The notes beneath the pieces were generated by a model, which worked only from the letters and a program-made list of their open reading frames with translations, did not search any database and was not told where the DNA came from. Position numbers and translations under genes: made by a program. From Ylistrum balloti (taxonomy: Eukaryota), in contig NW_026782093.1 of the NCBI RefSeq assembly GCF_031769215.1, positions 248,001-312,000 on the forward strand: a stretch of DNA of 64,000 nt, in the 5' to 3' direction. Positions 1 to 64,000 of the stretch are shown here, piece after piece. Position 1 is the first letter of the stretch, and the number at the start of each line of letters is the position of its first letter.

Positions 1-394
1 TATTCCTACGTCGAGTAAGGTCAATATTAAGTAATCTACGTCACTTCCGGTTTGTTCGAACTGATACTTAATATTGAGGACAAATAATAGCATTTATAAA
101 ATACTATTCAAAGCCATGCAGTGATTCATAAACAACATAATGTAATCTTATGCTAGGCGTAACATCCAGTGCTTGTGTTATATGTTAATGAATGTGCTAA
201 AAGAAAATAATAACAGTGCCAAACTGCTTAAGTGTGTAGGCTGAAAAAAATAGTGTACTTCTACAAGGCGATTTTTCTTCCACTGCCGTTGTAACCATTG
301 ACATTGCAATCGATAAAAAGTGTTAAATGAAAACTATACTGAAATATGAATGAAAAAGAAACCTTGATAAAGATTTCATTTCTTTACGCTACAG

Positions 395-1165
395 GAGCTT
401 TTGAACTGTTGAATTCGATCCTTATGGTGGAAATAAAAGGTATCGAGAGGTTATCTAATGGGTTTGGCCTATTGAACATGTTTATCGGCTTCGCCAGCAT
501 AGTAGGTTCGCCTATTGCAGGTAAGTAATTAGCAAATTTCTAATATTTTCTTAAATTACCGTATCAAAATAACTTGCATTGATTCCTTTCTACATGACTC
601 TGTTAATGTCATGTCCTATGTTATGACGTCACAATGTCCTTTTTCCCCACGTAATAATGAATAATGGAAAAGTATTATGATCGCAATTCATAAATATCTT
701 ATTAGATATGCCCAAAGGAATTCAAGTCAAGCTATCGAGAATCATATGATATTTTCTTTTGTGAGGGAAGTAATTGTAATATTAGACGATAAAATGATCT
801 AAAGAAACACCCTTTAAGATATTTCAAAGGAAAATATCATAAAGTTTCAAACATTATATTTTTCTTATAATAGTTTTATTATTAGTTGACCAGTATCAAA
901 AAACGCTTCAATATATAACAAAAGTAAGTGAATTCAGTTCCAGTATATATAAAGTATACATATAAGTTGCGAAAAGTATGATTGATTTGTAGGGGCACTG
1001 TCAGATGCTTCAGGAAACTATGATGACGCTTTTTACTTTGCTGGAGGTGTGATAACTATAGCTGGTGTTATATGTTTACCGCTTAGACGAATCATCACAT
1101 GGGAGAAAAAAAGACTCGCGAAAAAATGTAAAATGAAAGAATCTGATTCATCAATAGAAAAATGA
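395..1165 (+). CDS. SLC16/monocarboxylate transporter-like gene, last two coding exons (5' part outside the window)
   Basis: Exon 395-520 (126 bp, ag/gt flanks) encodes GAFELLNSILMVEIKGIERLSNGFGLLNMFIGFASIVGSPIAG. Exon 993-1165 encodes GALSDASGNYDDAFYFAGGVITIAGVICLPLRR...IEK*. These match SLC16 TM10-TM12, with the same exon size and phase as the - strand paralogs. Confidence 0.9.
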
Positions 1166-1449
1166 CGAAGACATTCAAACTGTTTGTTTCATGCCAAACT
1201 TTATTTACATCGATCGATATCAATAATATCATATCTTCCACGAAGAGTCAGGCTTGTCAACACTTCCAATACTTTGTGTTGTATAAAGAATATTTTGTAA
1301 TGTTCAACAAACAATGCTGAAGGACGTATTATTTTTACTACGTGTTTCCATTATCTTCTTAATTTTTCTTCTGATTTCTTTCGCCAAGGATGTTTTCGTC
1401 GCTTTTTCTGATAACCATAATGGAACTTGACAATAGTGTGCATAAGAAA

Positions 1450-2030
1450 TATCCGATTTCAATACCATTTGATATCTATATTGAAGTGTGAAGTGTGTAT
1501 CATGAAAAATATCGAAATCAAAAAAGAAATGTACGGAGAACTACACCATGGCAGAAATTCTGGTTGACAATATCTTGATGGAGTTTGGTGGTTAATTCTT
1601 CCTACAGACTACAGGTATACCTATGTGAAAACTTGTGACCCATCTCCTGACTGACTTGTTTTTTTTTTTTTTTTTGTTTTCATATGAGGCTAAAGTCATC
1701 TAATACTTAACAAAAGAAGGTCACAATGACCTGGCAAAGTCCTTCAATCTCATTTTCAGATATAATGACGGCTTTAAACAAGGAGAGATTTATTGACCAT
1801 ATCCATTATATGCGTCCTCCAGAATTTGAAATCAAGGACAAGATAGACTCTTCTTCAACGGCGGATTACCTCAGTTGTTTTCTATCAAGCTGTATGATCA
1901 TCGTGATGATTTCAAATTGAGTTCAAATTAAGATTGTGTTAATATATCAGTTACTGCTATGTTGTGGCACTTTGAACACAGCCGTAACGGCCGTAGAGCT
2001 CTTTTAAGACTACATGGAGAGTTTATGCTT
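1450..2030 (+). mobile_element. Penelope-like retroelement reverse-transcriptase remnant (boundaries approximate)
   Basis: Broken frames give ILVDNI..FGG..F.QTTGIPM, LLTDLF, SYEAK, DLAKSFNLIFRY and DHIHYMRPPEFEIKDKIDSSSTADYL. These match the GIPMG...LADLFL...FRYIDD...YP.ELEIKDTTDS pattern of Penelope-like RTs. Multiple stops and frameshifts. Confidence 0.75.
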
Positions 2031-3493
2031 CTTGTTGTAATCACTATTTGTCTTTCTCTTCTCTTTTCGATATGCTATCATTTTCATTTTTATGTGTTGA
2101 TTGATAGTATATCCATAATGATAGCTATTATTTGATAATGTATGTAAACTTCCTTTCGTGACTGAATTTGGTATTTTTCAAATAGCATATATGGGACCTG
2201 AAACTCTGTTACTATATAAAAACTGTTAAATGATATATTTTCGATTTTTTCAAATAAAATAGATAAATTTATAAAATAAAATAAATAACCACCAAAATTG
2301 CGTGGACACATCATTTTCTTATAGCTTCTTATAGCTTTTTATAGCTTCAGTACCTTGATATAGTTACTTATAAAAATCACAGTTCTTGGACATACGAGTT
2401 CCCATGAAATTGATGAAAATAAATTCCACAATAAAATTGGTTTTATATTTCCGCTTTAGTACAATACACGAGACTTGCATTTGAAGTCTACTGATTATAT
2501 CGTTTATTGTAGAACACAGATCAAAATTTAAGCGATGTCACAAGTAAGACTATATTAATGGCACCACATATCGTCGCATTGTGAATTAAACCCTCGAAGT
2601 TGATGTTTCAGTTTACCCTGCATAATGCTGATTTTTTTATTAATCAAAATACAGAATATAACGTCTGTGGTGCTTTTGATATAGCTCCTCGCACTAAAAC
2701 GAGTGTAAATCACACACATACATTCCTTTTTGTTCGTATTTTTTATGTACATGTACAAGTATATGAAACACATTTTATCGTGTGAACTATGGACATTGGT
2801 TATGCTATTTGAATATTATTGAATACATCTATCCAAATCCAACATATGTCCTTTTGAATGGGAATGCGCATACAGATTCCTTCATAAACTAACAGATCAT
2901 CTATTTGTTATCATCGAAAAGAATTAACCATTTCATGTTACAGTTAATAACTTGAAAGTTAATAACAATTTTTGCAAAGCCATGACTTAAAATAATTATT
3001 TAGGTATGACAATTTGGTTATTCTGGAAAATGATTGTTCTAATCCAGGAACATGATGTAATATATTCGTATGATTTAGATTATATTTCAAAACGTTTATT
3101 ACACAACTAGATACATATAACTGTATTATTAACCATGAACGTGTGATGTCCTTGTATACAATATCGTTACTCGCCAGTTTCTTACATGTACTTAGGCATC
3201 GTCTCTCTCTTGTAATGGTTTAAGTTTCCTGATGAGCTTGTTGCATCGAGAATTACCTCCTCTCAAACCAAACTCTATTTTGTGATATTCTAATGTTAAA
3301 ATCACAGAAAGTCGGGAATGTCTTCATTGAAAAAATTTAGACAATATATGTCGATTGACATTACTTTGCAGCACAAGAAGAACAACGAAGTCCTTTGTGT
3401 CAAATCAATGCAGGATACGTTGACAATGACCCAAGGTGTGTAACGTATATGAAGCGTAAATCTCCTCTAGTTTCAGTTAGCCTTTTGATCAGC

Positions 3494-6400
3494 CTAAACG
3501 CTTGGATCTTTGTTGGAGTTTTCACATTTTGCAATTAGGCGTAGCGGGAACGAAACAATCCCAGCGATGGTGATGGTAGCTCCAGCGAAGTAGAATGCTG
3601 CGTCATAGCCCGCTGTGACGTCGGAGAGAATTCCTGAAATCGATTGATACAGTATTACATAAAGTATACGATTAATTCATGTTAAATCGACATAGTCACT
3701 AGCACAAGCATGGCACGATGTGTACATGACATTTGTACGATGTCTGAAGGTAAAAAAACCGAGGCGTCCGAACACGATGGATTAACGGTGTGCAATATTT
3801 TTAATATTTAATTCTATGTCGCCCATCGCATATTATCTGAGGTAAAAAAGGGGTGTGGAAAAAGTCCAAATACGTAATCAACTATCAACACTATTCTCTA
3901 TCAACAGTTTTGTTATCAGATTGCATGATACTTTCGTGATTCACTATCATGATCCTGTAATCAAAGAATGATATGCTCTACATTTTGGACGACTTACCAA
4001 TAAGCTGGGTGGTAAGGGTGTGTAGGTGTGTGGATTAGCTTTTTCTTGATAATAAAATTCCAGTTTCTGTCAAACAAAATTCTATATATCAATGCCATTC
4101 TTTGATCATAAATGATGGCATTATCATATCTGCATCTTTTTATTTTGTAAACATGATATTCTTTATCTTGTATTTTCACATCACATCTCGTCAATGAAAC
4201 GGAAGACGCTTACGCACCTGCAACGCCATGTCTACATTCTGCTTTTGTCATTGTTTTCCTCACTACTTACAAGTGTTTTAGTTGATTCGTGGGTACTATG
4301 TTTCATATGATGAAATCACTCACCTGCAATTGGTGATCCAATGATGGAAGCAATCCCGATAAACAAGTTGAGTAGTCCAAATCCATTGGACAACTTCTCG
4401 ATACCTTTCAAATCTATAATAATAATGGAATTTAGTGGTTGGAAAGCTCCTGAAAGTAACAGAAAGTGGTAAGTGTCAGTTTTGTTGAATTGATATCTAA
4501 AATGTAGACGATCTTTATTAGGTGAATGATGCTTTTTTAAGACGTAGTTTAAAATGTCCGCTGGGGTTAGTGCCGAATGCGTTTAATGAGTATTTTACTA
4601 CATGTTAAGCCTAGAAAGAAATTTAAAAATCCACAACTCTTGTCAATACTACTTACAGGTTCAATTATTCCTAAAATGAAAAAAATCAATGTTACCTCCG
4701 ACCGCGCCAAATAAAGCTGAATAAGTGGCTAAAATTGCGAACTCTCGACAATAGGGAACGAGACACGTGGTCACTCCTCCAATTACAAGCACGACACTGT
4801 TCAGGAGAATACTGTCGACACAAGGAAGGTCGATGATGAAACCAAACACAACATTTGAGGCGGTGTTAGATATCCCTATGATGGAGATAAGAAGAGCTCC
4901 TTCATTTGCAGACAGATTGAGATCATCCGCCAGCACAGGTAGAAAATTGAACGGAATATACCAACCTATAATGATAGCGTTGTCCTATGTAATTCAACGT
5001 CGTGCCATTTCAGGATGAGATAATTAAAAGTTTTTATCCTTAAATAACAATATATTTGTTTTACATCTATCTTTAATTAGCTCTTTTATTTCAAAATTAA
5101 TATATAAACAATATCAAACTTCTACATGCCTGTTGACATCAGGAAACACGACAAGGAAAAAACAGCAAAACATGGACTTTTAAGCAAGGAACAGTCGAAC
5201 TTCAACGAAACAGAAGAACAGGTTCTTCTACAGTTCGATTCATTATTCGTCCCTGCTCTGTCTACGTTATTAAGCTCTTTTCCTGCTCTTGGTGATTTCA
5301 GCTCTCTGTAAAATGCTGCAAACACGACACCATTTAACACGATGCCTGTGATTACCCAAAACGCTCCTCGCCAACCGTACATTTCCAGTAGAAGTACGCA
5401 AAGTGGAGCGAACACAAACCCTCCGATACCCGATCCGCATGCGGCGATCCCAGTAGCAAGAGCTCGGCGTTTTTCGAAGTAGTAACTTACTATTACTATG
5501 CTGGGTGTGTACACCAATCCGAATCCAATACCTGCCATATGCAAGTTATAACCATTAAACAATTATCTTATAAACAAATAATTCAGTCATTGTATCTTTT
5601 ATCAGCGAACGTGAAATTGGATATTTAAAGAAATTTCTGATATCGATTAATTAAAATGCTATCCATATCGGCACAATATCACTCAACAAAATATAGATAA
5701 GTTCTGGGATATACTGGCTGCGTCAATATATGATTATATTATTATTCACTGACCTCCCATAACGCCGTATAGTAAAATCATGACGTCAAGACTAGGGGAG
5801 AAGGTGGAGAAAAAGATTCCGACGCTGGCTATGATAATCCCAAGACCGGTTGCTGTCCGACATCCGAATCGGTTAGCAAACGAACCAGATATTGGACCTT
5901 CAGAAAAGTAATGAACGTATATAAGAAGAAATGATAACAAGTAGGGGGATTGGAATTGTATGATCATGCGAATTAACACATTAAGTTAAAAAATCTTCTA
6001 ATTCAATGTCTTTAATAACCAAACATTATTTGCATGAAGAGGGAACTACGCTCCTCTTCTGTTAAAAAACATTGGACATGATTTTTCGCAATTCTACATT
6101 TTTAGCTCATGCGATGCCACGGTAGCTGTAATTCACAAGACGCCGCTATTCCCCGTGTCTACGTGAATTAATGACTTAAGAGGTAAACCACAATAAAACT
6201 GTGTGCTCTGAATATGATATTGCATGAGCGAAAATGAGGCTGATCGACTTGTGACTTCACTGGTGCACTCCTGTCGATATTCGGCTGCTATAATGTCAGT
6301 ACATATAGCCATGTATCAGATTAAACGTCCAGTTTACTCCATATTTTTCAAACATTAAATGTATTTTTCGATCATCACTGAACCAGTAAGATCGATTCTT

Positions 6401-7151
6401 GAGATGGAAAACTGAAACAAAAGAATACAATTGTAATTGTCTGCTTGCGGATGTAAAAGGTCCCCATACTATGATGCATGTGGTTCCTAACTAACTCACG
6501 TATATATATTATATGGTACATTTATAGATAATTAGGGCACCAGTAACATCACAGTGTCACGTGACCTCGCATGCTGAATAAAATTTTAACTGGTAACATT
6601 GAAGGCCTGAAATAGGTAACGGGGTATTTAGGAATAACCACAAGCACCGATATTGTTTTTAAAAACGAAACCTGAATTTTATTTTTAGAAAAAGTTTAAA
6701 ATCATGTCCCCTGTCCTTTTAAATAGTAATGCATTTGTTGTTTTAACACATTTTAAAAGTACATAACCCTGCGGTCATAACTATTTGAAAACACATATTT
6801 GGTACAAATGCTTCATTAAGCAAACAAACTGTTGCAAGACAGAAGGCGGAAATTAAAATTCATACCAACTATGTATGCCACGCCATTGATAACAGAGCTC
6901 AGTAACTGTGTTTTCCCTTTGCTTTCTCCAAACGTTGTCAAAAATGTATTGAAAAAGATGCCAACAGATAAACTAACGCCGTCCACCAAAAAGTTGAGCA
7001 TGAAGGAAGAAAACGTGATAACCCATCCCCATCCACCATCCGGTGCTGTTGGAGGCTTGTTTTGGGAACGTGTAGATGAGATGGTCACGTGATCAATGCT
7101 CTGCTGCTGAGCACCATTAGACACCACAAAGACATCACCATTGGTTTCCAT
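3494..7151 (-). CDS. SLC16/monocarboxylate transporter-like protein, copy A (455 aa, 6 coding exons)
   Basis: Exons 7151-6866, 5897-5754, 5531-5130, 4965-4696, 4449-4324 and 3633-3494 sum to 1368 nt in one open frame, with phase-1 introns throughout. Hallmark motifs: PDGGWGW, GPISGSFANRFGCR, YFEKRRALATGIAACGSG, YGWRGA. The intron after 5130 uses a GC donor. Confidence 0.92.
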
Positions 7152-7352
7152 TTTGCTGAAAATACAACACCTGTTGAAAGAGTGCAATCAAAATAGAATT
7201 TGTTTACAAAGCTCCATTGAGAACTAGTATTAGGCATTATAGACAAAATATGCAGTTTTTTTTTACAACGATCAAACATATTTATTACAATCTGTATTGT
7301 CCGAGCTCAGTGTGCTGATGGACCAGCGTTTCCCTGTAATTAGTACTCATAT

Positions 7353-7582
7353 GGGCGATCAGGTTGCGCAAAGGTAACACATTCGCCTTTCAGCTAGACG
7401 TTAAGGGTTTGATTCCCGGAGCGCACGTGAAATGACATGAGGGTCCCGATTATGTGAGTTTTCTCTGGGTACACCGCTTTCCTCCTACAATAAGACCCCA
7501 CGGGCACCAAATAGAGTGATTAACATAAGCTGCTAGCTTTTTCAACCCTTGTAGCGAAATAAAGTCTATATTTATATATTTC
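7353..7582 (+). mobile_element. tRNA-derived SINE in the 5' intron of MCT copy A (antisense to the gene)
   Basis: tRNA-like head with a B-box-like gggtttgattccc (7405-7417). The central gttttctctgggtacaccgctttcctcc resembles the TCTCCGGGTACTCCGGTTTCCTCC core of V/Meta-type SINEs. It ends in an aaataaa plus AT-rich tail. Confidence 0.72.
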
Positions 7583-7890
7583 GTCTGAACTTGAAACATC
7601 GTTGTACATGTAAGTCATATTCACAATTCCTGAACTACAATCGTAGGTTTTCAAATACTTTTAAAAGTTTAGATATGCCTAATTTAGTTACAATTTCAAA
7701 AATATACATAACGCAGTTTCTTCCAATGCGCAGTCACAGAATTAATATACTCAGGTAAGTTGATTTATTTTTAGATTCGTTTTCATTGAGTAATATTATG
7801 ATTTTTTAATTGAAGTAAAAAACGAATGAGCGTTATGATATAGACTTTACAGTCTGTAAATGCGGAAAAAATATACAGTATTTTACTTAC

Positions 7891-8008
7891 CTGTATACCA
7901 ACGAGTTCAAAGCCAGCTTTCGACAGTTTTTGCTTTCCAACCCCACCCATCATCCCAACCCATCATCCCCCCACATTTGTGTTCAGTTTAGATAATAGAA
8001 AATATGTC
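7891..8008 (-). other. Putative 5' non-coding exon of MCT copy A (counterpart at 19314-19444 in copy B)
   Basis: Strong donor (gtatacag|gtaagt) at 7891 and acceptor-like cacgcag| at 8009. A further donor at ~8173 and a TATA-like tatataaa at ~8243-8250 suggest another upstream exon. No transcript evidence. Confidence 0.4.
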
Positions 8009-9134
8009 CTGCGTGTGATCACTAATATAGATACATATGTACAACAATATATTTTTTTCTGTAGTTGATATCGTCAAGCTAACCCAGCCGCATTCCGCAG
8101 AAAGAAAACAATGATAATGATTAAATGGAGATCGTAATAAATAGACTTATAATTGGCGAGCATCTTGCCTACCTGTTTTTCTGACAGACAATCATTGTTA
8201 CATTTGTATCAATGGCAAGACTGAGTAGTATACTTTATCAATTTATATAAAACAAATCTGACGAATATTTCTTCGAAAATTTTGTTCCCAATTTTTTTCA
8301 AATTATGACCGCCATTGACTTCTCAGCCTATAAAAGAGAAAATGATATTTTGTATTTTATAAAGCAGTTGATGACCTACCTCCAAAAGTAATGTAAGTAA
8401 ATTCACCCTTTATTTTGTCCAAGTTTCCGTTAATCGTGGTCGGTTTTGATATAAAGATATCCTCCACGTATATTCCGGTAAAAGAATAACAGTGAAACTG
8501 GAAATGAAGATTCGGCGTCCTGAGAACCTACTATCAACATTGAGAATGTGTTTACCGATCCGTGCTGTTCTGAAGGTAACTTTAGGTATATGTCACCGTT
8601 TGTATCTGTGGATAAAGAGGTAATAAATAACGTGACAATGCCAAAAAACCATCTCAGGTTAAGATTACGTAAGAATAGGTTAACATGTTATTGCAGTTTA
8701 TATAATTCGTACGTTGATCTTTCATTTTCACATTCAGCGACCAACAATTGTAACAGGTCTTTTTCTGGCACTCAGAGAAAAGCAACAATATAGATTTAAT
8801 GCTTTGAACAGTTTTAACTCTTTGTTGGTGTTTTTCGCGCACTAGCAAAATTGATGTTGTCATTGGTAGGGAAAGTTGATCGGAGCGATATAAGTTACCC
8901 TTACTTGTTTTCAGGTCTAATTTGTTTTGAGTACTTATTTGTTATGTTTACAACATGTTCAAAATAGTATTGAAATAAAGTTGATATCAAACTAACAATT
9001 AAAGTGTTATTCAAAAATGTTTTATGGAATGTCAATACTAAAAGACCATATGAAGTAGCCCTTTAATCATCATTTATGTTTGCATCGCATTATATTTTCA
9101 GTCACAAATGGTAGTATTGAAAAAGAAATTTAAT

Positions 9135-9300
9135 GACCATGTCCTTCGTATATATACCCACAGGAATTCAAAATCAAGGACACAGCTGACTCTCCTTCGC
9201 CAGCAGCTTTCCACGTACATACATTGAAACAAGTAGCATGCTTTTGATTACCAGAATATGAACCCTCCTTTTCTAGATAGTAATTAATCTTCCCCAGCAA
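9135..9300 (+). mobile_element. Short second Penelope-like RT remnant (counterpart ~20577-20745)
   Basis: DHVLRIY/PQEFKIKDTADSPSPAA and MNPPFLDSN fragments belong to the same RT motif region. Confidence 0.6.
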
Positions 9301-10405
9301 TGTTTTCGAAATCTTAATAAAATTTATTCCGATGTTGTGAATTGAATTTCTGTTTGATGAATTTCAAATATTTTTATCATGTATTCCTTTATTCATAGAC
9401 TCATACCAAACAGACGATCACGAAAAAAAAATGAACAAAATAAGTAGTGAAATAAATACGAAAATGACGATATAACCAGTGTATTTCTCATAGTGGCAGT
9501 CCCATTAAGTCAGCGTTGAAATACGAATCGCCATGATGGTTTCCCTGGTTGCTGATAGTATATCGAATATGTGGTTACCCCAGTACTATCTTGTAGTTTT
9601 TTTATCAATAAGGCATCGCTGAGAAAAAACCGACAACGTTACTTAGTGTTTTCCTTACCGACTCCAAATCCGATCAAAAATGTCCGAGGGAAAATATCAC
9701 TAGATGTACAAGCACTTTCTACAATGAAGTAAGAGACTTTGACAGCCATTCACAAAACACAAGACAGTGATTATTGGTTTGTGTAGAGTAAGTCAGAGCG
9801 CAGGTCCCTGGATACTTATGAGACGTTTATGAGTAGTATTCTATTCAGTTCTAATTAAATATTCTTATAAAGCTTCGTTGAAGAGTGGACGAAAACTCTT
9901 TGAAGTTCATTAAAATCTACATACTTATTCCACTTCTTTCGTAAACAAAGTATCACAATACGACTGAAACCTAGATTTGATAATACTTAATAGAATGATA
10001 AATAAAGACATACATATGTGATTTCAGTTACATTCCTCTTCATTGCCTGCCACAAGCATTTCAGAACTAAGACTGATTAGTTCCAGAACGGTGCAAAACC
10101 GATTGCGTAGGCCTGCATCCGCCCGCGTTAGCCCGCTGTTAGTCCAGATTTATTATCGATTCACAAATAGTGCCTGTCCTAAGGTACTGTTAACAGTCAC
10201 ATATGAACCCAGATTTCACCTTGCTTGTAGTGACGGTCGAGTGCTGGAGAATACATGGAATAGTCCTTTTGATTATAATGGAAGTCACCTTTACCAATGT
10301 ACGCTACAGAGACGAAATTATTCATCATCACATTCTTTCATTCATCCCGAATTATTTTGTAGCATGACATGTTTAACGCTTAGCATATATATATATATAT
10401 ATATA

Positions 10406-11242
10406 CACCCAAGGGATAAAGAAACACAGGGTGACATTATTTGCAATATCATGCGAACGTGTTGTTCAAACCAATGAAAATCGGTCAAGCATCTTTCTAG
10501 ATTACAGTGCACGTAGTCCTGTAATGAATGTTGCATTATGGTATTACATGAAGATGTCTTCCGCAGAAAACACGAAACGTAAACATCTCTTTCACAGCAG
10601 TGTTGTTACATTAAGTTACACTGCTCGTCGTACCATTAAGTAGTTTTCATAGAGACACATCATTTTCCGATATTTTGGTTACTTTCTGATAGCAAATACA
10701 GGTTGCCAGACATTTCGGTGTCCATATTAACACTCTAGAATGTCGTCTTAGACGCATAATGGTAACTGGGCAGATTGCTAACAGATCTGGGTTTGGGGGT
10801 CCGCGCGTGACGTCACAAAATCAGGACAGGTTTATTCGTCTCGCGCATTAGTGAAATCGTCACCTTACTGTCACAGAATCTGCACTTCATACCATTGGTA
10901 CTCATCGCCGTCCTATTTATGGAAAAACTGTAAGGAAACCGATTGTGGGAATTTGATCTGCGGGCTCGTCACCGGTTTGTAGGTCTGCTCCTTACCGCTG
11001 CTCGTCGCCAGAGTCGTAAGGTTTGCTTACTGATGAGTCCCGTTTTACCCTGTTTCACCCCGAGCAAACGTTCGACGTCGTGTATACCGACGTCATGGAG
11101 AATGTTATGCCGACTGCTGCGTAGTAGAGACAGGTAGATTTTGGGGTGGATCGGTTTTGGTGTTGGGGAGGAATCTCACATAGAGTTAAATCACTATTGG
11201 CTGTGGCAGCGGGTAGTTTAACTTCCGCTAGGTATAGAGATG
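10406..11242 (+). mobile_element. Tc1/mariner transposon remnant, truncated at the duplication junction
   Basis: Follows a (TA)n tract. Broken frame gives VARHFGVH, GGPRVTSQNQDRFIRLAH, TETVRKRL, TDESRFTL and WGGISH..KSLLAVAAG....RYRDE, which are typical Tc1 HTH and first catalytic Asp motifs. The left end is inferred. Confidence 0.8.
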
Positions 11243-11247
11243 AGAGA

Positions 11248-11347
11248 TGTTATATGTTTACCGGTTAGACGAATCATCACATGGGAGGAAAAAAGACTCG
11301 CGAAAAAATGTAAAATGAAAGAATCTGATCCAACAGCAGAAAGTTGA
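11248..11347 (+). pseudogene. Truncated remnant of the last coding exon of the + strand MCT gene
   Basis: Collinear with 1066-1165 (ICLPVRRIITWEEKRLAKKCKMKESDPTAES*), with the stop in the same position. It has no acceptor or upstream exons and is fused directly to Tc1 sequence. Confidence 0.85.
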
Positions 11348-11414
11348 CAAAGAAATTTAAATTGTTTGTTTCATGCAAAACTTTATTTACATCGATCAAT
11401 ATCAATAATATCAT

Positions 11415-12481
11415 TTCTCTCATATCCCGCCATATTGGATAGAGTTTGCCCATGTAAGATAGCTATGTAAGAAAATTCTATCTTACATGGGCAAACACGT
11501 GCGCGGATTAATCTGTGTTCAGGAGAGACAACTCTTACAGTGTCATTTTTTATGTCACGGGTCATAAAAACACACAGTCGCTGAATACTTACAAGACACT
11601 GAATGACAGACAGAAGTACATAATTTCCAATATCTTGTCAAACACAAAAAGCTCCGAATTAATTCCATCAAACCGAACACCATCCTCTGCCACCATTTCA
11701 TCAACTTCAACAGTTACTAGGCCTACATCTGATGTCACAGTGTGTTTACCATCGTCATCACAAGAAAACACGGTTAACACCTTCAATCCTGTATCACGGA
11801 AACAATCTGAAACTCGCATCGAATCCTTGTTTGCTGGTTCTCACATTGAAAATTGCCAAATCACCGTAAATATCACCACAAATGTTCCACCACCCAAACG
11901 TCGTCGAATCATGGTGATCGAGAGCGACAGCGACTCGGAATAGGAGATCGTGTGACGTCACGCCTTGAATTTATGAATGGAATTCCTTTGATTATGGTGA
12001 CGTCATGTCAGCGTCACAGTAGTTTGAAAAAATGTCAAAACAGTAAAAAGATACATTGATTTATTTCTTAAAATGGTCAAATATGTGATTTTGATCATAC
12101 ACATACTATATAATCACACAGAGCATTTTTGTTTTTTTTTCATCTGCGAATAATATATTCATCCTGCAATATACCGAAAAATGGTTCGAAATTTGACAGC
12201 AAACTGAAAGTTTGCAAAATATGGGTATGCTCGTTAAGAATATCCACTTCGTTTTTTTTTTATAAAAACCTCGGATAAAAAAAATGAAAAAAAAAACAAA
12301 TGAAGATAATAGCCGACCGACTGTCCTTTTCCCAAAGTTTTGGTAAAGATATGAGAGAAAAAGACTCTTTCATTATGTGTGTATGTAAAATAGGGATATT
12401 CCACCCGAGGCTCTGCCGAGGGTTTTACCATATTTTGTAACCCCGAGGGTGAAATATCCACGCATATGAAAGAGTCTAATA
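11415..12481 (+). mobile_element. Non-autonomous Crypton-like (DUF3504 tyrosine-recombinase family) element
   Basis: Absent from the matching site in unit A (~1231). ORF 11515-11943 carries VTGHKNTQSLNTY (the YR C-terminal H...Y catalytic segment), the F....I.NC.I.VNI motif and a KRRR/acidic tail. Perfect 13-bp inverted repeats at 11414-11426 and 12348-12360; hairpins near both ends. Confidence 0.7.
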
Positions 12482-12654
12482 ATCTTCCACGATGAGTAAG
12501 GTTTGTCAACACTAAAGTATATTTTGTTATGTTCAACAAACAATGCTGAAGGACGTATTATTTTTACTACGTGTTTCCATTATCTTCTTAATTTTTCTTC
12601 TGATTTCTTTCGCCAAGGATGTTTTCGTCACTTTTTCCGATAACCATAATGGAG

Positions 12655-13340
12655 CTTGACAATAGTGTGCATAAGAAATATCCGATTTCAATACCATTTG
12701 ATATCTATATTGAAGTGTGAAGTGTGTATCATGAAAAATATCGAAATCAAAAAAGAAATGTACGGAGAACTACACCATGGCAGAAATTCTGGTTGACAAT
12801 ATCTGATGGAGTATGGTGGTTAATTCTTTCCACAGACTACAGGTATACCTATGTGAAAAAATTGTGACCCATCTCCTGGCTGACTTGTTTTTGTTGTTTT
12901 CATACGAGGCTAAAGTCATCTAAGACTTAACAAAAAAGGTCACAATGACCTTGCAAAGTCCTTCAGTCTCATTTTCAGATATAATGACGGCTTTAAACAA
13001 GGAGAGATTTATTGACCATATCCATTATATGCGTCCTCCAGAATTTGAAATCAAGGACAAGATAGACTCTTCTTTAACGGCGGCTTACCTCAATTATTTT
13101 CTACAATAAAACCAACAGGAGTTGATTTCTATGAAGCTGTATCATAAACGTGATAATTTCGAATTCCCTATTGTGGATTTGCTATGTTTAGAAAGCAACA
13201 TCATTGCATCTAGTTTCATCGAGCTTTTAGTTTTATTTAATATTATGTTAACATATCAGTAATGCCTTTGTAGTGGTACCTTGAACACAGCCGTTACGGT
13301 CGTAGAACTCTTTTGAGACTGTATGGAGAGTTTGAAAAAC
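12655..13340 (+). mobile_element. Penelope-like RT remnant, duplicated copy (more complete)
   Basis: Same as 1450-2030, plus MKLYHKRDNFEFPIVDLLCLESNI, which matches the TKLYDKRDDFNFPIVNFPFL.SNIP motif. This segment is largely deleted in copy A. Confidence 0.78.
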
Positions 13341-14824
13341 CTAGGTTATGCTTTCTATTGTAATAAGTACTTGTCTGTCTCTTCTCTTTTCGATATGCTA
13401 TCATTTTCATTTTGATGTGTTGATTTATAGTATATCCATAATGATAGCTATTATTTGATAATGTATGTAAACTTCCTTTCGTGACTGAATTTGGTATTTT
13501 TCAAATAGCATATATGGGACCTGAAACTCTGTTCCTGTATCAAAACTGTTAAATGATATATTTTCAATTTTTCAAATAAAATAGATAAATTTATAAAATA
13601 AAATAAATAACCACCAAAATTGCGTGGACACATCATTTTCTTATAGCTTCTTATAGCTTTTTATAGCTTCAGTACCTTGATATAGTTACTTATAAAAATC
13701 ACAGTTCTTGGACATACGAGTTCCCATGAAATTGATGAAAATAAATTCCACAATAAAATTGGTTTTATATTTCCGCTTTAGTACAATACACGAGACTTGC
13801 ATTTGAAGTCTACTGATTATATCGTTTATTGTAGAACACAGATCAAAATTTAAGCGATGTCACAAGTAAGACTATATTAATGGCACCACATATCGTCGCA
13901 TTGTGAATTAAACCCTCGAAGTTGATGTTTCAGTTTACCCTGCATAATGCTGATTTTTTTATTAATCAAAATACAGAATATAACGTCTGTGGTGCTTTTG
14001 ATATAGCTCCTCGCACTAAAACGAGTGTAAATCACACACATACATTCCTTTTTGTTCGTATTTTTTATGTACATGTACAAGTATATGAAACACATTTTAT
14101 CGTGTGAACTATGGACATTGGTTATGCTATTTGAATATTATTAAGAAAATGACACACATCTATCCAAATCCAACATATGTCCTTTTGAATGGGAATGCGC
14201 ATACAGATTCCTTCATAAACTAACAGATCATCTATTTGTTATCATCGAAAAGAATTAACCATTTCATGTTACAGTTAATAACATGAAAGTTAATAACAAT
14301 TTTTGCAAAGCCATGACTTAAAATAATTATTTAGGTATGACAATTTGGTTATTCTGGAAAATGATTGTTCTAATCCAGGAACATGATGTAATATATTCGT
14401 ATGATTTAGATTATATTTCAAAACGTTTATTACACAACTAGATACATATAACTGTATTATTAACCATGAACGTGTGATGTCCTTGTATACAATATCGTTA
14501 CTCGCCAGTTTCTTACATGTACTTAGGCATCGTCTCTCTCTTGTAATGGTTTAAGTTTCCTGATGAGCTTGTTGCATCGAGAATTACCTCCTCTCAAACC
14601 AAACTCTATTTTGTGATATTCTAATGTTAAAATCACAGAAAGTCGGGAATGTCTTCATTGAAAAAATTTAGACAATATATGTCGATTGACATTACTTTGC
14701 AGCACAAGAAGAACAACGAAGTCCTTTGTGTCAAATCAATGCAGGATACGTTGACAATGACCCAAGGTGTGTAACGTATATGAAGCGTAAATCTCCTCTA
14801 GTTTCAGTTAGCCTTTTGATCAGC

Positions 14825-17800
14825 CTAAACGCTTGGATCTTTGTTGGAGTTTTCACATTTTGCAATTAGGCGTAGCGGAAACGAAACAATCCCAGCGATG
14901 GTGATGGTAGCTCCAGCGAAGTAGAATGCTGCGTCATAGCCCGCTGTGACGTCGGAGAGAATTCCTGAAATCGATTGATACAGTATTACATAAAGTATAC
15001 GATTAATTCATGTTAAATCGACATAGTCACTAGCACAAGCATGGCACGATGTGTACATGACTTTTGTACGATGTCTGAAGGTAAAAAAAACCGAGGCGTC
15101 CGTTCATTCGCGAACACGATGGATTAACGGTGTGCAAATATTTTAATATTTAATTCTATGTCGCCCATCGCATATTATCTGAGGTAAAAAAGGGGTGTGG
15201 AAAAAGTCCAAATACGTAATTAACTATCAACACTATTCTCTATCAACAGTTTTGTTATCAGGTTGCATGATACTTTCGTGATTCACTTTCATGATCCTGT
15301 AATCAAAGAATGATATGCTCTACATTTTTACCTTACCTCAATACCAATTTTCAACATAACCAACGTGGACGACTTACCAATAAGCTGGGTGGTAAGGGTG
15401 TGTAGGTGTGTGGATTAGCTTTTTCTTGATAATAAAATTCCAGTTTCTGTCAAACAAAATTCTATATATCAATGCCATTCTTTGATCATAAATGATGGCA
15501 TTATCATATCTGCATCTTTTTATTTTGTAAACATGATATTCTTTATCTTGTATATTCACATCTCATCTCGTCAATGAAACGGAAGACGCTTACGCACCTG
15601 CAACGCCATGTCTACATTCTGCTTTTGTCATTGTTTTCCTCACTACTTACAAGTGTTTTAGTTGATTCGTGGGTACTATGTTTCATATGATGAAATCACT
15701 CACCTGCAATTGGTGATCCAATGATGGAAGCAATCCCGATAAACAAGTTGAGTAGTCCAAATCCATTGGACAACTTCTCGATACCATTTAACTCTACAAT
15801 AATAAGGGAATTTAGTGGCTCGAACGCTCCTGAAAGTAACAGAAAGTGGTAAGTGTCAGTTTTGTTGAATTGATATCTAAAATGTAGACGATCTGTATTA
15901 GGTGAATGATGCTTTTTTAAGACATAGTTTAAAATGTCCGCTGGGGTTAGTGCCGAATGCGTTTGATGAGTATTTTACTACATGTTAAGCCTAGAAAGAA
16001 ATTTAAAAATCCACAACTCTTGTCAATACTACTTACAGGTTCAATTATTCTTAAAATGAAAAATCAGCAATTTGAGATATATTCTTTACCTCCGACCACG
16101 CCAAATAAAGCTGAATAAGTGGCTAAAATTGCAAACTCTCGACAAAAGGGAACAAGACACGTGGTCACTCCTCCAATTACAAGCACGACACTGTTCAGGA
16201 GAATACTGTCGACACAAGGAAGGTCGATGATAAAACCAAACACAACATTGGAAGCGGTGTTAGATATCCCTATGATGGAGATAAGAAGAGCTCCTTCATT
16301 TGCAGACAGATTGAGATCATCCGCCAGCACAGGTAGAAAATTGAACGGAATATACCAACCTATAATGATAGCGTTGTCTTATGTAATTCAACGTCGTGTC
16401 ATTTCAGGATGAGATAATTAAAAGTTTTTATCCTTAAATAACAATATATTTGTTTTACATATATCTTTAATTAGCTCTTTTATTTCAAAATTAATATATA
16501 AACAATATCAAACTGCTACATGCCTGTTGACATCAGGAAACACGACAAGGAAAAAACAGCAAAACATGGACTTTTAAGCAAGGAACAGTCGAACTTCAAC
16601 GAAACAGAAGAACAGGTTCTTCTACAGTTCGATTCATTATTCGTCCCTGCTCTGTCTACGTTATTAAGCTCTTTTCCTGCTCTTGGTGATTTCAGCTCTC
16701 TGTAAAATGCTGCAAACACGACACCATTTAACACGATGCCTGTGATTACCCAAAACGCTCCTCGCCAACCGTACATTTCCAGTAGAAGTACGGAAAGTGG
16801 AGCGAACACAAACCCTCCGATACCCGATCCGCATGTGGCGATCCCAGTAGCAAGAGCTCGGCGTTTTTCGAAGTAGTAACTTACTATTACTATGGTGGGC
16901 GTGTACACCAATCCGAATCCAATACCTGCCATATGCAAGTTATAACCATTAAACAATTATCTTATAAACAAATAATTCAGTCATTGTATCTTTTATCAGC
17001 GAACGTGAAATTGGATATTTAAAGAAATTTCTGATATCGATTAATTAAAATGCTATCCATATCGGCACAATATCACTCAACAAAATATAGATAAGTTCTG
17101 GGATATACTGGCTGCGTCAATATATGATTATATTATTATTCACTGACCTCCAATAATGCCGTATAGTAAAATCATGACGTCAAGACTAGGGGAGAAGGTG
17201 GAGAAAAAGATCCCGACGCTGGCTATGATAATCCCAAGACCGGTTGCTGTCCGACACCCGAATCGGTTAGCAAACGAACCAGATATTGGACCTTCAGAAA
17301 AGTAATGAACTTATATAAGAAGAAATGATAACAAGTAGGGGGATTGAAATTGTATGATCATGCGAATTAACACATTAAGTTTAAAGAATCTCCTATTCAA
17401 TGTCTTTAATAACCAAACATTATTTGCATGAAGAGGGAACTACGCTCCTCTTCTGTTAAAAAACATTGGACATGATTTTTCGCAATTCTACATTTTTAGC
17501 TCATGCGATGCCACGGTAGCTGTAATTCACAAGACGCCGCTATTCCCCGTGTCTACTTGAATTAATGACTTAAGAGGTAAACCACAATAAAACTGTGTGC
17601 TCTGAATATGATATTGCATGAGCGAAAATGAGGCTGATCGACTTGTGACTTCACTGGTGCACTCCTGTCGATATTCGGCTGCTATAATGTCAGTACATAT
17701 AGCCATGTATCAGATTAAACGTCCAGTTTACTCCATATTTTTCAAACATTAAATGTATTTTTCGATCATCACTGAACCAGTAAGATCGATTCTTGAGATG

Positions 17801-18545
17801 GAAAACTGAAACAAAAGAATACAATTGTAATTGTCTGCTTGCGGATGTAAAAGGTCCCCATACTATGATGCATGTGGTTCCTAACTAACTCACGTATATA
17901 TATTATATGGTACATTTATAGATAATTAGGGCACCAGTGACATCACAGTGTCACGTGACCTCGCATGCTGAATAAAATTTTAACTGGTAACATTGATGGC
18001 CTGAAATAGGTAACGGGGTATTTAGGAATAACCACAAGCACCGGTATTGTTTTTAAAAACGAAACCTGAATTTTATTTTTAGAAAAAGTTTAAAATCATG
18101 TCCCCTATCCTTTTAAATAGTAATGCATTTGTTGTTTTAACACATTTTAAAAGTACATAACCCTGCGGTCATAACTATTTGAAAACACATATTTGGTACA
18201 AATGCTTCATTAAGCAAACAAACTGTTGCAAGACAGAAGGCGGAAATTAAAATTCATACCAACTATGTATGCCACGCCATTGATAACAGAGCTCAGTAAC
18301 TGTGTTTTCCCTTTGCTTTCTCCAAACGTTGTCAAAAATGTATTGAAAAAGATGCCAACAGATAAACTAACGCCGTCCACCAAAAAGTTGAGCATGAAGG
18401 ATGAAAACGTGATAACCCATCCCCATCCACCATCCGGTGCTGTTGGAGGCTTGTTTTGGGAACGTGTAGATGAGATGGTCACGTGATCAATGCTCTGCTG
18501 CTGAGCACCATTAGACACCACAAAGACATCACCATTGGTTTCCAT
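14825..18545 (-). CDS. SLC16/monocarboxylate transporter-like protein, copy B (455 aa, 6 coding exons)
   Basis: Exons 18545-18260, 17291-17148, 16925-16524, 16359-16090, 15829-15704 and 14964-14825 have the same sizes and splice sites as copy A, with no stops or frameshifts seen. I counted 12 amino-acid differences from copy A by hand. Confidence 0.92.
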
Positions 18546-18774
18546 TTTGCTGAAAATACAACACCTGTTGAAAGAGTGCAATCAAAATAGAATTTGTTTA
18601 CAAAGCTCCATTGAGAACTAGTATTAGGCATTATAGACAAAATATGCAGTTTTTTTACAACGATCAAACATATTTATTACAATCGTTTTAGATACAAAGT
18701 GGCAGGATCTGCGCCGTATTGTCCGAGCTCAGTGTGCTGATGGACCAGCGTTTCCCTGTAATTAGTACTCATAT

Positions 18775-19003
18775 GGGCGATCAGGTTGCGCAAAGGTAAC
18801 ACATTCGCCTTTCAGCTAGACGTTAAGGGTTTGATTCCCGGAGCGCACGTGAAATGACATGAGGGTCCCGATTATGTGAGTTTTCTCTGGGTACACCGCT
18901 TTCCTCCTACAATAAGACCCCACGGGCACCAAATAGAGTGATTAACATAAGCTGCTAGCTTTTTCAACCCTTGTAGCGAAATAAAGTCTATATTTATATA
19001 TTT
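18775..19003 (+). mobile_element. tRNA-derived SINE, duplicated copy in MCT copy B
   Basis: Essentially identical to 7353-7582 in the same intronic context, so a single insertion shared by both units. Confidence 0.72.
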
Positions 19004-21626
19004 CGTCTGAACTTGAAACATCGTTGTACATGTAAGTCATATTCACAATTCCTGAACTACAATCGTAGGTTTTCAAATACTTTTAAAAGTTTAGATATGC
19101 CTAATTTATTTACAATTTCAAAAATATACATAACGCAGTTTCTTCCAATGCGCAGTCACAGAATTAATATACTCAGGTAAGTTGATTTATTTTTAGATTC
19201 GTTTTCATTGAGTAATATTATGATTTTTTAATTGAAGTAAAAAACGAATGAGCGTTATGATATAGACTTTACAGTCTGTAAATGCGGAAAAAATATACAG
19301 TATTTTTACTTACCTGTATACCAACGAGTTCAAAGCCAGCTTTCGACAGTTTTTGCTTTCCAACCCCACCCATCATCCCCACCCATCATCCCAACCCATC
19401 ATCCCCCCTCATTTGTGTTCAGTTTAGATAATAGAAAACATGTCCTGCGTGTGATCACTAATATAGATACATTTATACAACAATATATTTTTTCTGTAGT
19501 TGATATCGTCAAGCTAACCCAGCCGCATTCCGCAGAAAGAAAACAATGATAATGATTAAATGGGGATCGTAATAAACAGACTTATAATTGGCGAGCATCT
19601 TGCCTACCTGTTTTTCTGACAGACAATCATTGTTACATTTGTATCAATGGCAAGACTGAGTAGTATACTTTATCAATTTATATAAAACAAATCTGACGAA
19701 TATTTCTGCGAAAATTTTGTTCCCAATTTTTTTTCAAATTATGATCGCCATTGACTTCTCAGCCTATAAAAGAGAAAATAATATTTTGTATTTTATAAAG
19801 CAGTTGATGACCTACCTGCAGAAGTAATATGAGTAAATTCACCCTTTATTTTGTCCAAGTTTCCGTTAATCGTGGTCGGTTTTGAAAAAAAGATATCCTC
19901 CACGTATATTCCGGTAAAAGAATAACAGTGAAACTGGAAATGAAGATTCGGCGTCCTGAGAACCTGCTATCAACATTGAGAATGTGTTTACCGATCCGTG
20001 CTGTTCTGAAGGTAACTTTAGGTATATGACACCGTTTGTATCTGTGGATAAAGAGGTAATAAATAACGTGATATTGTCAAATAACCATCTCAGGTTAATA
20101 TTACGTAAGAAGTAGGTTAACATGTTATTGCAGTTTATATAATTCGTACGTTGATCTTTCATGTTCACATTCAGCGACCAACAGTTGTAACAGGTCTTTT
20201 TCTGGCACTCAGAGAAAAGCAACAACATAGATTTAATACTTTGAACAGTTTTAACTCTTTGTTGGTGTTTTTCTCGCGCGCTCTAGCAAAATTGATGTTG
20301 TCATTGTTAGGGAAAGTTGATCGGAGTGATATAAGTTACCCTTACTTGTTTTCAGACCTAATTTGTTTTGAGTACTTATTTGTTATGTTTACAACATGTT
20401 CAAAATGGTATTGAAATAAAGTTGATATCAAATTAACAATTAAAGTGTTATTCAAAAATGTTTTATGGAATGTCAACACTAAAAGACCATATGTAGTAAC
20501 CCTTTAATCATCATTTATGTTTGCATCGCATTATATTTTCAGTCACAAATGGTAGTATTGAAAAAAAAAATTAAATACCATGTCCTTCGTATTTATACCC
20601 ACAGGAATTCAAAATCAAGGACACAGCTGACTCTCCTTCGCCAGCAGCTTTCCACGAACATACATCGAAACAAGTAGCATGCTTTTGATTACCAGAATAT
20701 GAATCCTCCTTTTCTAGATAGTAATTAACCTTCTTCACCAGCAATGTTTAGAAATCTTAATAAAATTTATTCCGATTTTCTGAATTGAATTTCTGTTTGA
20801 TGAATTTCAAATATTTTTATTATGTATTCCTTTATTCATAGACTCATACCAAACAGACGATTGTGGAAAAAGTTATCGAACAAAAAAAGTAGTGAAATAA
20901 ATACGAAAATGACGATATAACCAGTGTATTTCTCATAGTGGCAGTCCCATTAAGTCGGCGTTGAAATACGAATCGCCATGATGGTTTCCCTGGTTGCTGA
21001 TAAGAGATCGAATATTTGGTTACCTCAGTACTCTCTTGTAGTTTTTTTTTATCAATAAGGCATCGCGGAGAAACAATTGACAACGTTACTTAGTGTTTTC
21101 CTTACCGACTCCAAATCCGATCAAAAACGTCCGAGGGAAAATATCACTAGATGTACAAGCACTTTCTACAATGAAGTAAGAGACTTTGACAGCCATTCAC
21201 AAAACACAAGACAGTGATTATTGGTTTGTGTAGAGTAAGTCAGAGCGCAGGCCCCTGGATACTTATGAGACGTTTATGAGTAGTATTCTATTCAGTTCTA
21301 ATTAAATATTCTTATAAAGCTTCGTTGAAGAGTGGACGAAAACTCTTTGAAGTTCATTAAAATCTACATACTTATTCCACTTCTTTCGTAAACAAAGTAT
21401 CACAATACGACTGAAACCTAGATTTGATAATACTTAATAGAATGATAAATAAAGACATACATATGTGATTTCAGTTACATTCCTCTTCATTGCCTGCCAC
21501 AAGCATTTCTGAACTAAGACTGATTAGTTACAGAACGGTGCAAAACCGATTGCGTAGGCCTGCATCCGCCCGCGTTAGCCCGCTGTTAGTCGATTTATTA
21601 TCGATTCACAAATAGTGCCTGTCCTA

Positions 21627-22016
21627 AGGTACTGTTAACAGTCACAGATGAGCCCAGATTTCACCTTGCTTGTAATGAGCGTCATCTGTTCTCAGGTACT
21701 GTTAACAGTCACAGATGAGCCCAGATTTCACCTTGCTTGTAATGAGCGTCATCTGTTCTCAGGTACTGTTAACAGTCACAGATGAGTCCAGAGTTCACCT
21801 TGTTTGTAGTGACGGACATCTGTACTCAGGTACTGTTAACAGTCACAGATGAGTCCAGATTTCACCTTGCTTGTAATGAGGGTCATCTGTTCTCAGGTAC
21901 TGTTAACAGTCACAGATGAGTCCAGATTTCACCTTGCTTGTAGTGACGGACATCTGTTCTCAGGTACTGTTAACAGTCACAGATGAGTCCAGATTTCACC
22001 TTGCTTGTAGTGACGG
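21627..22016. repeat. 67-bp minisatellite, ~6 units
   Basis: Units start at 21627, 21694, 21761, 21828, 21895 and 21962 (aggtactgttaacagtcacagatgag...catctgttctc); the last is partial. Confidence 0.95.
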
Positions 22017-22452
22017 TCGATTGCTCGAGAACTGAAGGCCCGGAGAATACATGGAATAGTCCTTTTGATTATAATGGAAGTCAACTTTACCAATGTACGC
22101 TACCGTGACGACATTATTCATCATCACATTCTTTCATTCATCCCGAATTATTTTGTAGCAGGATATTATACTGAACATGCTAAGGTGGCAGCAGAACGTG
22201 TTACTTTTGCCTGCTATGTCAATAGTTTTATCTCTAATCGAGAATATTTGGGATAAAATGAAGTGATGTCTACATCAGGAACCAAACTCAACGCAACGCA
22301 ATGAGTATATAAATCTCGTGTGATAAGCAGTAAATGGTACAAATTATCCCAATATTTCGTACATAAGATTACATGTATACTGTCTCGCATGTTTAACGCT
22401 TAGCAGATAATACATTCTTGGCTATTTACCTACATCATCCTATATATATATA

Positions 22453-23497
22453 CCCAAGGGATAAAGAAACACAGGGTGACATTATTTGCAATATCTTGCA
22501 AGCGTTGATCACAAACAATGAAAATCGGTCAAGCAACTCTCTAGATTACAGTGCACGTGGTCCTGAATCGAATGTTGCATTATTGTATTGCGTGACGATG
22601 TCTTCCTAAGAAAGCACGAAACGGGAAAATCTCTTTCACAGCAGTGTTGTGACATTAAGTTACACTGCTCGTCATACCATTAAGTAGTCTTCATAGAGAC
22701 ACATCATTTTCCGATATTTTGGTTACTTTCAGATAGCATTAAACAATGGCACGGCTGACGGAAGTTCAGGGGGTCAGGTCATTGCGATGTGGTCAGGCCA
22801 GGTCAAAGGCTAATATAAGTTGCCAGACATTTCGGTGTCCATATTTACAAACTAGAACGTCTTGTTAGATGTCTAAGGGAAACTGATAAGGTTGCTGACA
22901 GACCGTACTGTCACTGAATCTGCCCTTCATACCATTGGTACTCATCACCGTCCTATCCATACAGAAACCGTAAGGAAACGATAACGGGAAGTTGATCTGC
23001 GGGCACGTCAACCGTTTGTATGCCTGCTCCTTACCGCTGCTCGTCGCAAACGACGTCTGGCTTTGGTGGCGGTAATAATAATTCCATTTATGCAGTGGAG
23101 GCGAGTCTTGTTTACGGACGAGTCCCGGTTTACCCTGTTTCGAGCAGACGTTCGACGTCGTGTATACTGATGTCGTGAAGAACGTTATGCCGACTGCTGC
23201 GTAATAGAGACGGGGAGATTTTGGGGTGGATCGGGTATGGTGTGGGGAGGAATCTCACATAGAGTAAAATCACTATTGGCTGTGGCAGCGGGTAGATTAA
23301 TTTCCGCTAGGTATAGAGATGCTCGGCCCCATATAGCGAGGATCTGTCGCGACTTTCTCACAAACAACAATATCCACCCACTAGACTGACCGCCATACAG
23401 TCCCAACCTATCCCCTATTGAGCACTTGTGGGACAAGCTGGATAGACAGCTTCGAAGACGCCGACCTCCCCTGTTACCCTGGCCCAACTGAGAGCAG
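22453..23497 (+). mobile_element. Tc1/mariner transposon remnant (DD34E type), decayed
   Basis: MARLTEVQ start at ~22746, VARHFGVH, WRRVLFTDESRFTLF, VWGGISH and ARPHIARICRDFLTNNNIHPLD*PPYSPNLSPIEHLWDKLDR. Contains stops and internal deletions; no right TIR found. Confidence 0.85.
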
Positions 23498-23581
23498 TCA
23501 GTTTTTTCTTCTCGTGAGTTACCTCCCTTGTCACTACAATACATATGAAACCAAAATAATAATAAAAACTACTTAAAGAAA

Positions 23582-23960
23582 TACATATGGGAGCTTATCG
23601 AACCAAAATTGTTAAATTATATCATTAACTCACATACGTATTACATATGGGAGCTTATCGAACCAAAATTGTTAAATTATATCATTAACTCACATACGTA
23701 TTACATATGGGAGCTTATCGAAACAAAATTGTTAAATTATATCTTTAACTCACATACGCACTATATATACCTATATTGTTTAAAGATATATTTTAATCAC
23801 GCTATACATATGTAATTTTATTGAACCAAAATTATCAAAATATATCTTATATATTTACTACATATGTGAGCTTATGGAACCGAAACAGCAAAAAAGATAT
23901 ATTTTACTCAAATACGTAATACATTGGGAGCATATGGAACCAAAACTATCAGAAGATCTT
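23582..23960. repeat. 60-bp tandem repeat: 3 near-perfect plus ~3 degenerate units
   Basis: tacatatgggagcttatcgaaccaaaattgttaaattatatcattaactcacatacgtat repeats at a 60-bp period in 23582-23759, with decayed copies to ~23960. Confidence 0.9.
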
Positions 23961-24524
23961 TTTATTGCTTGCATTCATAATATAAACGGGAACAGTTAGT
24001 CATGGACATCAACAGTATGTAATCTTCGTGCCATAATGGTATATTTATGTATTACAATATTACCTAACACACAACAAATATTTAATTGAGCATACAGTTT
24101 AAACCATTCCGGCTAGTGACAGGTGATTGACTCTGCATTTATAGTATATATATGTAATGTGATACTTCATTTGTATTTCTTTTAAATATTGAACATGTAG
24201 GCGTTTCCTCATCGCACGTTTAATTGAAATGACACCCTGTTAAGGATGTATGGTTGAATAAAAGCACTGATGACCTATTGGTGTCCCTAGATATAACAGC
24301 CTACGTAGTGTTTGATGCAGGCATTTTCGGAAGAACTTTGCAGTCTTTCATTGATACAGCTTTCTTGTATCTTCTTCAAGTAAAACTTTTTTAAACTTAA
24401 AGTTGGCATCAATAGACACTCACATAAAAATTAAGAGTGAAAAGAGGAATTTCCACTTCATGAATAAAACCAGATAAAAGCTTCAAAGTTATTCATTTTT
24501 TTTCCTTTTGCACTATTATTCCAG

Positions 24525-24818
24525 GTGTACAATCCTGTTCTGAGGTGGAATCTGTTGACAACACAACTGTGATACCTGCACGTGACCAAGAGGAGGCGAC
24601 TGGTCACGTGGATGTACCACCTGCACGTGTTACCATTGAGTCGATAAAGTCCCCGGCTGGGTTGCCATAATTTTGTCATTTATGATCAATTTTATGGTGG
24701 TTTTTGTTACTGCTTCTGTTGGAGTTTTCTTCGAGACGTTCATGGCTGAATTTGGAGGCGGTAAGGGGGGCGACACAGCTACTCAGCTCCGTGATTAATG
24801 AAGTCGGATATCAAACTG
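24525..24818 (+). pseudogene. Degenerate orphan first coding exon of another SLC16 paralog
   Basis: Flanked by ttccag| and g|gtaggg. It translates with frameshifts as WVAIILSFMINL...SVGVFFETFMAEFGGGKG/ATQLLSSVINEVGYQTG, aligning to WVITFSSFMLNF...SVGIFFNTFLTTFGESKGKTQLLSSVINGVAYIVG of copies A/B with the same phase-1 donor. The PDGGWG motif is disrupted, and there is an extra G in the run at 24765-24770. Confidence 0.8.
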
Positions 24819-26226
24819 GTAGGGATCTTGTCTTTTTTCGTCTAATCATTAGAAATAACCCTACAGCTTGATTTTATTCTCCGAATTGTCCGTGGGTGGT
24901 AGGGGAAAAGTTCAATCTGTGTTAAAATGTATGGCAAAATGCAACTCGCATACATCTTTTATCTGAAACGTAAGCACTCACAAAAGTTTCGTACTCAGTT
25001 TAGAAGAGTAACCATATCACAATTGAATTAATTTCGATGCACACACATTTTATGTATCTTTCTGTTCGCGAATTGGTGTAAGTTCCCAGTTAATTTGAAA
25101 GATGTACAGCTGTGGGATCGCACAGCGTTAATCGATGTGAGCACAATGTATGCAAGATGTGCGTACGATAGGAAAATTGGACGAAATAAGCTATTGCACA
25201 TTTGTGCGCACGTTGTGCGGTTCTGTCGCACAAATATGCGATTCTATCGTGGTTGATATAAATTTAGAAATGACCTATAAATAAGTGTGGAAAAGTGTTT
25301 ATTTATTTCCTATATGTATAAGAATACAACTAAGTATATTAAGCCATTAATATATAGGTTGAACTTGTAGATTTATCAGATACAAACTTACCTGTATCAG
25401 TGATCACTAAAACAACACAGGTACTTTATTAAATACTAGTTCAAAGAACAACAGTCTCTGTTCAAAACCATAAGAATGTACATAAGTGATATATTTGAGA
25501 CAAAAGCATGACTACATAAAACATGAGAATTCTCTCTAAGTCAAGTATTAGAACTATCATATTGATATTTTGTACATTTTTCTATCTCGCCAAAAAATCA
25601 AATAAAACCATTTTCTATTTCAAATCTATTTCAATGTTTCTCTATAAGTACATGCTTTTGTTAGTTTTCGCTTCTCCGATAAAATAATTAACTTTATTAT
25701 TGTAAAGAGTTCTGACATCTGTCACTTAGCTAAATATTTATGTAAGAGTCCAAATTATGTTAATGCACAAATTAAGTATCACCTATATCATGCCACATTA
25801 TTTGAATACTAAAAAGGTCTTGCAAACAGCTTTCTTACCAGTCCAGTAATTTGTTCACTGCAGTCAGTCTTTTTGATCACGTTAATCGCAGCTGTCATAT
25901 CAATTTAGAACTCAGGTGTAGGCTTTACTCTATCGTTTATCCTTTGTTAAGGAATTATTAGCCGTGTCACAGTCAATTAGGACTCAGGTAGGCTTTATGT
26001 AACAAACTTCTGAACCCTATCTATGTCTTGACCAATCAACTTGAAAGGTCCCAAGATCTGACCAATTAAATTTATGGAGACTCCTGAGTAAGTTTGGTAG
26101 TATCGCGTCACACTGGTCACTTGAAGCTGTGACGCCAATAAAGAACAACGAACTTAACAGGCTGTCTCCATTATATTTTTAGGTGAGACACTTTTTGATT
26201 TCATTTCATTTAACAAATATACCATT

Positions 26227-26427
26227 ATGAAAGTGTTCCAGGACATTCAAGCCGCCAACGAAATCAACAGGATACAGCGTGATGCAGGAGGAGTAAGAAA
26301 ACCACGTGCGAAGAGATATCGAAGCATCGACAACAGACTGGCCCAACATAAGGAGCGATTCCAGACTCAGAGGATCAACATCATGGAGTACGCCGACGCA
26401 GCATCACATCTTCTACACCTGGGATGA
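26227..26427 (+). mobile_element. Probable Mutator-like (MULE) transposase C-terminal remnant
   Basis: The 66-aa ORF KVFQDIQAANEINRIQRDAGG..RAKRYRSIDNRL....ERF.....IMEYADAASHLL resembles, from recollection of the family, the C-terminal tail of invertebrate MULE transposases. No catalytic domain or TIRs were found. Confidence 0.5.
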
Positions 26428-26822
26428 ATTCCTCAGTTTTATAATGTGCAATGTGCTTGACTGATAATAATGTGCAATGTGCTGGACTGTCAAACATCCT
26501 TTAAAATACTGTTTTATTTTATTTATATGTACGTAATGACAAACGTTCTACTTTTTGTATGTTTAATTGTATTTATATGTATAAGAAATGACGAACTTTC
26601 TGCTTTGGTATTATAATAAAATGAACGAAACAAAATAAAATAAAATGTAAAGTACTTAGTGAAGACTACAGGTAGAATCTCAGGTAATAGCTCACACAGG
26701 TAAAACACAGGTAAATGAACTTTATAGTTAATCTGAAACTGAATATAATTGGTTTTCTATTTTCTTCCTAAAACAACACTTTTCTTTTGTTTAAAAAAAG
26801 GTGGGCAAATCGGGAACACCTC

Positions 26823-26875
26823 GATGCAACATCACTGACGAGTCCTAGAAGGACGAAACAGCTGTGTTGTGCATT
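26823..26875 (+). ncRNA. Degenerate type I hammerhead ribozyme motif (Penelope/retrozyme type)
   Basis: CUGACGA (26835-41), stem II GUCC/GGAC with a UAGAA loop, GAAA (26855-58) and palindromic stem III AC-AGCU-GU are present, with residual stem I complementarity (augc/gcau, caaca/uguug). The cleavage triplet is not NUH. Confidence 0.65.
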
Positions 26876-29026
26876 TTATTGTATCTAACTCTAAATTTTG
26901 AACAACTCATGTGTCTATTCAATATTCTTATGCTGTTAAGCCTATCATTTTTGATATAATGAATACTTTGACAACAATGCCAACAGAAAACAAACATTTT
27001 TTTTAACTTTCATGCAATACATAAGATCATTTTGAGTGGAATCCTAATAATATTTACATATATACCAGGATATTGATCTAGTATGAATATTTATCATATC
27101 GTATGTTTTTTAATAAATAGTCAAATGAAATAGTTCCCTTTTGAAGAGTTTAAGGCTACTGTTCGTCAATGCTATTCTTTCAATTTGAGTATAGATCTGG
27201 TATTTCTGCCATTCAATCTGACCTAGAATTTACATCTCTCTATTTCAAATTTCGGCCAGATTTTTATTTTATCGTCATACCTAGTTTCAGAGTCCTTAAT
27301 ATGAATTAATTCCTTGTTGTTTTGTATTACTTGTTAGCTTTTCATTCTGACGTTCCTACTGCGTTTTGTAGACTTAGCATGTCTCGGCCTGATGTTCGCG
27401 AGCTTTTTTTCATCTACTGGGATTTGGTGGTTTTATTCACCACTCTAGACAGTTTTGTAGGCACATATCTGTCAACGTCTAAAAATCCTGTTCTCAGATA
27501 TTTATTAATTTGAACCCGTGTTGCTCGTTCATTAAGCCTCTCTTATATATTCTCTGTGTTCGGAATTCGCTTTGGCATCGTGTGTACGTTGGTCACTCTT
27601 TGCTGTTTTGTTGATGAAACAGTGTTTTCTTGTTTGTTATCAGAAGATCCAAAACACTGGTTGTGTCGTTTTTAAAGACATTTTCTAGGCTTTATATTTT
27701 CCACGTAAAAAAGTTGTCTGTTAAACAATTATGTTTCATGCTTTCAATCTATGTACTCAATATTTGAAAGTTTCTATAAGGATAGTTAAAGCCTTCCATA
27801 ATTACGTGTGTAGTTTTTATTAAGGTGCTATTGTTTTCATTCGTTACGCTCTCCGATTAATATATCATTCTAGTAGTATAAGACAATTAATGTTTATTTA
27901 CACAACTTTCTGCAAATAAAACTATTTTTGAAATCTGTGTCTAGTTTGATTTCTTTTGCAGAAAGTAGATTATGTGTAGCATTGAAAATTCAATTTGAAT
28001 GAAACTTAATTAATTAATCAATTAATTAATTAAAAAACTTCATTACTTAGATATGTTTAAAATTTTAAGTTTTAAAAACATTAAAATTATATTGCATGTT
28101 CGTTAGTAATTAAGTTAGATTGTCACGTGAATGATATATCCAGTTATCAACCAGTAAACAACTTGTTTGGGTATCTGACAAACCGGACGATAAGAGGCAA
28201 GGCGATTACATAACAAGAGTTACCTCCCCTGCAACATCTTTCTCACTTACTAATCTTTCGCCATGGAAACGGAACTTTTCCCTTCAATATTTAGACATTT
28301 GGAAATAACCCAGCTCTTCCCATATTCAACATCTTTCAAAATATGGTATATATGGTTCGGGGAGCTTTTCTCCAGTCTCCCTGAATATTTCAGAGCGACA
28401 AAAAATATCTCTGATCTCTGAAAAAACAAACTTATATTGAAAGACCAGACCCATTTATGTGCGTTTAATCGACTTTGTTTTTATATTACTGGAACAAGAA
28501 TATCCAGCTTATTCATTAAAAATGTCTGGGAAGTAGGACTAAAATCTACCGATTAGTATTAATAGAGTGGAGAATGTGGATAGGATTATAAATTTCTTGT
28601 TCCAGTGTTTTATTACTAAATTTCCCTTTTATTAAAGTTTTCCTTAAAAGTCTGTTTTTAAAACTTGACTGCACTTTTCGGAAATCACAGTGTACACAGT
28701 TATGTGATAAAATAAGTGTGTGATTGTTCACTTCGGCCTTTCTACTTGAACATCTTGATGTTGAGTCTTTAGGGTATTTCCTTTACCCCCGCATTTCCGT
28801 TGACCTCGAGGTCGTCTAATCATGATATCGGAGTCTGCGTCCAACAAATGCTCTTTTAATTCCGGTGAATTAAAATATCGTGCTGGACTCTCCTATCATC
28901 TCCGCGTCAAAGTATGGTAACTTCTCGCAACTACTGCAAGCCAAGTCGAAATACAATGCATAACATATTTGGCGAATTTCTCATAATTAGTGTTAGGCTA
29001 CTAAAGAATCTTGCCCCAATGGAGAT

Positions 29027-29204
29027 GATGAGATCCCCTTCGTCACCCATTCATTATTTGGGATGATTTTAGGCTCAAAATAACTTGCCTTGGGTTTGTT
29101 CAACGGTAATTTTTTAAGGATGAGATCCCCTTCGTCACCCACTCATTATTTGGGATGATTTTAGGCTCAAAATAACTTGCCTTGGGTTTGTTCAACCGTA
29201 ATTT
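29027..29204. repeat. 92-bp direct tandem duplication (2 copies)
   Basis: gatgagatccccttcgtcaccc...gttcaac.gtaatttt starts at 29027 and 29119. Confidence 0.92.
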
Positions 29205-32200
29205 TGTATATATTGGTATTCGAATAAGTAACAAAATCATTAATACTTATTGGGTTCTTTTATTTGGTTTTTATAATATTCAGGTATCCATGTTGGGTGC
29301 TTACAAAAGGTTGTCATAGCAACATTATAAAATACAGCTACATAAACATGCACACACGTGTATACATCATGACACGATGAAGAAACAATATGTCACAAAA
29401 ATCTAACAAATTAAATATCATATTTAGATTGAAATGCTTGTTATTTTCATGACTGACCTATCTAAGTTCAAAAGTTCAGAATAGCACATGAACTGGAAAC
29501 TGACATACCTGGTAATGGTCATGTAAGTTTCTATAGGTCATAAGGTCATTCAGTCAGGCGTCCATACTCTGTTAAAATTAATTTCAATAACAGACTGATT
29601 TTGTAGATTTCAATTCATATTTTCGGATCGGTCTTACAACATGCTTTGTGATTTTTGTATTATTTCTGTATCAAAGAACCATGTAAAGTGGTAAGGCCTC
29701 TGATTTAAACACAATTAAGAAAGTATTACATGTCACACACAGCAATAACATGACGTTTTTTTCCAATAGTTACTGATATTACATGTGTCTACTTTCAGTA
29801 TTTTTTATATATTGAGTTGTTATCAGTTCCATACAAATGAACATATGACGTTTCTCAGTGTGTTTGTCTGCAGTAAAATTGAAATAACTTGCTTGATATA
29901 CATATGAGGGAAGTTTGTATTTCATAATTTTTATAAAAATTTTTTTCATCCAAGAAATGGTTTTGAGCATATGTATATTTTTTAAAATTCAATCCCTACA
30001 TATTTAAAACAAAGTGTATAACCTTAATGAGTCAAATTCCTCTTGAATAGAGTTAATAAATTAACCAATGTAGATCACCTGAACAATGATACTGCACTGA
30101 GGAAGTAAAAGTAGCAATAGAAGAAACATTGGCGATATTTGGTTATTTTTGGCACCACCAATGAACACTAAAGTTGATGTACCAAAATCATACAATAATC
30201 TTTTATAATAGCAAATAATTTGAGTTCAAATCCATATATAATTTTTTTATGTTAACTAAACATACTACTGTGTTTTTATCCTTTTGTCTATAAACAATAC
30301 ACAATAAATAACAAGGCCTAGTAAGTAAGACTTTCTCCTGCTCAACCTACTGTAGAACAACATAGTGAGATTTTATAAATGTACATGATAATGTATCAGA
30401 GACAGACCATACATATCATCACAGACACTCTATACAATTCTCTCTCCAACAATAACTTAATCTAAAATCTATAATAATTAAATTCAACATATTCACATGA
30501 AAGATTACATAACAGCAAACCTCTTTAAAAGGTAATTACTGATTATCTCCCTTTATTAAAAACTAGTCATCCCTCTGTCTAAGACAGGTTACAGTTGTGT
30601 TACATGTTATAAAAGAACTCTAAAAGGGCAAAAAATATGTCCTGAAGATCTTGACTTTTACTACGTTAAAAAATGGAGTTATCTCCCTTGATAGTTTTCA
30701 TGCTGTTTAGTTTGATAGAATATAATGCTGCATTCTTATATAAACTAAAATTGTTAAGCATTGTCAGTAATGATTTGCTCTTTAGAACATATAACCAATG
30801 AAAGATTATATGAAATTCCTCATTTCAGAAAGGTGAAATTTGTGATTTAAAACTGATCAAATACACTTCATTCTATTGATCAAAAAGGACATATTTCATT
30901 TGAGATATGGTAAGACAGGGAGTCATTTACATGATCAAGTGGGTATTCTCCTCCTGAATAATTCCATTCCACCTATGACAGTGATTCATATATGATAAGA
31001 TGATATATATCAGATTTTGGATATGAGACAATGAATAATCATTTCCATGAAAATTCCAAATGTTGATTTTTTGAAATTTCATTTAGGCTAAAAATGTAAA
31101 TCTCAGGAATATTTGTGACTATTTTTAACAATTAGATAAAAATACTCTTAATTACTTTCATTTTCATATCGCAGGTGATACTAATTAATCACAGGTTCTT
31201 GCAATTCTATACATTAGGAAGAACAGCAACTTGGCTTTGATTATCAATGTATGGAAATGGGAAGAACTGCTTTCAGGAGTTGCCAAGGTTACAGAAAACA
31301 ATTTATTATGTAATAGATGACTCATGCATTCACAAAATACATTCCTGGTTACCACAACATCAAGACATAAATATATACGTCTATACATATATATATCTCT
31401 CAATAAAATTTTATATACCACACGCCACTGTCAACAATTAACAACACTGCAATCAACCATCACATAATTCTTATTAATTACCTTTTTGTTAATTAATAAC
31501 AAAACATTTCTGGGAGTTACCAATTACTGGAAAACAAAATTTGTTCTGTAACTGTGATTGACTGCAGTGTTTGTCTCCCTTCTTCATCCATTACAGTTGT
31601 ATATAACTTATAAGGGCAATGATATTGCTTGGCAAAGGAATGATGGAATTATGGACAAATTGTTAAAAAGGAAATACTTTTGCATAGATTGCAATAAAAT
31701 GCTTCAAAAATGTTATAAAATCAGTGTGGTGTATATGTAGGTATAAAAATGATTCTCCAAAACGGTGTCGTACAAAATTTATACTCAATTGTTCTTACAA
31801 TATGGCACGTACATCATGAAAAATGGTGTTTTTTTTTTTTTATAAAATATTAGCGGTCCCATATGGAAAATGGAAGTGTTTTCATAATCAGCTATACATA
31901 TGTAATACCGCACACAACAATTTGTCATACAAGTTTTGTATTCTAAATGAATTTTCTTTTGGTCACAAAATAAACACGATACAAGATAATGCAGGATTTT
32001 GACATTAATGCAGATTCATTTGAGACTGATCGAGTTTGTGCTCCGGTATGTGTACCTGAGGAACCAAACAATGCTTTTTGTATCGTCTTTATTCAGCTTA
32101 CGCAAGTCAGACATGAATAATATTCTATTTTCTAACTATTGGAGTCACAATAACAGTACATGTTCTACTCATACCATGTACCTTGATATCAAGATCAAGC

Positions 32201-32444
32201 GAAAGATTCACTCCCTCTATATAATTAACAACTCTTAAAATGTGTTAAAAGATTACAGTTCTAGAACCAGTAGTTGTTTTTAAGATATAAACATTTTGGC
32301 ATTCTTATTTATTTTTTCCATGCAAACCTAAACTATTTCAATTTTACTCAACTTTTTAACCACAGACATTTAATCATTAAAACTTCTGCATATATTAAGG
32401 AATCAATCACCAAGACCAAAAAAAAACGTTAACGCCAGGTTTAA

Positions 32445-32768
32445 GGAGGTACAGTACCTCCTGCATCACAAGATCTTAACTGACGAACCTGTGTTCTCTA
32501 TCTAGCAAAATCTTGTTTGCAAATATGTTTATTGTAAATACCAACTCTGGTAGGAGGTACAGTACCTCCTGCATCACAAGATCTTAACTGACGAACCTGT
32601 GTTCTCTATCTAGCAAAATCTTGTTTGCAAATATGTTTATTGTAAATACCAACTCTGGTAGGAGGTACAGTACCTCCTGCATCACAAGATCTTAACTGAC
32701 GAACCTGTGTTCTCTATCTAGCATAAACTTGTTTGCAAATATGTTTATTATAAATACCAACTCTGGTA
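32445..32768. repeat. 108-bp tandem repeat, 3 copies, each headed by a perfect hairpin
   Basis: Units start at 32445, 32553 and 32661. Each junction carries aggaggtac-a-gtacctcct (9-bp stem). Confidence 0.95.
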
Positions 32769-33281
32769 CACATGCAACACACAGCACAAAAAGTGTAACA
32801 TTGTTTGTTACAGTGACCCTTTGCACTGATCCTTTTTCGAAAAACACAAAAGAGTACAAAGTTGAAAAGAAAATTACCTGGTGCTCCATCTTACAACAGT
32901 TCTTCCTTTGTTTTAAAAGAAAAACAAAATATCAGCAAAATAAAGAAATAATTTGCAAAATATTTGTCACGATGTGAAAATGTATCAGAACGAAAAACTA
33001 AAGAACAAATTGGAAGAACTCGAAACAATTGTTGAAGATGAAGCAAGGTATATAATCACATATATTTTTTTTTTCAAAGTTTTTATTTTTCATAAAAAAT
33101 TGCCCTAAATCCAGTTGACTTAATTAAATGTTACATGAGTATTTATAATCCACATGAATGTAATGAAATACTTTAATGTGTAAATATCTTGTACGAAAAT
33201 GTTCCTGATTCTTTTTTGTTTTTTTAAATCCCTGCCCTAGTTATCTCCCTTGGACCCTTGAGTAACCTCCCTTTATTGATT

Positions 33282-36200
33282 TTACTTGTGGCTGGGGGAG
33301 GAAGATATATTTGTAACAGATGAGGATTTTCCACTAGAGCGTAAAAACCTACGTGTAGGTTTATTTTGTGTTTGTTCCTGTTTCACAGCTTTAGGAATTT
33401 TGGATTTATCTTTTTCCTTCTCTTTTTCTTTTTCCTTTGAATTTTGAGAAAACTTCTTCGGTAGTTTTGAAGGCTTTTCTTCTGAACTTGTTTTCTTATC
33501 AGAACTAGAATTTTTCCGTCGGAAGAACCCCATGCGGGTAGGTTTAGGAGAAGAAACACTTGCACTGGTCCCTGTTTGGTTCTTATCTGAAACAGAAGCA
33601 TGTAATTTGTCTGTTTTCTGGAGATTGTTCTTCGAATCTGTGGCATTAGGCACTGTGGCAGTTGATTCCTGATGTTGGGATGAAGGCACAGACTTGTGAA
33701 CAACCAATCCCATTGTATGCTTTTGAGCACCAGCTGACCCCGCAGCCGGTCCATGTCCATGCTTTGTAGAACATTTCTCAGACGATCCATGGTCCTGTTT
33801 GTGAACAACTTTAGAATCGTTTTTATGTGCATGTATTCCAATCGCTGTTGGTGAACCTGCAGCAAATCTCTGGGCTTGCTTAAGAGCAGGAGTGACCTTT
33901 CCTGTTGATGTCTGGGTTGGCTTTGGTGAACCTGTTACCTGAGATTTTGATTTTACCAGAGGAACAGATTCTTTGTGCTCGACACTAGGTTTAACAGATG
34001 GCGACATTGATTCAGCTTTTGTCAGAGATTCCTCCAGAGATCCTGTTCTGTCAGTCTTCTCCTGTCTCTCCTCAGAGCTGGCTGATTGGTCAGGTGGTGG
34101 AGGATGACGCGGGTTCGGAGAAGGTGTCATATCATTGAGAAAGTCAAACGCTGCCATTGCCTCCATCTCCTTGTCACCAAATCGTAGGAAGAACTTTGAC
34201 AAATCCATGGCAGGACGATTCACTTTGGTTGGAGACCTCAGGGCTTCCATTTTATCTGAAAAAAAATTTAGATTTTTAAAATTCTCAGGGATTAGAAAAT
34301 AGAAAGTAATAATAGTTAATTAAGTGTTGAAAAGATCTAAAGCCTGATTACGATATTAATAGAAAATACAAATTGAATAATAAATATATTTACATAATTT
34401 GAGTACGTTCTGTATAGGCATACTGCTAATAGTCTTGATATATATTGGAAAAACAGTTCTTTTTAACAGAAATACCTTATCAACCTTTAATTTATCATTA
34501 TGTACAGAATATAGACATCTGACATCTTGACGTCTAAGAAATGATATATACATATAGATATATGTAAAGCATTGTTCAAGTTAAATCAAGTTTTACAATC
34601 TAAAATCTAATGAAATTACCTCCCCTGCCCATGAGACGTGAGCACATAACATGGTCAACTCCGATGTTATCATCCAAGCTATCCATACTGCCTCCACTCA
34701 ACTGAATCATTGAATCCAGCATGGCTGCCCGCGTCTGTTAAATGAAAATTATAAAAATTGGAAAGGAATAAAAAAGAAAAAGTAAAAATTTAACAAACGC
34801 AAGAGATACGTCTATGGCTGTTCTCTCAGGAAACAGACATCTATGAAAATCTTAGAAGGATTTCTTTTGATTTCGAAAATTCCTGATATACTTAAGACAA
34901 AATCTGAGGAGATCAACATTTCAGTGGTTGATATATACGTACAAGTAAATACAGTGATAACTGACCAATTATTGTATCAAGATTTTCCTGACACAATTTG
35001 GAAATAGTTTATCTATTCCTCCTATAGTGAACAGTTCTGAAATTATGCCAAAATTTCAAAGCCAATGATAAAAATACATATAAGAAATTAGTTTGTATAC
35101 TGTGTTCATATCTCAAGACTTTAAAAATATAAACATGTATAAAGAACAATGTGGTATAAATTCAATACTTGTGAGGGCAATATTTTTTTGTACTATATTG
35201 AAAAAATGAAAATTTGATTTTAAGGTTAACCTTGAAATTATCTTTGTAGAGCAAGTGATATTCAATATCTAGAATCTTATCTTATCCTTACCTGAGGGTC
35301 AAGCACAACCGAACTTTCAGATTGTGTTCGCTCCAATTGATGATCTAACATTGTTGGCCTTTTGACTTTTGGAGAGTTCTCTCCCTTGGCCCCAGCAGGT
35401 GGAGCTGGTATAGAAGTGTCTACGTCTTTTTCTTCCTCAGTAATTGTAGGATATACAGACTTAACATCACCCAATCCACCAATATCAGCTGACGAAAAAT
35501 TGCCATAGAACTCAAATTCATCATTACAGGAAGTATCATCAGCATATTCATTTACCCAATCACAACATGCTCCGGTCTCGGAAAATGGAGAGTTTCCCAT
35601 AATCAATTCTCCCCCACAGGGAGTGAGGTAGAATTCATCTTCCACCCACTGGTAGCCTTCAGTGTCTTTGTAATTCTCAGCTGGTGTGTTAAACAACTCA
35701 GAATGATCCTCGTTTGAATCGTTGTCTGTATTACAGCTATTGAGGCTCGTCAAACTCTGATGCAGTGCATTAACTGTCTTAGACAGGCTTTCTAACTGTC
35801 GCGAAATCTCGTCAAACTCCTGATTGTTACCACTGATACAACACTGTTCACAATTTGCATTGTCTCCATTTTGGCAGGTATGAGGAAGAGGCTCGCTGTT
35901 TGGTTGAACATCTATGTCACCTTCATTTCCACTTGAGAGCAGACTACGATTTGATCCAACATTACAGAGACTATAATAGTCACTTCGAAACTTGCCTTGT
36001 TGTTCAATGTCAGGAGCTGGGCTGGCCTCTTTGCTACTAAATTGTCTCCCTTGTTCACTAATCATCTCCTCACCAGAGGGCAGCACTAATGCTTCCATGG
36101 ACCCATTACCTGTCGCATGATCATGCTGGGAACTATTGCTTTGGGGATCTGAGAAATCAGAGGGGCCAGCATATTTGCTTGATGATCTTGATGGACAAGA

Positions 36201-39200
36201 GACCTGAATAATAAGAAAAAATAAATAAAATAAAGAGTCAGTATTTGATTGACAAAGAGATACATTTTTGCCAAAATCATTTAGCTGAATTAATAATTTC
36301 TTTTTATAATTATTACAAATCAGATTAATCTTGACATGTATATATAATAAATTTTTTTAATTACAAATATATAGCATGTCCCTTTTTTTGGTCCTACCTG
36401 TTGGGTGCTTCGTACATGGTTCTGTATCAACAATGAATGAAATTGGTGAATAGAGTTGTCCTCATCCGATTCGCTCTCTACCTCGCGGGCCAGCTGTGAA
36501 AGATTGACAATTCGTTTGATTAAGTATGTTGAAATAAGCAAGATATTTAATAGAATTTTTCAAACTAAGTAAACAACTTCTTATTAATACCGATACATAC
36601 ATACTACCATGATCATTTTCTTGAATTTCCTTAGTATGATTATTATTCCCAGAATTGAACAGAGGTTAAGATTGTTTGCCAGTTTTACCACCCATCTGGC
36701 ATCATTTTGAAGTGGAGTCTCCTTTCAGTATCTGGTGGCTACTTCAATGAACAATATACTGGAGGCCCATTGCATGCCAACCTGAACAATTAGGGTTACT
36801 TAATGCCCTGTAGGTCAGCACAGATGGGTTGGGCAATGGGTACAGAGTGTAGAACCACACACCTTGGATCTTTACATGACTCAGCGTAGTCTAAATCTCC
36901 AATTGACTGAACCTCCACCCAATAGTTATGCTAATCTTATTATTTCTCTAAAACTGTTGTTAACAATTAAATGTTGTGTATTACACTTACCTGTTGCAGT
37001 ATTTGCTTTCTCATGGTGTTCTTTTCCTGTCTATCACTCTTCAATGGCTTCCTACCCAGTTTAGGTATGACCTTCATTTTGGAGACCATTTTTGTTCTCT
37101 TGGTGTACATGTCAGATAATGACACTGACCTTTCTAGAGGCTTGGTGACTTTGCTTTCAACCACAAGGTCATCAAATATATTGATGTCCTTGACCTTTGA
37201 CAATGAAGAAAGGTCACTGTCAGAGAGAACCCGTGCTAAACCTTCAGTTGAGCACCAGTACCGTTTTAAACTGAATGTCTGAAGGAGTTGAAGGTGAGCG
37301 TAATACTTTGTCGATGACTCGAGATTTCGGAGTGAATCATCCAGCAGTTTGTCACAGGAATTGGTTGAAGCTTCCCATTCATCCTTCTCCTCAGGAATAT
37401 CAGAAAGGAAATTCTCCTCACTGATATTAAGTGTTTGTACATGATGAAAAACAGGAAGTGATGGGAGAGAACTCCGTTCATCAGTTTCCTCCTCTTCGTC
37501 CACGTCCAATCCTGGAATATCCATACTATTATCAGGCATCGGAGGATCACACTCCTCTGGTACCTCTTCTGAGTTGACCTTATTGACCTCTCCACTCCAG
37601 TGATTTTGATGTATTTCTGGAACAAACATTTTAAAATCATCACCAAGTGACCTGCGATTGAGATTTCTCCGTTCCTGCGTGTCCTTGCTACTAAGCTTAC
37701 TATCCATGGACGGAGATTTTCTCAGGGGAAATTTCATGAATTTGCTATCATTTTGCTTTTGGTTTTCAGCCTCGAAAAGGATTTTCATGGCCTTGACTCG
37801 TCCCAAGGACCCACACACTGCTGCACGATCTTCACTTGAATTAGAATTCTGTGAAGAAAGACTGTGGGTGGAATTTCTCATTTCTGTGCTGTGAGTTGAA
37901 CTATCCATTGCTGAATCAGGGTCAGAGGTCAAATCTGGCTTACTAACTTTCACCACTGTCACAGGTGCAGGCGGTGGTTCATTAACCTTAGCTATTGTCT
38001 CTTTTTTGACACCCAAATCCTTATTTTGTATGGAGGCGTCGTTGAACTTCTCCATAGCTTCTGGTTGAATATCACTTGACATTGTGGAATATCCATCGTC
38101 CTTACTACCTGATCTTTCAACTTTTTCAGCCTTGTCAAAACTCAACTCGGCCGACACAATGATTTTCTGGTTCATTTGAACCTCTATCTGAGGTTCTGTA
38201 GCCGTTGTTGTGTAATCCACATGTTGTTGATGGTGGTAAGCATCGGTTTTAATTTCCTGACATTTTGGTAACACATCTTTTAAATCCTGCACAATCGTTG
38301 TTTCCTTTTTGTTATGTCTGAATCCAGGGGATTGCAGCCCCATACGAATTCCAGGTGACCTCCTGCCTGTGGAAGGTTTGCTTGGAACAGGGGGTGGTGG
38401 CCCCTTTCTCTTTGTGAGAGAATTTGTCAGGTTAGGAACAGTTTCAGACGAACTTGTCATCACAGCAGCAGGCCTATCTGGAGATATGAAATCACGATTT
38501 TCTAATGGAGTTGTTTCCCCTGAATGAACTCCTCTTGAAGAAACGTTAGGTGGAGAAGGCGTGCTTTCTGATGAAGTTTGACTCACATGAGATCTTGGTT
38601 TAACTCGACCCTGTTTGATTTGATGATACTTCCTTGCGAACCTCGGCGACCAGGTTTCATCACTATCAGAACTGTCTAAACTTGAAGAAGAAGAACTATA
38701 TCGTTGATGCATGAACTGTTTTTCACGAGGAGCTAAGATAAGTGAGCTAGGGCGCTGCGTGCTGTGTTTTCGTTTACTATGTTGCAGGGAATTACGTTTC
38801 TTTGGAATGTATGGACTTCTTGGACATTTGCCTTGGTTCTGAAGTTCACTGTTTTCAGTGTCTTGTATAATATCAGGTTTACCATGAAGTCTAGCACCTG
38901 GAACTCCTTTGTCATGGATTTCTACATTCTTTGAATCAACCCTCGACTTTTGGCGGTCACAATGCCTGTGGTATTTTTTCACGAAAGATGGTGACTCAAA
39001 GAAAGCAAAGTTTTCTGTTGTAAAATCTTCTTCCAATAAGGTATCTGTGTCATCACTATTGTCTAGGATTTCATTTAATGATATTGTAGAGGTATTGCTG
39101 AAGTCTGCGGACACAGGTCTATTGAAGTCACTATCCTCGTCACTGTAATCATAGAAGTACTGGCCATTTGGCAGCAACGGAACTCGAGGAGGACTTCCAA

Positions 39201-42200
39201 ATGTTTGGCGTAAAGCTGCCATCTTATCTTTCACTTCAGCCCCTGCACTTGAAGTCATGACCTTAAGGTCCATTTCTTTTCTAATTCTGTGGCCTTGAAC
39301 TTTGCCACAACTACTAGATTTCACATTGTCTGAGAATTTCTTGTTTCTTAACAAATTATCATTTGATTCCTGAGATTTTAAGGGTAGTTTGGAGTGGGAA
39401 GATACTTGAGGAATGGACTTTTGCATTTTTCCACATCCTGAGTTACTTCCCCTTTTAATAGGTATTGATGAAGCAGAGGAAGACCGTTCTCGTTGTTGGA
39501 ATTGGCTGAATTTGCCAACTGAGCCACCTTGTGGATTTCGGACAGATTTCGGAGCATGAGTGTTTGTCACCCCTTTGTCAATGTGGTCTGGGTGTGACAC
39601 ACTCCGCTTTCCTGACATTGCATCACTCTGCATACAGAGTTCACGTTGACTCCCTGACAGGGAAGTTTTTGATCCGTTAGACCCTGCTTGACCTAATTTG
39701 CTCTTATTGAGTGAAGCTGTTGACCTTGTTTTTGCTGACCTTGAGTTTGAATTTGATTGTAAAGAGGAAGTTGATGAGCTTCGTTGCCGTTTTTGATTGG
39801 CTCGTTCCATAATGTTGACATGTTTCATTTTCGGACTTGAATTATTAGCAGGAAACTCAGTTTCTATTTTTGTCCTACAGTTAAATTCGTTGTTTTGTTC
39901 ACCACCAGAGGGCACTTTGGTTGAACCAGCAGAAGACGCAAGTCCATGTTGTTTCTTTTGCGGACCACTGTGCTCTGCAGACCAGACAGGCAAACTCATT
40001 TGGGGTTTTCCAAGACTGTCATCACAGGTCTACAAAACAAAGAAGAAAGATGAAATTTTCAATATTTTAAAATAACTCGTCATTAGAATCATAATTTTTT
40101 CCTTATTTCATTTATTAGGCAGAGTTAGTTTGTAATTAAAAAACATAAATTTTCATCAACTGTCTTTTTTACGACTTTATTTTTCTAGCAAATCAAGAAT
40201 TTCTAAAACTGGAAATATTTTGAAATTACGATGTATTAATATCTTAATGATAGAGGGTACAGTATACAGCACTTTTTAATTAAGTCTTCAGCTTTTATAA
40301 AGTTGGTTAATAATAGATTAATAAATTAAAAAAACATGCAAAATTTGAAAAATTAATCAAAGAAGGTTTAGATTATCTACAGGAGAAAAATATGAAACCA
40401 GGATTTTAACGGGAACCTTTATTTGTTGATTTCATGGAAAATCTACTAATGTATATGTCCATGAAATAACAACTCAAAGTTGACAAGGATTTGACTATGA
40501 GTTAGTTTTAACCCTGAAATCAGCGCTGATGAAAATGTTTATTTTTAGAAGAAAAAAAAAACAACATTTGAACCCCACAAAAACACCTGATTTTAAAGTA
40601 ATTGTATCACAATAGATAAAAGAAGTATACAAAAAAAATTTATTTAAGAGGTTAAAGAAATGCACACGTACATAATTACTACATATACTGTGTAGAGAAT
40701 CGGTACACTCCCCAGGCATGTACTGGCCAAGGCATTTCTGGGCCACTTTGGTCTGTAGAACGTACTGGGACATAGGGGAGAGATGCTGAAAGATGAAGAT
40801 ATTTCTACTAAGACTCTATAAACTTTCTAAAGATCATGCAAAATCTATCAAGATTGGGAGAAAAATGTAAAAAATGGCAACAAGTCCAAACATAAACACT
40901 GATGACTTCAGTCACTGTAAACAGAAGAATTGAATTCGTTGTGAACACCTTCATATCACAAATAATAACATAATTAAAGTTCACAAACATAATACATCAT
41001 TTACATATTTCAAGTGCTTTTAAGAGATAAGTATATTTCAAGAATATTTCATCTCTTGAAACAATTAAGTAGAAAAAATCCTTGATGAAGAAACCATACA
41101 CCTTATTTTTATCATTATCTAGCTTAAAATGATTAAGCATGTGATTTTCAGAAGTGCCGGACATTTTCTATTTGCCTACCATAGTCTGTGTGAGGGCCAT
41201 GGCCGTGGAAGAAATCTGTTCAGGTGTGGATGTGGAGGTCACACTTGCGCTCACTGTTGCCATGGATACGCTTGGTAAGACAGCGTCCTGAATAGAGGGG
41301 TCGTACTTAACCTTTTGCTGGAACATGCTGTTCAGTTCATGATTCTGGTATTCGAGGTCTTGGACTCGTCCTTGTAGCTTCACACACTCCTCTCGCAGGG
41401 TCTGTAAGGTACATAAATCAAGGTCCAATAAGGTCTTCAAAAAAGTCTTCTCTATCTGGCTCTTGAAATTCTTAATGACAATTCTGAACCATGTTACAAT
41501 CAGAAAGACTCATTTTTACAATCTGAACACAAAGATATCAATTACTTTTCAAATCTCCACAAAGTACTTATACTTAGATTTATTTCAGAAGTCAATTTCA
41601 GTGATATTAATATAAGTAAAAAATACTCTCCTTAGAACTTCATAAAGTTTAACAAAACAATAGTATAACTGTCTTAAAAAAAATAGCAATTTGAAAAAAA
41701 AACATACAAAAATGTTTGAAAACCTTGTATTACACATGCCATGTCTATTTCCTAATTGATCTAGCCTATCGCAATTTGCATGGGTCAACATGTTTATTCC
41801 CAAGTTAGACAATAAAAAAAAACTCTCATGAAAATCTCTTCTGCCATCAACAGTTGGCAATTCAACAGTTAGCTACCATTGAAAATGTGAAGATATCAAA
41901 TATCCAATCAGCTGGAAGCTAACATAATGGATCGATAGCCATCATTTATTTGAAACAGAATATTTGATTAGTTAGATTATATCTGAATAATTTCCACTCC
42001 AAAAAGATGGCAGAAATAAATAAATTGAATAAAAGAGCTGAAGTCTGATTGGTCAATTGACAATCTCCACTGATTATAACCGATCAATATGTTATGAATG
42101 CAATAATTTGATTGGTCGGAGACTGTCATCTCACAATTTTCTCACCAAGTTTGTATACATGGTCGTGTAACCATATGGAATTAATCAAACATTCATCTTG

Positions 42201-43447
42201 ACATCCGGTTACCAATACTTCAGCCCTAACTAAATCAAATTTTATCAATATAATTTGATGAATAATTGAATGTGACTGAACATTTAAATTTGAAACGGAT
42301 TATTTTACTTCTGTCCATCAAGTCGCCAAACTAGGAGGCACCACTGAAATAAATGTGGCTCACGAGGGGTGACCATGCAGAGGTATTAATGCTGCAGCTT
42401 CCTAACCTGATTATATATAGGTCTGTTATTTTATCCGCTGTCTGATAATTCACCAAAAATGTGCCCTATCATACATAAAATGCTTTATATCTACAATCAC
42501 GAGTCACGAAGGACATCGTATGTCTGCGGTCTTTTCTGTAAAATCTGATCAAAAACAGACATATTACCTAGCTGTCGGAGAAATTGTGACAATTAGAGGA
42601 ACAAGCTGATTACTGTCACATGTCACAATATAAAATTTACAACAAATAAATATTCAGTTTCTAAAATTTCTTTAAACAAACATCTGAACGTTTCACCTAA
42701 TTATGATTGAACTCTGACCTTTTGAGCCAGTAAGGCCTGAACAACTTGATTAGCGATCTCGTCGAGACACTTCTCATACTGTTGTCGTTGTTGTTCATTC
42801 TCCATCACCAATGCTGAGTTCTCCGATTCAAGCATTTTGAGTCGACCGAGTAACAGTTTTGTACGATCGTCCATCTTTCCGCTGATCGGCTGCAAGTATT
42901 TCATTATAAAACTGACTGACTCAAACCAGATCAAATATCAAATTCTTGAAATGAATAAACAATTTGATGAAAAGTGTTTTCAAAAAATGGAAAAATTAAC
43001 AACAATTTAATTTAATCTCAAAAATTACTGACATCCTAATTTACTTGCGAATGTTTACTTTTGATACAAAAACTGAAAAAGCTGAAACTAACCTGAGACT
43101 CAAATCGCTTGACATCATTGAGAAGCATGATATTTTCCCGTTCCAGCGTGCTGATGTGGTTACGGTACTTGTGCATGTTGTTCTGTGGGAGAAAATGATA
43201 TCAATTTAAAATGAATATATATATCTATCACCTGATGTTAGGAATTAATGAAACATGAATGGTATTTATTAAACGATTGATAATTGATGTAAACAATTTG
43301 CAGTTGTTATCGGTCTAACATGAGTCGATTTCTACAGAGTTAATATTGCTCCTTACCTCATAAGTGATGGATAGACTGGACTTTTCTTGCTTCAGCTGGT
43401 CAATCTTAGATTTATACTGCATCATATTTCTCACAGTCTCCTCCATC
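33282..43447 (-). CDS. NCKAP5: Nck-associated protein 5 / 5-like (NCKAP5/NCKAP5L, CEP169) homolog, 5' end not located
   Basis: Exons 43447-43357, 43182-43093, 42889-42719, 41401-41180, 40029-36991 (3039 bp), 36493-36398, 36203-35292, 34734-34620 and 34255-33282 join in frame (5710 nt, ~1900 aa) with canonical ag/gt sites. (R)MEETVRN and RLKMLESENSALVMENEQQRQQYEKCLDEIANQVVQALLAQKTLREECVKL match the NCKAP5-family coiled coil. It is probably a co-ortholog of both vertebrate genes. Confidence 0.85.
40672..40785 (-). CDS. Probable additional in-frame exon of the NCKAP5-like gene
   Basis: 114 bp, phase 0-0, with acceptor atcttcatctttcag| and donor tat|gtacgt. Open frame HLSPMSQYVLQTKVAQKCLGQYMPGECTDSLHSICSNY, between two phase-0 junctions. 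Confidence 0.55.
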
Positions 43448-46400
43448 CTGTCAATGACAAAAGAAAGCCACACATAAAATACTAGGAAATGCAAAGTAGA
43501 AGAAAAAGATATTCTATTTCAATATTAACCATAGATAAAGTGAAAGCATAATATAAAAACAAAACAAATTTTGTGATGCACACATGACAGCACCAGGAAT
43601 CTCATTACTGATGTCACGCAATCCATTTGACGAAACTTCCACCGTCACACTGCCACAATTTATGGAATATCTCTTCCATTTTGATCTGATATGCAATATA
43701 TCTTACTAAATTTTCTATCTCACAAAATCAAATCTTGCCAAGAAATCTACTATCAAAAGTCCCAATCAAGTAAGTATATATGTAACGTCCAAATTATCCA
43801 CACAACCTGTTTGTTATCCGATACGGAGCCTGGGTTGTTCGTGTTCCATTGTTAGAAATCTCACACAGAAAAACACTTGGCCTTTCATACCAAAACTTTC
43901 ACATGGTGTAAATTTAATAATTTGAAAATTTAGAAGTGTTTTTACTGAAAAACAAAACCAAATGCAGATGAAAACCAGCTAAAAAAACCTGACATTTACC
44001 AGGCTTGAAACCAGCATGACTGGTATACATTTTCAATTAACTGAATAACCCTAGTCAGTGTGGGCAGTCATCGTAAAAAACACACTGGGTAAATCAGATG
44101 TTTATTTTAAAACTTTATGGACGAACTGGATCACATCAATGCTAGATTTTACCTCTACACCAACAGAACTCATTCTGTAATCAACGTTAAATGAAGGAGT
44201 ACAAATTGGATCATAAGAGTGAAATTAAATGACGGCTGCCAACAAAATCTCTGTGAATCCATGTCGGACAGAAAAAAAAAAAAAAAAACGAAAAAAAAAA
44301 ATTTATAGTCGAGCAAATGCCACCAAGTGACTATTGGATTAGCGCATAGGGAGATTGAGCTGTACGGATAAGGTTAATCTCTGTTTCTCATTACATGTGC
44401 ATTGCATGGTTAATGCATGTCATTAATAGTTAGCAGCGTGGAGACATTACGATGTGGCATGTTTATACAGGATGATAATGAATTAACACAACCTAGCCAA
44501 ACCTTACATTTATCCATTAAGTCTTCTGCTATTTCTGTGTAAAACTGAATTCCTATTTCGTGTAGCATATTTATTCACCTGTTTTTGTTAGTGTCATAAG
44601 CTACCTACATGTTTTTTTTGCCAGTGTCATGTGACTTAATCAACATATGATTTTGCAGCGTCATGTGACTCTGCTATTAAAGTTTTGTATGCCTCAGAGT
44701 CATGTATTTTTATTTTTTTTTTTAAACTTTGACCAAATGGATTGGCTGCTCTGCTATTTCTGTATTTATATGTATAGTGAACTGTTTGAAGATACTGCAT
44801 ATTTTTTAAACATTAGCTTTAAATATTTTTTTTTTTTTTACAAACTCTTGTACTTTTGTTTTTTAAGTGTAGGATGGAATTCCAAGAATGTCATGAAAGA
44901 AACGCATGATAGAAAATAGTTCACCGCAGTTACTTCATTTACGATTCCAGTCTAACAGGATTCATTGTGTAGGAGTTCAATTTAACATTCAAGGCAGCAC
45001 TTAATTGTCTCAAATTGAATCAAAGCATGTACTTTACACGTCTTCTATCTTACTTTATAACCTTCTGAAGACTGACACAAAATTCAACTTTTAATTCCAT
45101 ATTGATTGGCTGAAATCTCATCGCGACACACGAGTGATTGGCAGATCCATCAGAATGTGATTTGACCCATTAAAACAAGCGGACATCTTAAAACACAATG
45201 ACTGTGATGATGAAACAAGACAAAAAATAAAATCACAATAGCTACACTATAGTTTCTTATGTCACTGCAAACATCTTTTCACATCAAAATACTATCATTT
45301 AATTTGTATGTTGTCATAATAAATCCACTGACACTTTCAACATCAGAATTCATTTTTTTAGTTGAAATAAACAGTATAAATGTTATATTTTAAAAGAAAA
45401 CAATGAAAAAGAGATAAAAAAAATCTACAGATATTAAAAAACATTCTGTGCAATCCAAGTCCTACTTTTGACACGACAGAATAAATGTTGCTGTGACAAT
45501 CTGATAGTGACCCAAGCTCCCAAGTGACAAAGATTAATCTTGGTTGTCTGATTGTTTTTATGAGATAGATCCACACCATTCATTTTGGCTAAAACGTTTT
45601 TAAAATTAACAATGAGTCATATGAATTAGGTCAAATTTTATTTATAACCTTTACTTGTGATTTTTTAAAAAAAATTCTATGGTAAAGTTTTTGACTTCTG
45701 ATCCCTATTCCCTGCAGTGCTTTGCAAATCCCACTGTGGAACTGCGGTCATAACAAACGGCTGTGAAAAATTCACAGGGAAAAAAACCACTAATGTGCTT
45801 TATGCCCTGATGAAATCTCAAGCTTCAATTAAACTTCTATTAATTATTCAAAGAATTTATAACTTTCTCAAGTACTTCTTTGAAGTGTTGATTCAAATAC
45901 ATTTGTGTATTAAATTAGTTCCCTTAATTCTGACTGTGGGAGCGAATTCCTTTCCTTTGCGATTTTATCAACATCTCACCATACTCACAGTAAGAGGAGG
46001 TTAAAATTCTCTATTATAACAGTTATTATGATGCAAGAATTTCACATTATTCCTTTGATCCTCAAAATGAAGGACTGTAATGTAGTTATGACAGTTTACA
46101 GACTGTACTATGAGTTACCATACAGTTCCTTCCATCCGAACCTTTGATTTTCTGAATCTCCCCTCTTGAGCTGTAGAATTATAGGATTCTCTTTACAATT
46201 CATTTGATAAGTTCCCTCCCACAACTTATTAAGGTATATTAAGGAAATTCCTTTGTATTCAAAATCTTAAAAATTTTCTTTGTGAAACAAAATTATGGTT
46301 GACCTATGTTATGTATACAAATGTCAAAGTCTTGAATTTCAATTTTGCCAGTGTACTGTCAAATTCAACCTAATGATTCAGCACACTGTGAATGATGACA

Positions 46401-47470
46401 ATTAAGTCAGAAAGACAGCACTCCTTATTTGGTCAACATCTAAATAATTGATATGGCTTAAATGTTGCAAAAAAATATTCACATGTGGATGTATAGTTGA
46501 GAGAAATAAGATTATACAACTCCTGTTTCTTATAAAGAAACACGTCAGAGAGTCAGGGAGTCAGGGACCCTGGTATAAGGCTTGCAGTACAGTTTTCTTC
46601 CGATAGAATTTGGTTTAAAGACAGTTAAATTTATCTGAATTTTGCTTTTTTTAAAAAATCTTTTTCATTGTAAATGTTCGATACTGCCTCCTTACTTAAG
46701 AGAAAAATGAAATTGAAAAAAAAATCCAAATAAAACAGTTACAATAATAAATAAAAATACATATATATATCTTTAATTATGTCATTAATTGGAAATTACA
46801 CTCAAGTTTTCTATTGTTTTCAATGTAAAGTGACCTTATCAGACACAACAGGTGTCTACAGAGAGGGTGGGTGTGTGGAAGTCTATTTCAGACAACAGAA
46901 AATGATCATTATTGCAGGAGTCTGCATGTGTGCATTCCACATCTCCACGTGTCAGATAAGGGAGATAAAGCACCACATTTCACCATAAAATTGTGAAGTT
47001 ATCTCCCGTTATCACCTCAAGAATTACTCATTGTCCGTGAGAGCTGAACATGAATCCCATCAAACCATTTGGGAGATCAACCTTTACTTGCCTATCATGA
47101 AAAACAATTGTAACATGAACCATTTTTCAAGTGATCTATTTAAGATGTAAAATGGTAGCTCTGTGAATTAATACAGACCAACAAAACTAATCAGAATCAG
47201 GCAGATAACTGCAATTTGAACCTAACGTGTCACTATTGACTGCTGTGTTTAACCTTCTATGCAGGTTTCAACCCCCACCCCCCCCCCCAACCTCCCCTGG
47301 AAACTGCCCTTACAACTCCCTTCATACAAATATCATTATACTTGTATTGTAAGCTACTTTCAGAACTTTTATGTCCTTTACATTGTTTCTTTACCCTCCC
47401 CACCATTTCATCCTTTCCTGTTCCTTTATAGCCCTCCCCCATGATTTTTTTTTTCTGTCCCTTAAATTCA

Positions 47471-49170
47471 TAACCCTCTCCAATGTTTCACCCTTTCTAA
47501 CCATCTCCTATGTTTCAAGCTTTTTCCTTCCTTTCTAACCCTCTCCCATGATTCAAGCTTTCTCCTTCCTTTCTAACCCTCCCTCATGTTTCTCATCCCT
47601 TTCTAACAATCCCTCATGTTTCCCATCGCTTTATAACCCTCCCTCATGTTTCCCATCCCTTTCTAACCCTCCCTCATGTTTCCCATCACTTTATAACCCT
47701 CCCTCATGTTTTCGCATCCCTTAAAACACTCCCTCATGTTTCCCATCCCTTTATAACACTCCCTCATGTTTCCCATCCCTTTATAACCCTCCCTCATGTT
47801 TCCCATCCCTTTATAAACCTCCCTCATGTTTTCCATCCCTTTATAACCCTCCCTCATGTTTCCCATCCCTTTATAACCTTCCCTCATGTTTCCCATCCCT
47901 TTCTAACCCTCCCTCATGTTTCCCATCACTTTATAACCCTCCCTCATGTTTCCCATCCCTTTATAACACTCCCTCATGTTTCCCATCCCTTTATAACACT
48001 CCCTCATGTTTCCCATCCCTTTCTAACCCTCCCTCATGTTTCCCATCCCTTTCTAACCCTCCCTCATGTTTCCCATCACTTTCTAACCCTCCCTCATGTT
48101 TCCCATCCCTTTATAACCCTCCCTCATGTTTTCCATCCCTTTATAACCCTCCCTCATGTTTTCCATCCCTTTATAACCCTCCCTCATGTTTCCAATCCCT
48201 TTATAACCCTCCCTCATGTTTCCCATCCCTTTATAAACCTCCCTCATGTTTTCCATCCCTTTATAACACTCCCTCATGTTTCCCATCCCTTTATAACCTC
48301 CCTCATGTTTCCCATCCCTTTATAACCCTCCCTCATGTTTCCCATCCCTTTATAACCCTCCCTCATGTTTCCCATCCCTTTATAACCCTCCCTCATGTTT
48401 TCCATCCCTTTATAACCCTCCCTCATGTTTCCCATCCCTTTATAACACTCCCTCATTTTTCCCATCCCTTTATAACCCTCCCTCATGTTTCCCATCACTT
48501 TATAACACTCCCTCATGTTTTCGCATCCCTTAAAACACTCCCTCATGTTTCCCATCCCTTTATAACACTCCCTCATGTTTCCCATCCCTTTCTAACCCTC
48601 CCTCATGTTTCCCATCCCTTTCTAACCCTCCCTCATGTTTCCTATCCCTTTCTAACCCTCCCTCATGTTTCCCATCCCTTTATAAACCTCCCTCATGTTT
48701 TCCATCCCTTTATAACCCTCCCTCATGTTTTCCATCCCTTTATAACCCTCCCTCATGTTTCCCATCCCTTTATAACCCTCCCTCATGTATTCCATCCCTT
48801 TATAACCCTCCCTCATGTTTCCCATCCCTTTATAACCCTCCCATGTTTCATCCCTTTATAACCCTCCCTCATGTTTCCCATCCCTTTATAACTCCCTCAT
48901 GTTTTCCATCCCTTTATTCCATTGTTTTCCATCCCTTATATAATCCCCCTCCCTCATGTTTTCCATCCCACCCTCCCTCATGTTTTCCCTTTATAACCCT
49001 CCCTCATGTTTCCCATCCCTTTATAACCCTCCCTCATGTTTCCCATCCCTTTATAACCCTCCCTCATGTTTCCCATCCCTTTATAACCCTCCCTCATGTT
49101 TCCCATCCCTTTATAACCCTCCCTCATGTTTCCCATACCTTTCTAACTCTCCCTCATGTTTCCCATCCCA
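47471..49170. repeat. 30-bp C-rich minisatellite, roughly 55 units
   Basis: Unit ccctcatgtttcccatccctttataaccct with variants, degenerate at both ends. It produces the spurious MGNMREGYKG ORFs. Confidence 0.96.
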
Positions 49171-49402
49171 TTATGACTGCCCTTACATTTCATTCTATGT
49201 TGTCCCTTGACTATAACATGCCATATTTCACCCCTTTCCTTCCCTTAATTTCCCCCATGTTTCAGCCTTTTTTGTCCCTATATAACCCCTGTGATCCCTC
49301 ATATTTCACCCGTTCCCTCCCATTTAGAACTCTCTCCTATGTTTCGTTCTCTTCTCCCCTTTTATTACAAGTTTACAAGTAGCAGTCCGATACCAGCATG
49401 AC

Positions 49403-49493
49403 CTGTTGTAAATACTGGCAGTGTTAGAAAGGGAAGGCTGCTGTATCACTGCTGACTCCATGTGAAGTAGCTTTAGTGAACTGTAAAGAGCTC
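49403..49493 (-). CDS. Candidate upstream exon of the NCKAP5-like gene
   Basis: Flanked by tgtatacag| and ag|gtcatg. Frame GALYSSLKLLHMESAVIQQPSLSNTASIYN(R) ends in phase 2, which is what the 43447 exon (R|MEETV) needs. No homology support. Confidence 0.3.
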
Positions 49494-52400
49494 CTGTATA
49501 CAATATAACAGGAGGGGTCAAGTGTGATATAGATATAGGGTGGACTCTGTACACACAGCATGTACAAACATCCATATAAAATGTACATGCTTTCCAAATC
49601 AGCACCCATAAAATACCTGAAACATGAACCAGATACATATCAAGCCAGCAGACACCACAAAAGTTAGAAGAAAATTTCAAATTCCAGAAAAAATCTTACA
49701 ACGATTTACAAATGTGAAACAGACTTGGACACTAGGACAAAGAAATTTTTTTTCTAAATAATTTTGCAGGCTTTAGTTTAAACCAATTAACTTGTTGAAA
49801 GAGTTGAGACTACTGAAAGTTCTCTGCAGGCCTATGAAAAACAGTAGTTAATCAGTGGTCACCACAAGATTAACTACACTTGTGTTTTTTAAATACCTCA
49901 TGTCTGGGGCTGCGTCACAAGTCTTTACCAGCTAGACAAGACTTTGATGTATAACAGGCATATCATTTGTCTGCCAGGTCAAACATCAATCAATATTCAA
50001 ACTCACCTGCCATCAAATCTCAAGTCCACACCTCTGACATCAGTAGATGACTGAACAGTTATTTTGCATGAACACATGTTTTACCTGTACATCAAGACAT
50101 TAAACACTTGTCTATAAATGTCCTGTATCTACCTTCTGTCAATAAACAATATCGAGTAAACACACTACAAATCTATCAGAAACACTAACAAACCCTGGGG
50201 TAGTGATCTACACCAGACTGATCCATTGAAAAGATATTGTAGATCACAAAGTCAGTCACATATTACAGGAGTTGACAACAGTAGGCTGTATATAACCTGC
50301 ATAATTAGCCAAGTGCTCCAGGGAAAGGCTGACAATTTTACCAGTATGTGAAAGGTTAATTGATCTGATTAGAAACAGGTCACAAAGTTTGATCTATTCA
50401 AACTAATTCACAAAACTCTCCACAGGCCTTGCTCTGAAATTCTTGTCAATGTTGAGATCTCGGACAAATTGCTTTCACACCATTTCAGTAAACTTATTCT
50501 ATACCACATGATATTCTGATCATAAGATTAGTGTAAGGACTTTCTATTTAGAAACAGTACCTGGTATGTCCACATAAATCATGTCTTGAATTAGAATTCA
50601 AAGTCCCTATAAACATAACATTGGTACCACATGCTCAGCATTAAGCCCACCCTCGGCTTTAGAACTGACCTAAAAAGAAAGAATCTACTATTTCGTCACA
50701 GTAAAACCTCCTGAACTAGTTGTCACTTGTCTCAATGATATCTGCTTACCTTTAAAGTTCACTGTCTTTTAAGCAAATCTTATTATATATTCCCCTATTA
50801 AAATTGCTATAACTTCTTCAAATGAAGACATTTTTTAAGAAGGGTATTCTCTCATGAACAAAAAATGTGCCTGCAACCTACAATATTTATCGCCACAAAA
50901 TTACCTCCCACTCTGCAGAGTACGCAAATTACAGAATAGCGTCATAGTACATGTTGTTAGCTTTCTAAACAGCAGCAGATTTTGGTGAAATTATAAACAG
51001 GCCTGGGCTTATTTCTGGAAAATTACGGCATACGATGCAAAACACCAAAGGGAGGTAATTTCTTGACGTCCCCATTCTTGAATTTGCAATATTTAACTTT
51101 GAAATGGCTCTGTATAACTACAAAAGAGACTTTACCCTGTGTGTCATTGTGTGATGATATTCTGTAAAAATTAGGACTGTGATGCCTATTTGTCCTCCAT
51201 TACTTCTTCGAAGACGTTCGAGAGTTTATCAACCTAACACATGAATTATCTGGCATGTTTGATTGACACAGTTATCACTGCAGTGATGCAGTCAATCATG
51301 TAGATATGGGTATTTGTAAATAGAAATGTTTCTACGTTTATGACAGCTTTTACTAGAATATAAAATAAAAAACCTCCGTGAATTGTGAGATCTGATGCTC
51401 ATTTGAATTTTAAGTATATAAACTTTTTTTTATTGCAGTGTAATAAAAACCCTATCGGATATTCTGTTCTCCTTAGCTGTATTATGAATGCATACAAATG
51501 CTACAGTGTGACTTTAAATATATGTATAATTTGTTTTTCAGGTTTTCCCACACTGCTGTCTGACCAGCTTGACTTATTAATTGTATAGAAAACTTAACAT
51601 ACAATTAAAACATCATGTGACATATCTCATATATATTCCTTACTAAGGCATTTGTCAAGGACTCTTGTCCCACCTATATATCATATGTAAAAATATAGAC
51701 AAGTTATCTTAAAGATGTCACTCTGTTTACCTGGCAATTTCCCAAGGCCTTTTAATAAGCCCACCCATTTATATTGCAGTGTAGTATCAGTATGTAATTA
51801 CTAGTATATATTATCCTATATAATATGCAAATTCCCTGACTTCAAGTCAGTGGTACGATTAATATAGTGAACATCACAACTGCATATTGTCCCTTCTCCT
51901 CATCACAAATTTTTAAAAGCATTCTATACGTATAAGTCAATCACATTCTTTACCTTAATTTGAAAATTTTAAGAAATTATATTACCAGCGTATTCCCATT
52001 GACCCATATATTCCTGCATTAGTCAGAATATTTCAGTGACACTTCAAGTAAAATCTTGTTCCAGCCGTTTCAATAATAAAATTTGACAGAGATTTGTATA
52101 TGTTTTGAAGGTACAGATGTAAGATGTGACTCGTCGGAGAATTTTTTGTGATGGAAGGTCTGTATAGCGGACATATTAGTTATAAACGCTGTCAGAATTT
52201 TTAATATTTATATTACGGCAGTTTTTTTTTTTTACATCCGTAACACGTATATTAGTGACATGTCTGTCAACAACATTTACGTATGTCAAATATCTGACCT
52301 GTTGTTTATCTTTTGTCAAATGGAAAATGTGAAATGTATATTTCTTGCCTTGGGTTTTGCAACATTTCACTGTCAATTCTGACACTTTGTGTGCTATCTG

Positions 52401-53599
52401 CAAAGTCAATACTCAAATCTGAGAAGACTATGTCATTATGATTGTGAACACTTCAATAGTTCACTGTTGAAGAAAACTTTGATGCATTCGTAAGAAGACC
52501 TTATGAACAAATTTGGACACAATTTAATCCCCAAAGTGCCTTTTTGTAGCAAAAACTTCAAGATAAATGTTATACACACCTTAAATGACACATAAATTAA
52601 ATTTTTTAACTTCAAATATTTTAAGAATTACCTCATTTAGAACCATGACCGAGTCCACTTCTATGTCCGAACATACATCCTATGTTACATTTTTCCTTCC
52701 TGAATGGCAGCGAATCATGACTTTTTCGTAGCACACAATTCTAACATTCCAACAAAACATCTATGACATCTAACCATATTCTGTCTCTCTTTATCGCAAC
52801 TCTGACTGTCAAATTCACAGTATCTTATATCTCTCCGCTCTATCCTGGTAGCTCCTGGTGATACACTGCGACAGCCTGTAATTACCTGTAACTTCCATCT
52901 GGCTACAGGTAGACACACCCTGTCTCCTCAACTATTACAGACAATATGTGGCCGAGTTCCCCCTCCCCACCATGACTAGGCACTCTCCCTAGTAAGTTCC
53001 CAGGATCCCCATCACAGCTGCTACTGCTGCTGCTGTGTTTGGGGCATGACAGTAAATATCGCCTAGACAGCTTGGGCTCAAGGGATACAATGCATGCACA
53101 CTCTAGGTTTGGGGATAAAACATTGGAATAATTTCATAAGAATTCTTGGCTATCCATCTATATATTTTTCTGAGGATGATTTCTTTAACTACAGAATTTC
53201 TTCTGAAAAACCCAGTAAAAAGGAGACAAGAATAACCTGAACATGTCTGAGGGCTGATATAACATCCAGCAGTTTCCTCTTGTTAATATACATCAGTAAA
53301 ATGTGTGGGTGTTTTTATCAGAAAATGTTGAAAAGAAACTTTGAATTACCTTGAATAACCTGACATGGTTACCACATGAAAGCATGCCTTTGCTATAAAA
53401 AAATAAACTTGTTAGATGTTTTCACATGAAACTGGTGACATTTAACTGCTTGGCAACTGTATAATAACCTTTGATCTGTGTCCTAATTTTAAAATACTCT
53501 AAGTTAAATAACTTGTGTAATGGAATCATTAGATTAGTTCAGATCCAGTCCATACTTTGAACAAAAAAGTCAAACCAGGAAGCCTACCCATCAATTCCT

Positions 53600-54300
53600 G
53601 AACCTAACACCGAACTGGGAGCTCAACTGGACCGGCTCCTCATCCTAACATAGAACTCGGACAGAGCTTAACTGGACCCTTCCTCATCCTAACATAGAAC
53701 TCGGACAGAGCTTAACTGGACCCTTCCTCATCCTAATATAGAACTCAGACAGAGCTTAACTGGACCCACTTCTCATCCTAACATAGAACTTAGACAGAGC
53801 TTAGCTGGACCCTTCCTCATCCTAACATAGAACTCGGACAGAGCTTAGCTGCACCCTTCCTCATCCTAACATAGAACTCGGACAGAGCTTAACTGTACCC
53901 TTCCTCATCCTAACATAGAACTTAGACAGAGCTTAGCTGGACCCTTCCTCATCCTAACATAGAACTCGGACAGAGCTTAGCTGCACCCTTCCTCATCCTA
54001 ACATAGAACTCAGGCAGAGCTTAACTGCACCCTTCCTCATCCTAACATAGAACTCAGGCAGAGCTTAACTGTACCCTTCCTCATCCTAACATAGAACTCA
54101 GACAGAGCTTAACTGGACCCTTCCTCATCCTAATATAGAACTCAGACAGAGCTTAACTGTACCCTTCCTCATCCTAACATAGAACTCGGACAGAGCTTAA
54201 CTGTACCCTTCCTCATCCTAACATAGAACTCGGACAGAGCTTAACTGTAACCCCCCCCCTCCATCCTTATCCTAACACAGAACTAGGACAGAGCTTAATT
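53600..54300. repeat. 44-bp minisatellite, ~16 units
   Basis: Unit cccttcctcatcctaacatagaactcggacagagcttaactgga, e.g. catcct at 53641, 53685 and 53729. Confidence 0.95.
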
Positions 54301-56569
54301 CCCCATCTTCATCACAACAGTGCCCACCCAAACATCTGATCTAACCCCTTCCCTAGCTCGCCCCCTCTAACCAACTTCCTCCCCCCCCCCTAGCTCACAC
54401 TCACAGCACCCCCTCTAACCAACTTCCTCTCCCCCCACCCCCTTTCCTACTCTCCTCTACACATACAGAAAGCAGTCGATCCCTCCCCACCCTAATTTCT
54501 GATCTAACCAGTTTTCTGTGTAGTTGATAACATCTGTCAGCACATAATACCTGGCTCTATCTGCCTGCTGATTTTTTCTCCATCAGGAAAACAAGATGGC
54601 TGACTAATTTTAAACAGATACTCTTTTTAACAACAGCTTAGTTTCCTTAATTCTTGTTTCATGCTCATTTCCCATGGATTCTGTCGCAATTCTGTATCGA
54701 CAATTGACCGTGTATGTAGATATCTCACTATAACAAACAACTTTACAAGTAAACAATCTTACAGTATATCTTTTCTACAATCAACAAAGCCTTTTTTAAA
54801 AAGCTTTTTGTTAGCTTTTTCAATAGTTCTCCTTAGTCATTTCATATATTTCTTCATGTTTTAATATTTTGTCAAAATTTTTGAACAAAATTGTAAATTC
54901 TTTACAAATATGTTAAACATCTTTCATTCAGAAGTTCCTATCATTTTTGTCCTCGTAAATATGCAGGCCTGGGTCATTATGAATTCCAAGGTAATGAGAT
55001 ATTAGAAATAATTTTATGTAAAATATGTTTTTGAGAAAACAAAATCTGTTTTCAACCTCTTTCATTAAGCTGACAAGCCGTATGGGAGGCCAGCACTGTA
55101 ATGTGTGAGTGAAAACACAGACTCTATTTGTAAAACGAAAACTTTATCAAATCATAGAAATGAATGACCACCTCGTATTATAAACAAAGTCTTTAAAAAA
55201 AGTTCAATTCAACTGAATTTCACAAATCATTCACATTTTGAAGCTGACAAATCATTAAATAAAAGTCAAGTACACTTACCAGCTTGGCACTGTCAACTTA
55301 ATTAAAAGTCAGCTAAATTTATTAACCAAAAAAGTTTTTAATTTTCACTGAAATCTATGATTAGAGATGTGTAAAAATTTATAACGGCTCTCAAAAAGAA
55401 AAAATTCAATGTACTACAACATTATACATATCAAAAGTTATGAGTAGGACCTCTCTGTAAGTTAACCATACTTGGAGCACAGATCTATGTGAGAATGTTT
55501 ACTACACATTTATGTATTAACACAGCTAATGAAAATGTTCTGACATCAACTCTCTTACTTTCACATAATAATGTCTGTCTGACCTCATGAAACATACCGA
55601 AAAAATCAACAATAAATGATTCGATAAGGCAGTATCACTCTATGTAAAAAGATCCACAATTAAATCAACGGAGATATACACAGCACCTAACTCAATTTTT
55701 ATAAATTACACAAAATTCTGTCTTCTATCTTCATACCTCCCATTTGAGTCACAAGTATATTTTATTTATCTGTTTTATTTCTTGATAATAATGACAAACA
55801 AATTGAAAAATGTAAGCTAACATCTCTTATATCCTGTCTTAGAATTGAATTATTTTTTCAAGGGCAACTTATCAGAGAATTTGCAATGAATATGAGGACT
55901 GGTACTTCCCATTCTTACGCATACTACTAATTTTTATCTAAATTGAAACCATTTAGGGTACAATTTTTAAAAGCATTTTCAAAAGTTGTTATGCCAATGA
56001 AAAACATATAAGCATTTTTAAGAGTCGTCCAATCAAAAACAAGTTAATGAAAGTAGAGCGTTTGCACTGACTTGAAGTTATAGGTTACCACACACATTAA
56101 AACCCTGCAGATAGCCCTGAATATAGTGACAAATTGTAATGAACTTTAAGGAAGGCCCTTCCTTTTAATGCAAGGTATTGAAATTCATTTAAATTCTATT
56201 TATATGGCACTTTTCTACTACTATCTATCAAATCACATCTTTTGATACCATCTTTTAATGCAAATTTCATATTTAACATACATCATCTAAGTGTCAGAAA
56301 GAGAGTTCTCTCCAGTTCAAACCACAAAGTACAACTCAGTGCTCATATACCACACACTTTTCACATAGAGATGTAGGTAGAATCATGAAAGGCTTAAACA
56401 TTGTTGTAAAACTCTCTGATTTTGAAGTACAGGTTACCAGATCCACATGTGGTGCAGACCACCTTCTGAGTAGTTAGCTTATCTAGGATTTCAGGAAATA
56501 TTTATTTTCTAAAAGAGCAATCATCTCCTTATACTTTCACTTCTGTTCTGCAAGATGAATTGCAGGTAT

Positions 56570-56830
56570 CTGTGTTAGATTGACCTTGACCTTTGATGTC
56601 TGTATTAAACTGACCTTGACCTCTGATATCTGTATTACCTTGCCTTTGTTGACATTGGTATTAAATTGTCATTGACATTTGTTAGATATCTATTTTACAT
56701 TGACCTTGACCTTTAATGACTTTGGTATCTGTATTACCTAGATCTTGATCTATGGTGTATATTGCAGATCTCTCTATTAGAGTGACCTTGAACTTTTTCA
56801 TCTGTATTACATTGACCTTGACCTTGAAAC
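56570..56830. repeat. Degenerate ~30-bp repeat built on TGACCTTGA
   Basis: TGACCTTGA at 56581, 56611, 56701, 56783, 56813 and 56819, mostly preceded by (tc)tgtatta or (tc)tattttac-like stretches. Confidence 0.7.
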
Positions 56831-59800
56831 CTTAAAGTAGATCTGTTTTTATGTCGGCCTTGAAAACATACACAAACTGATTTCACAGACTTTTCTTACA
56901 GAGATTCTAAATCAAGTGAGTTCATATAGCTTTGCTGTTGATATTTGCTTCAGAGACATTGTCAAATGCTTTACAAATGATACCATTTAAGACAGATTTT
57001 GATAATTAAAATGTGTGATTATTTGAGTACCTAATTAGGTCATTATAACGCCGCCTAAATGTCCCTCCATGTCTGCATAAATGACAGCAAATGTGTTTGG
57101 CTATTCCTAATCAGATTAAAATTACGTTACAACAGTTTTGATGCATCACATAGGAAAAAGGACACCTCAAGCATGTGCATTCCAAACATTCCGAACACTC
57201 ATCTCAAAATCTGGAATTAATAACCGAACTAGTAATTAATTAAAATCACATGAAATAAATCTGTTTGTTATTTCAATTATGGGTATTTGATAAGATTAAA
57301 TTGAGATAAGGTAGTTTTGTTAACAGATTCTGTAAAATGTGCATCTGACTATGCCCCCAGGTATAGGTGGTTCTGCAAATCCACCTTAAAAGGTAAGATT
57401 AGACTAATAACGCTTCCAAGAAATAATCATCTAAACAAAAGTTCTGAATTTCTACAAATTTTTGAGAAATTAACTTCACAGAATTAGCTGTGAATTACAA
57501 ATACATATTTTTGTTTTCTTTTTTTTTAACTTAATGCAGACTGTTGATGGTGCCAACAAGATGAAGTGACTGTTTTTTCTTCTTTCATTCTGTAAACTTG
57601 TGTAACTAAAGACCTGTATTATCCAAAACCTAACCTGTATCATCGACAACCTGTATGAAGCAGAACATTTGCAAAAAATACTGTTACCATTTAAAAAGTC
57701 CTTTTTCTTTTATGAAACTTCATCATTTCCAAATAAATGTCTACATTATATATAATCCCTGTGGTGTTGTGATTGAGGCTTGTTACATGACAAATATACC
57801 ATTAAAGAAACAAATGAAGACAGATGTGTCTCCACTTGTCAGAGACTACACGTTAAAGACATTTGTGTAATTTGTACAAAACATCCATCACCACACCAGA
57901 TGTATAAGAAATGAAATAGTGGAGTATAGACTTCAGAAACCGTAGAACTAGTACGATATTAACTCAACATCTCACCTCCTTAATTAACTCACCAGGCATT
58001 TAATCAACAAACCTTTATTCAATGAGCACACTTCTTAGAATCACAAAATTACCTATATTTATATATAAACAATACAGATTACTCAGAACTGTACAAAGAT
58101 CCATGCTCCAGTAGTCATTACTGGTATACACATTTTGGACAAATCTTCACAACATGTGTGCAATATCGAATTTTAATAATCTTAAAAATTTATATATATG
58201 GGTTCTGATGCCAAATATTTATGAAAGTCAAGTCTGATATACTACTAGATATCTCACAAATAAAATTTTTTTTTAATCTCCACCGTAAAATATGATATAT
58301 TAGGTTGGCTTGCTAGAAATTGTGGACTTGTAACAGGTAAAATATGGTAGTTGTAATACAATACAGTGAAATACATGTTATTGGAGTATATACTGAGTGT
58401 GGAACTGATAAAACTTCCGTTCCACTTGAGTACAACAAGCTTCGACTGAGGATCGAGAGGTAACTTTATTCATATCTACAATTGTTTGTAGAGAGCTAAT
58501 AAACAGACCAGACTATCACAATGCATGACAAACCAAATTCGTATTACAGTTTTACCCACCACTTCAAAATATTAATAACTTTCAATCTCATTTTGAAAGA
58601 TTTATTAGAATTAAAAATATCTTTATAATATCAAATCCACAATCTTATAATCTTGCTTGAATGAAGTAAAGTGGGTTTGTAGGTCTTTGTAAAGTTTTCT
58701 GCCTCTCAACATTCAGAGTTTGTATTAAAACACTGCCATTCATTTAAAACAGATGATCTTAACCAGCTAATATCAGATTGATTTTTAGGGCATGTATTTA
58801 AATTTAGGTCTCATAAAAAGATTAAGTAATTTTCATACAGTGAATCTTAAAGTTTTAAAAACACCATATGTGAAGATTTCATGGGAACGAGAGAGCTGGG
58901 AGCAGACAAATTGTCTTGCAGACAGATAGGATAAAAAAAATCTTATCTGACAATTATCAAAACAAGTATTTACTATACTCTCAATTAATGTCAGATGTGG
59001 CACACCTTTGACCCCTACATCTGTGGAATGAACTCTACCCTTTTAGTATCTCCTATAGAGATTGTACCATCTGTAATCTACATTGTAGGGTGTCGAGGAG
59101 GTTTCAAGGTCATTTGAAGGTCAATTCTGACAATTCTTAAACATATTGGTATCATTAGATGCTCAGACTACACCCAAGCATGGTCAATAAATTCATCACT
59201 CAAGCATATGACCTTGTCTGATATTTATTTTTTGTTTCATTTCAAAATATTTTAAATGCTTGCAACAGGCACATACAACAAATTTTGACAAACACTGCTC
59301 AATGTCTTAAATTCAGTTGAACTGATTTGTGTATAATTGTTAGGAAACCGCATCTAAATAATTGATGAAGATGATTACAGGTGAGTAAAATCCTTGTGAT
59401 ATCTTCCTAACTTGAAGGTCTCTGAGGATATTTTCTGGACCTTGAACTGATCAAGTTAAACAAGGAAGAATGTAAGAATTATCTCCATTGTCAAAGTCGT
59501 GCTATAGATACTGGGGAAACAGGCAATAATGACATGCGTCTTATAAAGTCAAGAAGGCGATGAGTCAAGGATTGTTTGTATAGGTACTTAAACATCTGTG
59601 TGTTTGGCCCTGTAGATGCTATTTCCTGGAAAGTGTTACGATGTATATTATGTAAGTGAAGATTGGATGATATTTAAAAAACTTTTCATCTCTTTAAAAT
59701 TTTAATTATTGTCATATGTTAATGTAATTCAAAGCTGAAATGTCGTCTTACGGAATTATAAATGGTTGCTGGGATTTTTTTTCAATCTGCACATCAATAC

Positions 59801-62800
59801 TGTCTTGCAGTAAACATGTTTTCATGTCACTAATAATTACCATAACTTTAGTATGCAAATAAGTACCTGCATCCACCTCTGTTGCCAAAAACAAAAGATT
59901 AAAAAATCCCACCCTCCCTACAGTCCCTCAAGTTCTGTATATTTCTTTGACTAGCCAACTCATCATACACTCACAAGCAGTTTCTTTTATCAGTTAATAC
60001 ACTATTAAACCCTATAAAGAAACGCTTATCACTAGAATGTCCCCTCCAAGCCCTCCCTGAAGTGGCCAGCCATAATTAATTTGTATAAAGCCGACTTTAC
60101 TCTAAACACTTACAAAATAAACAAATACATTTTATTAATTAGTAGCCATTTTTCAAGTTTGAAAACTCCCCATGATGCTTTATTTTCAGAATTGTTCATG
60201 ATATAGCATTTGTTATCCTTAGGTTAAAGAGAGTGGTCAGTCTAGGCGATGGTCAGTGTGCCTGGGGACACCAGACAAACCAATCTCCTGATAGTCTCGT
60301 CCAATAACAAGGCAGCATTAGTACCTAGATCTATTAATAGATATGGTCAGTTTAGGTCAGACCAAAGGTAGATTCCAAATAGAAACATCAACAGATAAGC
60401 TAACCAGTAAAGGAAATCTGACACAATAAATCCTTCAGGGCCTAACTGTGTTACTGCTATGATACAATTGTTATACCTTAACAGCAAACGTGCCTCCAAG
60501 GCTAAGTTATCAAGTTTAATCGTATCTTGTATATATGGAGTGTTCCCTTGAATGAGTGACAATACTATCTTGTCAGGTCTAATCAGGATATATGTCTAAT
60601 TCTACTGGTTTGCAATGTACTGACAGCCAACACTACTTTAACAATTTAACAAGGCAAATCAATTGGTATTGTGATTCAAAGATATGAACATGTGTAACAG
60701 AAAGGATGATAAAGGACCTAACCCTCCATCTACATGAAGACACGAGATAAAGACTTAGAAGAATACATCATATGTATATACCTTGTATGAACAAGAAATA
60801 CTCCAGACAAAAAATTCAAAGTGAGGTAATCACCAAAGGGCCATAACTCTTGCTGCATGTAATGTCAACACATGAGTTGATTTTAGTATGCAGTAATTTC
60901 CAACGAACTATGGAGGTTTGAACAACGGTTGATTAACAATGCAAATAACAAAGAAACTAAATTTTTCCATTCGGCATCCTTAATTACTTAAAACAAATTT
61001 TCAATCTATCAATCAAGTGTATCTGCAACAGATATGGTTATCAAAGCCGGATGTAAATTTCCCCGACAGAATCTGCAATTTCCAGTTTTTATCAGAAAAT
61101 TCCTTGCGAAAAATTATTTTTTAAGATAAACAACGTACCTGGTGCATATTATTTAATGTACATACAAGAATGAGATGCCACATCTAAGCTTCAGAAACCT
61201 TGTCCCATGTCTACCTATAATGTAAACCTTTAAAATATACCTTTACTTACTGTTCCAATGTTTTTTGACAGGTAACAATCAAGTATTCATGACAAAATTT
61301 GCCGTAAAATACCTACAATGTATGTTCTGACAGTCTCCATATTGAGAAAGGAATGCAAGGTATGGACTGGTCCCACCATTTGATCTACATTCCTATAAAT
61401 ATTTCGTCAAAATTATTCTATAGAAAAAACGTTACACTACACATTGAGGTTTAACAGATGTGTAGCCTGGCTTAACATTCTATTTGTACATTAAGGGTTT
61501 CTTTCTTCTAATGTCACAAAACAGTTTTACAGGTAGCTAGACTTTTTAAGCTGTTATATAAAGGTAAGTTAACGACTTTACACACCTGTCAACAATACCC
61601 CGAGTTTTATTACTTAATTATATACATTTATATACAGAGTTTTTTCTTCAATTCCACATTAAACGTTATTGATAGGTTGTCAGTTAAGTCACAATTACCT
61701 CTAGGTACCACAGTGTTCATTTAGTCTGGATGTCTCACCTGTTGACGAGGTAAAGAACAAAGAGACTTATGGACATCAGGTGTATATATATATATCTTCC
61801 CTAAAGAGGTTTCATTATATATAAATGTAAGAAAGAGGTGTTTAATTTGTTTCTGACACTTGACTGACATCAAACCACTTGATGAAATTAGCGTTCATGG
61901 AATAAATGTTTTGTTGAAATACCATTCTGGAATAAATTTGTCTATATATACAAGGTAAGTCATTCTTTTGGAAATGGTTTACATTGCTTATAACAAGAGG
62001 TAGAAAGAATTGTTCAGAACAATTAGTCTCCTCAACAAAGCCCTCAAGTCTTATACTTACAACATTACAACAATTAAAAGATTTAATCTTGGTTTTTAAA
62101 AGAGTGTTGTTTTCTTGTTCTTGAGAAAGGATGTCAAATTGGTACCATCAGTATAATAAAAAAACTATGTTGTTTACAAGGATATAGATTCACATGTCAT
62201 GTACCAGCCACCATTATAATTTTTAATAAAAAATTATTTGATAATCTGAAATGCATTAATCACGGAATTATACAGCATATGATGGATTATCCCGAAGTTA
62301 GGATACCAACATAACAGACGGAGATCTTATCAATTCATTAAACAAAATAAACACAACTGTTAAACCTTGTTATCAGGCCAGACTGACCACTGGCTATCTC
62401 TGTAATAACACAGAACACTGACATTTAGTGATGTAACCTGGGTTAAGTATGCTCCCCTTTAGGCACATATATACAATTGTTTATCAACAGTCTGTGGTTC
62501 TGGTCACATGACCAACCAACGATATATATCCGATATATATCTGCAACTGGAAACTCAATATATTGCTGTTGCTAATTTCTTAGTTAGAGTCCAACTCAAA
62601 ATCTGGAGACCAAAATTTGTACAAAAATAATAGAAGAAGGAATTGTTTGTCAATTCACTAGTACCATGTGTGTGTTTGTCTGTCTATCTCCCTCATACTA
62701 GGTCAATACTTGTATAGATCAATCACCTGGACCAGCTGGACACAATTCACATCAACCTTACAGGTTAACACCTACATACTTAACATGTAATGTTAATTTG

Positions 62801-64000
62801 TAGTGGACCTCAATTAAGGAGTGTCTCTGCTCATCATTTAGACTATCAAAATTTCAACTTGAACACACAGAAGGTAAATGTTGATTTATGAAACAGCTGA
62901 CTCTAAAAATGTCTTGTGTTTAAGGAGATCTGGTTACACTAGATTTAAACAGACTTCTTTAATGTTCTCAAAGGAATGGACTTCAAAGACAGTTTACCCC
63001 AAATTGATTTAATTTGAAGATGCTTTAAACAAACACTTGTCAATGAAATAACATATTAATAAGCAATACAAAATATTAGAAATCCACTCTTCTTAAACAA
63101 TAAAAGATAGAATATTTTTTCTCTTAAATATTTTCAATAAAATGAGGATTGAATTGATACCTAAGCAGTTTATTCTTAATTAACAAATGAAAGTCACATT
63201 ATGTTACATGTGTGGCAACTCCCAAACCATTGTTACAACTGGTTACTGTGTATTTCCTTTCCAGTCAATTGTCACAGGATCTCTGTATACATCTGAATCA
63301 GACACCAATCATCATGACACTAGGTTAGCCCAGACATAACACCAAGGCCATTCGCCAGTTCGTTGCAACATGTTCACAGGTTTCATGCATAATGGATCGA
63401 AGTCTTATCGTCACGTCACGTAAAAAAAATATAAAATGTATATAAATCACCTCCGAGCAATTTTGTGAATGAACAGTGTTTAAAAAAAAAAAAAAACGTG
63501 TCTGCCAAAGTTTGAATCTGTTGAGTGAGTCAACAGTCATGTCATATATCTGTTACATTTATATCAATTACTGAGCAAATATCTGGCTATTTTATAGCTT
63601 TCCGTGTTATCAGACAGCTGTCCTGTTCAATCTTCCACAGAATGACCAATGCGAATTAAAATTCCTCAGCATAAGACGTTATGACAATAAACCTATCGTA
63701 ATCAGGATATATAGCACTTATCAGGTCTTTACGAAACAGAAAACATACTTTCGCTATAAACCAAGCCCTCCAAGATTTTTTCTACTTCTATTCATCAAAA
63801 GAATCTGCAATCTGTTTGAAAGAAATAAAATCTGTGCTAATTGTCATGTAATAACTTAAAAAAACATCACCCCACACAGACTTCAACTTATTTAACAGTT
63901 TATCACAGCGACGTTCAACACCTACTCGTTGGTGTAAAATGATTTTATATTTGTGAAATTCTTTTCACACTTTTACATAATGAGAGATTTTTATCTTCTT

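Follow-up and report, generated by a model that had tools for sequence, protein, structure and literature searches.

Kojima & Jurka (2011; PMC3212892) reported that DUF3504 was derived from Crypton recombinases, described non-autonomous Cryptons and found animal Cryptons to be without terminal repeats, either direct or inverted. The sites at which animal Cryptons recombine had not been defined in published work. The terminal layout of Helitron2/Helentron elements and of HINE was set out by Bao & Jurka (2013; PMC3627910) and Thomas et al. (2014; PMC4067079).

A bacterial parallel is offered by Tn916 and Tn1549, the integrases of which, like the enzyme proposed here, are tyrosine recombinases and place a circular form at many degenerate sites. 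In these sites, inverted half-sites that resemble the ends flank a short AT-rich spacer, and long homology is not needed; an excisionase and arm-type sites take part in the bacterial systems, and variable coupling bases are transferred with the element. In this last respect the mollusc elements differ, as their 3' tail is constant. Folded hairpins are the substrates of tyrosine recombinases at integron attC and, with XerCD, at CTX phage attP.

The insert described here is a worn non-autonomous copy of a mollusc tyrosine-recombinase transposon family. It lies in a window (the whole stretch of Ylistrum balloti DNA that was analysed, 64,000 nucleotides in length) and was taken in a sequence-only reading for the remnant of a Crypton-like element without a target-site duplication, an assignment that is borne out by its DUF3504/tyrosine-recombinase relatives and by an empty site. 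The family resembles CryptonA in having a single DUF3504-related tyrosine-recombinase gene with a catalytic Tyr, no reverse transcriptase and no target-site duplication, and in the large excess of non-autonomous deletion derivatives over coding copies. It departs from CryptonA in its sharp ends, where an asymmetric inverted repeat of 9–15 nt is accompanied by a hairpin on the 5' side and a long palindrome on the 3' side, in having a definable target consensus, and in the replacement of the first tetrad His by Thr in the clade of the Ylistrum balloti families. Inverted repeats of 12–15 nt and hairpins occur in all families examined, in contrast to the description of CryptonA.

The insert, its empty site and its ends

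The window consists of AT-rich eukaryotic DNA (33–42% G+C) from a 648-Mb assembly, and its nearest proteins are those of pteriomorph and other bivalves. Tandem units of ~11.3 kb each fill the first 23 kb. A BLAST comparison of 9.5–13.5 kb against the window aligned unit B with unit A in two blocks, 11248–11418 with 1066–1236 (91%) and 12513–13106 with 1284–1888. Read base by base, unit A has atcat followed directly by atcttcc, where unit B has atcat, the segment 11415–12481 and then atcttcc. The insert is exactly 11415–12481 (1,067 bp) and the target bases were neither duplicated nor lost, which confirms the earlier observation of an insert absent from unit A with no clean target-site duplication. 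It is located ~70 bp past the stop codon of the SLC16-like paralogue of unit B. A joint from 11418 to 12513 (47 letters between) that skips the insert belongs to the paralogous unit A, and its reading as an excision or polymorphism was rejected; no excision footprint, insertion polymorphism or circle junction was seen in the assembled contigs of related samples. The features are listed below in window coordinates.

1236..1237, + strand: empty paralogous site in unit A (BLAST and base-by-base reading)
11404..11407, + strand: left target half-site AATA (positions -11 to -8), which fits the AWKA consensus
11415..12481, + strand: whole non-autonomous copy of family A, internally deleted and with a shortened 3' palindrome (empty paralogous site between 1236 and 1237; at least 60 genomic copies with both ends)
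11415..11426, + strand: 5' terminal inverted repeat TTCTCTCATATC (5' ATIR/subTIR), directly upstream of which the flanks of 25 copies diverge; exact reverse complement of 12348–12359
11423..11441, + strand: 5-bp stem in which TATCC of the 5' repeat pairs with GGATA (DNA fold)
11444..11496, + strand: 5' subterminal hairpin with a perfect 19-bp stem, 11444–62/11478–96 (fold -21.3 kcal/mol, z -7.9)
11515..11943, + strand: remnant ORF, the C-terminal 130 aa of a DUF3504-type tyrosine recombinase (82–92% identity to the longer ORFs L043 and L032, which match PF12012; protein alignments; profile alignment to the Tn1549 Int motif)
~11554–11589, + strand: GH...Y box TGHKNTQSLNTY in the remnant ORF (profile aligned to the Tn1549 Int catalytic motif)
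11944..12347, + strand: non-coding 3' region of the element, kept by other copies as query positions 530–934
12348..12359, + strand: 3' inverted repeat GATATGAGAGAA (3' ATIR/subTIR), 122 bp from the 3' end (exact reverse complement of 11415–26; 30-mer match count)
12362..12477, + strand: 3' terminal palindrome with outer arms AGACTCTTTCAT and ATGAAAGAGTCT (fold; copy-by-copy comparison)
12406..12420, - strand: conserved hairpin apex CTCGGCAGAGCCTCG (98 exact genomic matches, 0 in the control; related apex forms in Saccostrea, L066, Mercenaria and family B)
12475..12481, + strand: 3' tail TCTAATA (family consensus TCTTATA), after which the flanks of 21 copies diverge; other families end in similar tails
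12483..12486, + strand: right target half-site TCTT (positions +2 to +5), which fits the 3' flank consensus

The motif TCTYTCATWW is present at 11416 (+), 12349 (-), 12366 (+) and 12464 (-), the four places already given in the sequence-only reading. Nine matches occur in the 64-kb window (3.1 expected from shuffles, none of which reached nine), and four of these fall within 1.07 kb; the looser form TCTYWCAT is found eight times in the insert and 33 times in the whole window. The outer pair had been positioned correctly and its extent had been underestimated, as it is part of a perfect 12-bp inverted repeat (11415–26 and 12348–59). Hairpins were likewise found at both ends where that reading had placed them, and they fold far better than shuffled sequences. 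In families A and B and at loci L065 and L066 of other bivalves, GGATAG or AGATAG follows the 5' end at a distance of ~20 nt, and a stem homologous to the 5' hairpin, CATGTAAGATAG, is present at L066.

The 3' module of the window copy folds as a single long imperfect hairpin (-23.7 kcal/mol, z -5.8). It is a shortened and inverted form of the ~150-bp canonical palindrome of the family, combining a minority 'flip' orientation with two deletions. The arms of the canonical form are ~72 nt long (fold -64.6 kcal/mol, z -15.6) and are complementary except at four CCCTCGG(G) motifs that all point in the same direction, so that the folded form would have two-base mismatches at these places. By analogy only with attC and CTX attP, the conserved mismatches of this imperfect palindrome, which fall at the TC centres of the CCCTCGGG motifs of either arm, could distinguish one strand of a folded substrate. 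The palindromes vary among copies through deletions between direct motifs and inversion of the central part, with the flip state in the window copy and in L029 and a hybrid state in L030. The two flip copies are not sisters in the tree; thus, the inversion arose at least twice, and it may reflect either ordinary instability of palindromes or recombination between the arms. An interpretation of these structures as a bacterial-style promoter or terminator was rejected on the evidence weighed with the rival explanations below.

Family copies and a frame common to several molluscs

Family A is represented by at least 60 copies in the 648-Mb genome, with identical ends and unrelated flanks, and every other copy examined has at its termini the end motifs first noted in the window. 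A 30-mer from the 5' end gave 64 genome matches, a 28-mer from the 3' end 51 and a 30-mer over the 3' repeat and the start of the palindrome 42, with no match for the reversed control in any of the three cases. Homology begins exactly at TTCTCTCAT in 25 copies with unrelated flanks and ends at ...ATGAAAGAGTCTTATA in 21. Canonical copies are ~1.24 kb in length; the window copy is without two internal segments (~55 and 79 bp) and part of the palindrome. The family tree is star-like with the window copy on a long terminal branch (0.058, compared with a median of 0.015), which identifies it as an old member of a family with a recent burst. Six loci with more diverged 5' ends (L059–L064) are short and non-coding. 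The assembly contains no intact autonomous copy of family A, and its best ORFs (301 and 315 aa, both 5'-truncated) are in a 5.29-kb tandem duplication on contig C124. Two copies, L032 and L048, share the 5' end of the window copy and retain more of the DUF3504 coding sequence, indicating that the family arose by internal deletion. Solo palindromes and a 140-bp mini-form also exist (L009 and C50), and in neighbours at L009 and L018 the 3' end of one copy abuts the 5' end of the next in head-to-tail orientation.

A sister family, B, has an intact ORF of 431–525 aa in the same frame. The family-B loci (contigs C930, C870 and C351/C355) are 95–97% alike over ~2.2 kb and differ in their flanks. In the copies L044, L045 and L047, the single ORF has DUF3504, QRICH1-like and weak integrase matches; it starts ~50 nt from the 5' end, and the ~2.2-kb unit holds no other ORF of useful size. 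The tyrosine recombinase is the sole candidate transposition enzyme encoded by the unit (no reverse transcriptase, DDE or Rep). The unit starts with TTCTCCCACCCC, the exact reverse complement of which, GGGGTGGGAGAA, is located ~380 nt past the stop codon and is followed directly by a ~155-bp palindrome and the tail GATTCTAATA. One copy, L044, sits at an exact unit boundary of a 54-bp tandem repeat, which provides a second empty site, again with no duplication. Compared with each other, the family-B copies have dN/dS values of 0.6–1.0, the pattern of decaying transposon copies and not of host genes.

A recombinase ORF is also the only one of size at loci in four other molluscs. The species outside Ylistrum balloti were each sampled at one locus, reached through proteins found with the family-B ORF, and their ends are as follows.

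Saccostrea echinata, L065: 5' repeat TTTTTCTCGCATTAT, 156 nt before the start codon; 3' reverse complement ATAATGCGAGAAAAA; palindrome of ~150 bp
Bivalve locus L066: 5' repeat TTCTCCCACCTTT; 3' reverse complement AAAGTGGGAGAA; palindrome directly after
Mercenaria, L068: 5' repeat TTTTATCACATAAAC; 3' reverse complement GTTTATGTGATAAAA; palindrome directly after
Mytilus, L069: 5' repeat TTTATCACATATTT; 3' reverse complement AAATATGTGATAAA; palindrome directly after
Littorina, L070: 9-nt match only at the 5' end; 9-nt match at the same position at the 3' end; palindrome of ~170 bp

By our own estimate, a perfect 12-mer match between windows of ~350 and ~10 nt would be expected ~2e-4 times per locus. 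The periwinkle locus (Littorina) probably shares the frame. No downstream palindrome was found at the Pecten locus L067 or at locus L071.

The common frame opens with a 9–15-nt 5'-terminal sequence and a subterminal hairpin on the same side; after the ORF come the exact reverse complement of that sequence, a palindrome of 120–170 bp with a conserved apex that starts 3–8 nt further on, and a tail of 7–8 nt that is TCTWWTA-like across families. The end repeats are specific to each family, yet both ends change together. The sequence-only reading had compared the ends with the core sites of tyrosine recombinases, and the inverted arm-like motifs around a short spacer on which this comparison rested do recur, with family-specific sequences, in related families and species. 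The hairpin apex CTCGG-N4-7-CCTCG is kept throughout. The apex 15-mer CTCGGCARAGCCTCG has 98 exact genome matches (none in the control); apart from family A, it follows diverged DUF3504 ORFs, in their own orientation, on contigs C870, C908, C669 and C454, with at least five such ORFs in all, and on none of the eight contigs with a Helitron Rep domain. The type of end follows the protein clade, with TTCTC-type ends in the clade with Thr and TTATCACAT-type ends in the clade with His. As a full ORF lies inside the common frame in family B, oyster, clam and mussel, the recombinase is, to judge from sequence comparison, most likely to be the element's own gene.

The recombinase and the target site

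The window ORF had been described as the catalytic C-terminal end of a DUF3504-type tyrosine recombinase, and its longer relatives support this description: the protein, which terminates in ...KRRRIMVIESDSDSE, is 92% identical to the end of the 226-aa ORF of L032 and 82% identical to the 301-aa ORF of L043. Both of these match DUF3504, and L032 also weakly matches Phage_integrase. The expected tyrosine-recombinase/DUF3504 match was therefore obtained through the relatives, whereas the window ORF alone (142 aa) has no Pfam match because it is downstream of the DUF3504 domain. PF12012 scores are 68 bits for L043 and 89 bits for L044. In an alignment of 27 relatives, R, K, (H/T)xxR, GH and Y are invariant or nearly so, corresponding to the Arg of FGxRG, the Lys of TKTRTG, the Ser-x-Arg of N(H/T)SxRK, the Gly-His pair and the Tyr of NNY. 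The first His of the tetrad is a Thr in families A and B and in several oyster and scallop proteins, and is kept in the sister clade (Mercenaria, Mytilus and Littorina). A profile of the mollusc proteins matches human QRICH1 (9hjt) and aligns HxxR...GH...Y with the Tn1549 integrase (PDB 6emz) in a weak and local match (E 0.014); this alignment identifies TGHKNTQSLNTY of the window ORF as the box that holds the nucleophile.

The flank alignment proposed in the sequence-only reading for defining the termini and any target preference gave sharp ends and a two-part consensus. The target logo was built from 25 independent 5' flanks and 21 independent 3' flanks. On the 5' side, A is found at -11 in 16 of 25 flanks and at -8 in 21 of 25 (p = 2e-7), and T at -1 in 23 of 25. 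On the 3' side, any base is accepted at +1, T occupies +2 in 20 of 21 flanks, C occupies +3 in 13 and T occupies +5 in 15; +3 is C or A and +4 is T or A, with the specificity spanning +3 to +6. The resulting consensus, AWKA-N8-TMWT, is palindromic, insertion takes place one base ahead of its right half, and the window site fits it perfectly. Its half-sites resemble the innermost bases of the element arms (...AAGAG and TTCTC...), and the logo has the appearance of a degenerate recombinase core site, as the core-site comparison had implied. A palindromic arm-like target of this kind fits site-specific recombination, as far as the sequences can tell.

No target-site duplication is present at the two empty/filled comparisons and no repeat flanks the 21 copies. 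As to the short direct repeat or microhomology (4–6 bp) that Cryptons may have between an element end and the target, the likeness of the 3' flank consensus NTCTTY to the TTCTCT of the 5' end is imperfect, and no crossover sequence common to the element junction and the target is evident. At L066, two 5' ends are placed head to head exactly 7 nt apart. The target rule accounts for this pair as well as for the head-to-tail pairs at L009 and L018.

Movement of the elements and alternative readings

We consider it probable that these elements constitute a single-gene mollusc tyrosine-recombinase transposon that is moved by its own recombinase and of which the window copy is an internally deleted member. 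The recombinase would bind the arm-like motifs at both ends and the ends would be joined into a circle, the predicted junction of which runs from the 3' tail ...GAGTCTTATA into TTCTCTCAT...; in the form ...ATGAAAGAG-TCTTATA-TTCTCTCAT..., it would present inverted arms around a 7-nt spacer. This junction would then recombine with look-alike sites in the genome, and copies without a catalytic core, such as that in the window, would be moved in trans.

The main rival is a rolling-circle chassis with the recombinase as cargo, which we regard as possible and on the whole unlikely. The elements would be HINE on a Helentron/Helitron2 chassis with the Rep/helicase encoded elsewhere, and the DUF3504 recombinase would be a captured passenger, long retained, that might help to resolve circles or tandems. 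The likeness is close: with Helitron2/Helentron, HINE, DINE-1 and pearl elements (PMC3627910, PMC4067079, PMC7492417) the mollusc elements share asymmetric terminal inverted repeats and local pairing of the 5' repeat, and their layout agrees almost point for point with the published definitions (PMC3627910, PMC4067079), in which ATIRs of 8–15 bp are found, the 5' one 0–2 bp from the end and pairing with downstream bases and the 3' one directly before the hairpin, together with a T at the 5' boundary, no target-site duplication and occasional tandem copies. The subTIR strings of the mollusc elements are nevertheless absent from the supplements of PMC4067079. Helitron2 elements are able to carry unrelated conserved genes (Fanzor; Chlamydomonas), but here the recombinase is the sole conserved ORF in the frame, with constant orientation and position in several bivalve lineages and probably in a gastropod; Rep, helicase and endonuclease genes are missing, and the 2.2-kb unit without a Rep leaves no room for more. 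HINEs without identified autonomous partners abound in bivalve genomes (PMC7492417), and the Ylistrum balloti genome does contain Helitron Rep domains (eight Helitron_like_N loci), but none of the eight shares a contig with a family-A end or the apex 15-mer when contig coordinates are compared. The target is a two-part palindrome with halves 8 nt apart (AWKA-N8-TMWT) and not simply TT or a run of T, with T usual at -1 and +2 but any base at +1, and the 3' palindrome (120–170 bp) is 5–10 times longer than the hairpin or palindrome reported for the 3' end of HINE/Helitron2 (~10–30 bp). A central tandem repeat or microsatellite is common, though not obligatory, in such elements; Tandem Repeats Finder detected none here, only a two-copy 12-mer inside the ORF. 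Further points against movement by the element's own recombinase are the lack of terminal repeats in the animal Cryptons of Kojima & Jurka (2011; PMC3212892) and, in the Ylistrum balloti clade, the Thr that occupies the first His position of the R-H-R-Y tetrad.

Two further readings concern the unity of the insert. The 12-bp repeats by themselves would make a conventional TIR element and the palindrome has inverted ends of its own, so the insert could be a composite of a ~945-bp element (11415–12359) and an unrelated palindromic MITE of ~120 bp (12360–12481) inserted at its end; the solo palindromes and the 140-bp mini-form, and a contig depth that is higher over both ends than over the interior, are in keeping with this. 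Every family-A copy with an intact 3' end is, however, homologous through the palindrome to the TCTTATA tail, the order of repeat and palindrome is the same in six further families or species with differing sequences, and it is clear from the empty site that all 1,067 bp came in together. The composite reading is largely refuted and we consider it very improbable. The same evidence goes against the two suggestions made earlier for the right end, as they were worded: it is not a preserved end-to-end junction, as the 3' repeat and palindrome form a fixed module in every family examined, nor is it a separate 110-bp mini-element, as the flanks diverge only after the palindrome of this module. There is hardly any likelihood that the DUF3504 piece is a pseudogene fragment of a domesticated gene caught by chance in an unrelated repeat. 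The lack of a Pfam match for the window ORF alone would be expected of such a fragment, but the full-length relatives retain the R, K, R and H residues and the Tyr nucleophile, which have been lost in domesticated DUF3504 genes (PMC3212892), and these relatives are multi-copy, with unrelated flanks and neutral decay (dN/dS 0.6–1.0).

For a transposon moved by its own recombinase, the copies collected here define the ends, the hairpins and the preferred insertion site of an animal Crypton-type element, which were not found in published surveys. The family supplies sharp ends, co-varying inverted repeats, a conserved apex, a predicted circle junction and a statistically supported target consensus. 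The literature searched, which did not extend to Repbase, yielded no description of the frame of the mollusc elements, and they may already be filed in Repbase under another class. In several molluscs, the gene enclosed by a subTIR plus a 3' hairpin, the signature by which bivalve elements are assigned to the Helentron type, codes for a tyrosine recombinase. Two transposition systems of unrelated origin must then have arrived at the same end architecture, unless a recombinase has been carried for a very long time on a rolling-circle chassis; in both cases, the classification of repeats in mollusc genomes is affected. More speculatively, and in our judgement improbably, the mollusc DUF3504 elements might form a distinct structural class of Cryptons, in which asymmetric ends of the Helitron2 kind are acted on by the recombinase, the long mismatched 3' palindrome serves it as a substrate in folded or cruciform form, and insertion is into AWKA-N8-TMWT pseudo-sites. 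If this were true, some of the abundant non-autonomous bivalve HINE/pearl elements without a Helentron partner would be moved by recombinases and not by rolling-circle enzymes.

SLC16-like units and repeat arrays around the insert

The first part of the window (1–23300) consists of three tandem units of ∼11.3 kb each, with spacings of 11.2–12.0 kb, and an SLC16/MCT-like gene is present in each. In unit B, which harbors the insert (the deleted Crypton-type copy), the stop codon of this gene lies ∼70 bp upstream of the insert and the encoded protein terminates in ...KMKESDPTAES. Two segments (10860–11242 and 22900–23321) read, by eye, like a piece of a Tc1/mariner transposase (...WGGISHRVKSLLAVAAGSLTSARYRDE). 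This putative fragment adjoins the last SLC16-like exon of unit B at 11243–11248, at a place where the exon of unit A runs on, and displays high contig depth in related samples. The window also contains the following tandem-repeat arrays.

47410–49000 and 53551–54350: long arrays, 30-bp and 44-bp repeats
21552–22083, 23554–23768 and 32444–32767: short arrays, 67-bp, 60-bp and 108-bp repeats

In the long arrays, the GC skew is very strong and reaches −0.6. Since the 67-bp repeat unit also occurs once in unit A (10147–10238), the 67-bp array was expanded in unit B.

Related copies of the element

The longest surviving ORFs of family A, to which the insert belongs, are 301 and 315 residues in length and are located in a 5.29-kb tandem duplication (contig C124, 1410652–1417545; loci L043 and L050) that holds a 5′-truncated family-A copy, with an RT-like ORF upstream on the opposite strand. 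A 140-bp mini-form in the Y. balloti assembly (G000:C50:891541–891680) apparently comprises only the 5′ and 3′ ends of family A, as judged from its coordinates. In locus L066 of another bivalve (2290–2925), a short noncoding copy on the minus strand is arranged head to head with the coding copy; exactly 7 nt lie between the two 5′ ends, whose sequences thus form a perfect inverted pair.

Nested 3′ region and ORF start in family B

In one copy of family B, the coding sister family, the 3′ region of the element is present twice: the additional copy, which includes the palindrome (∼420 bp; L044, reverse complement, 2402–2830; contig C930), is inserted ∼70 nt from the 5′ end of the element at a GATA microhomology. 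The family-B ORF (MEDKSIPHD...) starts only ∼50 nt from the 5′ end, within the 5′ hairpin region (L047:2824 and L045). Thus, we speculate that a promoter would need to reside in the flank or to be provided across a joined 3′–5′ junction.
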